A stretch of 64,000 nt of DNA from Vitrella brassicaformis CCMP3155 (taxonomy: Eukaryota; Protista; Chromerida). The translations under genes were made by a program, and so were the position numbers. Below, piece after piece: positions 1-64,000 of this stretch. Every line of letters starts with the position of its first letter. Position 1 is the stretch's first letter. The stretch is taken from NCBI GenBank assembly GCA_001179505.1, contig CDMY01000243.1, positions 124,001 to 188,000 of the forward strand, in the 5' to 3' direction. The notes beneath the pieces were generated by a model. The model saw nothing but the letters and a program-made list of their open reading frames with translations. It ran no database searches and was not told the origin of the DNA.

Positions 1-2415
1 GCCATGTGGAAAGGGGTGTGGGGATGAGTATGATGGCTGTGGGTGTGTGGGTGTGCTGCTGTGGGGCGGCCGAAGTTGACCTCCATGCCGTGATTGGTCA
101 GGGGCACGTAGGGGATGTCCATAGTGTCCTCGATATCGGCCTGATGCACACACACAGGCACATGCATGCAGGAATCGCTGGATGGATGGTGGGACCGGTG
201 CGGTGTGGTGTGGTGTGGGGAGGGTGCGGTGCTTGCCTGTATGGTCTCGCAGAAGCCCTTGAGTGGCAGCTGGAAGGACGCCTTGTCGAACGGATCCTCG
301 ATGAAATGACCAATCTCTGTAAGACACACACACACACACACGGGAGGGCTGGATGGATGGATGGATGGACGGCAGACCTTCGATGGCCTTGAAGCCCCAG
401 CACATGAAGGTAACGACCGGTATGGTCATCCACTGGAGCGACTGCACCAGCACTACCGGCAGCGTCAGGCAATACAGCGTCAGGAAACGACTCGTGTGCC
501 GACTGAAGGCAAAGGCACACAAACACACAAACACACAATGGTTGCTTGGAGCTGTCTTATTGTCTGTCAGTGTCCTTCATCCCTCCCTCCCTCCCTCACG
601 AGTATGAGAGCGGCACGGGGGTCTTCATGATGCGCTCGCACCCCCCCAGTGCCTCGGAGAGGTGCCCGATGATGTTTTCCAGCCATATGAGCTGACGCTG
701 AAATGAATACCACATAATGCATTGGACACAGACAGGGGTCTGCCTGCCTGCGGGCTTTTCTCCAACTCGTGTGTAGGCGAGCTCAGGCCTTACTTACCTC
801 AGTGGGCTTCGTGTCTCGCGACACTTCCATCGCCTCATGGCATGTGCCACTCATCAGCTGACACATACACACAGACACACACACACACACGGAGGGCAAT
901 CCACCCCTCCTCTCTCCCTCTCTCCCTCCCGCCCTTCCTCTCACCTTGCAGATGAGCAGAGGGGGGTTCCTGACTTGCCTGAGCGCCTCAGCGTCGTTAG
1001 GGGTGATCCACCTGCTGACCTCGGCCATGTCGACCTCCCCGCCCTGCAGGTGCTGCTTCATGAGGAAGGGGAACGACCTGATCAGGTTGGCCAGCCGGTA
1101 CTGGAAGGGAATCGGCAGGTAGAATAGCGACGCCGTCGCCAGCTCCCGACACGTGCTGATAACCTTGCCCCACAGCTGCAGAGAGAGACAGACGGGCAGA
1201 CAGGCAGAGACTCTATCCACCCACCATTGGTGCGTGGCGGTGGGGCTGGGTGAGGTGATCACCTTGCGGCCCTCCCAGTATCTGTCGTACGCCGCGTTGG
1301 TCCTGAAACAAACAAACAGACACACACACAGACGGGTGGTGTGTCTGGTGTCTGTGTTGTCTGTGTGGTCTGTTCGAAGGGGGGGGGGGGGGGGGGNNNN
1401 NNNNNNNNNNNNNNNNNNNNNNNNNNNNNNNNNNNNNNNNNNNNNNNNNNNNNNNNNNNNNNNNNNNNNNNNNNNNNNNNNNNNNNNNNNNNNNNNNNNN
1501 NNNNNNNNNNNNNNNNNNNNNNNNNNNNNNNNNNNNNNNNNNNNNNNNNNNNNNNNNNNNNNNNNNNNNNNNNNNNNNNNNNNNNNNNNNNNNNNNNNNN
1601 NNNNNNNNNNNNNNNNNNNNNNNNNNNNNNNNNNNNNNNNNNNNNNNNNNNNNNNNNNNNNNNNNNNNNNNNNNNNNNNNNNNNNNNNNNNNNNNNGGGG
1701 GAATGGCGTGCCTGAATACGAGTAGGAGGCCCATGGCGCCGCTCATGAGTGAGTGTGGGAGGGATGACGAGAGGGCGAAGAGGGAGAGCTTGGGTGCGAC
1801 GGCGAAGAGGGTCGTGATAAACACGCTCCACGCCGTGGTGACCAGGAGGAAACCCCGGATGCGTTTGAGGATGCGCGACAGAGGCACAGTCGTCAGACAC
1901 TGATCGAACAGATCACAGACAAACAGACAGACCGACAGACCGACAGACAGATCCATGGACACCACCCACACTCGTCGAGTGTGTGTGCGGTAGGTAGGTC
2001 ACCTACCTCGAGCCAGTCCTCAGACGAGTAACGTCGTGTGTGCCAGTCCTTTGATGTGTACCGCCGCAGCTTCCGCGGCGACATAGCGGCCCTGCGTATC
2101 GACGCATGACGACGCAGCAAAGGCACAGCCTTACCCACCTGACATGACACACCAACCCACCACACACACCACACACACCACACACCCGCCCCCGTGCTGT
2201 TGTGTGTCTGGTGTTCTGCCTTATTTATGGGTGGCGTAACTGACCCTGCGCACTGCCGCCCGCAGCCCCGCTGCAGGATAGCGCCCCATGTGCACAGGCT
2301 GCCGCCCCGTCGTCACAGGCTGAGGCTGAAAGGCAGCCGCATGGCTGCACTGCTCCAACAAGGCTCCCAGCAGCAGGGATAAGGACAGGAGGGCCGTCAG
2401 CCGCCACACGCCCAT
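1..2415 (-). CDS. Bestrophin-like (UPF0187/VCCN1/BST-type) anion channel with bipartite plastid-targeting presequence; multi-exon, 3' end runs off the window
   Basis: Spliced exons give MGVWRLTALLSLSLLLGALLEQCSHAAAF (signal peptide then F), then GLLLVFR|TNAAYDRYWEGRK|LWGKVIST, CERIMKTPVPLSYS|RHTSRFL and AIE|EIGHFIEDPF, the conserved bacterial/plant bestrophin motifs. ATG at 2415. Confidence 0.9.
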
Positions 2416-2728
2416 TGCACGAGGCCGAGAGAGTGCTGCTGTGCCGTGTGTCTCTCTGCGCGCGAGAAAGTATAGGTCTTGCTGACTGAATGGTGTGTCC
2501 GGCGGCGAGTCAGTCAGGGCTCGTGAAGATCAGGAAGATCTAGCTAGGAAGGAAGCGGACTTCAGATGAGGGCGGGAGAGGGTGAAATACAAGCAGAGAT
2601 GCCCTGCCCGAGGTTGAACGAATACGTGAGAGGTGGAGAAGTGGAAGCGCGCAGCTCGCCAATTGTGAGTTCGCAGACGGAGGGGAGCCAAAGGGGAAAA
2701 AGGCAGATCTACCTCAGAATCTGTTGTG

Positions 2729-5700
2729 ATGTCATCTCCGCGGCACCGCAGACTGCACGAGGAAGAGATGGATGAACACGATGAGGAGGCGAGGGCGGGC
2801 ACGTCAGCTGCATCGGCACTCAACGGGCCGCCAGAGGGGCGGCTCGGCTACAGTGTGCACACCCATCCCCACAACCACACCCACGCCCACACCGAGCCAG
2901 GGCCGCACAAAAGCAGTACGGTCATCTTCACGCCGCCGCCCATCGAGCAGTTCGCCAGCTGCCGGAGGGTGCATCTGCTCATCTTCATGACGGCATTCTC
3001 TATCGTCACTTCCTTCATGACCAGTGAGTGAGTGACCACCGAAGGAATCAGCTCACTTGACTGGCACAGCATATGTCCCTCTGTGGCTGCATGGGCTGTG
3101 TGGCTGTGTGTTTGTGTGTTTCTGTCTGCAGTATTTTACGTGTTGGTGAAGTTCGCCCGTTTCGAGGACAGCTGGCTGCACCTGAACGGGGTGGACACAT
3201 CCCGTCTGATCAGCAAGATCGCCTTTGGGTCGTGTCTGCAGTACCGGGTTGGCCCGCAGCCCGTCTGGCGGTCTGTCATGGCCATCGACCCGGACACGTG
3301 GATTTGGACAGGCGACTTCGTGTAAGTGAAGTGCTAAAGAAAGAACAGCAGATGAGGCAGGCGTGAAAGGTTCTGTCTGTGTGGATTGGTGGGTGGATTG
3401 GTGGACCGACGGCTCAGGTACATGGATCAGGCTTTTGTCGACTGTCACGACCCGGCAATGGCCAGCGACTCACCAGGTGTGTGTGTGTGTGTGTGTGTGT
3501 GTTGCTGCACACAAACGAACGAACATGTGTCTGTCTCACGGTGGCGTGTATCTATTATCCACGGGCCGACTTGGTCAGAGTGTGTGTGTGAGGCCGGGTG
3601 GATAGCCTTCCCGAGTCAGCAGTGCCACGCCGGCGACCTGGCCAAGGCACACGAGCGCGTCATCGCGCAGCTGCAGCAGCCAGACTACCAGCAATTCCTC
3701 CGCTTCATGTGCCCCAAATGGAACCAATCCTACGACACGCCCATCCCAGGCACCCACCCCCCCACACCACACACAGACTGACCCCGCCCTCCCTCCCTCC
3801 ATGTGTGTGTCGATGTTTGTGTTTGTGTGCAGGTCCCGACTGCCACCGGCCGATCCTGGGGACGTACGACGACCACGACTTCATGTGGAACAACGGCAAC
3901 AGGCGGCTGCCCAACAAGCTGCAGGCCAAGAACCTCTTCCTCGACGCTGTCGGGGAGCCCGCCAGCTCGCCCAGGAGGAATGCGGCGAGGGGGGTGGAGC
4001 ACCTCTATGTGCTCAACAAGGACACAGCCGACAAACGTGAGAATAATGAGAATGAGAATGTGTGTGTGGGCGCGTGTGTGCACTGCCCGTTTCACTATGT
4101 GTGATGTGTGTTGATGTGTTGGTGGGTTGGGTGGGTGATCAGGTGTGGGTGTGTATCTGTTGGACGAGCGGTACTACCGCGACCCCCTCCCCTGCCAGAC
4201 GCGAAGGCAAGCCAGCCAGCCAACCAACACAACACAACACACCAGACACACAAGAGAGAGGACCATGTCATGTGTGTCTCATGACCATGTAAGTGCAGGT
4301 CTTACTGCCAGCAGCTCATCGAGGACCTCGAGGCCTCCAATAACAGCACCAACGAAACCCGCCGAGCACCCGCCGCAGAGCCTAACCAGGACGTCAGCAC
4401 ACACACACACACACACACCACACTGTGCGCCCACAGAAAGACAGAGAGACAGACCATCACACGAGTGTCTGTCTCGGTGTGTGTGTGTGTGTATGTGCAG
4501 CTGCGTGGCTTCTGCGAGGATTTCCTGAAGGAGGGCGTGGGGTGCTGTCTCAAAGACGAGCAGATGTTCGACGCCCGCAACGGGTGGTGCAACCAGGTGC
4601 CCACACAAACAGACAGAACAGACAGAACAGTCAGAACTCGCCCTTTGCCCCCTCCCTCTCTCCCTCTCCCTCTCCCTCCCCCCCCCCCTCCCCCNNNNNN
4701 NNNNNNNNNNNNNNNNNNNNNNNNNNNNNNNNNNNNNNNNNNNNNNNNNNNNNNNNNNNNNNNNNNNNNNNNNNNNNNNNNNNNNNNNNNNNNNNNNNNN
4801 NNNNNNNNNNNNNNNNNNNNNNNNNNNNNNNNNNNNNNNNNNNNNNNNNNNNNNNNNNNNNNNNNNNNNNNNNNNNNNNNNNNNNNNNNNNNNNNNNNNN
4901 NNNNNNNNNNNNNNNNNNNNNNNNNNNNNNNNNNNNNNNNNNNNNNNNNNNNNNNNNNNNNNNNNNNNNNNNNNNNNNNNNNNNNNNNNNNNNNCCCCCC
5001 CCCCCCCCCTCCCCCACCCACAGGCGTCCTCCAAGCAGAGCCCTCTTTATGAGGAGGCGTGTGACCCCACCTCTGCCCTATTCGGTCGCCGCCCTCTCGC
5101 CTACAACGCCGCCACACACACACTGACGGCAGACGGCGGAGAGTATTGGCCGTCGTCGTCCTTCTGCGAGGTGCTGGGGCCCACCCAGCGGTCGTGGCTG
5201 GAGACCTCTTTGCGGCAGAGCGACGCGGCGGTCAACCTCGTCGTCAGCTCCTCGGTGGTGCTCTTCAATCCCGATGCCTGTGGGCCGCAAGACGGTGCGT
5301 CAGTGTGTGTTGTGTTGTGTTGTGTTGTGTGAGTAGATGTGTGAGTGGATGTGTGTGCGTGTGTGTTCATATGTTTATATGTCGATCGATCCATAGAGGG
5401 GCGTGAGCTTGTTCCAGGTTCGTATGACAATTGGGAGTGTTACCGGCCGGCCCAGCGGCAGCTGCTGGCCTCCATTGCACGCTCGGGCGCCTCATGTGTG
5501 GTGCTGCTTGTCGGCGACTTCCACTGGGGAGACATCAAGGTCGGTCGCCTCACAGACATGACATGACATGGCGGGGCATTCGCATTCCCACATGCATGTG
5601 CATGTGTGTCTGTGTCTGCGTGTGTGTGCGCTTATAGGTGTTGCGGCCGGACACCAAAGCGCCGTATGCAAAGAACTATTCCTCCACTCTCATGCCCTAT

Positions 5701-6184
5701 CCCCTCTACCAAGGTGGGTGCCTCACAGCTTAACAGACCAACACACACACACACAGTCCCTGTTTCTGTTGACCACTGAATCATCCATCGACATATCAGT
5801 GATGGCCAGCGGTCTGACCGAGGACATAGTGCACGACTGGCGTCCCCTGGTCGACCGCGCCAAGGCGGACCCCTCGTTCCGCACCGTCGAGGTGCCCTTC
5901 GAGCACAACGACCCCTACAAGCTCAGGGCACATGGCGACAAGGGCTACGTCGCCGAGCCGCACTTCGGCACTGTCCACATCCACTGGGGAAAAAGGAAAA
6001 TGAGACTGCAGGTACTAACGGGTGTTTGTGTGTGGGGGTGTGTGCGTGAAAAGGATGGAGGGATGTGTGTGTGTGCGTGTGTCGTGATGTGTTGTGGTGT
6101 GTTCAGTTGCGGCAGTCGAGTGACGGCGAGGTCGCCGTGCAGTCGGAGATCCATCTGTCGCAGTGCACGCTGCCGAGGAAATGA
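2729..6184 (+). CDS. PhoD-family alkaline phosphatase/phosphodiesterase with N-terminal membrane anchor; multi-exon
   Basis: Motifs KIAFGSC, WIWTGDFV|YMD, GTYDDHDF, LLDERYYRD, LGPTQRSWL, YDNWE and LLVGDFHWG match PhoD metal-ligand motifs. Hydrophobic stretch LLIFMTAFSIVTSFMT..VFYVLV near the N-terminus. Stop TGA at 6182-6184. Confidence 0.88.
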
Positions 6185-6811
6185 GACACACAGGCATAGC
6201 TAACTAGACAGCCATCGCATCGCATGGGACGATTTTGTCGTGTGGTTGGTTGGTACTCACGCACGGGTAGTAGGCAGGAAGGTGGGCTGGCTGGCTGTGT
6301 GAGGTGATGTGAGCTGATGACTTGGATTTGTCCGTCCGTCATAGAGACTGTGTGGCCATCGTGCGCGCTACAAATCGGGTTGAGGCCCAGTCATTCCATG
6401 GGTGAGTGGGTGTCTTTTCCTTCCTTTCCTCTCATCATCCATCCTACAATATATATAAGACAGCACGGCACGGCACGCTTCGCGCACTCCCACCACACTC
6501 GGACCGAAAAACAGACACTATCTATGCACAGGGGAGGGAGGGGAGTCCGTGATCCGTCCGTCCGTCCGTCCGTCTGTCCATGCGTCCATGCATCCTCGAT
6601 TGTGCCGTGCCGTGCTTTCTGCAGCCCGTCGGTCAGCTACATCCGGTCGGCCTTGGTGAGGCGCTGGTCAAAGATCGACCTGAGCGGCGCGATGGATGCA
6701 ACACAAGACACACAAAATGCACAGCACAACACAACAGCTGCTCGGTCGCTTTCTCCCTGTGTGTGTGGCTGCGGCATCAAGTGTGTCCAAGTGGATGGAT
6801 GCCCAACGTTC

Positions 6812-7299
6812 TCACATTTTCTCGGTGGTCTGGTGGATGAGTGTGAGGATCTCAGGCGGCGGGTTTTTACCAAACGTCTCTGCACGCTTCCAGCGCTCCT
6901 CCTGCAACACACACACAAACACACACCACAGAGGCAAGACCGACGAAAACACATACAAACAAGACTCAATCCCTCGAGTACCCACCACTCACCCCTCTCC
7001 CTGCTGACCCGCGTGAGGCCCATGCATGGTCCATACTTGGAGTCCATGTCGAACTGCCGCAGCTGGTACTCCTCATCGCTGCAGTCCCACCCAAACGGAC
7101 TCGTCCCATCGGCGCTCGGCACGGGAACAGGATACACGCCCGGCGTGCTGGCCGCGGAGAATATGCCAGGGCCAGGAGTGCCCGCCGCCGTGCCCTTGGT
7201 GGTGGGAACCGGTCGGGAGGGCGTCGCAGTGGACGCCGAGCCGACGGAGGTCCGCGGCGAGGGCTTCTTGTCGGTCTTGCGGGATATGGCACTGCTCAT
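6812..7299 (-). CDS. POLD4: DNA polymerase delta subunit 4 (p12/Cdm1 family); two coding exons (7299-7009 and ~6901-6812)
   Basis: The C-terminal LRQFDMDSKYGPCMGLTR|EERWKRAETFGKNPPPEIL matches the POLD4 signature FD...YGPC.G.TR..RW.RA...G..PP. The N-terminus is low complexity. Confidence 0.85.
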
Positions 7300-7624
7300 T
7301 GTGCGTCGACGAATGGATGGCGTAAGGTGTACCTGACAGACAGACAGGCAGGCAGACAGACAGACAGGGATGACAAGCCTTAGGCGTACATGCAGCTGGT
7401 GTGTGAGAAGTGGATTCTCGCGCATCCTCACCTCGATTGCGATATGACAGGACCGTTCGGGATGCAGAGAGATGTGAAGCGAGGTAAGTGCGCTCAGGTC
7501 TGGTGCGAGCTCAAAGATGATGAAGACGAGGCGGTGTTGCACAGAGTGGACGTATTGCTCATCTCTATCTGTGAGTGATACTCACGGATGATTGATGAAC
7601 CCGCGGCATCTTTGCTGCAGGAAG

Positions 7625-9814
7625 ATGGCAGCGGCGGTCCGCGTGGCTGTGAGGTCAGATCTCCTGCTCGCAAGAGGCGTGGGCGCGGCCCGCGGCTACG
7701 CGTCAATGAGAGGCGGCGCCGATGCGCCACACAAGAGGCCGACACTGAGGATTCGCGGCAGCCGTGACAGTGACAGCCTGCATTACGTGCGCAGGGGGTC
7801 GCCATGGATCCTGGCGGCGGATGTGGACAACACAGGTGGGTGAGCGCTGTCCTTTGCAGTGAGTGCATTTGCACTGTGATCGATGGACGGTTGGTGGTTG
7901 GATGGTTGGATGGTTGTGTGTGTGTGTGTGGGTGTGGGTGTGGGTGTGTGTCAGAATCGTTGCAGGTGTATTCCCCCTGTCTGGTGAATGTGGAGAGCGA
8001 CAGCGGCGTGGACTGGGGGGTGGCGGCATACACACGGCACTCGTCCATCGCCGCAAGGTAAGGTCATCCCATACACCCCACCCCACCCAGCACAAGCACA
8101 GCACACAGACAGACTCACACACGCTGTCCATGGCTACACGTCCGTCTGTCCACCAGGATACTGTCGCGCGATCGCCACGTGACTGTGGAGAAGGGTTTCT
8201 TCCTCACCCGGCTGGAGAGGGCGCTGCAGCTGCGGCAGCAGATCTACCCTGGCGAAGAGTTCTACCGACTCGTCAACGCTGAGGGGGACCACCTGCCAGG
8301 CATCGTTGTCGACAGGTAGGTAGGTACCTTACCTTACCGTGCCACGTCACCTCGCCGGTGCGGTGTGTGTATCTTCCTTCGTGTGTTCGAACGTGTTGTG
8401 TGTTTGGATGGGATGCGTCAGGTACGGCAGCACGGTGGTGCTTCAGGTGAATGCGGCAGGGCTGGACGACCACATCCGGTCGTTCATTGCCGCTCTTGAC
8501 GAGCTGCTCCAGCCGGCCGTCATCTTGCTGCGCAACGACAGCTCTGCACGGGGCCTTGAGAGGCTGCCTCTGCTCACCGAGGTCTTCAGAGGTACGCGAT
8601 ATGATTGATGGGTCGGTGGATGGATGGATGGCCATGTGTGGACGGCACATTGCTTGCTGCCTGTGTCAGGACCGTATCGCACGCCGACTGAGATTCGCGA
8701 GAACGGCGTCACATTCTTGGCAAGCTTCCATGCAGCCGCTCCCTTGTGTGTGCGCGCGGATGACGTGTGTGTGTGTGTGCCTTCTTGTTGTGTCACTAAC
8801 GTGCAGGTGAGTTTGCTTGTGGGCGAGCGCACGGGGTGGTTCTACGACCAGCGGGACAACAGGGCGCTGCTCGTGCCCTTGTGCAAAGACAAAACAGTTC
8901 TCGGTGAGCGAGTCAAGTGAGGCACTCACTGGTGGGTGGATGGATGGACGGATGCGATTCCCACCCTCAAAGGCTGTCTGTCTGTCTGTCTGGTGTCTGC
9001 AGATCTGTACTCCTATGTGGGGGCCTTCGGCATCCAGGCGGCGGCCCACGGTGCGCGGCACGTGACGTGTGTGGACTCGCTGTCTTCGTCCATCGACTAC
9101 GGCAGCCAGAGCGCCCAGGTCAACATGCTCCAAGACAGAGTCCACTTCGTCCACGCCAAGGCTGAACGGCTCCTGAAGCACTTCGCGGATCTGCGGCACC
9201 CACACAACCGCAACAGCCTGCCCGAAGGCGCCAGCGACTCTGATGACTCCGCCCACCCAATGATGGGAAAGTCGCCGGGTCCGTATCTGTCCCCGCCCCC
9301 GGTCGAGTGGGAGGAGCGCGTCAAGGCGTCGGGCCACATGTGGGATGTCATTATCATGGACCCCCCGCCCCTCTCGCCGCAAAGGAAAGTCCCTCCGTCA
9401 GCTGTGGCTAAGTCGGCCGGGGATATGATGCACTCGCAAAAGAGGCTGGCGTCCGAGCCCTATGCGAAGCTGCTCACGGCAGCACTGCAAGTGACAGCTC
9501 CGAATGGGCTGGTGTTCATATCTTCTGCACATCGAGACGTGGGACCGGCAGAGCTGAGGGACGCGGCAAGAAGGTAAGTTGTGTGTTATGGTCAGGGGGG
9601 GAGTCCCTCAATCGACCTAGCCCATCGTTGATTGTTGTTCTTCCCTGTCGTGTGTGTGTCATTCCATGTCATGTCATGCAGGGCGTGTCTGTGTGTGGGG
9701 CGAACGTGTCGCTTGGTGTGCCAGGGGGGCGCGTCGGCGGACCACCCGCAGCACTTGGCGCTGCCGGGCGGCCAGATGCCGCGGATCGCATCCATGCTCG
9801 TACACGTCGAGTGA
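7625..9814 (+). CDS. RlmI/RlmK-like class I SAM-dependent RNA methyltransferase (PUA-like, THUMP-like and MTase domains) with mitochondrial-type presequence; multi-exon
   Basis: Motifs RRGSPWI, YRLVNAEGDHLPGIVVD|RYG, RTGWFYDQRDNR, VL|DLYSYVGAFG, TCVDS, WDVIIMDPP and GASADHP are collinear with bacterial RlmI. The N-terminus MAAAVRVAVRSDLLLARGVGAARGY is Arg/Ala-rich and nearly acid-free. Confidence 0.85.
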
Positions 9815-10101
9815 GTAATGAGAGACAGCCACATATATGGGGGCGGGGGGGTGTGGTGGGGTAAGTGGTGTATCTATCGCAGCAGCTGCCAGCAGCATGT
9901 AGGACATACAGAAGGGAACGGATAGTAGTACTGAGGAAGGGATGGTCTCATCCATTTACGTGAAGGCTGACTCATATCATCATCTCAGTGGAAGCCCGTT
10001 TCTCTTTCTCTCTTTGTCCGCGTAGATAACAAATGCACCCGCTACGTGCACACCATCAAACTTCGTTCGCCAGACCTCGTCACGGACGCATCTCACTACT
10101 G

Positions 10102-13071
10102 CTACTGGTGCGTTGTTGTCGCCTGCACCTCGGCCTCCCTCGTCTCCTTGGACACGTCATTACTATTCCGCTCCCCCGCCGTGTCCTTATCATCCAGACA
10201 GTCAGCGAAGGCAAACACGATAGACAGCCTTTCCTCTCGCCGCGGCAGCAGGTTCTCCAACCGCCCCCACCTGCACAAAAACACGCAGACAGACCAGCCT
10301 GGATGGATGTCTACACCCGTCATCTCTCTCGGTCTGTCTGACTTACCAGTCACAGACGAGCGGCTCGCCGTTTTCCTGCAGGACCTCCACACCTGCCCGA
10401 ATGCCGTGGTTCAAGTTCTGCATGCCAGAAAGGTCAGTCAGAAAGCCAGAGACAGCGTGGCATGTCAATCACACCTGCCTTGAGCACGGAGGGAGTCTTC
10501 CGCTTAGCTTACATAGCGTNNNNNNNNNNNNNNNNNNNNNNNNNNNNNNNNNNNNNNNNNNNNNNNNNNNNNNNNNNNNNNNNNNNNNNNNNNNNNNNNN
10601 NNNNNNNNNNNNNNNNNNNNNNNNNNNNNNNNNNNNNNNNNNNNNNNNNNNNNNNNNNNNNNNNNNNNNNNNNNNNNNNNNNNNNNNNNNNNNNNNNNNN
10701 NNNNNNNNNNNNNNNNNNNNNNNNNNNNNNNNNNNNNNNNNNNNNNNNNNNNNNNNNNNNNNNNNNNNNNNNNNNNNNNNNNNNNNNNNNNNNNNNNNNN
10801 NNNNNNNNNNNNNNNNNNNTTTGAGTCTCTTTGGGAGCTGACCCGGTTATCCGGTCCGTTTTTGACTGTGTACAGAGTGATCGGGATGGGCTGACCCACA
10901 TACGCAATTGACCCGCTTATGCGGTGACCCACTTACGCGGTCCGGACTGTAGATTGGCTGGACGCGGATGAGTCAGACGCCTTTTCCATGTCTTGACGAC
11001 GAATCTTCTTGCAAGACCGCTCAGATTGCATCACTTTGGGCGGTGTATGTGGATCAATGCCTGAGAGAAAAGAGTCCTGCCATCTCTACGTGAGAATAAG
11101 AGTCTTTGATGGTAGGCCCCGTAAATTGCGTATACGCAATTACTATTCCTTTGCTCCCCCGCCGTGTCATTATCATCCAGACAGTCAGGGAAGGCAAACA
11201 CGATAGACAGCCTTTCCTCTCGCCGCGGCAGCAGGTTCTCCAACCGCCCCCACCTGCACACAAACACGCAGAGAGATAAGCCTGGATGGATGTCTACACC
11301 CGTCATCTCTCTCGGTCTGTCTGACTTACCAGTCACAGACGAGCGGCTCGCCGTTTTCCTGCAGCACCTCCACACCCGCCCGAATGCCGTGGTTCAAGTT
11401 CTGCATGCCAGAAAGGTCAGTCAGAAAGCCAGAGACAGCGTGGCATGTCAATCACACCTGCCTTGAGCACGGAGGGAGTCTTCCGCTTAGCTTACATAGC
11501 GTGCGTCCCCCGAGAAGCTGACTAACGAACGGAGTCTAAAGAGGCAGTCAATGTCGCTGTCGGTCCAGGATGACCGAGCAATCTGAGCAGGGTTCTTGCG
11601 CACACCTGCCCAGCCCACGCAAATGCGCACAACAGACACGAACGAACAGATGAGAGAGAGGGCCGCCTGCCACGCACACGCGGCGGTGGCTGCTGCTCAC
11701 CGGTGGGGCAGTCGACGGGCGAGAAGGTGATGACAGTGCCAGAGAGGAGACCCAGAATGAAGACGTGAGGGCCGTCGGTCATCGGATCGACGTGGGCGTC
11801 GAGTTTGAAGAATCGAGAGTGGCGGTAGTTGATGGTGATGTCGCGCAGGGCGCCAACGTGATAGTCATGAGAGCTTCGGATGCGGTCAACCACCACCCGA
11901 AGGGACGGAGGGACCTTGGATTCATCGAAGTCCTCGGCGTAGCCCCACGGTGCACGTACCTGACGAGGACTCTCGTACCTCCCTGTCACCCCTGATCAAC
12001 GAACAGACGGGAATCCTGTTTTAAGAATGCATTCGTGTGTGTGCATGCCATGCCTACTTGTCATGTTGACTTTGCTGGACTTGGCCTCAAGGTCAGTCGG
12101 TGAACCGCCCTTGGCGTCACCGTTCATCACTGACGCTCCCGCTTCTGGGTCCCCTCCCTCCTCCCTGGTCGCCGTCGATGTTTTGTGTGGCGGCGGCACA
12201 CTCATCTCCTCCTCAAGGGCGAACACACGCAGCCCCTGTCCTGCAAGGTGGTCGATGCCGTACTTTGATATGATCTCCTTGAGCTCCTTGACAATGGCTT
12301 CGCTCTCCTCCTCGCTGACAAAATTCGGTTCGACCCGTACGCCTGGGTTCATCAACGCTGGCACAGGCTGGCCTTTCATATCCCTACCAACCAAAACAAC
12401 AGCCGCTTAGTACACATGTCAGCTAGCTGCGCTGTGTGCGTGTCTGTGTACCTGAGCCTTTCCTGGTCCGTATCGTTGAAGGGTCGATGGCGGAACTGGA
12501 TAGAATACACACGAAAATGAAAAGAGAGAATTCATTACTGGTCCACTCTGCGTTGCCGTCGTGTGGTGTGTGCTGAGCATCACACGCGTACGTACTTGCG
12601 GCACGAAGCTGTATCTAAGCTTGCCGTCCTCGGTCTCTATCTCTTCGGCATGCTTGACGCCATACTCCCGACGAATGAATGCCACTCTCTCCTCCCTGGT
12701 GCCGTGCACCGGCAGTCTGCCGTGACGGCCCGCACTCCTGCTGGGCTCCGATCCCTCGTCCTCCTCATCGCCCAGCGGCTGGTGGCTGTCTTTGGCGTCA
12801 TGGTTGTGCAGCTTCTCACAGTGAGCCACAGGAGGGAATCGGCTGCACGACAGGAAGCGCCGTGACGACGGGGCGTCTGGATCTGACCGACGGCTGTCTT
12901 GGGACCTCCTCAGCGCCCTTCGGCAGACCAGGAGCGCTCCAGCTGAAGGAAAGAGAAACACAAAAATGGCATATATTGTGGATCGACATTTCAGGACTGA
13001 TGAGTCCACCTACTTGCCAAGACTGCAGTCGCCTTTGCGGACAGGGGCGCAGCGTTCCAGGGCAAACTCAT
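10102..13071 (-). CDS. AlkB-family 2OG-Fe(II) dioxygenase (ALKBH7-like) with probable mitochondrial presequence; two alternative copies of the last exons (stops at 11031 or 10102)
   Basis: VEPNFVSEEES, an HxD motif (AHVDP), FSGDARY|NLNHGI (distal His) and RLSIVF (2OG-binding Arg). ATG at 13071 gives MSLPWNAAPLSAKATAVLA|TGALLVCRRALRRS. Confidence 0.8.
10159..10519 (-). repeat. Copy B of a ~360-bp direct duplication of the AlkB-like 3' exons (copy A is 11139-11502)
   Basis: Aligns by eye to 11139-11502 with about 8 substitutions and one in-frame 3-nt indel. The copies diverge completely left of ATTACTATTCC. Confidence 0.9.
10820..10951. mobile_element. One end (terminal inverted repeat plus subterminal repeats) of a Tc1/mariner-pogo(Tigger)-like DNA transposon or MITE; the rest is lost in the gap
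   Basis: The reverse complement reads TA|CAGTCCGGACCGCGTAAGTGGGTCA (TA target plus CAGT terminus; element end at 10949). Four TGACCC-anchored subterminal repeats lie at 10839, 10892, 10909 and 10925. Confidence 0.6.
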
Positions 13072-13455
13072 TTTCGTCGACGCAGCGTTCCCGAACGACC
13101 GGGTGTAGGGTTTGGGCAGAACCCTAGACCCTCACAATGGTTGGGATGGATGGAATGGACTTTAGTAAGAATTTCCCACTCCCATTCAAGGGCCACTCCA
13201 TACATGAATGGGAGACTCTCGCCTCTTCCATCCCCGACCATGGGTACTTAGCTGCTGACTTTTATTGCACGTGGGCCTGTAGATCGAACTCGGCTGACCT
13301 ACTGACCTACTGACTCACCACTCGGCATCAAACTTACAGTCGCATCGTCTCGAACTTAGTCCCGCATCAAGAATGTGGGAGATCCCAGGCCTCACCAGCG
13401 ATGTTTCCTAGCATACATGTCCAAAGATCACAGCTGAGGCAAGGCACCGGACATG

Positions 13456-15936
13456 TTAAGAGGCTGGATGGTCATAGTACGGATGAGCCGAGAAGGGACA
13501 GAGCTCTCTCAGACGGACAGGGCCATACACGGCAGGCTGCAGCGCGCGCAGTACGAACAGGCTGATGTAGGGCGCCCACAATGCTGTGAACACAGCAGTC
13601 GCGGCTAACAGTGTTTTCAGCCTGAACGTTAGGACTCCGGGCTCGGCCTGACTTCGCAGAATTGGCAGGTTGTGGAGACGCACCGACACCTGCAGACATC
13701 CATAGCACAATCAGGGGATGACAGTACGGCCGCGCATGTCTAAAGGCTGCCATCGCATATGTCTCCCTTCGCTAGTCCCCCCACTGACCATAAAGAGGAT
13801 GACTTCGCATGCCATCTCGATTGCGACCAGGAGACACAGCCCGCCCAACCTCTCGAACAGCCGGGACAGCGAGAAGGGAGACAGCAGCTGCTCCATCGAT
13901 ATGAGTGATAGATTGATGAAAATCAGAATCAGGCTCTCGGCCTGGTTGTAGGCGTGAGTTTGGTCGCTCAGAGCTCTGAGGTACCTCGGGCGGACGTCAT
14001 ATGCCATGAAATTGCTCTGCAGATCGATCACGGATGTCATGGATGATGGCCCACTTGTTGTCGACCGCATGCGGCCTGCCCGCATCACACTCTGATGGAT
14101 CTCACTCGACGATCGCCGCGGCTCCCCACTGCCGGCTCGGTTGATGAATAGCGCTGCTCCCTTGGTGCTCGTTGCCCGTGTGCGGGTTGTCTCGCTGCTG
14201 CCTGAAGTCTCGGAAAGGCCATGGAGGCCAGCCGTGTCTCCCGCTTTGGGCCAGCGGCTGTCGCGGATACGTGTGCACATTCGGATGATCTTGGCGTGGA
14301 GCATGTCAGCATAGGGCACTGCCAGGTCACCCAGAAGATCGTAGAGGGCGAACAGCAGAGACGACTTGATCTTGTAGCTGAGGGCAGTCATTTCAGCCTG
14401 CACAGGGGGAATGCTTCTGAACATCCATGTGTTGAGAAGTCATCATTCTCACTTGCAGGAAGCGAGGTACGATTAGCGAGATCAAAACGATTGGGAAGAT
14501 AACGCAGTAGTTGAATAGAGGAGGGCCGTCCCGCATCTTGCGACAAAGGCCATTCACGGTCGCCACCAAAGGAAAGCAGCTTAACAAACAGACGACCGCC
14601 AGTCGTGTCTTCTCGCTGTCCGTTGTGGCCCCCTCAGCTTTTGGCAGAAAGAGCCTCCCCCACACATGCGAGGCAGCCCATGGTGTATACACAAGGAAGG
14701 TCATCTGAATCGTATACAGCATCCGCCTCTTGACCACCCCCGGCATGTCTCTCGACACATGCCAGAAAAACCAGGGGATTATCACGGTGTATAGTGCCCT
14801 TTCCAATCTGTAAGAGCGAAGCAGGAAGTACCCATTGACAGAAGCAGATGCAGCCAGCGTCACAGGCCACATAGCTCCCAAACTGCATGTCTCACTTACG
14901 CAAAGGATATCAAATATATAGGTGTCAGCTGGGGGGATATGGCCAAGCTGCGGGCGATAGCATGAGCTGCTACGGTGATCGCCCAAAGAGCCCACAACTG
15001 GCGGATGCGCCGGAGTATTCGACGTGGGCGGCACCCCTCAACCAGTGCGACAAACCAAACAACAAATCCCGACCAGCCGATCGCAATGCGCGCGAAGTCA
15101 ATAACAACGCCCCCCATGTTAGACTCGCAACCCTTCCACACCAGCGGCACCGCCAAGACCAGCGGCACCGCTAGAATAAGTGCGAAAAGCACTTGTAAGA
15201 TAACCACTTGCATCACTCGCCGCAATGACCGCATGAATGGCTCAGGGAGTAAAACGCGCGCCAATCAGCACCTCCCTCACGTGGATTGTCTCTCCATCAT
15301 CCACCACATTCTGCTCGTAGACGAGGTGCGATTCGAACTCCTCGAAGGCCGCCGGGTATCCTGCAGACAGCGGTGCGGACAAGTCCAAAGATGCAACATT
15401 TGTGCTGTTGTGTCAAAACCCCGTTCCCACGATTCACCAGCAGCCTTTTCGAATTCCGATTTCATTGCCTTGATGGCCATCTCTTCGGCCCTGTTGGCTG
15501 GCGGCCCTCCTGCCCCCTCCTCAGAGATGTCCTGGAGAGTGGTCGACTGTGACGCCCCATGATGACAGGCGCTCCGAAGACCATTGGTTTGGCACGAAGG
15601 ACTCGTCCCTTGTTGAAGATTAAGGTCCAGGAGGCACTCGTTGCTGTGGACCTCTTTGTCGAGCGCTTCTTCCGAATCGGTCGCGAGCTGTTTGGGCCGC
15701 TCCTGCTGCTCAACCGACTGTGTTGCGCACGTGTCCTCGCAGCTGGGGCCGAGGCAGGTGTGCATGTCCTCCTGAAGACCACATTCATGCCGCCCCTCAC
15801 CGCCGTTCCCAGGGCCGGGCTCGGCGGGCTGTGGTGGGGCCTCCGACTCATCGTCGCTACGGCTGACACGTGGGCTGGCAGCATCACCATTGAGTGGGGG
15901 GTGGACACCATTGGCTGCGGTCATATGTAGCGCCAT
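13456..15936 (-). CDS. Hypothetical multi-pass membrane protein with long acidic disordered N-terminus; multi-exon, 5' junctions uncertain
   Basis: In-frame splices: SFA|LERALY (14899-14808), RFLQ|AEMTAL and ILFM|VSVRLH. At least 8 hydrophobic helices. The link to the upstream acidic exon (ATG 15936) needs a short intron with a weak acceptor near 15241-15280. Confidence 0.55.
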
Positions 15937-16011
15937 TATGTCGCCGGATAACAATCGCTGGCGCGAGCCGGAGAGCTCGCGATCCGATTCCGGACAAGAA
16001 CCCACCGCAGA

Positions 16012-19000
16012 ATGGCGAATGAAGATGTCACATCGATGGTTCTGCACCGATCTGCTCTGTACGTTGTTTCGGCCGATTGGTTTATCCGTCGGGGGCAAGG
16101 CGCAACGAGGGCGAATAAGGGGCGGGATGCACAGCTGACCAAACCATATGTGGAGCTGGGCACGCCCGATGTTGGGGCTCTCGGAAAGCGAATAAGCGGA
16201 GGGGCGGCTGCCACGTGAGCGGCAAGCCAAGGAACTTCAAGGCGGAAGGGTCACCGTGCGTCACATCTGTTGCTTGATTTTCGGTGTTGCAGGACAGCAT
16301 TGAGCCTGAAGGGCGGCGCGGCTGTGTTCGAGGAAGAGGAGGACAGCACTGCAGAGGCACGGGTGCTCAGACAATGGAAGTAAGCCTGCCTGAGTGACTC
16401 ACAGGATCTATACTTGTCATGTTTCTACCGGGGCTTTGATACAGCGAGGACAGCAGTAACCACTTGGATGTGCCCAAGGTGGCGGCCAAGAAGCAAGGGG
16501 CTGGCGCCAGCATCATTTGGTGAGCTTCTGTTGAGCAGACGCAGACGCAGATGCGACCGGCGTTGTCCTCTCCACGCAGGTCGGCGCTGAGCGACGCCAA
16601 GTCCCGCACGGTCACATGCAAGAGCCAGGTAACCTTCAAGCACCCCCCCGACGCCACACCCCAACGCACTCATGTCTTGTCTTGATTGATGAATGCAGAA
16701 AGCCCACCACGAGGTCTACCCCAGCATTTTTGCAGACAGAGAGGCAATCGACCTGGAAACTACAAGGGCTCTGGTCCCCGCTCGCGCAAAAGAGCACGTC
16801 GAATGGGATGTCCGACGTCATGACGAGGCACGAAGGATGTCAAGAAGCGGCTCGGTTCCATCCATTCACCCGAGTGTGAGGGCTTCCATGCTCAGCACTA
16901 TGGGCCATCGGCATTCACAGAGCACTGCATATGTCGAGAGCATCTTGGAGAGGGTATGACGAAGAGGGAGGCTCATCACCTGTGTCCATCACGCGCATTT
17001 CCTTCCTGTATTTGGTTGCTGCAGCGTCTTTCGTCAGCCAAACGCCGCTCGACCCTGTTGTCCATGGCCGAGGTGCCAGTCGGAAGGCGCGACAGCAGGC
17101 GAGAGAGCTGCCTGTCGCACGAGGGCGAGACATCCAGGCAACGGTGACCACCCATACTCTTTCGTCTCCCTCCTTTTTCACCACCAGCAATTGATTTCTC
17201 CGTGTTGTTCTCTTTGTCCTTCGCCCTCTCTGCGATATAGCCGGTCCTTCTATGTCTCGGCGCTCTCATCCAAGCCAAGGTGCGCAAACGTCTTCAACCG
17301 TGGGTTTGATGCAAGGAGCCATGTGGCTGTCACGCTCTCTCTGTGTGCGCAGACCGCTCCCCGTGCGTCTGCCCACATTGAAGGAATACATTGACCAAAC
17401 ACTGGGGCGGGTCACAGGGCGACAAGAAGGTACCCATGAACGCAACAGGCAGTCCACACACAAAGTCACGTCATGCACCTGTATGCACACGTGTGGCAGA
17501 GAGCACGGAGGAGTCAGGGGCCGTGGCAGGCATGCCGCCCGTCATGACGGCAGCCCGCAGGAATGAGTGGATTGCGAGGATGAACAAGAAGCTCAACGAC
17601 GTCAGCCGCGACTTCATGAAGCAGCGGTCAGCCTTCCTTGCGGAGGGCCTCCGGGACAGCCGCGGTCTGCCCAACCCCTCCCCTTCTCCCTCGGCACTGG
17701 GGGTCCTTCCCAGCCAGCCTGTCTCATCCACTAGCTCGCCACAGGGCACACGAGCTGGAGCCTTTCTCACCGAAATGAGAACTGGCGGCGCTGGCGGAGA
17801 AAGCCCTACGGCAGGAGGGGCTGATGGCGAAGAGACACGGCCGAGACAAAGCGACATGGACATCTACATGCGCTTCTTGGGCCTGCTGCGACAGCGAGGC
17901 ACTGCCTTGGCGCCGACCGAGAAGATAAAAAAGATCCTGGTCGACTACGAGGCTTCGAGGGAGAGCCTCGCCAGCCACGTGGCTGAGCTCTTCACCGTCA
18001 TCGTACAGGACCGCCCAGAGGTCTACCTCAAGAAAGGGAGAAACCTGCAGATTGTGCAACCTGATGGTGAGACAGACACATGTCGGAAGCGAGACATACG
18101 TGACGTACGCGACAGTACAGTGTCTCTGACTTGCACTGCAGGCCACATCCCCAAGGCGTACAGCCATGCACGGCGCTTCCTCGAAATGATGCGCCTGAAG
18201 GCCGAGGTGGACTTGCTCCGTCAATACAAGAGCAACGAGAGGCAAATACAGGCATACTTCGGCCTCCTCAAATTCGCATTCGATCACAGGTCGGTAAATT
18301 CGTCAGCGCATGACATGAAAGGGGATCGGTCGACGCGACGCCCCTCGTCGCGCCTGCGTGTCTGCAGGACTGAGATCAACTCGGCGGCCATCTACTTACT
18401 CGACGCCTTTCACAGCCTCCTGAATTCTGGCAAGAGGCTGACGATGGAGATTCTCGAGCAAATCCTGACCTCCATGGTGCTGACGGAGTTCACGCCCTTC
18501 ACATCCAAGCTCCTTTTGCGCACGAATGAAGCCATTGGGGCGACTGTCGACTTGCTGGCCGACTTCTTTAGACGCCATTTCCGCAACCTTCCCGGCGAGA
18601 TAGCCCGACTGTTCAAGCGGGGGACGGCAATAAGTCGGCTAGCACCGCTGAAGACTACCACCTTTATCGACCTAACCGATAGCAGAGGGCCATGCTCGCC
18701 TCCCCAAAGCCCCCGGCAGCATGTGGCGTCACCGCCACCGGGCCACGAGGACTCGCCGGCTCCCGCCCTCGCCCCCGCCCCGACGCTTGCCCCTCTGGCC
18801 GCCAGCTCACCTCCCCCGAAGCGCAGACGTCGGGTGAACCTTCTCGATGACAGCAAGCCAATGGGTGCCCGGATACGTGAAATGCCTCTCTTCTCGCCCG
18901 GGAGACCTCGCCAGCAGCTCCCATCACAAACCGGCGGTCTAGCCGATGATTTGGAGACGGCAGACAAGCCGCCTTATTACTTTATGTCGTCTCGGCTGAA

Positions 19001-19328
19001 GCGGAGATCGCCGAATCGACAGTCGGTGATGTTTCGCCGGCTGTCGAGCGTCATGCGAGGGGACGACGCGGCAGTCGCCATGGAGGGGGCGAGGCGGCTG
19101 TCCATCAGGGGCGGCATGCGGGACTCAATGACGGCTCACGACATGGCTGCCTTCACGCAAGCTGCAGACCTACGCCGAGGAACCACCCACATCAGGCTGA
19201 GCATTCCTGCTCTTGATGTCCCTGCCGCTCCACATGTCTCCGACTCGCGGCTCTCCTCACAGCGGCAGTCGATTGTCTCCCAAACCGAGCGGATTAGATT
19301 GCCGCACATTCAGAAAGGGCCACGGTGA
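16012..19328 (+). CDS. Hypothetical protein (~900 aa) with a helical central region and Ser/Pro/Arg-rich tails; multi-exon
   Basis: A chain of GT-AG-bounded in-frame exons runs from MANEDVTS through EDSSNHLDVPK, KAHHEVYPS and RPLPVRLPT into the long 17391-19328 ORF (MRFLGLLRQRG..AYFGLLKFAFDH|RTEINSAAIYLLDAF). No family recognised. Confidence 0.6.
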
Positions 19329-20311
19329 CCTGCGCATGACATGTATGCGTGTGTTGGGAGAGTGGGGGTGAGGGGATGAGGAGAAGGGTGTTGCTCTACT
19401 GTGCTCTCAGAGGTGCCAGTATGCGTGTCCGATTTTGCTGCGCTCCGCTGTACTGTGTGTGCTGTGCTGTGTTTCCCCTCGGCGAATCGATGCTCTCTTT
19501 GTTTTGCTGTGCTAGCCCTGTCATTTACTCACTCACAGGCACAGGGGGAAGGGGTCCGTCGGTAAGCTTCTCTCACTAAACGGTGTCTGTCTGTCTGTCT
19601 GTCTGTCATGATATGTATACGTGCGTACGTATGCACGCGTGCATGTCATGTACCCACTTAGCTTAGTATGCATCCCATCGTACCGTCCGTTGACCCCCGG
19701 ACCACTGGCTGCATGGACTGGGGCGGGGCGGGGCGGGGCGTGTATCGATGCCACTCCACTTGCCTGTCTGTCTGTCTGCCTGTCTGTGGACGGTACGGTG
19801 CTGTCTTGTCGTCTTGATCGAATTCTACACATGCCCAAAAAAAGCTTGCTGGCTGGCTTATAAGTTAGAAGCATCCATCCATCATGTACCTACCCCCCAT
19901 CCCCACCACCCACCACACACAGGATCCGAAGTATGTATGGAACACAACCGAACACAGGCCGTACGTACGTAGGCAGCATTTTCTGTCGTTCGGCAGGTCA
20001 CAATCCCTGCCGCCCTCTCTCTCTCTCCACTCCCCTCCCCTCACACATGGAATGGATCACACGCACACGCACATGGACACATGGACACATGGACATGCAG
20101 ATGTTGGTACGAACACACGTATCCACACGCACACGCAGCACACGCCCAGACGCCATATATCGACAAAACTCAACGAGTCAACCAGTCCTTGCCTGCGCCC
20201 AGGTCCACACCCAGGCCAACAAAAAAAAAAGATAGAAATTGACCCATCCATCAGTCTAGCTGTTCCATGTATGGTCCACACATGTCTAGATAATAATAAT
20301 ATTGTCATCAA

Positions 20312-23300
20312 TCAGCCATCCACCCCCAGAGAGGTGGATGCCACCACGGTATTGCACAGGAGGTCCCGCAGCTCCATAAAGTGGAACACGGACCTGTCGC
20401 ACCCATCCCACTGCCGCGACGCCACATCAATGCTCGAAGGTGCTGCTGCTGCCGCTGCGGATGATGGTGGGGCGACTGGGATGGACAGCCGCACCCGCGT
20501 CACGCCCTTGTCGCAGTTCGGAACCGAACACTTGAAAAACACAAAGTCTGCACACAATATATGACAGACACATGAAAGGCATCGCATCGCATCTATCCAT
20601 CAAACCGATGGAGTAGGTGAGGTGGGTGGGTGGGTGGGTGGATGGGTCTTACTTACCATTGCGTTGTGTCCAGTCGTGGGTGTCGATACGGAGGGGCTTG
20701 GCCGTCGTCTCGGTGTCATTAAAAAACACAGACACGGGCATCCCTGATGTGCACACCCTCTGCAGACCACACCACACACCCACATAAATCACACACAACG
20801 ACCATCCCATCCACCATTATGGCTATATCTGAACTACCCCCCTCTCCCCTCCCCCTCTCCCTCCCTCTCACCTGCAGTGCATCGGCGACAGGTGTGCCCC
20901 TGACGTACTGCACGCTGACCAGCGTGCTCTGCCCGGCGTGTCGCATCAGCCCCTGACAGGGCGTCATCTTGCTGATCCAGGCGGTCTCGCCGTCGGGGCC
21001 GCGTGGCAGAGGGGGGTGGGAGGGAGGGGGAGTCTTTTGGAAGTTGGAGAGCTGCTGATCGGCGTCGTTCTCGGCCTTCCTGAAGGTGCTGTCGAGAAGG
21101 GTCAGTTGCTGCAGGATGTTCAAGTTGATCGGCACGTCATTGGGATCTGATTGAGGAAATGACACACACACGTGAGAGTTCCGTCTGTGTGTGTGTGTGT
21201 GTGTGCACGGCACTGACCTTCGTCTTCGGTGGCGGTTGAGTTGTGTCTGATGATGTCGAGCTCGCTGTACCTCACCGACGCAGACGCCGACACCGATCCC
21301 CCCTCCAGCCTGTCCCCCTCGCCCTCCGCCCCTTGGCCGTCATCACGGCCGTATCCACGGTCTGAATGTCCGTCGGTGTCCTCAGGAGGCGGGTATCGAT
21401 GGATCGCCATGCTCGCCATGCGCCTCTTGGGCACCTCTATCCCGCCCACCGTCTCGCACGACTCCTCGCTCCCCTGTGTCGGCGACCGCAGGAAGAGCTT
21501 CCCGCCGTCCTTCTCGATGTGCACATCCTCACAGTTCAGCAGCCGATCCAGCCCACCCATCCCCACACACATCGACCGAAACATCTCCGCATCGGCCGCG
21601 TGTCTGGCGCTGCTGGTGGTTGCTGGCGGTGCAGTAGCTGCTGTGGGTGGTGGCCTTGTGGCGCCGGCTTGTGCGAAAGGGGGATGGGGGAGGGTGTCGT
21701 GTGGTGCTGGTGCGAGGGGCGGGGTTGACGGCTGCAGCCACGAGAGGGAGTTGATGACCGTCTGCTTCCCCTCGGACGTTGGCGACACATTGCCGGCGGC
21801 CTCTCGGTCTCTGTCCGCCCTGTCCGGCCGGGAGCCCGTTGACGGCAGCCACATACTCGGGAGGGACGGCCCTTCGTGGCCGAGGGAGGAGAACGGGGAG
21901 GGGTGGGTGTGGGGCGGCCCGTAGGACGTGCTCAGAGCCTTGGTCTTGAGGTCGGGCGGGGCCGCCACGGCCTTCATCGGCGGCGAGAGGCTCATGTCGG
22001 GCGCCAGGTGGCTGAAGCTCACCTTCACCAAGGACGTGCCCTCCTCACCCGCGCCGCCTGTGCTGCCAGTGTGAGAGCTTTCACTCCGCTGGATCGCAGG
22101 GGGCGGACACGAACTCGGTCTCGCCCGCACACGGTGGTTGTTGCTGCTGTGGTCCTTGCTGGGAGATGGATGCGACGCCTGTGCAGCCGGTTTGGTCGAT
22201 TCCGTCACGGCTGGCGAGGCATCCGATTTGACAGCTGACGTGACGGGCGCCTCTGCCGAGACAGCAGGGGGGCCGCCGGGTAGGAGGAAGAGCGTTGCGA
22301 TTGGCTTAAAAATAAGAGCCCAAAAAAGGAACGACAGCGTGATGACGCTCATCTGCACCCACACACACACAGACATACACTTCGAGCCCGGCACGAAGAG
22401 AAGGGGTGCGGGCATCTCTCTCTCCCTCTCTATCTCACCATATCAAGGGTGTCGTTGTTGATGAGAGTGACGACATAGATGGTGAGAGCGGTCCAGCTCT
22501 GCACCACCCACAGGCATGCGCGGCCGAGGTCCGACACAGACATGGAGCCAACAAATGGCGACATGCACGAAGGCCATGGAGCATGCGCCCACAGGGAAGC
22601 CGTGGATAGAGCCTGACACGCCAAGCAAGCAACAAAGAAAATCCCTAGATGGCCGTCCCGTCCGTGTGTGTGTCTTGTCTTGGGAAAGGTTGTGGCGGGC
22701 ATGTTCCACTCACCGTAACGAGGACGCGGGCCAGCGGGAATGACGATGGCAGGAAGAAGGCAAGTCCGAGCACTGTGGCGTCGGTACCGAACTCACACGC
22801 CGACACCTGAGCGACACATGAGCGACACAGCAGACAGACACCAACAGAGTGGGACCAAGCCACCATCAACCACCGAGCCCTCTCCACCTCACTCACCCAA
22901 GTCCTGCGGTCCGCCGCCATTCTCTTCACCCACTCAACGCCCCCAGAGTACCAGAGATACCCAAGAGTCCCGCAGACAATCGCCATAAAGACGCTGGTCA
23001 CCCAGCCACACACCCAACCCCCCCCCCCCCCCNNNNNNNNNNNNNNNNNNNNNNNNNNNNNNNNNNNNNNNNNNNNNNNNNNNNNNNNNNNNNNNNNNNN
23101 NNNNNNNNNNNNNNNNNNNNNNNNNNNNNNNNNNNNNNNNNNNNNNNNNNNNNNNNNNNNNNNNNNNNNNNNNNNNNNNNNNNNNNNNNNNNNNNNNNNN
23201 NNNNNNNNNNNNNNNNNNNNNNNNNNNNNNNNNNNNNNNNNNNNNNNNNNNNNNNNNNNNNNNNNNNNNNNNNNNNNNNNNNNNNNNNNNNNNNNNNNNN

Positions 23301-23668
23301 NNNNNNNNNNNNNNNNNNNNNNNNNNNNNNNNCACCCAACCCCCCCCCCCCCCCTCTCTCCCAGCGGTCCCTCCCGGCCTCTCAGTCGTCACTTGGAGCC
23401 ACACCGAGAATGGGGGAGATTCATCAGCCGGCGTAAAGGTCGTCCTGATCTCCGACTGGAGGGCTTTGCCACTCTCCCGTGTGCTCTCGGTGCGGCGCAA
23501 GATGGAGTCCTGGCAGAGAGAGGTAACCAGTCTTCCGTAGGACTGCGCCGAGCACTCTGCTGTGGGTGTGAACACGCTGGAGGCTGGGGGAGAAGAGGCG
23601 GCGGTGAGAGAGAGGGTCAGCGCGAGGGTGGTGTACACGAAGAGGAGCAGTCGCATCTTGAGCAGCAT
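20312..23668 (-). CDS. Hypothetical multi-pass membrane protein: signal peptide, several TM helices, long Pro/Ser-rich cytosolic region and small Cys-containing C-terminal domain
   Basis: MLLKMRLLLFVYTTLALTLSLTAA signal peptide. TM-like exons GWVTSVFMAIVCGTLGYLWYS, VLGLAFFLPSSF, HLGIFFVACLAC, WTALTIYVVTLI and SVITLSFLFWALIF. In-frame splices reach a stop at 20312. Confidence 0.6.
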
Positions 23669-23736
23669 GTTGAAATGACCGAGTTCGGTTGTCCGAGGCA
23701 TAGAGCAGTCAACAGCTAGACACTCAACGTCGTCAT

Positions 23737-23774
23737 CAGATACGCTAAGCGTCAACAGATACGCTCAGCGTCAA
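23737..23774. promoter_or_regulatory. Tandem 19-bp duplication, each unit holding an ACGCT-N-AGCGT inverted repeat, in a divergent intergenic region
   Basis: CAGATACGCTAAGCGTCAA followed directly by CAGATACGCTCAGCGTCAA. Confidence 0.35.
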
Positions 23775-24247
23775 GATTCACAGAGATCAGACGAGAGAGA
23801 GAAGTCGGTAGAGAAGTCGGAGCTCGCAGCGCCGCGAGCTATGAAACGACCGAAGAGCCCTCCCGGAAGGCGTGAGATCTTCGTGGAGCCTGTTGTCGCG
23901 CCTCCCTCATAAGAACCCAGCAGCCCTCGTAAGGCAAGAAGGCAAAAACTCCACTCAATTCACTTACAGGCAGGAGACTACCTGCCTGCATTGTGTGTCC
24001 GCTTGACTGTCCTTCCTCCCTCTCTCTCTGTATGTCTCTCTCCTTCTCCATATTTGTCCCAGGTTGGCAGGTGCGTCACACCATCAGTGGTTGGTTCATC
24101 TCGCCCAAGGTGCAGCACTGAGGAAAGGTGGAAGAGTGAGTGAGGGGCGGCAGCACACACACCACACAGCAGGAGCACCAACGCACCCCGAGACCGACAG
24201 AGAGCTGATCTGATAGACGGGAGTGACAGCGCTTTTGCTTGAGGAAC

Positions 24248-27030
24248 ATGAACGGCCGCGATAGGGATAGATCTCGGGACAGGGACAGGGACAGGGACAG
24301 GTCGAGGGACAGGGACAGGGACAGAGACAGAGATGTGACGTCCATTCCGATAGACGACGCCGACTCAGCCTTCCTCATCGGCCGCCAAGGGCGCACCAAG
24401 GAGGTAACCCTTGGTATTACCAGGACGATGCAGAGACTGTGGAATGTGGGCTGATCTGTGCTGGGTGGCAGAAACTGATGCGTGTGTCGGGAGCTAGCCT
24501 CGAGATCAACGAGAAGGGTGGGTGAGCAGCGAGTGGGTGGGTGGCTGCAGACCGCATCAGCACAGAGGACGCACTCTTTGCATGTTATGTTAAGGGGAGA
24601 GGTGGGCGCATCTGTGTGCCTGTGTATGCCTCTGTGTGTGTGTGTGTGTGTGTGTGCGCGTGTGTGCGTCTGCGACCCTCACAGACATGACGATGGAGGT
24701 GCGCGGGACGGACAGGGAGCGCGACAAGGCCGTCACCTACATCACACTCGTCAAGGCACAGCGCAGGGGCACCGTCACACTCACACGCGAGCAGGAGGAG
24801 CGGGACGACATCACGACCTTCGAGGTGCCCATGACCTGCGTCGCATACGTCACCGGTAGGGAGATAATGAGAGACGAGACTAGACGAGCAGACAGACACA
24901 GACACAGCTACACATGACATGCTGGTGGTCGTTGGCTGGGTGGTTGGTATGTGCAGGCAAGGACGGGTTTGTGTTGCGTGAGATGGAGAAGGAGTGGGGC
25001 GTCATCATGTTCTTCGTGCGGCGCGAGTCCGACGAGCGCGCCGACAAGGACTACGACCAGCGGGAGTTTGAAGTCCTCGCCATCTTTGGAGAGCTACGCG
25101 GCAGGCGGGGCGCGGAACTCAAGGTACGTGCCGTGCCCACACACACGTGTGTGAGGGGATGTGGGTGGCTGTGCGTGTGGGTGTGTGGTGTAGGTGATGA
25201 GTGCGATTGAGCAGAAGCTGCCGGGATACTTCACGAGCCGTCTCGAGACCCACACCAGCGACGAAGAGGGGTTCGGCACCGACGTCTACATCATACCCGA
25301 AAACGACTTCTCATACGCACTGGGTGGGTGTGCACACATTGGCACACACCAGACGCGCGGGTGCATGCATATGGCCATTCCACACATCCATTCATCCATC
25401 TGTGTGTCTATCTATTTCTGTGCGCGTCGATCGCATCCATCGTGCAGGCAAGGGCGGCGCCACCCGCCGCAAGCTGGCCACGGCTGCCAGCTGCATACTC
25501 GAGTACGTCGGATTCGCGGCACACCTCTGTGGTGGGTGGACAGACACTGCACACACACGACAAACACCACAACCACACCGACGGGCAATTGTCAAGGTGG
25601 CGTAAGTGCTCTATGTGTGTGTGTGTCTGTGGTCGTTCGTATGTGTGTCTGTCATGTCAGGCACTCGTAAGCAGCGCCGCCGCTGCCTGGAGTACCTGCA
25701 GTGGCTGTGCACGCAGAGGGAGAAGAACGTCAAGGTGGATGTCGAGGAAAGGTAGGCGGGGGGGGCGGACCGAGCTGCCAGCCAGCAAATAAATAGTGGT
25801 GGATTTTGTCGCTTTTTCTTTTGTCAGGGAGGACGTCACTGTGGTGGACATAGCAGAAAATGACGTCGCGTGGGTGACTGGTAAAGGAGCGCACACAGAC
25901 AGACAGACAGAGAGACAGACAGACAGACAGACAGGACGATGGGATAGGACAGGAACATCCTGGAGTGCCGGCGTCTGCACAGGTTCCAAGGGCACGGCGC
26001 TCCGCGCCCTCGAGAAGGACACGGGCACCTTCTGCTTCATCGACACTGGCGGGTAAGCAGAGCAACCATACCATACACACATGGCATCACGCACTCCAAG
26101 TGACAGCCTCACCTACCTTTCTTTGTCCATCCATCGGTCCTTGTGTTGTGCAGCAAGGACGGCAAGGAGCGTCTGCTGATATTTGCCGAGAAGCCCGACG
26201 ACCGTCGCCGCGCCCGCGAGATGCTGATGGACCGGCTGGACATGAAGCACGACAGAGAGCGGGCCTGGGCACGGGACGACCCTGACCGTGGCGGAGGATT
26301 CCGACGTGTCAGTAGGGTTGGAGGGAGGGGTGGGATGACCAGACAGACTGCACCACACAGGGGATCTGATCTTGCTGCGGATGCGATGCATGCGTGCATT
26401 GTCCGTCTGTCTGTCTTGTTGCTTGCGGGTATGTGTTGTGTTAAATACTATGTGCAGGACCGGGACCGTGATCGGGATCGGGATCGTGAGTGGTGGCGCC
26501 GCGACAACGACTATGACAGGCAGGCATGGCACACACATGGCATGGACAGACAGACAGACACTGACTGGAGCCGAGCCGATACACACAATCGACAAGTGTG
26601 TGGTGCTTTGGTTGCGAATGCATTGCGTGTGAGTGACTACAGGGATAGGGACAGAAGATACCGCGACGACAGGTGAGTGCTGTGCTGTGGTGTTGGCGGA
26701 TGGATGGGAGGCACTTTGACTGAGCTCCATGGTGGGCTCCGTGCGCGTGTGTATGTGTTTTGTTTGTGCAGTCCTGACCGTCGCCGCCATTCAGACCGAG
26801 ACCGATACGACGACCGCGACAGATATGACGACCGGTATGCCCCCACGACTCACAGGGCAGCGACAACAAGACACGGTCGATGTTTCTCTCTCTCGTACCT
26901 GCGTGTGGTGTCTGTCCATTCCATCAGGAGCTATGACCGCCGCCGTGACCGGGGCAACCGCGATGACGACTACGACCGCCGTCGTGATCGTGATCGGTAC
27001 TCGCGCAGGGACAGATCGCGCTCACGGTGA
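24248..27030 (+). CDS. Multi-KH-domain RNA-binding protein with RD/RS-rich N- and C-terminal tails
   Basis: Four KH GxxG loops (FLIGRQGRTK, YVTG|KDGFVL, YAL|GKGGATR, WVT|GSKGTAL), each followed by KH helices. Starts MNG(RD)n and ends RDRSRSR*. Confidence 0.82.
24257..24334 (+). repeat. Coding hexamer repeat (GACAGG)n encoding an Arg-Asp dipeptide tract
   Basis: GACAGGGACAGGGACAGG... translates as RDRDRSRDRDRDRDRSRDRDRDRDRD in frame with the KH gene. Confidence 0.85.
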
Positions 27031-27897
27031 GTTGGGGGGGTGAGGCAGCCAGCAGAGAGCTGTGTTGTCCGTCCGGTGTGGGCAGAGACTTGATCTGACC
27101 GATGATAGATCAGTACTACCTGCCTGCCTGCCTGCCTAGTCCATCCATCCATCCACCTCTACCTAACTAACCCATCCCACCATCATGCGATGAGCCAGGG
27201 CAGCCAGTTCATCATCACTGACTGCATGAGTGCAACAACACCCTCTCCACCCTACCTACGTTACCTACATGGCCAACACGGCATCGCATCATCTACAACA
27301 CCTTGCTGGCTGGCTGCGTATGCCTACTTGCCCCTGCACACGCACATGGACCAAACTAATGAATGCAACGAATGCAGACGCACCCTCTTCTCTCTCTCTG
27401 TTTCTCTGTGCGCGCGCGCGTGTGTGTGCGTTTGTTCAGATCTTACGACCGTCGATGAGCATTGATCGAGCGAGCGGGAACTTCACGTGACTGCCTAATG
27501 AATGAAGATTGCTGAATGGCGGGAGGGTGGGCGGTGCATGCTGTGCGCTCGGTAGTGATGCGATGCAGGTGGGTGGCCTGGATGAGTGAATGATGAGTGG
27601 ATCAGGGTGACTGAGGGGACTGAGAGAGGGAGGGAGTGACGGACGGACGGGAGGGGAGGCGGGTGGTCGTTGCGTGAGTGGATGGCGAGGGACACCACTG
27701 AGCTCGAGATGCATGGCATCTGCATGGTAATTGGTTTGTGGACGGACAGGGCATTTCATTCACAGTCAAGTTTTAAGCCAACGGGTGGGTGGCCGTCATT
27801 GTGCGCGTCAAATCGCAGAGTCAATCAAGCTCAAGCACCTGATTGAATGGTCCAACGTTCGGCTGTTCGCCTGCCTATATTGACAGACACATCGGTA

Positions 27898-27919
27898 GGT
27901 ACGTACACGTGTACGTACC
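27898..27919. promoter_or_regulatory. Perfect 22-bp palindrome centred on CACGTG, upstream of the CAP gene
   Basis: GGTACGTACACGTGTACGTACC equals its own reverse complement and lies ~130 bp before ATG 28049. Regulatory role is inferred only. Confidence 0.35.
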
Positions 27920-28048
27920 GCGTGATCGACAAGAGACTGAGACACTGCAGCACAGCTAGACACGTGTCTCTCTCTCTCTCTCTGGCTGATTGACTGCTGA
28001 TTCACTCACTCAGTCACTGCAGTGGTCAGTCAATCAATCGACCGAGTC

Positions 28049-30562
28049 ATGACGATGGTGCGAGTGCTGGTGGTGAGTGTGCTGTCACTGCTGGCCACTT
28101 CCCCGCCCCTCCCAGTGGCCTGCGATGTGTTGCGCAGCACCGTTGCTGACGTTCTGGATCTGGGTCTCCCGCTGAAGTGGCAGGACGAGCTGCGCGACAC
28201 ACCGACTGTGTCACGATCGGCCCTCAAGGCGACTGTCGGAGGCATGCTGCGGGCCGCGGAGCCCGACGCCCATGTCTCGAGCTCCTCCCAGCCCATGTCG
28301 TACGAAGACGTGCTGCGGCTCGTCGACGGCATCTCTCCACCATCATCCTTCATCGAGCTGGGGCATCGCACGGACAGTCTCATGGCTGACACGGACGCCA
28401 CATACGAGGATGTGACAGACGACTTCGTTAGGCTGCACGCCAACCTGACGAAGCGACACGGCCTGCCGGCATTCAAGGCAGCCAAGTCGACGCAGGACAA
28501 GGCCATGCGCTGGTGCAGCATACAGGCAGAGGTAAGTCAGTCAGACAACTCCGCCCACTTTGCACTCACTGCGTGTCTGTCTCGCGTGCGTCTGTGCGTG
28601 TGTGTGTGTGTGTGTGTGTAGGTGGGGTGTGACCTCAAGTACCCGGCGGGCGTGTCGTTCTCTGCTGCTTTGGTTCCTTCGTACTTCACGCCGCCTCAAG
28701 TGGTGTCTCTGTGGTACAGCCAGGGCCAACATTACGACTACTCCACGACACTCCTGCAAAACATGAGACGGTACGCTGCATGGCTGAATGGATGGATGGG
28801 AACGTTCGAATGCGAGTGCTATGTGTGCAGTGTGGCTGAGGGTGGGTCGCCCGAAGTCCTCAATTTTGCCCACATCGCTGCCGACTACGCTCCTCGCGCT
28901 CTCGGCTGCTGTCGGGCCTCCTGCCCAGCCAAGCACTGTCGTGCGTACGGCTGCGCGTACGACGTTGGCGCCGGCTCATGGAAGGAGTCGAGTCGCGGCT
29001 TTGCCTTCGCCAGTGAGGTCGCCGCGAGTCCCACCGCCATCGCCCGGCCTGATGGTGAAGGGGCCGAGACGTCACTCGTCTCCAAAGAAGACGAGGCACT
29101 CACATCCACCGGCTGCACGGCGAATGTGCCAGGTCACCACAGAACACGAACATACACAGAGAGGGTGCATTCACATGTGATTATATGGGTGTGTGTATGT
29201 GCAGGCAACGGGCCCAACGTGACGACTGCGACTGGGAATCTGCCTTACTACTGCGGCTCCCTCGTGCTGCCCACAGTGCCCGCTCAGCCGGCCCTCCCCG
29301 CCAAGCAGCCGTATGTCTACCTCACTGCACTGCCCTTCGCCGCTGCGTCGTGCGATGACCTCACGGCCCCTCCCACTGTGTCCCTGCCGGCCCTCGTCAC
29401 ATGCCCCTCCACATGCCCAGCCAAGGCAACAGTCGACAAGCATGAGAAGACACAGGGCCCCCTCACCCTGTGCGAGCAAGCGGCTGCCGCACTGGGAAAG
29501 CCAACTGGCATCATGAGAGTGGGTATGGGCATCAGCGGGTACGAGTGGGACAGCACCGGCAGCCCAACAACCTGTCAGCCTGTCGACGTGAGCCTCGGCA
29601 GCTGTGCCCCACCAAACCAAGCTCGATGCGCCGAGGCCATGTTCGCTGAAAGGTCAGTGGCTGATTGAGTCGATGAGGGTCACAAGGCAGATGCTTGCAC
29701 CTGTGTGAATGCGTCTCTTTGTGTCTCCGTGCAGTTCACCGTCTGACATGATGTTTGTGCGGACCGGCACGGCATTCCAAGTGGAGTCGCCGGACGGCGA
29801 TCTGCCTGGAGCTACACTGCTGACGAAAAACAGCCTGTGCACTGTAAGTGGCATCGGCACACCCGACACACCCAGACTGCAATGCACACACAATTGCCTG
29901 CCTGCCTGCATGCAGGATGCCGAGGTGGATGTGTGCTTGAGGCAACCGGGCAAGGTGAGCGGCCGGTTTGGAGTGCTGCTGAGGTACGTCAACCCTCTCA
30001 ACCACCTCTACTTCGACATCGACCAAGAGGGAGCAGCAAGAATCGTCAAGTAAGCCCCAACACACACGCAGATAGAGAGAGACAGAGAGGGAGAGATGGA
30101 AGGTGGTGTGCTTGCAGGTGTCTCAATGGAGGATGTGTGGTGCTGTCTCGCGTGTTGGTGGGTCCGACGTCCTCCCGGTCTCTCAAGTTCACATTGTCCA
30201 TCAAGGACAACTGCTTCTCCGTCCTCCTCGACGGGGCGAAGCTCATGGGCCTGACGGACGTCGACGTTCCCGCTGGCCTGCTTGGCGTCTTCAGCCCGTC
30301 ACAGGACACACTGCACAAGGTCACCAGAATCGGGTGCAAAATGTGGGAAAATGGGACGGAACACGTGTGTGTGTGTGTGTGTGTGTCCTGTCCGTGTGTC
30401 TTTAGATCACGCACTTCCAGCTCTTCCCGGCTCCACCGGCCACAAGTGAGTACTTAAGACATGAGACACACATACGACGCCGCTCACGAATGCCGATCAC
30501 CCGGCGGATGTGTGCGTGTGTGATTGCGTGCAGGTGAGGGCCCGCTGTTCCCTGCGGCGTGA
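28049..30562 (+). CDS. Secreted protein: signal peptide, divergent CAP (SCP/TAPS/PR-1) domain, Cys/Pro-rich linker and C-terminal concanavalin-A/levanase-like beta-sandwich
   Basis: Signal peptide MVRVLVVSVLSLLATS. CAP-like LHANLTKRHGLPAF, VVSLWYSQGQHYDY and ALGCCRASC. C-terminal GRFGVLLRYVNPLNHLYFDI..LKFTLSIKDNCFSVLLDGAKL..GLLGVFS. Stop at 30560-30562. Confidence 0.72.
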
Positions 30563-30814
30563 CCGATCACTTGTTGACCATGAGCACACACATGTACATG
30601 GACCAATGAGAGTGTGCCTGACAGGGAAGGAAGGAATGACCTGACACGCGACTTACTTGTGATCGATCGATCGATCGATGGAGCACTTGCGTGACGGCTG
30701 TTGTGATGCTCCTGAGTCTCGCAAGTGTCTCCTTGTGAGTCTCTGTGTCTCCTTGTATTCGCTGGATGATCTGGGTGGGCGCATTTGCCATCCATACATC
30801 CATCCATGTGTCTG

Positions 30815-30911
30815 TCTCTTATCAGTTGAGGTCCGCTGTACATGTTGCACACTCAGTTGAGGCGTCTCTTATCAGTTGAGGTCTGCATTACAAGAGGCGC
30901 ACACTCATCAC
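30815..30911. repeat. ~50-bp tandem repeat (about two units) running into a scaffold gap
   Basis: TCTCTTATCAGTTGAGGTC occurs at 30815 and 30865, each followed by GCACACTCA. Confidence 0.7.
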
Positions 30912-31600
30912 NNNNNNNNNNNNNNNNNNNNNNNNNNNNNNNNNNNNNNNNNNNNNNNNNNNNNNNNNNNNNNNNNNNNNNNNNNNNNNNNNNNNNNNNN
31001 NNNNNNNNNNNNNNNNNNNNNNNNNNNNNNNNNNNNNNNNNNNNNNNNNNNNNNNNNNNNNNNNNNNNNNNNNNNNNNNNNNNNNNNNNNNNNNNNNNNN
31101 NNNNNNNNNNNNNNNNNNNNNNNNNNNNNNNNNNNNNNNNNNNNNNNNNNNNNNNNNNNNNNNNNNNNNNNNNNNNNNNNNNNNNNNNNNNNNNNNNNNN
31201 NNNNNNNNNNNCCCCCCCCCCCCCCCCTCTCTCTGTGTGTCAGCTGTCTGTGCTACTTGCAATTGTTTGCCCGTCGTCACACAATTGAGCACACACAGAC
31301 GAGCCGATCCCATCTGAGCAGCTCTGACCAATCCTCCATCCCCCCTCCCACTCCTTGTGCAGAAAATGAGTATCTTTACATGTACGCAATCGACCAACGA
31401 CCAACACGGAGGGCTCCTCTTTGAATCAACAATTGATTTGTTCAGGACCTTGAGGGGCACACAAAGAGGGCCTGAGTGACTTTGCCGCCGTTCCATTATG
31501 GCACACCCAACTTGGGCACACCACGTGGCGGACCCCCTGGCACACGCCTGATCACCTTCATTTCATATCCCGCTGTCGGCATCAGATTCTCAGTCGAGGC

Positions 31601-33247
31601 ATGGCGGCGGACGGCTCGAAGTCCCGTGTGCTTGTCACTGGCGCGTCTGGATTCATCGCAGCTCACTGCGTGTATCAGCTCCTCGACAGAGGCTACAAGG
31701 TGACTGCCAACACGCGGCCAGCACAGACAGATAAATCGGATGACGATACAGACAGACAGACAGCCGCTAGACTGCGATGTGCGCTCTCAGGTGCGAGGCA
31801 CGGTTCGTGACCCAACAGACGCCAAGAAGACGCAGTTTCTGAGGTTAGGCTTCCTTGATGAAGACGCGATGCGACAAAATGACCAATGGGTATCTTCTCA
31901 TGTGTTGGTACAGGACCTGCATCCGGGAGCGCGTGACCATCTGGAGCTGGTCGGCGCCGACCTCACAGAGGTGAGAACACTCGAAAGCACAGCAAAAGAT
32001 GCGGACTCGCGTGCTCTCTCTCATCACCCAGGAAGACAAGTGGGCGGATGCCGTACGTGGCTGTGATGGCATCGTCCACGTGGCGTCACCCCTGCCCCCA
32101 GTGGGAGAAGAAGACGACACCATCGTCGACCAGGCCATCAAAGGCAATGAGCACGTCCTCCGAGCGGCCATCAAGGAGAAGGTGCGTCGTGTGGTTATCA
32201 CATCGTCTGCCTACGCCATCTTCGACGGCCACCCAGCAGCACGGTACGGCGCCGGTTCGCCCCCCTTCACGGCCGACGACTGGAGCATACCGGAGCGACA
32301 AGGCTTCTACCCCAAAAGCAAAACACTGGCAGAGAGGCGCGCTTGGGAGATTTCCGCGAGCGATGAGGCAAAGGCAACGGGGCTGGAGGGGTCACGGTGT
32401 GTCCTGGATGGGTGATCGGGCCCATGGTCAACGCTACGGTGGGGCGGAGCTCCGACGTCATACAGAGGTACTTGACTGCCGCGTTCCCTGGCACCCCAGC
32501 GATGGGTGAGCTACACGAAGGATGGATGCACAGAGATCGCCCGCCTACCTGCCCACACACCCATCGGTGGCCTTCCTGTTCCTGTAAATATTGTGTGTGT
32601 CAGCCTACCCCATTGCAGGTAGGCAGAGGGGGAGCGTCGACTGTCGACCTGATGTTTGCCACATTCTGTCGCCCTTGTGTTAGATGTTCGTGACGTGGCG
32701 TTGGCACACGTGGCCTGTCTGGAGGGCGGCCCACAGGTAGTCGGCAAGCGATTCCCACTCGGCGAAGAAGCCATCCAGCTCATCGACATTGCCACGGTCA
32801 GTCAGCCAGCATGTCTGTCAGCCGACACAGAGAGCACATCCACGAGCCTCAGCCTTCCCACGTGGGGTGTGTGTGTGTCTGCCGATGCGATCAGACGCTC
32901 AAGGGCGAGTTTGGCAAATACGGCTACCGTGTGCCAACAACGAGGCTCCCGACTTTCCTCGCATGGCTGCTGAGCTTCTGCGATAAAGGCGTCGCTCAAG
33001 TATTGCCAGAGGTACGGATGTTCGTGCGTCGTGAATGGCTCATGACTGTTGTGTGGTGTGATGACATTGTGCTGACTGCCAGCTGGGGAGGAGGTTCTCG
33101 ATGGACAGCAGTGGTGCGAGAGAGATTCTGAACATCCAGCCACGGGACTTCAAGCAGGCGGCCATCGACCAGGGGTACTCTTTGATAAAGCTAGGTATTG
33201 TGCCCAACAAGGGCGTACCAGAAGAGAAGCTCCAACTATCGCTGTAG
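31601..33247 (+). CDS. NAD(P)-dependent epimerase/dehydratase (extended SDR; dihydroflavonol reductase/GRE2-like) with an apparent frameshift near 32389
   Basis: VLVTGASGFIAAH (Rossmann motif), VRGTVRD, IVHVASP, VVITSS, the YxxxK motif YPKSK, CPGWVIGP and DVRDVALAH. The frame changes at GAG-GG-GTC. Confidence 0.88.
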
Positions 33248-33543
33248 GTAGCGTAGCGCCTTCGCTGTGCTTGGCGGGCAGGAGATTACCATAGAATTTT
33301 GACTTTTTACCTTTTGCCTTTCGATTAGCATAGTATGGACGCATCACTTTGATACAAAGCGACGCCAAGAAGCATGCATTGCACGATGAGTCTCGCGAGC
33401 ACTCACACTGACACACTGACTCACAAAACCTTCATTCACAGGTCGGCCAGGTCTCCATAGTCTCATCTATCTCGGTCTTGACGCAAAGCAACATCCATCC
33501 ATCCATCCGTTCGCACCCATCAATCAGACATACTGTTCTTCTA

Positions 33544-34657
33544 TCAGTCTTCCTCTGCCTCTTCGAGTGCCTTCTTGGCGCGCTCCTCGGCCTCCTGCAG
33601 CAGCTCGGGAGGCACCTACAACACACACAGAGAGGCAGAGAGGGACAAGGAGAAGGAGAGAGCCAATCCACACACACACACACACACAGTGCCCATCCAT
33701 CCATCCATCCATCCAAGACGCACCTGCTGGTGAATGAAGTCCGACTGTGGGCAGATCCATGTGACCTCGAGCTCGTACTCCTTGTCCTTGTTCTCGTCGT
33801 GTACCTGGTGGAGAATCTTGGCGGCGTGGAAGAGGGCCTCCTGGCAGGTCAGCTCGCTCGGCTTGATCTTCTCGATCTCCGTCTTGGCTGCCTGCTTGCC
33901 CTTGCCCAGGGCGTACCCGAAGTACTTGCTGCACGACCCCGACGGCTCCACACAGTAGAGGCAGGGGGCGCTGCCGTCTTCTGGGTTCAGTGAGCCAATG
34001 AGGATGGACGCGCCGTGGGGGCGGTAGACCCAGTTCAGCGTATAGGCGTGCACATAGGCGGCGATTCGCTCCGAGAGGCACATGCCGGAGATGGGCTCGC
34101 CCCAGCGCTGCTTCCACTCCTCGGCCTGCTCCCTTGCCAGCTTGACGAGCTGCCTGGCGTCGGCCACCAGCCCCGCCACTGCCATGCCGATGTGCTTGTC
34201 GATGGCGTAGATGCGCTTGTTGGTGCCCGGCACCAGCATCTTGGAGGCCAGAAGCTTCTCCACACCCAGCACCACACCGTCCTTGCAGCACAGCCCGATG
34301 GCCGTGCCGCTGTTGTCAACCGCCTTGGCCGCATACTCAACCTGCGCCAACGCCACCAGCCCCGCCACTGCCATGCCGATGTGCTTGTCGATGGCGTAGA
34401 TGCGCTTGTTGGTGCCCGGCACCAGCATCTTGGAGGCCAGCAGCTTCTCCACACCCAGCACCACACCGTCCTTGCAGCACAGCCCGATGGCCGTGCCGCT
34501 GTTGTCAACCGCCTTGGCCGCATACTCAACCTGCGCCAACACACACCAACACACAAGCACACCAGCCTATGCATGTTTAACCCCGGGCGTCGGGTCGTTT
34601 CTCCTCGATGATGTCACTCCATCACCTGGAAGACACGGCCGTCGGGCGAGTAGGTGC
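33544..34657 (-). CDS. PSMA3: Proteasome subunit alpha type-3 (alpha7), copy 1: has the final exon, 5' end cut by the gap, carries an in-frame 189-bp internal tandem duplication
   Basis: [84 protein letters not shown]. Confidence 0.9.
34163..34540. repeat. Two 189-bp tandem units inside PSMA3 copy 1
   Basis: Unit 1 is 34163-34351 and unit 2 is 34352-34540. They differ by one visible substitution (GGCCAGAAGC vs GGCCAGCAGC). Confidence 0.9.
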
Positions 34658-34957
34658 NNNNNNNNNNNNNNNNNNNNNNNNNNNNNNNNNNNNNNNNNNN
34701 NNNNNNNNNNNNNNNNNNNNNNNNNNNNNNNNNNNNNNNNNNNNNNNNNNNNNNNNNNNNNNNNNNNNNNNNNNNNNNNNNNNNNNNNNNNNNNNNNNNN
34801 NNNNNNNNNNNNNNNNNNNNNNNNNNNNNNNNNNNNNNNNNNNNNNNNNNNNNNNNNNNNNNNNNNNNNNNNNNNNNNNNNNNNNNNNNNNNNNNNNNNN
34901 NNNNNNNNNNNNNNNNNNNNNNNNNNNNNNNNNNNNNNNNNNNNNNNNNNNNNNNNN

Positions 34958-35754
34958 CCATCCAAGACGCACCTGCTGGTGAATGAAGTCCGACTGTGGG
35001 CAGATCCATGTGACCTCGAGCTCGTACTCCTTGTCCTTGTTCTCGTCGTGTACCTGGTGGAGAATCTTGGCGGCGTGGAAGAGGGCCTCCTGGCAGGTCA
35101 GCTCGCTCGGCTTGATCTTCTCGATCTCCGTCTTGGCTGCCTGCTTGCCCTTGCCCAGGGCGTACCCGAAGTACTTGCTGCACGACCCCGACGGCTCCAC
35201 ACAGTAGAGGCAGGGGGCGCTGCCGTCTTCTGGGTTCAGTGAGCCAATGAGGATGGACGCGCCGTGGGGGCGGTAGACCCAGTTCAGCGTATAGGCGTGC
35301 ACATAGGCGGCGATTCGCTCCGAGAGGCACATGCCGGAGATGGGCTCGCCCCAGCGCTGCTTCCACTCCTCGGCCTGCTCCCTTGCCAGCTTGACGAGCT
35401 GCCTGGCGTCGGCCACCAGCCCCGCCACTGCCATGCCGATGTGCTTGTCGATGGCGTAGATGCGCTTGTTGGTGCCCGGCACCAGCATCTTGGAGGCCAG
35501 AAGCTTCTCCACACCCAGCACCACACCGTCCTTGCAGCACAGCCCGATGGCCGTGCCGCTGTTGTCAACCGCCTTGGCCGCATACTCAACCTGCGCCAAC
35601 ACACACCAACACACAAGCACACCAGCCTATGCATGTTTAACCCCGGGCGTCAGGTCGTTTCTCCTCGATGATGTCACTCCATCACCTGGAAGACACGGCC
35701 GTCGGGCGAGTAGGTGCCGACACTCAGGTCGTACCCCGCACCCATCCCTGCCAT
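34958..35754 (-). CDS. PSMA3: Proteasome subunit alpha type-3 (alpha7), copy 2: intact 5' end, last exon missing at the gap; probably the same locus assembled twice
   Basis: [27 protein letters not shown]. Near-identical to copy 1 (3' portions offset by 1249 bp). Confidence 0.9.
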
Positions 35755-36024
35755 GCTGCCAACGTGGACAAGACGACAAACGACAGGCACGATGTGGCGG
35801 CCGTCAAGGACGACCCGTCGAAGATGAAAGATGAAGGTCGGCAGCCGTCACGGCAGGTGCTGCTGGTGCCCCTGCGACACGAAACACGGCAGACGGCGAC
35901 GTTATCCGTGGGGTTGTGGGGTTCCGGGTGTAGGGTTTGCGTCTGCAAGCTTAGCTCAAGCAAACCCCTTCATTGTGGCACTGTGGTGTGAGCCAAAGAG
36001 ACCCACAACGGACCCACGGCTGCA

Positions 36025-38199
36025 ATGGCGACGGCGGACGAGGGTTCGGAAGAGTTGGTGCACAATTACCGGACGTGCGGCAAGAGGCCTGAAGGGAGGC
36101 TGGCCCGTGGCTGCCGCACAAGACCGTGGCCTACCGACCCCACCTCACCGCTGCCCCCTCCATCCAACCCATCGATACCCACAAAGGTGAGGCCGGCTGA
36201 TCCGCCGGCAAATGCACTCACTCGTCGATTGCCTTACTTATCTGTCTGCCTGTCCGTCTGTCGCAAGGCAGAGACCATTCTTTATCCCGGCGCGCGTGAG
36301 AAGAAGGGATTTGGTTCCAATTCTCTGCGATTCATGGACCTTTTCGTAAGCAAACAACCGAGGAGCGTTCATTCACTTCACTGCCCCGCCATACATATGT
36401 AAGACGATGCATTGCATGTTCGTTCGGATGCGGGGATGCAGGATGAGAATCCCGGTCCAGGGGCCTACACCTCTGTGGGCAGTTCGACGTCCCCATCGGT
36501 CCAGCTCGAGAGGGAGACATTCAATCGCAAAGGGTTCGGAGGACTCATTTCAAAGGTGACTGGAGAATCGAACCGAGGTTATCTTTCTTTCCCCCTCCCT
36601 CCTTCCGTCATTTCATCCGCTCACTTTGCCTGCATGCTGTCGTCAGAGCGATCGATTCTCCCAATCCATGACTCGCCCGAAGGCCGGGCCTGGACCGGGG
36701 CAATACGACCCGTAAGCATGGGAGGTTGTCAATTCCCCGACTCGCGCAAACAATAATATCCTCCTTTGCTTGTGCCACAACAGGCTACAATCGAGTCGCA
36801 GCAGCGAGGCCCACAGCAGGGTCCCGGGCGCCTCGTCGTCGTTTCGCCACCGGTCATCCGGCAACCCCAAAACACTGTTCAAGGCCCCTCAGCCAGGCCC
36901 GGGCAGCTACGATATCTCTCACCGCCCGGACGCACCCGTAAGGACACCTCTGCGTGACGCAATCGCGGCTGTACGTGTCTCTGCGCACACATGTGTATAC
37001 GCAGGCAGAGGGCAGGGGGCTGGGGGGATGCAACTTTCGGTCTCGGTCGGAGAGGACACTGCGGATGAGACACACGGAAGGACCGGCACCAGGTAGGTCG
37101 GCAAGCCATGCGTGGATGAGTGAGACAGGCAGGGAGAGTCGTGCGCTTTTCCGGTTTTTCTGTCTGTTTTGAAGACTATTACGACATCCCAAGGGCCTTT
37201 CCAATGCGCGAGCCCCCACCAAGGGGCAAAGCCTCCTCGGCAAAGAGGCACGTCAACCAATCAGACACTCACGAACGAAAAGTCTTAGTTTCTACTGGGC
37301 TATGTGCTGCTGGTGTCTTGTCTTGGCTTGCAGGAAAGCGCGTCTCGACAGCTCACCAAAGACCGACCGTGCACCCTCCCCGCCGACAGCCAAGACGCCG
37401 TCCCCCGGGAGCAGCCCTGTCTCACGGTCGCCTCTGCGGGAACGGCCACACCCATCCTACGCACCCAGAGGCCAACACAAAGTGTACGCAAACCTGATAG
37501 ATAGACCGGATAGACAGGCGACTGTTGGCGGAATGCAGTATGTCCACCAATCGTGAGTTCCCCATCGCCGGCGAGTTCTCCACTCTTACTGCACCTGACG
37601 GCGAATTCGTCCGGGAGATACGGTGAGAAGGGGGCAAGAGACATGACCCACCCCTGCCAGACATAGTCACCCATGTTGTGTGTGTCTCTTCCATGTTTGT
37701 AGAGGCGCCGTAGGGGGAGATGGCGCCCGTCTGCCCGGCCCGGGTGCCTACGACACCCGCGAGTCCTACAAGTGGGCGGAGTGGAAGCCGTCCTTCTCCA
37801 CGCGAGGCTTGGCGGCCTTCCAGCACGGCAAGGCCCACCTGCCTCGCAAGAAGACGCAGCACCTCCCGGGACCTGGTGCGTACAGCCCGCGGCAGGAGAC
37901 GGTGGAGGCATGGGCGAGGGGGGGAGTGGTGTCTGTCTTCCAATCACAGAGCGGCAGGTGGGTCTCGATGGACGGAGGTATGCATCGCATCGGGACTCTC
38001 TCTTTGCGTGTCCGTGTGTCAGGACGGATTTCGTGCACCGAGCTGCTCCCGGGCCTGCCTTCTACGAGGTGAGTCTTGTCCGAGCCGCTGAGTTGCTGGT
38101 AGGTGGGTGCTCATGATGTGTGTACGTGTTTGTGTGCAGCCGCGGAATGTCTCCACGCTCAAGTCATTCCACCTGAATCTGCAGAGAAGATGGGTGTAG
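36025..38199 (+). CDS. Sperm-tail PG-rich repeat (Shippo-repeat; STPG1/MAPO2/ODF3-like) axonemal protein
   Basis: KKGFGSNSLRF, repeated PGPGxY motifs (PGPGAY, PGPGQY, PGPGSY, PGPGAY twice, PGPAFY) and C-terminal SFHLNLQRRWV*. Confidence 0.82.
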
Positions 38200-38654
38200 A
38201 GACACACCGGGCCCTGCGGTTCTCTCGCTGACTCTGCGTTTTTCTCGTCGATGGCAAACAGATTCTCTCAGGCGCATGTCTGTATGTCTTTCTGTATGTC
38301 TGTTATGTCTGCCTGCACAAACACGGGATACTTCCGACTCACGTAAGGCATGCACGCCAGCCACCGAGGGAGGGAGAGAGAAGAAGACATGCCCACACCG
38401 CGCCACGCCCGCATGCGTCTGTCTCCCAGCTGGGCCCCGACCGCTCCGCACCTCAGCAGAACAAGAGCCCAGATAGATACGCACACACACCGAGTGAGAA
38501 GGAATGTCAGCAAAAGAGTGGAAGGAAAGAGAGAGAGACAGAGAGAGAGACAGAGGAATGAGGGAGGGAGACAGGTAGACAGACAGCAGCAAGCAGCAAG
38601 CAACGCGAACAAGCGACAAGGGCGCGCCAGCCCTCCCCCCGGCCCTCGCGCCCA

Positions 38655-40567
38655 TTATTTCCATGAGAATGTGGTGAGTGCGATGGCGAAGGCCTGCACG
38701 ATCGAGAGCGGATACCTGAGATAAAGAGACAAACAGGTGGGTCAGCAGCCATAATGATGTGTGTATCTGTCACCGACCTGAAGTCAAGAATGAAGACGTT
38801 GGAGGTCACTTTGCCGTATTGCAGGATGATGTAGTCAGCTGACACACACAGACAGAGGGCACAGAGGGGACAGAGGGATGGGCAAGGAGGGAGGGAGGGA
38901 GGGTGGGCAGGCAGGCAGCCCACTGACTGACTTCGTCGTCTGTGGTTTTTACGCTTCTTGACGAGTGTGAGTTGGAAGTTCTTTGCCGATGGCTGGATCA
39001 TCCTCCCCTTGAAGTCAAGCACCAAACTCTCAATCTCTGCAACACACACACACACACACACACGGGCACACACAGATGTTCCTTCTCACGTCGCACATGT
39101 GTGTGTGTGCGTGTGTGCGTGCCTTCGTTCCAGTGCGGCTCTTTGGTCTTGAGCCTTATTGCATGAGGATGGTGCGACCCGTCGGGCAACGGAGCACCTG
39201 AAAAGAGAAGACCGTGTCTATTTTGTGTGCATACAGTCTTGCTTGTGGTGTGTCTGTCTGTCGCCGGTCAGTTAGGTCCCTCCCTCACCGAGTCTTGGGT
39301 AGCCCTCTTTGGGGCACCAGATCACCCGCGCACCATCTGGTGTGTGATTGGTGTGTTGCCATCCATCAAGCAATCAATCACCATGCATATATGCCACGTA
39401 GACATGTCGATCCCCCCCCACCTAACTCACCTGTATAAAGGCCGGGTATCGCCACCTCCATCGAGTTGAAAATGCCCTCACCGATGCTCGACACCTTCTG
39501 CACACACACACAGCCGCTCGTGGGCTCCTTGCTGTCCTGTGTCTTGTCTTGTTGTCGTCTCGGTTGCTTACGTGTGAGCAGTGCACAATCTGTTGGTTGT
39601 CACTCCTCTGTGACCCCGTACACCTCCTGCTGACGCCGCGGTAGTAGCACGCTGCACTCACACAAACACAGGCCGGTATCCACGGATCAACCAGCACTCT
39701 GCAGGGAGGGATGCGGCTGTCCCAGGTCACCTTCGCACTCAGGGTTGGTGAGGGTCCACTCCGACTGATCCCTCGACGCCCTACACACACACGAGCATAC
39801 AGACATGTGGGCCGGCTGGTGTGTGCGTGTGTGTGTGTGTGTGTGGCCTATCTATCTGACGCACGTCATGACGAATGCGGGTGTGTCAATGTTGAAGAGC
39901 TTGTCCTCGGGGTGGTAGGGCACAAAGTGCACCTTCTTGTCAGACAGAAACCTCGCATGCATGACAAACCTGAACCATGACACAACCAACGGACACCAAC
40001 CAACCAGCCCGAAGCAGGCGTTCGTTCACATGATGCATGCCGGCCGGTGTCCGTGTGTGTGCAATACAATACCCGTCTTGGTCGTCAGTATAGAGGCTGT
40101 ATTCGGTCCTGTCGTCGCTCCTCGACACGTAGAACCGAAACATCTTGGACCCTCGACGGAACGGACTGCACACGCAAATCAAATCCACATGCACACGCAT
40201 GGCATGCAAGGCGACGGAGAAGTTGTTAAGTTGTGTGGGCGTGGCTGACGGACAGACAGACAGACCGGAGGTATTCAGCACATGTGTCCCTGGCATAGCC
40301 CTGCTCCAGCACATCAGCAATGTCAAAGCCGCGACTGCTGCTGCTGCTGCAAACCACAACACATATCAACACATATCAACACAACACCCGGCCATCGATT
40401 CGTTCAGCCATGCGCATGAAGCATGACAGAGGAGGCATGGGCCGTTGGATTGGACAGTACCTCGCCACACATGAGGGGCTGGGGGATTCAGGGGGAGCCT
40501 CGCGGGGACGGAAGAGGGGGATGTTCACACCCTGCCATGAGGGCGCAGCGGCCTGCAACAAGTGCAT
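38655..40567 (-). CDS. Tubby-like protein (Tub C-terminal domain); start codon uncertain
   Basis: IRLKTKEPHWNE|EIESLVLDFKGRMIQPSAKNFQL..YIILQYGKVTSNVFILDFR|YPLSIVQAFAIALTTF is the tubby C-terminal signature. Confidence 0.85.
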
Positions 40568-40745
40568 ACATACCCGGTTCGCCCCTGGGCCACAATGGCG
40601 CTCATCATGATGTTCACAGGCAATCGCCCAATTGGAATCGCCGTCTGACCTGGGGGCGCTGCTTCTCTATGGTGGTAGAGGGAAGAATGACGTTGACGAC
40701 AGAAAGATCAAGAAGGAATCCTGCTGTTAACAGCAGAAGTGAGTG

Positions 40746-42858
40746 ATGGACGAGTGGAGAGGGGGGAATCGGCCCCAAAACGGCTTTGGGGGCCCGTCGA
40801 GGTCCTCCCCTCCCTCCCCCATGAATGACGCTGCCGTCCCATCCGAGCAGCCTGCCGAGCAGCAGGATCATGTCCCGCACGACAACGAAGAGCAGGAGAA
40901 AGAATCTCAGCCCCAAGAAGCCACTGCTGCTGCGGCAGACTCTGAGCCCCATGAAGATCAGACTCGTCCCGAGGCCGGGGGGGAAACGGCCGGGCAAGGG
41001 CAAGAGGTGAATGCATCAGCGCAGCAGGAGGAAGCCGAACCGGCCCAAGATACCGTTGAGGCCCCGGCTTCTTCTGACAAGCCCCACCCGAGCAAAAGCG
41101 AGGGACAGCAGGGGGAGCCCGAGCAACCAGATGACGGAAGCCCGGGGGAGACAGCCCAGCCTGACATACAAGCTGAGGCGCCACAAACGGCCGAAATGGA
41201 CAAGGAAGAAGAGCCGTCGGCCGCTGAAGAAGCGGCCCGGTACACGGATGCAGCCGCCGAAGTTGCTGCAGGGGAGGTTGCGAGGGAAATCCCAGAAGAA
41301 GCACCTGCAAAGGGGGAGACTGATGCGCAGCCGGATGTCGTGCCACCGGCTGACCACGATCACCCACCAGAGGACCAAGCCATGAGGTCGGGGGAGCAGA
41401 CAGGCCATTTGCAGGCAGCGTGATTCAGGGAATGAGTGTCTCATGCGCTCTGCCCCCCTCTCTCTGACATCGACTCGTTTAGGCATGCCGAGCAGCCGGC
41501 CAGCCAAGAGGCAGCAGCACCACCACCGCCGCCAAAAGAGCCACCAGGTCAGCAGGAAGGAAAGAGATGTGTGTCATTCCATGCAGCAGTGCTCGGTTGG
41601 CACATTTCCTTGCGCAGAGAAGGCGGTGGGTGAGCTGCCGCCGTCTGTGGTGGGTGAGCTGCCCCCGTCTGTGGTGCCGACAGACACGGTGGGTGGTGTG
41701 GTGAAGCGGCTCAAGAAGAGCGCCCCCTCATTCCCCCTCCCCTGCCCCGTCATCTACATCATCGCCGCACCGCCCACACACGTGCGTGCGCATGCCATGA
41801 AATCCTCTACATCCTCCTCTCATGGATGGTTCGGTGCGTGAGTTGCAGAAGTTGGGCGTAGGTGAGGCGCCTCCTCTTGCTTTGGATGCTGCGGCCCTCG
41901 ACGCGATCCAGGTCACCTTTTCTCCTCGCGGCACGGCTGGGACAATTTGGTCAGACTCCTGTCTGTCTGTCTGTCTGTTTGCAGCGTGCGGCTCAGCGGA
42001 GCGACGCGCTGACTGTGGTGTCAGGCTTCCCGTTGTCATTCGCCAATCTGGCCCCAACGAAGAACGGTAGGCGAAACGTGTGCCTGTCTCATTGTCTCAT
42101 TGTCGGCCCTGGGTGCCTGTCTTCAGCCCCAGCTGTCGTCCTGTACCCCCAAGCAGCTTACAAGAGGGACGGGCCAGCCAACAACACTGCCCACCTTCAG
42201 GTACCTGTGAAGGGGGACTGGGGAGAGAGAGGAGGATGCCATGCCGCTGCAGCCTTGGGCAAGGTTGTGTGTGTATGTCTCAGGAGCTGTCGAGGACGGC
42301 CTTTCTAAGCGTGTGTCCGGTGGAGGCCGACCACTGGGCCAACAGCGCCGAAATCGACATCAAGATGCAACTCACATCCACGTCAGCCTGCCTGCCTGCC
42401 CGGCCGTCAATGACACCCACCATGCTCACTCTCACCTTCTCTCTCTCGCGTGAACGTGTCTCGCATCCATCCAATATATTGCGTGTAGGTTGAGTGGTCA
42501 GGACAAGCCCCGCGCCTCGCGCCCTCGACAAGTGGTGGCCATCGCCACGCCCACCGCCACAGTCGCGAACCTGGAAGAACTGACGAGGGCAAGTGGCCCC
42601 ACCTGACCACACACACACAGGCAGGCAGGCAGGTCCCAGGGGAGCCTTCTCTTCCTTTCAATGGATGCGTTGTAGGTTCGCGACCGTGGGTGGCCGCTGA
42701 TACTCCTCCCTCCTCAGCTGACGTCTCTGCAGAAGCCCCTGGTGTCATGTGATGAGGCCAAGGGCGACGACAGGATGGTCATGCGCTTCCCTGCTACCGA
42801 TGCACAGCCACGAGAGGTGGCGGGGTGGATCAGATACTTTCTCGTACTCGCACCCTGA
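40746..42858 (+). CDS. Hypothetical protein: ~220-aa acidic Glu/Ala/Pro-rich N-terminus plus an alpha/beta C-terminal domain (possibly a degenerate adenylate-kinase-like fold); 3' end at 42606 or 42858
   Basis: Long ORF 40746-41385, then in-frame exons (EKAVGELPPSV, VIYIIAAPP, LTVVSGFPLSF, PAVVLYP, QVVAIAT). The fold call is inference only. Confidence 0.55.
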
Positions 42859-43302
42859 GTGCCTGGCGGCGGGTGATGGGGTGGGGCTGGTTGGGGTGCG
42901 TATGTGTGTGTGTGTGAAGGGAGGGGGGCCGTGTGTCAACGCGCAAGGGCAACAGGACTTACTGTACTGTAATGGGTGGAGCGGCTCATTCAGCACGTAA
43001 GTCAGTCGGAAGGAAGAGACAGGGAGGGAGTCTACACCGGTCGGTGACACACACACACACACACGTGCAGCCACCCACACCAACGCATTGATCTGATCCA
43101 GGAATGCACAAACAAATAGAGACAGACATGGATGGGATAGGCTGGGATGGACACACACAGACACATACAGGGGAAAAAGGGTCCGTCCCGCACACACACA
43201 CTCTCTCTCTCACACACACACACACACCCCACCAGGCGGCTCCCGCCTTTCCTCTATCTGTCCACCCCCTCAACCGCTAGACACCAATCATCTCAATCTC
43301 AA

Positions 43303-46300
43303 TCATCTCTGGTACCCTCCCACACCACCACCACCACCACCGCCCCCCCTTTGCCACGGCGGCTGCTGACTCCACGGCGGGGGCGCCTTCCCCCTCTCAT
43401 CATGACCCCTACGCCCACCCTGGCCGCCCTGCATGAAGCCATACTGAACCCCAGAGGGATGGCCATATGGCGACGGCCCCCTTTCTGGCGCATACGGCTG
43501 TGTCGGCGGGGAGGCGTACGACCGCTGCTGATCCAGATGGTCGCCACCCCCTCCCCGATCGCTCGACCTTCTCCAGCCCCTCTCGCGCGACGAACGACCA
43601 ATATCCCTTGGGTAGCCTCCGAATGGCGACGGCCGTCGCTCCCACCGTGCTGCATCGGCCGGGGTGTAGATGTCCTCCGAGGGAGGTGGTGCCTGCCGAG
43701 CCCCGAACGAGAGATTGACTGCGAATGGGTCGACAGCCGGACTGGGGTAGGGAGCCGGGGACACGCGACGGGCAGCTCCACCACCTTGGTCGTAGGACGG
43801 TTGTGGTCCCATGCCGCCGAGGCCAGGGATAAGCGCCTGTGGCGCGGGGCTGGTGTATGGTGCGGCTGCGGCAGCAGCTGAAGGGAAATGCTGTGGCTGA
43901 GGGCTGGGAACAGACGGGGCACCCGCAGCAGTCGCAGTGTCCCCCGGCTGCAGGGGCAGGGACTTGGCCAGGGCCAGCAGGATGTCGAGAGGGTTGCTAC
44001 TGGACGAGTCCTCCTGCTCGCTCGGTGGCGGTGGTTGCGGCACCTGACCACCAGCGACACTCGACACTGCTGGTGGTGGGGGCGGGGGTGCTGGTGCTGG
44101 GGGTGCTGCAGGCGACGGTGACTTCCTCCTGGCCCGCTCCTCAAACATTGGCGGAGTCGGGATCTTCACACCTCCTCCAGGATGGTATACATCGTCCTCT
44201 ACCCGCCGCCTATCAGCCTCCACACCATTGACCGCCGACACGTCCATCATGACAGGGTCCTGGTCCACCAGACCATGGTCAAACTGGCGAGGGGCGCTCG
44301 ACGCGGCCGCGGCGGGCGGGGGCGGCGAAGGCGATGGCACGGGCGACCGGGGCGTCTCGTGTGGGAGGAAGGTGGTCTTGGGTTGCTCTGGCTCCCACAC
44401 CTTGCCCGAGAAGGAATCCACCCACCGAAACTGGCTGTCGGGCAGATCCAGCACGAAGGTCTGGGCGGCCTGATCCTGGGATGAGGAGCTCGCCTTGCGC
44501 CGGAGGTCGTCGTTGATGCCGCGGACGTGCCTTGCGAAACGGGTCCGGGTGAAGGCGGGGTAGGGGCGGCCCAAGCACCGCTCGCCGTCACGCCTGACCC
44601 CATGGATGGATGGATGGATGTGTGTGGGGGTGGGTGCTGCGGGTGGGATGGTGCTTACGTGAGAGCGGTTGGTATCTCTAGGACGCCGGTGACGGCGTGT
44701 CTGTTGAATGGCATGGAGGTGGGGAGATAGCGCTTGAGCCCTGACACGGGGGGAATGACCCACAGCTTCAGCTTGTGGCCCTTGCAGTCGCCCACAAAAG
44801 CAGCCACCTACATACGCACCCAACACACGCACACATACACACGTGGTGCGTCCCTCCCTCCCTCCCTCCCTCCCTCCATGTGTGTGTGTGTGTATGTCCA
44901 CCCACCCCACCTTGACTGTGTCGGTGAGGGCCTTGCTCTGCAGGTGTTGGAACTCCTGCGTGTTGAGGTGCTGCGGCGCCACCGTGCTCTTGACGTCAAC
45001 ATGTGGCGGCCGCAGCCAGTCCAAAAAGTCTTTGTGCTCCAGGCTCATCCACGGCCCCCCAACCGCCACCGCCACCAGGTCCCTCGCCTTGCTCTTGCAC
45101 CACCCGTCGCTCCGCCCCGGATGGATGAAATCCGCAAAGCGAGCAATCCCCATGGCACCGTCAAAAGTCAGCTTGCCCGCGCCCTCCAGCGCTGCCCGCA
45201 GCTCCGGCGGCCCCTCCTCGACAAGCGACACAATGCTCGCGGGGAATACGAGTGGCGGCCCCGCCCTCCCCCTGATATCCCTCTCCAGTGTGCCTCGCCA
45301 GACGATGGCCTCCGCGCCAGAACCCTCCTCACCCGCCGCACTCCCAATCGGGGTGCCGGGCGGCGAGAAGTTGGCGCGAGGGCTCTCAGGGCCAGCCAGG
45401 ATCTGACCCAAAAAGTCATCGCCGGGGCGGTCGACCTCCCCAATGCTGAAGTCGGGTGGCCCCTGGCCGCTTCCCTCAAACAGATCCAGAGGGTGCGATG
45501 GGATCCCCCGGCCGCCCGAGACGGCATCAAGGGCGGAGAGGAAGCTGCCCGATGCTTGTGGCTGGGCGAAGGTGTGAGCGAAGGGGCCGAATGAGAAGGA
45601 GGGGGGCGGTGCGAGCGGGGCGGCTGCCGCTGCGGCCGACTGCGATGCTTGTGCGAGGAGGCGCTCGACCTCACTCAGGCCCTTCTCGTGCAGATCTATC
45701 AGCTTCTCCTCGTAGGCTGACATGAATGACATCACACACAGCACAGCACAGCACAGCACAGGGGACGGTGGGTGAGAAGCCGTGTCGGGCCTTCCTTATC
45801 CTTACCTTTCATGTACTGCTTGGAGACCTTCCCGCCGGCCTCCTGGTAGAGCTCCTCCTCCAGCTGGCCGAGAGTCTTCTCGATGGCCACCATCTTGGCC
45901 GCCCCGATGAACAGCGACTGCGGCTGCATCTGCACAATAATCGCACGACGGATCGACTGCTCCACGCCCACACGCAGCGGGCCCTTGCTGTCGGGGCCCT
46001 CCTCTGTCGACGGCTGCTTCTTGAGGTCGAAGCGGATCTTGAGCAGCTTGCTGATGAGGTCCTCGCCGTCGGTGCTGCTCGGGGCCGCTGTGGCCGCCTC
46101 GTCGAGGTCTGCTGCGTCGATCTTCTGCGCGCGGAGGATCTCGCTGACGTCTTCCTGGATGCAGTTCCTGCCCGCTGGCGTCACGCGCTGCTTGACCTTC
46201 CCTGTTTTGGCGTCATAGACCACCACACCCTGCTCACACACGCAACACAAGACAACACACCAAGACAGGCAGGCAGCCACTTCCTTCCAGGGCCCGTTCG

Positions 46301-49300
46301 TTCCAGTTCGTGGAGGGAGGGGAGGGGACCTTGAGCAGTCTTCCGGTGGCACCAGCGGCGCTCCATGCGGATTTCTCGACGGAGAGGTTCTGCAGCTCCA
46401 CGTCTATGCGGACGTTGTGCTTCTTCTCGTGGATGCCCCGAAGCACCTCCATCTCGCGCGACACATTGACCAGGAAGCTGGCCATCGTGAGCCGACGCTT
46501 GCACCACCCGTCGATGCTCGTCTTGGCCTCGGAGAGGAAGATCTTGGCGGCCTGCAGCAGCTGCACGAGAAAGATGCTCTCGTTCCATGTGGACGGCACG
46601 CCGAAGCTGGTGGACAGGTCGTGGAGTTGCTGGAGGGTCTGCAGGCGGGGGCTGAGGGTGTCCATCACGGTCGCGTCGATCTTGTTGGCCGGCGTCCTGT
46701 CCACCATGTCCAAGCGGCGCTCTGACACCAAACACACCACACCACACCACACCACACAGTTGACAGACAGACAACACACAATGGGTGGAGGCGCCATGGA
46801 CTCACCCCACACACAGTCGTCATTGTGCATCACCTACCTGGTGTCATGAGGGACCGGATTGCCTGCCGCCAGGCCAGCCGCATGAAGGACCGACAGGTCT
46901 CCTCCAGACGGGCAGATATCGTCAAAGGACACCTCTGAGCGAACAACAAAGACAGACAGACAGACGGACGAACAGACAGGCAGACAGGCATCCACGTTTG
47001 TCTGTGACGTGTGTGGTCGCCCCGCCCCGGCCCGCTGACATACCACAATCCTGTTATAGAGGTCGAGCAGCGCCTGCAGGTCCTCCCGGCTGAGGCCCTC
47101 GCCATCGCCCCTGCTCAGCACCGATGTCTGTGACTCGATGAGGTCGTGCAGCTCGTCGTGCTGCTTGAGGTGTGTCCGCAGGCTCTCCTCTGCGGGGATC
47201 GACACGGTGATCTTGCGCAGGAACTTCTCGGTGGCCTCGACGGTCACGCGGGAGCCCTCCTTGCCCTTGGCCCGTTCTGACGCACCCTCCGCTGCCTGAC
47301 GCAGCAGCTTCTGGCCCTCGTCCTCAAGGATCTCAAGCTGCACTCACATGGTTTAGTGTTCGTCTCCCCTTATCACTGCACTGCCCCCCCACCACCCACC
47401 TGTTTGAGCAGGGTTTGTGTCCTGTCGACGAGTGTGTTGCTGACGAAGGTCTCGACCAGGCCCTGCAGCCGCTTCCTGCGCACGTCGAGGGCGCGGAAGC
47501 TCAGCAGCGACACGCCCTTGCGGCTGGCGGCCGACTCACGGTCGTTGAAGGCCGCTATCAGTATGTGCGCCTCGCGAGCCCACGCGTAAATGTCCTCCTG
47601 ACACACACACGCACACACACCCACATGTGGATGGATGGATGGACGCATCCCTCGATCTGTCACTCAACTCACCCGCAGCATCAGCAGGGACTCGCCAGCC
47701 GGGAACATGGCTCGGTGAGGGCTCTTGTGGAGCTTTTTGATGAGCTCCGACATCTGGCAGTGTCCCGCCTTGGTGCTCAAACCCATCAGGTCCGTCGGCA
47801 CCGCCACACGCGCCTGGAGCGACTGCAGGGTCTGCCCTGAGAGCAGCTGGGCCATGGCGGCCGCCTGCTGGATGCGCACCCGCACCTGCTGCACCTCCCA
47901 CGTGTTGAGCTGCGAGAAGCCCACCAGGCTACCGATCGTCCGCGGCCCGGTGTCATGATGCTCTGGCAGCATCATGCCCTCGTCGTCAACGGCGGCAGGC
48001 TTAGCGCGCTCGAACGCCTTGATGGCCTTGATGAAGGGGCTATCCTTGAGCCGCTCGAACTCGCCGGCAGCACCCTCCAGGCTCGATAAAGGCACCCACG
48101 GCTGCCGGTTGTCTGGGTCGGCGAGGGAGACATCCTGGTGCTCGACGCGCCACAGCAGCACCTTCAGAGGCAGCAGCAGGCTCTCCGGCGCCTTCCAGCT
48201 GCCACGCTGCCTCGCCAGGTCTGCCCGACCGATGAGCGAGCGGAGCGCCGTCAGCCGCATGTTGGTTGCCCCTTCCTTTAGGCTGTACCACCGGGGCGAT
48301 GCCTGTGAAGCCAACACCATGAGCAGGCCGCAGCTGACAGCGAGGTAGTCGATGTCGGCCGATGGCGTCTCAAAGCCGACCCGTATGATGAGCGAGGCAA
48401 GGTGGATGGAGAGCAGGCAGACGCCCTCGATGCGGGCCGTCCAGGGGGGCGTGTTGTCCGGGGAGCGGCCGAAGTCGAAGTACTTGAAGAAGCCCTGCTG
48501 CTCGATCTGCTGGAGGAGGGGCTGGCTGGCGATGGCGGTGGCCATGATGTGCTGCAGGACGTCGTTGAAGAAGTCCATTACCGCCTGCATCCACTGCACG
48601 AGCGACTCGCCGTGCAGCTCGAGCGACTCGCCCTGGCAGGCCACCTCCTGTGTGCTGCGGTCGGGGGCTGCTGCTGCTGGTGGGAGGGGAGTGCCGAAGA
48701 CGAGAGGGCGGACCTCACTCCGCCACACGTGGAGCCTCTTGTAGAACTGGAAGATGGAATAGGGGGCACTGCTGCGGCACCTGGTGGCGAACTGGTTGCA
48801 GGCATCGACCTGCCGGCGGATCTCGTTGAGCACCCAACACCACGTCTGACGCCGGCTGGGCTTCCCATCACCGCCAGCCGACCCCCCGGCACCGCCACCC
48901 TTGCCCTTGATCGACACGCCCGTCTGCACCGCCGTTGCCGCCGCACCCTCCCTCTTGACCTCTTGCTTCTCGGCCTTCTGCTGCTTGGGGGGCCGCTTGG
49001 GGACAGCTGGCTTCTCGTCACCCTCCTCCATTTTCACCGTCACCCTGGCCGCCTTGGACGGTGCTGCTGCTGCTGCTGCTGGCTCGGCCTTGACTTTGCC
49101 GTCAGTGGCGGCTTGCTGTGGTTTCTTGATGCGGCCGCCCTGAGTGGTGGGAGTTGGCTTGGGTGTGGTGGGTGAGGGCTCCTTGACGATGTCGGTCATC
49201 TGTGGGAAAGCGGTGTCGAAGTCCTGCATGACCTTGGTCAGCGACACCAGGGACCGACACAAGAGCGCTTCAATGGCACTGAATGAATGATTGACCGATA

Positions 49301-52300
49301 CGATACACACACAGGCAGGCAGGCAGGCAGGCAGGCCAGCCAGGGGGGCAAGGGATCATCCCAAATCAATCAGTCGGTGGTGTGTGGCTGGGCTGGGCTG
49401 GTGTATTGCCTTGCCTTGCCCACCTACCCACCTAGAGAACCATTCGAGGGCCACTAGAAGGCTGCGGTGTAGGCCGCTCTCCTCTGTCCGATGGCACAAG
49501 GGCGGCACCGGCTTCTGCTCCATGTCCGCCTTGAAGGCAGCCACTCTCCTCTGTAGCTCACGCAGCCCTTCCTCCTCCTCCCTCTGCTCGTCTGACGCAC
49601 CAACATCACCCCCGCCACCACCGTCACCACCAGTAGTCACATCCATCGGCTGTGCATCCCTCAATGCGGCCGAAACTAGGCTGGAAAAGCCGTGCAGTGA
49701 CTTGGCAATCAAGGGCTTGACCTCGCCCTCCAGATCAGACGACGCCAGCTGCCGCAGGGGGGACGTAGGTGAGGCCGTCGTCACAAAGAAGATGGGGGAG
49801 GGCTCCGACTGCGACAGGGAGTCTGCCGATGGCCCCTGCTGGCTGGCGACCACCCACTGCATGGCCGCCTGGTCCGACAGCTCCTGCGCACCCGCCTTGA
49901 GCCGGCCCGCCACGCGCGCACCCGCCCCCTCAGGCTTCCACAGCAGGGGCTGCATCGCCACTGCCTCACGGACACTCTGCTGCCAGCTGGTGCAACGGTC
50001 ATACCGACCCCTCAGGTCCTCGTAAAGGGCGGCATCGGGCGAGTCGTTTGCAGGGGGTGCCGGTAGCTCCTCGAGGGCCGTTTTGAGGAGGCTGACGGCG
50101 TCGACCTTGTCGCTCGGCTGCTCTGTTTCCATGTCGAGGATGCCCTTGAGCGACTGTGCGCGGAGGCCCCAGCTGCGGCGCTTGAGGACCTTCTGCACGT
50201 AGTGCTCCATCGAGCCGGAGGGGATGAGCTTCTGGATGGCGTCGGTGAGCTTGGGGATGAGGTCCTCGAGCACCTCCAGACATTCGCCGTCGGTCAGATG
50301 GCTCAGTAGGTCGCCCTCGGCTTCTGCGGCAGTGCCCGCCGCTGTTGCCATGGTGGTGTCCTGGTAGGAGGCGTCCCACTGCGGAATGCGCGGCCACAGG
50401 GTGTGCAGGAACACAAACCTGCATCCACACACACACATACATACACAGACAGACAGACAGACAGAGCCATCCTTCCCTGTGCCCATCTTCGTTCGTGTGT
50501 TGGTTGAGGTGCCCCCGCCCACCCACCATCCCACCGACCTCATGAGAATGCGTGTGATGAAGGCCTCCTCGTCCGCCCTCTGCAGCATGAAGAACGGCGG
50601 GGTGATGTCGAAGCTGTGCAGCTGCCCCGACTGCAGCAGGCTGTCCGGCAAATGCGGCAGCAGCAGCCGCACCAGCTCCTGCGGCCCGCGGCAGGCCAGC
50701 AAGAGAATGGACTTGAGGAAGGCCTCGTCGAGTTTGAGGCGGATGCAGCAGTTGCGGACGATGAGCGGGTCGGACTGCATGAGGTAGTGCGTGAGCACCC
50801 TCAGGCACTCGACCACCTGGCCGCGGGGAGTTTCGGCATCGGCCGCTGCGGTGGCTCCGGCGCCGCCTGTGTGCCAGTAAGGCTCGTCGGGGTGGGCCTG
50901 AGGAGGGAAGAGGGAGAGGGGGGCGAGACATTCCATCCATCCGGTCAATCCAGTGTGCGCTAGCGGAGAGTGAATGGGTGGGTGCACTCCTCTTCTCTCT
51001 CTGACCTCTTCTGTAATCATTTCCTGGCCCTCATCCACCTGAAGGCACACAGGGACGGGGTGAAGCGATGCACACACACATATAGACACAGACACAGACA
51101 CAGACTACTCACCTGGAAGTCGACAGCCTGCGCGAGTAGGTCGTCCATTCTCGCCGTGTCTTGGTGGTAGTCGACCACCCTGATCTCCGACACCACCCGT
51201 GACGCCCGCATAAACGGCTGTGGCAGCGCTGCGTGGACGGCCGGCGGCATGGGGGGTGGCTGGTGGCTCGGGTAGAAGTCGCCGCCCGTCTCGCTGCCGT
51301 CGAGCAGGGTGGGGTCGGCCAGGAGGGCCTCGACGGCTGCACGCCACAGCCGGTAGTGGTGCAGACGGGCAGACACTCCCTGCACCAGCGACGCCAGCCT
51401 GCAGGGCAGGAGACGGGCGGGAGACATGCAGCTCTTGTTTCTGTGTCTCTGTGCGTGTGTGTGTGTGTGTGTGTCGGTCGGTCGGCCGGCCGGTGGCTGG
51501 GTAGGAACCTTTCGGTGCCGTATTGGTTGGCCTTCTTGAGGTAGACCTCGATCCTCTCCACGTCAGGCCACCTTCAGACAGACAGACAGACAGACGAGCC
51601 GTAAATTGTCCGTGCACCGATGTGTGTGCGTGTCTCTCGGCCCCGCTTCTCTCTGTGAGTGGGTGTTTACCGACCGGTGTGCGTCGCCGCCCTGGGGGCC
51701 TTTGCTGTCTGTGATAAAGGGTCCTTTGAGGTTGATGACGTTGTGGATGTGCTGCTCGAGGTCCTGCATGTCCTTCATCTTTCGTTCGATCCGTGCCCGC
51801 AGGTTCTCTTGCGGCAGGAAGGGCAGAGACGCGTGAGATCTGATGGATACACAGATATGGTCCACCCATCACACACACACACACAGCGCACACAGTACAC
51901 CACCAGTGAGAGCGATTTGGTAAATAAGTAAATAAACACTCACGCAGTACAGAACGTGCAATCACAGACACAGACACAGACACAGATCAGATAGATCAGG
52001 TTACGAGCCGATCCAGCAGTTTCGGCCTAGCTAAGTACTTTCCGCGGCGGGCGGCTCGATGGCCAGATTCACTTTGTTGGCAGTCGCAGGCAGTCGCATT
52101 CAAAAGCCTTTCCGTCCCTCTCACTATGCACCGCACCGCAGCGCAAGCAGCTCTACTTTGGTTCGAGCAGTCCATCCACCACCACCACCACCACGACCAT
52201 AATTCAGTATTACGAAGTAGTAGTAAACACACCTTTCGAGTTTCTCGATGGCGGCGTCGTCAATGACCGTCTCGGGGTCGTCCAGCTTGCGCAGCTCCCC

Positions 52301-55300
52301 CTCCCACGCCTCACACCGCCGGATCAGGTTCTCCATAGCGATCAGCTGCCGCAAAGGCAGACCGAACGACTTGCCCCTCTTGAGGTGGAGCCGCGCCTCC
52401 TGAAGGGTGGGAGCCGCCTTGGCGGGGTCGCCACTTGGCTTGATACCCCGGAGGGCGAGAGCGCGCCGCTCCTCGACCTCTCTGAAGAGCTTCTCGGTGT
52501 CCTTGATCCACGCGTCGGCGTTCTTGACTTTCTGCCGGATGGCTACGAGGGCCTTGGAGGTGAAGGGGACGTTGGCCAAGTGAGACGCCCAGATGCGGAG
52601 AGCCTGAAGGGACAGAGAGAGGAGAGGGGTCGGTGTGGATGGATGTGAGTGGGTGTGTGTATGTGTGTGCGTGCCTGCAGGTCGCCTGCTGGTATGGACG
52701 CGGTGAAGTTGTTGGCCTGGGCCCTCTTCTGCTGCAGGTAATCCAGGTGCGGCACCGCACCAGCCGGCAGTGTCTTGGCCTCCTGCACACACACACACAC
52801 ACACACACACATGCCTCCCTCCACCAACCCAATCCTGCCCTGCATTCTCCATTTGTCCGTCCGTCCATCCGTCGCACGCACCTCCATGAGCTCTTCGATC
52901 TCGTCGATGGAAGGCTTGGGGGAGCACTTGAGCTGCTCTGCCTTGGCGAAGGCCGCCTCGACACGCTCCATCAGACGACGGACCACTGCCAGATTGGGGT
53001 TCTTGCCCTGAGCCAACTCGATGCTCTGAATGACACACAATAAGCCCACACCACACCGATGCGATCGATGTGTGTCGGTCGGTCGGTTGCGTGTCTGTCT
53101 GTTTCGCTACGTACGTCCTCGGCCTCCTCGTGGATGAGGTAGAGCTGCTCCATAGTGATGGCGCTCCCCTCGCCCTTGGCCAGCTGCGGGTACTTCATCT
53201 CAAACACCTTGGCACGCAGCCGACGGCGCAGCACCACCGCCTCGTTGAGGTGCCGCTGCAGACGCCCCTGCGCTGGAGCCAGCAGCAGCTTCTCGCACTC
53301 GGCGGCGTCTTGCGCCTTCAAAGCGTTGTCCGCTGCAGTGATCCACCTGCATGCACCAGATAGATGAGCGCACACCACACACGAGCCTCGTGTGTGCGCG
53401 GTGGATTGTGGATGGCGTGGGTGTGTGGGTGTCTTGCTTACGCTCTGCATCTCTCCCAGGCCTGGTTGAGCCGCACGACGCACCGCAGCCTGACGGGCAG
53501 CCGCCTCACCCCCGACAGCAGCTCCTCTAGCAGCTTGATGGAGCACAAAGCCTGCACACCCGAACCACCACCACCCTGCTGCAGCTGCTGGGAGGTGTTG
53601 GTCGACCTGATGCCCCCAGAACTCAGCCCAGAAGACGACCGCATCGGCGCGTCGGTCGACGACCGTGTGGCAGGCCTCATTGCCGGCTTGGGGGCCGCTG
53701 GCCTGGGCGGCGGTGCCTTTGAAAGGGACAGGGGCGGCCGGGGGGGCAGGCCGTCCTTCCTCTTCACCCCCATGCCCATGCCCTCGCCCGCCGGCTTCTT
53801 GACGTGAGGCGCGCCGGGCCGCTGCGGGTGGTCCTTGTCGATGGGCTTAATGACCTTCTTGGCCCCCACAGGACCGCCTCCAGGCATCAGCGGCCTGCCC
53901 TTGCCGTCACCACCCACTGGCGGCCGCTTGGCTGCGGTGGTCGATGCCGCTGATGATGCCATAGATGGGGGCTTCTTGAGCGGCGCCGACGTGGCTGCGC
54001 TGGCACTTGCGGGTTTCTGCTTCTTGGCGGATTGGGAGCTGCCCGAGTCGGATGGTGCGGGGGGCCGCTTGGCGCCCCGAGCCGATGAGGGGCCGCCGGC
54101 GTCTGAGCCGCCGTCGGCCGTGGATGGTGACGGTCTCGGGGGCTCAGGTGATGGTGCGGGTGGTGGGGCTGCGAAGATGCTGTCAATGATCTCCTGCGGC
54201 GTCTCGTCGATGCGGAGGATGGTCTCGGTCCTGAATGAATCAAACAAACACCCACACAGACACACAACGGACACATGACATGAGTGTGGGTGCCACTCAT
54301 GTCATCCGTCCATCCCATCCACCCATTCATTAAATTCACTGCTTACCGCATGTTCCACATGGCGGCGAGGAGCAGCACGTCGGGTGTGAACATGGGCTGG
54401 GTGTGGGGGCAGATGACGGTGGCGCCGGTGCCCTGCCCCACCTCCTGCAGCGTGGTCCATGCCGTCTTGAGCACCTCGGTGGGCCCCTCCACCCACTCGC
54501 GATCGAGGTCAGCGAGGAAGCGCCGCTGCCGTGTGCACCGCCGGCACTGGTACACCTCCATGTCCGCCGCACGGTCCTCAGACAAACCCACACAACGACC
54601 GTGCAGCCAATCACTGAGTCAGTGATATATTGGCAGAGGGGGAAACAAAGAGAGAGAGAGAGAGTGTCGCTCTGTGTTCTGGGGNNNNNNNNNNNNNNNN
54701 NNNNNNNNNNNNNNNNNNNNNNNNNNNNNNNNNNNNNNNNNNNNNNNNNNNNNNNNNNNNNNNNNNNNNNNNNNNNNNNNNNNNNNNNNNNNNNNNNNNN
54801 NNNNNNNNNNNNNNNNNNNNNNNNNNNNNNNNNNNNNNNNNNNNNNNNNNNNNNNNNNNNNNNNNNNNNNNNNNNNNNNNNNNNNNNNNNNNNNNNNNNN
54901 NNNNNNNNNNNNNNNNNNNNNNNNNNNNNNNNNNNNNNNNNNNNNNNNNNNNNNNNNNNNNNNNNNNNNNNNNNNNNNNNNNNNGGGAGGGGTATGTATG
55001 TGTGTGTGTCCGTGCGTGCCGACCCGCAGACGTCGCATCCGATCATGAATTTGTCCTCGGAGTAAGGCTGTCGGCAAATGCAGTAGAGGGGCGGGGGGGC
55101 GTGCTTGTCGCACCAGTAAGTGGGCACCGCCCAGTGCAGGTCCCTCAGCGACTTGACCACCTTGCCATCCTCCTTCTCTCTCTTATCTCTCTTATTCCTC
55201 CCGCCCTGCCCTTCCTCCCCGTCGGCCTCGCTCTCGTCTTCGCTGTCGCTGTCCTCCATGAGCGGACTCCTCTTGGCCACCAGCCGCTGCTGCTCCTCGA

Positions 55301-56193
55301 TCTGGTCCAGCTCGGCCTTCTGCTTCAGCTGGCGAATCGCCAGGTTGAACCGCCGCGAGTGCTGCGGGTTGCTCGACTTGGCCGCCGCACGAGCCGCACA
55401 CACCACATGGGCCCGCCGGGCGCAGTCCTCCTCACAGCAGGGGAGGGTGCGGCCGCCAGCCTTGCCGCAGATGTGGCACGACACGCTGCTGCCCGGATCG
55501 GGGCGGGGAGTGAGGGGGCAGACCTGGTCCTGCCGGCTGCCACCAGCCGGGGAAGTGGTGGCTGTGTTGTTGTCCTCCATGTAAACGGGCCCCTGCTGGC
55601 CCGGCTCGGCGATGATGTCTATGTTGGTCATGGAACGGAGATCTTTCACCCAGGCCGTGTCGGGGAAGCAGAGGGCGCACAGCAAATGCACCCACACGCC
55701 GTTGTTGGCCTGCTTCAGCGCCCCCTCGCTGCTGCCGCACAGGTAGCACGGCGGCCGGGGTTTTTGGGCGTCTTGCTGATGGTCGACGTTCGAGACACGG
55801 CAGAAGTCGCAGATAAACGAGTCTGAGGGCGTCTTGCTGGCCACGCCGTAGCACCGTCGATGGACGGTCAGCTTGCAGCGGCGGCAAACCACCATCTGGT
55901 CGCCCTGCAGCCGATAAAACTCAGGCTTCTCGGTCTGCATCAACGAAGCAGAAGCAGCACAGCACATGCAGGGAACACACACGGGGAAGGAGTGAGATGA
56001 CAAAGAAAAGAGATGCATGCCAGCCAGTGGTCAGCGGCGCATCTCTCTCGTCCCCCCCGGATTGTGTTGTGTGTGAGGGTTGGTTGGTTTTGACTGGGGG
56101 GAGATGGCAGTGAGTGCCTGTGCTTACGTTAAAGCACACATCGCAGCGTCGTTCGGGGTCCTCCGGACCCAGTATGGCATCAATGTCCATCAT
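43303..56193 (-). CDS. Very large nuclear protein: PHD plus extended PHD (PZP), H3K4me3-type PHD, PLU-1-like helical repeats, TFIIS-central-like domain, SPOC-like domain and Pro-rich tail; more than 20 exons
   Basis: RRCDVCFN|..VVCRRCKLTVHRRCYGV..FICDFC; PPCYLCG..GALKQANNGVWVHLLCA..CHICGKAGGRTLPCCEEDCARRAHVVCA; LYCICRQPYSEDKFMIGCDVC|GDWLHGRCVG..YQCRRC; repeated LEELL..LP..L...W helices; QLEEELYQEAGGKVSKQYMK|AYEEKL; IVWRGTL..LTFDG..LKLWVIPP. In-frame exon chain followed by hand. Confidence 0.75.
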
Positions 56194-56552
56194 CTCTATG
56201 ACGTGCCTAGGCAGGCACTGCCAGGCAACCAGCCTCAATCAGGCAGGGCTGTGGTAAGGTAAGCACGCAGCCACACAGCACGCTACGCCACCCACTCTCC
56301 TCACTCCTCCTTCCTGCTACTGCTCCTTCTTCCTCTTCGGCACCACGTCGTCTTGTCCAACTCCCGCCACGCTGTGCCACTTCACTTGGAGCTGTCAAGG
56401 CTCAGCCAGCATCCTCGTGTCGACGTCTCTTCAACCTACGCATGCATCTTGCCCCTGCGGCTCCTTTTCATCGCGCGAGAGTCTGCGAGCTTAGCCGACA
56501 AAGCTCGCCTCCGGGAACCGCCCGCCAAGCTGCTGAGGAAAGTGATTTAGCG

Positions 56553-58953
56553 ATGGCATTGCGTGCCTGTTCGTCTGCCGTCGCGCGCGGCTCGTTGCAA
56601 CTGCCGCAGTCGTTTCCCGTGTTGTCGGCTCTCCTGGCTCCCGCCGCCCGACGGATCGGTGCACGAGCCTTCTGTGAGCCACAAGACAGACACAAGACAG
56701 ACATCACGCACGCCTCAACCACACGCACATGGCCGGCTCATACATCTTGCCCTCCCTTCGTGTGCTGTGCTGTGCTGTGTTGTGATTGTGTTTGGGTGGG
56801 GTGAATGGTGTGAGTCAGGTTCGCTGCATAGCCAGGCGGCCATCAACGGCGAGGTGGTGGGTGACGGCGGCGCCACGCTTGAAGTCAACCCTCCCCCCTC
56901 TCAGCGCGCCACCCCCTTGACCCCCGAGAAGCGCCCCGCCTTCATGGACTACCAGAGCACCACGCCCATCGACCCCAGGGTGGTGGACGCCATGATGCCA
57001 CTCTACACCCAGATGTATGGGAACCCCCACAGCCGCAGCCACGTGTTTGGCTGGGAGGCGGAGGACCTCGTCGAGAAGGCCAGAGAGGTGCCCATACAAC
57101 GTGTCGGTCTGGCCATGTCCGTCTGCTTGTATTGCACCGCTCTGTATGTGTGTGTGTGTGTGTGTGTGTGGTTTGGTTGGGTGCAGCAAGTGGCTGATTT
57201 GATAGGCGCCAAGTCCAAGGAGATTTTGTTTACGAGCGGGGCCACCGAGAGCAACAACTTGGCCATCAAAGGCGTGGCCGCCTACTACGGCAACAAGAAG
57301 AAACACATCATCACCACACAAATCGTACCTGACCAGACAAAGAGAGAAACGAGAAGCTGGCAATGTCAGCAAACCGATCTGCTGTGGTGCGTGTGTGTGC
57401 GTGTGTGCGTGCGGCATACGCAGGAGCACAAGTGTGTATTGTCGTCGTGTCGGTCTCTGCAAGAGAAAGGCTGGGACGTCACCTACCTCCCTGTCGACCA
57501 AGACGGTAGGTACTCCACACACACCACACCACACCACATGACACACAGGCAGACATCCGCATGTCATTCATGTGTGTGTCTTGTCGTGTCCTGCGGTGCG
57601 TTGCGTTGCGTTGCGTCGCGTGCAGGTCTGATAAGTTTGTCTGAGTTGGAGGGCGCCATCCGGGACGATACCGCCTTGGTGAGCGTCATGATGGTCAACA
57701 ATGAGATCGGCGTGGTGCAGCCCGTCAAGGGGATCGGCGACCTCTGCCGCAAGAAGAAGATCTTCTTCCACACTGACGCAGCCCAGGCCCACGGTCAGTC
57801 AGCAACCCAGCCCTCCCCCTGCAGACCCCCTATACACACACACGCGTGTGCGTTGCATTATTCGTGAAGCTGAGCCTCTTCCCTTCCCTTTCTGTGTGGC
57901 TGACCTGACATTACCTGACAGGCAAGATCCCGATCGACGTTGACGAGATGAACATCGACTTGATGTCCCTCTCCGCACACAAGATCTACGGACCCAAGGG
58001 AGTCGGTACGCATACCCACACTGCCCACACTACCGACGCCCCCACCGCTCTGACTCACCGATCCCTCCCTCTCTCCGTCTGTGTCTGTGTGTGAATCTAA
58101 TCTGTGTGTCCACCAGGTGCGATCTACGTGCGCAGCAAGCCGCGTGTGCGTCTGGTGCCTGTAATAGACGGCGGCGGGCAGGAGCGGGGCATGCGCAGCG
58201 GCACCCTGCCAGCGCCCATTATAGTGGGCTTCGGCAAGGCCTGTCAGGTGGCCAAGGAGGAGATGGACAACGACAGACGGCACGTCGAGAGGCTCGCCAA
58301 GAGAATGGAGGACGGCATCATCAAGGCACTGCCCGACGTCACTCTCAACGGCTCCAAGGTCCCCGACCGAACGAACATACACACACACAATGGGGCCAGG
58401 CAGACAGAGAGAGATCCGTTTGTGTGTGGGTGTGCTTTGCTGTGCAGCTGCATCGTTACCACGGCAATATGAACCTGTCGTTTGCGTATGTGGAGGGCGA
58501 GTCGCTCCTCATGTCCCTCCGGGGCGTCGCCGTGAGCAGCGGATCCGCCTGCACCTCTGCATCTCTCGAACCGTCTTACGTGCTCAGAGCCATCGGTGAG
58601 TGAGTGCCCTTCCCCCCGCCCTCTCGCGACACACACACAAGTTTTGCTTGTGGGTGTGTGTGTCATGGCATGGGCAGGTGTGGATGAGGAGTTGGCGCAC
58701 ACGTCGATTCGGTTCGGCATCGGTCGGTTCACGACCGACGAGGAGGTGGACGAGTGCGTCAAGGTGGTGGTGCAGGAGGTCCGAAGGCTCAGGGAAATGT
58801 CGCCACTGTGGGAGCTCGCACAGGAGGTCAGTCAGTCAATCGGTGCAGTCAGTAGCAAGACCACCAACCACATGTGGCTGCTGTTTGTTTTGTCGATCGT
58901 CTTTGCCTCAGGAGAAGGAGGGCGGTGAGAAGACGGCGATGGTGTGGACATGA
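56553..58953 (+). CDS. NFS1: Mitochondrial cysteine desulfurase (IscS-type)
   Basis: [52 protein letters not shown] (PLP lysine), [12 protein letters not shown] and SSGSACTS (persulfide Cys). N-terminal transit peptide [13 protein letters not shown]. Confidence 0.96.
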
Positions 58954-59648
58954 TCCAAAGGAATGTCTGCACGCTCCAACGCAACGCGGTCTCTCTGTCA
59001 CACACGTGTGTGGACTGGACAGGACAGTCCATGCGCTGCGCATGTGTTGTCGTGGATTTTTTGGGGTCGGTGTGTTGTGTTGTGTTGATCTTCTCTTCAT
59101 GTGCTGTCGAGTCGGTGGGGATGGAGGGCAAAGGAAGGCAGCCTTTTTGCCGTGTACATATGTCAAGGTGCGTGAGGGTCGACGAAGGGGGGTGTCTGGT
59201 GGGGTGTGACGCGGTGTGTGTCGTGTGGTCGGGGCTGACTTTTTCGGCATAAGTACAGTTCGGGCGTGCGCTCGGCTCCTTGTGCTTGTCGCTTGCCGTG
59301 TTGGGATGGCGGGGCCAACAGAGATGTCTCTCGTGTTGACCTCAGCGTCTCCAGGTGGCAGCGGACAAGTACTCGAGAAGTCGGGACAGCCGCGGTGCAT
59401 TCATGCTCGGTGGGCAGGGAGACACTGACAGAAGTGTGTCCAAGGCATGCATGGTATGTGTCCTCACCTCAAAGTGTCACATCACGACAAAACGCATAAA
59501 GTCTGCCTGCTTGCCACACAGTTCGTTGGAAGCACACGACGACAAAACCGCAAAAACTGCCCTATGCCTCTCTCTTTCATGGGTTACCGGTGCCACCCAC
59601 TCGCCGTTCTCTCTGTCAGGGACGAACAGACACGTCGCCATGCTATGG

Positions 59649-62600
59649 CTATGCCCTTGAGCTTCCTCCCGCACCCCGTCCCTCTCTGAGTGACTGCGCC
59701 ACCGCTACAGTCATGGCTGCGTGATACTGGTCCTCAAAGTGGTGAGACAGCGCCTGTGGGTATGTGTTGTGTGCACACCACACAAACATTGCTTCAGACA
59801 GACACCGAGATGCAATACGGTGCTGTGCTACGCCCCGCCTGACCTCTCCGTTAGTGATAGTGTTGAGCATGGCCACTTCCCTGTCGATGAACTCCTCCGT
59901 CAGCCGAGGCAGCTCCACCGAACGACCCAGAAACACCAGCTGCACGCAGCGCAGCCACACAGCCAGCCACGCAGGCCAGGCATCCACACAAGGTCATCAA
60001 AGAGACGGGATGAATGAACGACCTACCGCCCACTCCACTCCACTTACCGTTCCGTTTTCGTCTTTGCCCCAGGGGTTGGCCTCCTGCAGCGGGTTGGGCC
60101 CCTCCGTCTCCCCCTCTATCCACAGATTGGTCTGACCCGCCTCGTCAACCAACACCGTACGGCCCACGTGCTCATAGTCCAGAATCCTAAAGGAAGGCGC
60201 GCAGATAGACACGCAGACAGGAACACACAAGAGACCATGTAGTGCGTGAAGTCCGGGAGGATTGAAAGAGGGAGCGGGCAGCTCGGCTCACCAGGCCGTG
60301 GCGCCTCGCGGCAGCCGGGCTATCACATCACGACTGTTGACCACACGAAATGCGTCGCCGATCCTATGTGGAGGGAGGAACAGGGCAAACGCAGAATATA
60401 TACTGGGACAATCCCATCTGGCCCTCTCTCCACACCCACTTTGCGTTGAATTTCTCCACAAATGCCCCGTTGCCCACCCGCGGGGCCCCGTAATTGTACA
60501 GCAGCACCTTGCCGGGCGGGCCCCTGGCCTCCCCCCGACTCACAGGCCCGTGTGTGGCCATGTCATATGCACACAAAGTGGCCAGCGCCCCTCCCAGGCT
60601 GTGGCCCGTCACGAGCACCTCCCACTCCCCCGCCTGGCCGCCCGTCGCCTCGTGGATCAGCTCATGCAGACGGGAACGGATCGACAAATATGCCTGGTGA
60701 AAACCTGCACGCGCACAGGAGGGCCCACAGACGTTCATCGACATGGTCGCCGTCCGTGTGTGCTCCTTGCGGACCGACCAGCATGCACCCGCGGGTCGCT
60801 GTTGTTGCCTCCCAACTGCACGGCGAAGACCTCGGGCATGCGGAACTGCAGCTGTGCCGTCAGGTTGTAGAGCGACGCGTCGATGGTGTCCCAGTCGACC
60901 TGCACCTCACCCTTGGACACCCTGCTGGCCAAGGCCAGCAACTCGGGGTCCAGCTCCAGCTCACGCGGCAGCCTCAAGTTCTGCAGCGGCAGACTCGCAA
61001 AGGTCACGTTGGGCAGCGACGGCAGGGGCAAAGACAGGGACGGGAGAGCGAAGAGGCCCCCCTCTTCTCTCCCTCTCCCCCTCTGCTGCATGGGCTCTTC
61101 CTCTTGTGTGGTGGCGATGAACATGGCTTCGGGCAGAGTGATGTTGGGCGCCAGCTGGGGGGTCGAGTCGGCACCGATGGGCGATGGAGGTTGACGCGTC
61201 GTCGCCTGTGAGATGAGCCGCTGGAACGCCTGTGCCCGCTTCGATGCCATATCCAGCACTTGGGTAGCGTTGAGTTCGCGGAACTGCTTTCCCACAAGCA
61301 GAGGGTTGATGCGGTGCTCTCCACCGGCCTGCTGATCTGAGTCCAATGAGGGGTCGGTGTGGTTGCTGAAGGACGACATAATTGAGAAGGGGCTGGACAG
61401 CGATATCAGCTGGAAGGACTCGTCGAGGGAGAGCTTCTTCTCCTTGCCTTCGCCGATCTCCTGAAGGCGGCTCTTGAGCAGCGACTGGCTCATCTCCGAG
61501 AGGGCCTTCAGAGGCTGCCATGTCGCGTCTTCCGGGGCGGCGGAAGACGGGGCTGCGGTGGACCTTTCCTCCTGTGTCGTGGGTGTGTCGGGGGCTGGGG
61601 GCTTGAGCACACCCGACAGCCACTTGACAGGGTCCCACTGCCTGTCGACTAGCGTGTAGTCCTCCCTCTCTGTCTTGCCGCTCATCGCAAGCCACGGAAA
61701 GGACCGCTGCGCCTCAGCCGGGCTATCCTCTTCGGCCCTCGTCCCCATCTCTTGCGCCTCATCCGCCATGGCCGCTTTGGGTGGCTCATCTAGCTGGAGA
61801 GGCTCCTGGACTAGGGTGATGTCGGTCAGGAAGTCTCGCCATGACGTCATCTCGGTGCCGCGGAAGGCCACCACAAGCCGCTTCCTCCTGTTGTCGCGCC
61901 AGAGGCCCACTTGTGTGCAGGTGAAGACGTTCTGCAGGAAACAGATGAACTCGAAGTCCGATGCCCACGGCTCCAAGCCCCACACCTGACGAGCCAGCGC
62001 GCTCCAGTCGGCTGAGCAGCCGAAGCCCGCCGGGCCCCCCTCCCCCGCCTTTTCCAACACGCTCGCGGCCTCTTTCGCACGCGCGGCCATGTCGGACTCA
62101 TCCATTGGGGGGATGGCCTCGGCCTCGTCGTAGGAGGGCGGTGTTGACGGGCTTCCCTCTTCTGGGCTCTCGGCGTCATCATCTCTTTCGAAGGGGACGT
62201 ACTGAACGATCACGTTGATTTTGCCCGCGTCACCTGCCGATAGATGTCGGGCGGCGCGGCCATTGGGCCGCTCGTCGACGGCATGGTCGCCTTGGCCGCG
62301 TTTGCATCGCTTGCGGACGTCTTCTGTTCTGTCTGGGGCGGACTTCTGGAGAGGGAGCCACCCCTGCCACACGAACCGACCGCCGCCATCTGTTTGGGAA
62401 AAAGGAAACGGCAGAGCAGATGAGAGATGAGAGAGGCTGGTGTGCTGGTTTACTCGTGAGTGGGGGTGTCTGGCCACCTGCGTCGTGTCCCTCTTCGTCC
62501 AAGAGAGTGGCATTTGCTCGTATCTCATCGACATCGATGGTCACGACACCGAGTTCGTCGTCATTCGAAAACAACTCCTGGTGAGCCAGCAGGCAACACG

Positions 62601-63610
62601 GATGCACTTCTGAATGCATTCTTGTATGTGTGTGTCGCATCCGGCACCCATGCCCCACTCACCTCATCGAGGACTCTGAGGTTGAGGACTCCTCCATCCA
62701 GGCCTCTGGTGTAGAGGGACAGCGTCTGCTGCCACTTGGGATTAGAGCTGCTCTTGACCGTCCTGGTCCTATCGACAACGCCCCGCGTGCCTGAAACAGA
62801 CAGACAGACAGACAGATAGGTGGCCGTGTGTGTCGTCTTCATGTGTTTCTTCTACCTGAGGCATCGGCGAGCGAGACCACGACGTACGGGTCGCTTTCGA
62901 ATCCGGTCAGGGCCGCCTCTAAGAACGAGTCCTCACGGACGAGGTCAGATGCCTCCAGAACAGTCACCAGCAACAGGCCTAATGGACGAGGCACCAAGGC
63001 AGACAGGCAGGTTGCCCGTGGACACGTGTGTTCCACCACCCGCAGCAGGCACCTTGTACCCCTCTCCTTGAAATACTCACAGCTACGCACACATACCGTC
63101 GAAGACCTGACGAATGAAGTCAGCCGACTGAAAAGCCACGTCGTTGCCATTCGCAGACCGCTCCCACTTGCCTGAAAGAACCAGCCAACCAAACCAACAC
63201 AGCCACTCATCACATCGCCATGCATCCGGTCTTGTGTGTGGGTGCAGTCAGTCACCTGCCCTTGGCTCGTTGTACGCCTGAAACGAGAAGCCCGCTAGTA
63301 GAACAGCCTTGCGAATGTCGAACTGGGAGTAATGGAGATGAGAGGCCAGGTCCTCGATCTTCTCGAAGACGCCGCCCCGCTTGAACCATCGAGATGCCGT
63401 GGACAGCAGGCCCGATGGAGATGGCCGTTCTGAAGGGCGCGTCGGGCTCTTGAGTGCATGCAAGGGGTGCAGCGACCCATGGCGGAAGGAGGCAGAACGG
63501 AATGGCGTGAGGAAGGCAGATGAATGCCTCTGTATCGACAGTGATGCGAGCAGGCAGATCACCAGCCAGCGGATCCGGGCAGATCCTCTCCTCTCTCTCC
63601 TCATCATCAT
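59649..63610 (-). CDS. C2-domain class-3 lipase (plant HIL1/algal PGD1-like, putative plastid galactolipid lipase) with bipartite presequence
   Basis: WLVICLLASLSIQRHSSAF presequence; FDIRKAVLLAGFSFQAY; C2 strands SDPYVVV and NPKWQQTLSL; TQVGLWRD..LVVAFRGTE..FLTD; VHAG|FHQAY; VTGHSLGGALA; YNYGAPRVGN; VVNSRDVI; YEHVG; HHFEDQY. In-frame upstream ATGs exist up to 63739. Confidence 0.87.
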
Positions 63611-63786
63611 TGCGTCATCTCTCCTCCTCATCATTGCCGCCAGTAGCATCGCATCGGATGCATGAGGTCGTCGCCTTCTTCTGTCCAGCAGCGCCTTCAC
63701 CTCCACGTCTGCGAGCTCGGGAACAGCCGGAGCTCGCATTGATCCGACCCTCCCTTTTTGGAAACGCGGCTGGGTGAGCAACGTTC

Positions 63787-64000
63787 ATGGATGACAGCAA
63801 AGCAGAAACTGGCCCTCTCCCTCATGAGGCTTCATCGAGCGATCGCCCCTCCCGGCACCCAAGATGGTTTTCCCGCCTGTGGACCAAGGCCAAGAACGTC
63901 AAAAGACGAGTAGCCAACAAGCTCAGAAAGAAGTCGGCACCCATGGGTGATCACAAGGGAGATCCGTTCGTCCACACCATGGGGAGGCAGAGCGGCCCAA
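63787..64000 (+). CDS. 5' end of an unknown protein, open to the window edge
   Basis: An ATG at 63787 gives MDDSKAETGPLPHEASSSDRPSRHPRWFSRLWTKAKNVKRRVANKLRKK with no stop before 64000. It lies head-to-head with the lipase. Confidence 0.45.
   Translation, partial: MDDSKAETGPLPHEASSSDRPSRHPRWFSRLWTKAKNVKRRVANKLRKKSAPMGDHKGDPFVHTMGRQSGP

What the first reader, a model, noticed from the sequence alone, without database searches (positions are those of the whole stretch)
43303..56193. Giant catalytic-domain-free reader joining PZP, H3K4me3-PHD, PLU-1 repeats, TFIIS-M and SPOC
Seen: one apparently continuous exon chain carries a PZP module, a third PHD with an intact aromatic cage (LYC, QPY, FMI, DWL), well over 1000 aa of PLU-1-like helices, then TFIIS-central-like and SPOC-like segments. 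No JmjC, SET or bromodomain is visible. Known: PZP occurs in BRPF/JADE/AF10, PLU-1 in KDM5, and PHD plus TFIIS-M plus SPOC defines PHF3/DIDO/Bye1, which bind Pol II and its phospho-CTD. Inference: a lineage-specific fusion that could read unmethylated and trimethylated H3K4 and Pol II together, linking chromatin to elongation or co-transcriptional splicing in an intron-dense genome. I know no protein with this full architecture.
Basis: partly seen in the sequence, partly recalled or inferred. Interest (0 to 1): 0.75.

Follow-up and report, generated by a model that had tools for sequence, protein, structure and literature searches.

The report
Giant non-catalytic PHD chromatin reader gene
This is a 23-exon gene of the alga Vitrella brassicaformis for a 3345-residue protein with three histone-reading zinc-finger modules and one KDM5-type helical domain but no enzyme domain; the proposed RNA-polymerase-binding modules (TFIIS-M, SPOC) at its end found no support.

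Summary
The window is Vitrella brassicaformis CCMP3155. The finding matches, base for base, a public gene model (P0001, 3345 aa, 'PHD-type domain-containing protein'). It has 23 exons on the minus strand, 56193..43303, and 22 canonical introns.

The assembly gap lies inside intron 2. Splicing across it rebuilds a canonical PHD motif (CDVCG|DWLHGRC), so frame and continuity are supported by sequence. Public DNA contigs do not bridge the gap, and no RNA evidence was obtained.

Confirmed:
- a PZP module (aa 17-300)
- a third PHD (aa 307-352), E 1e-19 to the KDM7/PHF2/PHF8 PHDs, with the cage positions Y306, Y313, M319 and W328 kept
- one PLU-1 domain (aa 645-945, 40.8 bits)
- no JmjC, SET or bromodomain

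Not confirmed:
- 'PLU-1 repeats' over more than 1000 aa. Only one match was found and there is no internal repeat.
- TFIIS-M and SPOC. There was no Pfam hit at any level, no PDB hit and no homologue in an exhaustive search. Two single-sequence AlphaFold models were unusable (pLDDT 37-39), so the fold is undecided.

Best reading: a non-catalytic H3-tail/H3K4me3 reader and scaffold. The link to Pol II is unsupported. PHD+PLU-1 without JmjC may also occur at a second Vitrella locus and, as a lead only, in other algae. Interest is modest.

The parts
43303..56193 (-). Whole coding region of the gene (public model P0001, 3345 aa). Exons on the minus strand: 56193-56128, 55934-55024, 54613-54347, 54230-53442, 53346-53115, 53025-52882, 52782-52675, 52603-52233, 51839-51675, 51571-51509, 51398-51113, 51038-51006, 50897-50539, 50418-49432, 49278-47673, 47597-47400, 47337-47044, 46934-46838, 46721-46330, 46229-45806, 45716-44911, 44807-44659, 44593-43303 (includes the stop).
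   Evidence: P0001 matches the SPOC-like exon at 100% identity. It maps exactly to 23 exons. Each of the 22 junctions has a single splice-site pair that reproduces P0001: 21 GT-AG and 1 GC-AG.
55800..56145 (-). PHD1 of the PZP (aa 17-67, C4HC3), split by intron 1 (56127-55935).
   Evidence: Pfam PHD_2 at aa 34-67, 41.9 bits. The JADE1 PZP alignment covers aa 9-116, including the CDVC of exon 1.
55101..55748 (-). Zinc knuckle plus extended PHD of the PZP (aa 85-300), with an insertion of about 95 aa (aa 202-296) before the final CxxH.
   Evidence: zf-HC5HC2H_2 at 37.7 bits (cut-off 27) and zf-HC5HC2H at 23.7 bits (below its 29.1 cut-off). The second stretch aligns to JADE1 and NTO1 at aa 159-230.
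54535..55082 (-). Third PHD finger (aa 307-352), H3K4me3-reader type, split by intron 2.
   Evidence: Pfam PHD covers profile positions 1-47 of 47, E 5.9e-12. PDB hits: KDM7 1e-19, PHF2 3e-19, PHF8 1e-18, BPTF 4e-16, PPS 6e-14, DIDO1 2e-13. Y306, Y313, M319 and W328 align to identical residues.
54614..55023 (-). Intron 2 (phase 2, GT..AG). It contains the assembly gap at 54685-54984, so its true length is unknown.
   Evidence: The sequence shows the donor GT at 55023-55022 and the acceptor AG at 54615-54614. Public DNA contigs stop at 54634 and at 55025/55088, so the gap is not bridged.
52286..53542 (-). PLU-1 helical domain (aa 645-945), spread over exons 4-8.
   Evidence: Pfam PLU-1 at 40.8 bits against a cut-off of 28.5, E 2.1e-10, profile positions 84-325 of 338, one stretch. 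The exon-wise hit is at 52286-52615.
46230..52285 (-). About 1500 aa (aa 946-2456) of helix-rich and disordered sequence with no recognisable family.
   Evidence: No Pfam family at E<=10 beyond noise. No PDB match. No internal repeat. No homologue besides self in the region searched, aa 640-1300; aa 1300-2440 had no homologue search of its own.
45634..46010 (-). Helical; identity not established.
   Evidence: No TFIIS_M hit exon-wise, on the full-length protein or on the sub-range. The own-genome PF07500 scan hits five other contigs and not this one. z-scores of -0.4 to 1.4 against Vitrella's own TFIIS_M domains. The model has pLDDT of about 50 or less.
44658..45303 (-). Identity not established.
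   Evidence: No SPOC hit. The own-genome PF07744 scan hits C375 and C490 only. Exhaustive phmmer found only self plus a spurious repeat protein. z-score 1.1 against Vitrella's real SPOC. pLDDT 37-39.
43306..44373 (-). C-terminal tail of about 355 aa, low in complexity and rich in Pro, Gly, Ser and Arg, with RG/RGG-like runs.
   Evidence: Sequence and composition: 59-75% PGSAQEKT per 100 aa from aa 3001.

Best explanation
One nuclear gene of Vitrella brassicaformis encodes a 3345-residue protein with no enzymatic domain that reads chromatin and probably serves as a scaffold.

Shown:
- An N-terminal PZP module of the JADE/BRPF/AF10/NTO1 kind.
- A canonical PHD finger whose sequence and cage positions match the solved H3K4me3 readers KDM7, PHF2, PHF8 and BPTF.
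- One PLU-1 helical domain, otherwise known from KDM5 demethylases.
- About 2400 further residues with no recognisable family.
- A Pro/Gly/Arg-rich tail.

Inferred:
- The PHD docks on H3K4me3 at active promoters.
- The PZP engages a second, probably unmodified, H3 tail.
- The PLU-1 helices act as a rigid spacer.
- The long remainder recruits partner proteins or RNA.

A TFIIS-M/SPOC pair that binds Pol II is not part of the supported picture.
For: Identity and structure of the gene. Continuity across the gap: (the PHD profile is matched end to end only in the spliced form). PZP. H3K4me3-type PHD. PLU-1 above the Pfam cut-off. No catalytic domain. PLU-1 described as a curved helical rigid linker of unknown function: PMC10578193. 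The divergent Aminotran_5 neighbour bounds the 5' end.
Against: No transcript evidence was obtained. The two runs guessed to be RNA gave no splice joints. The only real pieces lie at 52168-52571, and one of them runs unspliced through the exon-8 donor. No orthologue with the same architecture was found, so conservation cannot back the model. Histone binding is inferred from alignment only. Two thirds of the protein has no assigned fold.
Confidence: 0.68

Rival explanations
1. The C-terminal part carries a very divergent TFIIS-like domain and SPOC domain, so the protein is a PHF3/DIDO/Bye1-type Pol II and phospho-CTD binder fused to PZP and PLU-1.
For: The third PHD also matches the PHDs of PPS and DIDO1 at 6e-14 to 2e-13. 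The order PHD ... helical segment ... mixed alpha/beta segment is compatible. By eye the segment has SPOC-like motifs (W-R-G at the start, 'KLWVIPP' near the end); that is a resemblance from memory, not a test. No canonical TLD-SPOC gene was seen elsewhere in the genome: the one clear SPOC (C375) follows an RRM, and the TFIIS_M loci examined showed no SPOC nearby.
Against: No TFIIS_M or SPOC hit was found exon-wise, on the full-length protein, or on sub-ranges at E<=10. The six-frame family scans of the genome do not even list this locus as a candidate. No PDB SPOC or TFIIS hit at E<=10. No homologue among 1.84 billion representatives. No similarity to Vitrella's own SPOC and TFIIS_M domains beyond shuffles. 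Even a SPOC fold need not bind phospho-CTD: SPOCD1 and TASOR lack the basic patch (PMC10111866).
Confidence: 0.1
2. The 3345-aa model merges more than one transcription unit, or the main product is shorter. For example, a PZP-PHD-PLU-1 protein of about 1000 aa would end at the in-frame stop near 52127 if intron 8 is not spliced.
For: Intron 8 (393 nt) is by far the longest fully sequenced intron and sits right after the PLU-1 domain. Read-through of its donor reaches a stop after about 35 codons. A contig of run X1, guessed to be RNA, runs colinear with the genome from exon 8 65 nt into intron 8. No RNA joint supports any junction.
Against: X1 is only guessed to be RNA and may be DNA. Exons 9-13 are short, phase-compatible and look coding. 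All 22 junctions have canonical sites and keep one open frame to 43303. The public annotation calls one gene.
Confidence: 0.15
3. The gene is a degenerate KDM5 (JARID1) descendant that lost its JmjN, ARID and JmjC core and kept PLU-1 plus PHD fingers: a pseudo-demethylase.
For: PLU-1 is otherwise a KDM5 hallmark (PMC10578193). KDM5 also pairs an H3K4me0-reading PHD with an H3K4me3-reading PHD. A KDM5-like protein (P0011: JmjC+PLU-1+PHD) is among the few long hits.
Against: No remnant of JmjN, ARID, JmjC or C5HC2 was found. The PHD is closest to KDM7/PHF2/PHF8 and BPTF; KDM5B scores only 1e-5. The domain order differs from KDM5: here the PHD comes before PLU-1 and a PZP sits at the N-terminus. 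Pairwise similarity of the PLU-1 region to P0011 is weak (E 0.098).
Confidence: 0.07

Closest known systems
PZP-containing readers (JADE1/3, BRPF1, AF10, PHF14, yeast NTO1)
   Same: The N-terminal PHD, zinc knuckle and extended PHD carry all zinc ligands. Sequence similarity to solved PZPs is E 5e-12 to 3e-8.
   Different: These proteins are subunits of HAT complexes or partners of DOT1L, and none has a PLU-1 domain. Here the extended PHD carries an insertion of about 95 aa, and the protein is about three times larger or more.
PHD fingers of KDM7A, PHF2, PHF8, BPTF and DIDO1/PPS (H3K4me3 readers)
   Same: About 58% identity (31 of 53 aligned residues) to the KDM7 PHD in the alignment. The zinc ligands and the Y, Y, M and W cage positions are identical.
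   Different: In KDM7, PHF2 and PHF8 the PHD is followed directly by JmjC. Here no JmjC exists on the contig.
KDM5/JARID1 demethylases (the PLU-1 domain)
   Same: The PLU-1 helical domain scores above the Pfam cut-off, and the protein combines it with several PHD fingers.
   Different: JmjN, ARID, JmjC and the C5HC2 finger are all absent, so no demethylase activity is expected.
PHF3 / DIDO / Bye1 / PPS (PHD-TLD-SPOC)
   Same: An H3K4me3-type PHD similar to those of DIDO1 and PPS. The protein is large and rich in disorder.
   Different: The two defining Pol II-binding domains, TLD and SPOC, were tested and not detected.

Membership tests
PZP module (PHD-Zn knuckle-PHD) | N-terminal C4HC3 PHD finger | tested here: met
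   C17, C20, C39, C42, H47, C50, C64 and C67 are present in P0001. PHD_2 scores 41.9 bits against a cut-off of 28.
PZP module (PHD-Zn knuckle-PHD) | C2HC knuckle followed by an extended, atypical PHD | tested here: met
   zf-HC5HC2H_2 scores 37.7 bits against a cut-off of 27. zf-HC5HC2H scores 23.7 bits, below its 29.1 cut-off. Ligands C85, C88, H105, C108 and C175, C178 ... H198, C201 ... C297, H300 are present, with an insertion of about 95 aa. The region aligns to JADE1 and NTO1 in two stretches.
PZP module (PHD-Zn knuckle-PHD) | Binds the unmodified histone H3 tail | not testable with these tools
   Needs peptide binding assays.
H3K4me3-reading PHD finger | Canonical Cx2C...Cx2Cx4Hx2C...Cx2C zinc ligands | tested here: met
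   The Pfam PHD profile is matched over positions 1-47 of 47, E 5.9e-12. The motif is rebuilt across intron 2.
H3K4me3-reading PHD finger | Aromatic/Met cage residues at the positions used by solved readers | tested here: met
   Y306, Y313, M319 and W328 align with identical residues in KDM7 (3kv5), PHF2 (3kqi) and PHF8 (1wep). That these positions form the cage is established knowledge of those structures, not something tested here.
PLU-1 domain | Match to PF08429 above the gathering score | tested here: met
   40.8 bits against 28.5, aa 645-945, on the spliced protein. The best single-exon matches are below the cut-off: 21.3 bits and 21.8 bits.
   There is one stretch only. Nothing was found in aa 950-2460 at E<=10. 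No internal repeat.
KDM5/JARID1 demethylase | JmjN, ARID, JmjC and C5HC2 catalytic cassette | tested here: not met
   None is present in P0001. There is no JmjC match on contig C243.
TFIIS central domain / TLD | Match to PF07500 | tested here: not met
   No hit exon-wise, on the full-length protein or on the sub-range at E<=10. The genome scan lists five other loci.
TFIIS central domain / TLD | TFIIS domain II helical fold | tested here: inconclusive
   The single-sequence AlphaFold2 model has pLDDT of about 40-55 in this part. It is helical but unusable.
SPOC domain | Match to PF07744 | tested here: not met
   No hit. The genome scan finds only C375 (57.7 bits) and C490 (21.8 bits).
SPOC domain | Distorted seven-stranded beta-barrel with flanking helices (PMC10111866) | tested here: inconclusive
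   Both models have mean pLDDT of 37.4 and 39.1. They were not sent to fold search because the matches would be meaningless.
SPOC domain | Basic patch with the highly conserved arginine (PHF3 R1248) that anchors phospho-serine (PMC10111866) | not testable with these tools
   No reliable alignment to any SPOC could be made. The pairwise z-score is 1.1.
PHF3/DIDO/Bye1 (PHD-TLD-SPOC) | All three domains present, in that order | tested here: not met
   The PHD is present. TLD and SPOC were not detected.

The most novel reading that the evidence does not exclude
The orphan alpha/beta segment at aa 2736-2916 and the helical segment before it are an extremely divergent TLD-SPOC pair. Vitrella's counterpart of PHF3/DIDO/Bye1 would then have been fused to a PZP and a PLU-1 domain, coupling two histone-tail readers to Pol II in one polypeptide.
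Probability: 0.1. Interest if true: 0.65.

Novelty: new variant of a known kind. Interest (0 to 1): 0.3.

Why it matters
Chromerids are the free-living photosynthetic relatives of apicomplexan parasites, whose chromatin readers are poorly understood. This protein combines a PZP, a textbook H3K4me3-type PHD and a JmjC-less PLU-1 domain, which makes it a tractable entry point. The PHD and PZP can be expressed and tested on histone peptides. The JmjC-less PLU-1 family, which has a second locus in Vitrella and possible relatives in green algae and haptophytes, could show what the PLU-1 domain does outside KDM5. The function of that domain is still unknown. The more striking claim of a direct chromatin to Pol II-CTD bridge is not supported at present.

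Tried and rejected
1. RNA evidence. The look-up of sequencing runs gave only two runs guessed to be RNA. Read laying on 50300-56250 showed no splice joints. All listed joints were CA-repeat artefacts in DNA runs. The DNA contigs stop at 54634 and at 55025/55088, so the gap is not bridged.

2. Structure. Two single-sequence AlphaFold2 jobs, on aa 2440-2930 and aa 2736-2918, gave pLDDT 37.4 and 39.1. I did not send them to fold search because the matches would be meaningless.

3. Homologues for an alignment.
- Exhaustive phmmer with the SPOC-like exon returned only self and P0002. P0002 is a 6790-aa protein whose score comes from 17 identical matches of one 344-aa repeat unit, so the hit is spurious.
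- Three word-indexed searches (aa 2440-2930, 640-1300, 1-960) returned only self, BPTF-type PHD hits and one KDM5-like protein. They are limited to proteins of 1840-5854 aa.
- No paralogue of the C-terminal segments exists in the genome.

4. The ESM Atlas search on the SPOC-like part gave only unnamed clusters.

5. phmmer against PDB with the PLU-1 region and with the middle region gave noise only.

6. A canonical PHD-TLD-SPOC gene elsewhere in Vitrella was not resolved. C375 carries RRM+SPOC, C244 carries Med26+TFIIS_M, and C1040 carries TFIIS_M followed by a zinc-ribbon-like motif seen by eye (no Pfam hit). C271 carries TFIIS_M alone among the ORFs scanned.

7. Literature search for PLU-1 together with Plasmodium PHD proteins found no papers.

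8. My crude splice-aware dynamic programme recovered one open chain of 16 exons but missed small exons. It was superseded by the exact mapping of P0001.

The joined sequence I used is the public protein P0001, returned. One script concatenated neighbouring exon pairs only to check that they translate to P0001.
Full report
**What and where.** The window is contig C243:124001-188000 of a 72.7-Mb assembly in 1064 contigs. A protein search names the organism as Vitrella brassicaformis CCMP3155. The region is GC-rich at about 63%. All long open frames lie on the minus strand and are interrupted by short stretches rich in CA/GT microsatellites.

An exhaustive phmmer search with one exon returned a public 3345-aa protein, P0001, at 100% identity. 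Its source names are 'unnamed protein product' and 'PHD-type domain-containing protein'. P0001 maps without a single mismatch onto 23 exons, from the ATG at 56193 to the stop at 43303-43305. These are exactly the finding's limits. For each of the 22 junctions there is one splice-site pair that reproduces P0001. Twenty-one are GT-AG and one is GC-AG (intron 7). Introns are 62-153 nt long, with three exceptions: intron 1 (193 nt), intron 8 (393 nt) and intron 2 (410 nt nominal). The 5' end is bounded by a divergently oriented class-V aminotransferase gene.

The joined sequence I used is P0001 as the database returned it. One script joined neighbouring exon pairs only to verify the junctions.

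**The gap, tested first.** The 300 N at 54685-54984 lie inside intron 2. Exon 2 ends at 55024 ('...TGC GG') and is followed by GT at 55023-55022. AG at 54615-54614 precedes exon 3, which starts at 54613 ('T GAT TGG CTG CAC GGT CGT TGT'). The phase-2 junction reads CDVCG|DWLHGRC, which is the canonical PHD core Cx2Cx4Hx2C.

On the spliced protein the Pfam PHD profile is matched end to end (positions 1-47 of 47, aa 307-352, E 5.9e-12). Exon 3 alone matches only the second half of the profile (18.7 bits). Reading through the donor instead gives CDVCGSARTDTH..., which does not fit the motif. So frame and continuity across the gap are supported by sequence logic, and a hidden coding exon is unlikely.

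Direct support failed. Public DNA contigs end at 54634 and at 55025/55088, inside the repeat-rich intron, and none bridges the gap.

**What is confirmed.**

1. PZP.
   - PHD_2 scores 41.9 bits at aa 34-67.
   - zf-HC5HC2H_2 scores 37.7 bits, above its cut-off.
   - zf-HC5HC2H scores 23.7 bits, below its cut-off.
   - All zinc ligands are present.
   - phmmer against PDB finds the solved PZPs of JADE1, NTO1, PHF14, JADE3, AF10 and BRPF1 at E 5e-12 to 3e-8. The alignment starts in exon 1, which also supports intron 1.
   - The extended PHD carries an unusual insertion of about 95 aa.

2. Third PHD.
   - PDB hits are KDM7 1e-19, PHF2 3e-19, PHF8 1e-18, BPTF 4e-16, PPS 6e-14 and DIDO1 2e-13.
   - Y306, Y313, M319 and W328 are identical to the aligned residues of KDM7, PHF2 and PHF8.
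   - That these positions form the trimethyl-lysine cage is established knowledge of those structures. Binding itself is inferred.

3. PLU-1.
   - It scores 40.8 bits against a cut-off of 28.5, E 2.1e-10, at aa 645-945, and spans exons 4-8.

4. No catalytic domain.
   - P0001 has no JmjC, SET or bromodomain.
   - No JmjC match lies anywhere on the contig.

**What is not confirmed.**

*PLU-1 repeats over more than 1000 aa.* There is one PLU-1 stretch only. Nothing is found in aa 950-2460 even at E<=10. Self-BLASTP finds no internal repeat, and there is no PDB similarity.

*TFIIS-M and SPOC.* Every sequence-based test was negative:
- No Pfam hit exon by exon, on the full-length protein or on the isolated segments at E<=10.
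- Six-frame scans of the whole genome with PF07744 and PF07500 find real SPOC and TFIIS_M domains on other contigs, but do not list this locus even as a candidate.
- phmmer against all PDB sequences at E<=10 gives only coiled-coil noise.
- The exhaustive search of 1.84 billion representatives finds only self plus P0002. That score is the sum of 17 identical matches to one 344-aa repeat unit, so the hit is spurious.
- There are no paralogues in the genome.
- Local alignment to Vitrella's own SPOC and TFIIS_M domains is no better than shuffles. The z-score is 1.1 for SPOC and -0.4 to 1.4 for TFIIS_M.

Without homologues, AlphaFold2 ran on single sequences and gave mean pLDDT of 37.4 and 39.1, so the fold question stays open. 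That is a resemblance, not a test. Even a SPOC fold need not bind phospho-CTD, as SPOCD1 and TASOR show (PMC10111866).

**One gene or more.** The single-gene reading rests on the public model and on an unbroken, canonical, phase-consistent exon chain. It does not rest on RNA. The two runs guessed to be RNA gave no joints. The only substantial pieces lie at 52168-52571, and one of them runs colinear with the genome from exon 8 65 nt into intron 8. That could be DNA, pre-mRNA or a retained intron. Read-through there would stop at about 52127 and give a PZP-PHD-PLU-1 protein of about 1000 aa. I rate a split or shorter product at about 15%.

**Mechanism.** Shown: three zinc-finger reader modules, one PLU-1 helical domain and no enzyme domain. 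Inferred: the PHD anchors the protein on H3K4me3 nucleosomes. The PZP binds another, probably unmodified, H3 tail, as the PZPs of JADE and BRPF do. PLU-1, described in KDM5B as a curved helical rigid linker of unknown function (PMC10578193), spaces the reader head from about 2400 residues of helical and disordered sequence. That remainder ends in an RG-rich tail and could recruit partners or RNA.

**Comparison and novelty.** No protein with PZP + PHD + PLU-1 other than P0001 itself appeared in any search. Those searches see only proteins of 1840-5854 aa that share exact words with the query, so absence is weak evidence.

JmjC-less PHD+PLU-1 is probably not unique. A second Vitrella locus on C295 has PLU-1 (30 bits) and, downstream on the same strand, a PHD (34 bits), with no JmjC on that contig. 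The ESM Atlas also lists clusters annotated PHD+PLU-1 in Chlorophyta and Haptophyta (score 0.81, a lead only).

The gene is already in public databases with the same Pfam calls. I class it as a new variant of a known kind, a multi-PHD chromatin reader, of modest interest. The exciting part, a bridge to Pol II, keeps about 10% probability.

Noticed in passing
G000:C295:249500-268999 (L012, L013), minus strand: A second large locus in the same genome has a PLU-1 match (30 bits, above the cut-off; L012:9374-10000) and a PHD finger about 4-7 kb downstream on the same strand (34 bits; in L012:2379-6002). No JmjC match lies on that contig. It may be a second JmjC-less PLU-1+PHD gene.
   Followed up: partly
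window 52168-52372: A 205-nt contig of run X1 (guessed to be RNA) is colinear with the genome across the exon-8 donor at 52233 and runs 65 nt into intron 8. It could be DNA carry-over, pre-mRNA or intron retention. Read-through would end the protein near 52127.
   Followed up: partly
window 56563-57867 (+): The divergently oriented upstream neighbour is a multi-exon class-V aminotransferase gene, cysteine desulfurase-like (Aminotran_5, E 1.5e-38). It lies roughly 0.7 kb from the ATG of the PHD gene, so the two may share a bidirectional promoter region.
   Followed up: partly
window 52604-52674: Intron 7 of the gene uses a GC-AG splice pair. The other 21 introns use GT-AG.
   Followed up: yes
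window, introns throughout 43300-56200; N runs at 1397, 4695, 10520, 23033, 30912, 34658, 54685: Introns are packed with CA/GT and CT microsatellites. Public DNA contigs break at them, and the window holds seven gaps of exactly 300 N, probably for the same reason.
   Followed up: partly
P0002 (public protein, 6790 aa): The only other hit of the exhaustive search is a protein in which the query matched 17 times at an exact 344-aa spacing. Its E-value of 3e-7 is an artefact of summing identical weak matches, which is a caution for repeat proteins in such searches.
   Followed up: yes
G000:C375 (L010), C244 (L007), C1040 (L008), C271 (L009): Vitrella's clear SPOC domain follows an RRM (the RRM-SPOC family). 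Its TFIIS_M domains sit in a Med26+TFIIS_M gene (C244), in a gene where a zinc-ribbon-like motif follows by eye with no Pfam hit (C1040), and alone among the ORFs scanned (C271). No canonical PHD-TLD-SPOC gene was seen in the flanks examined.
   Followed up: partly
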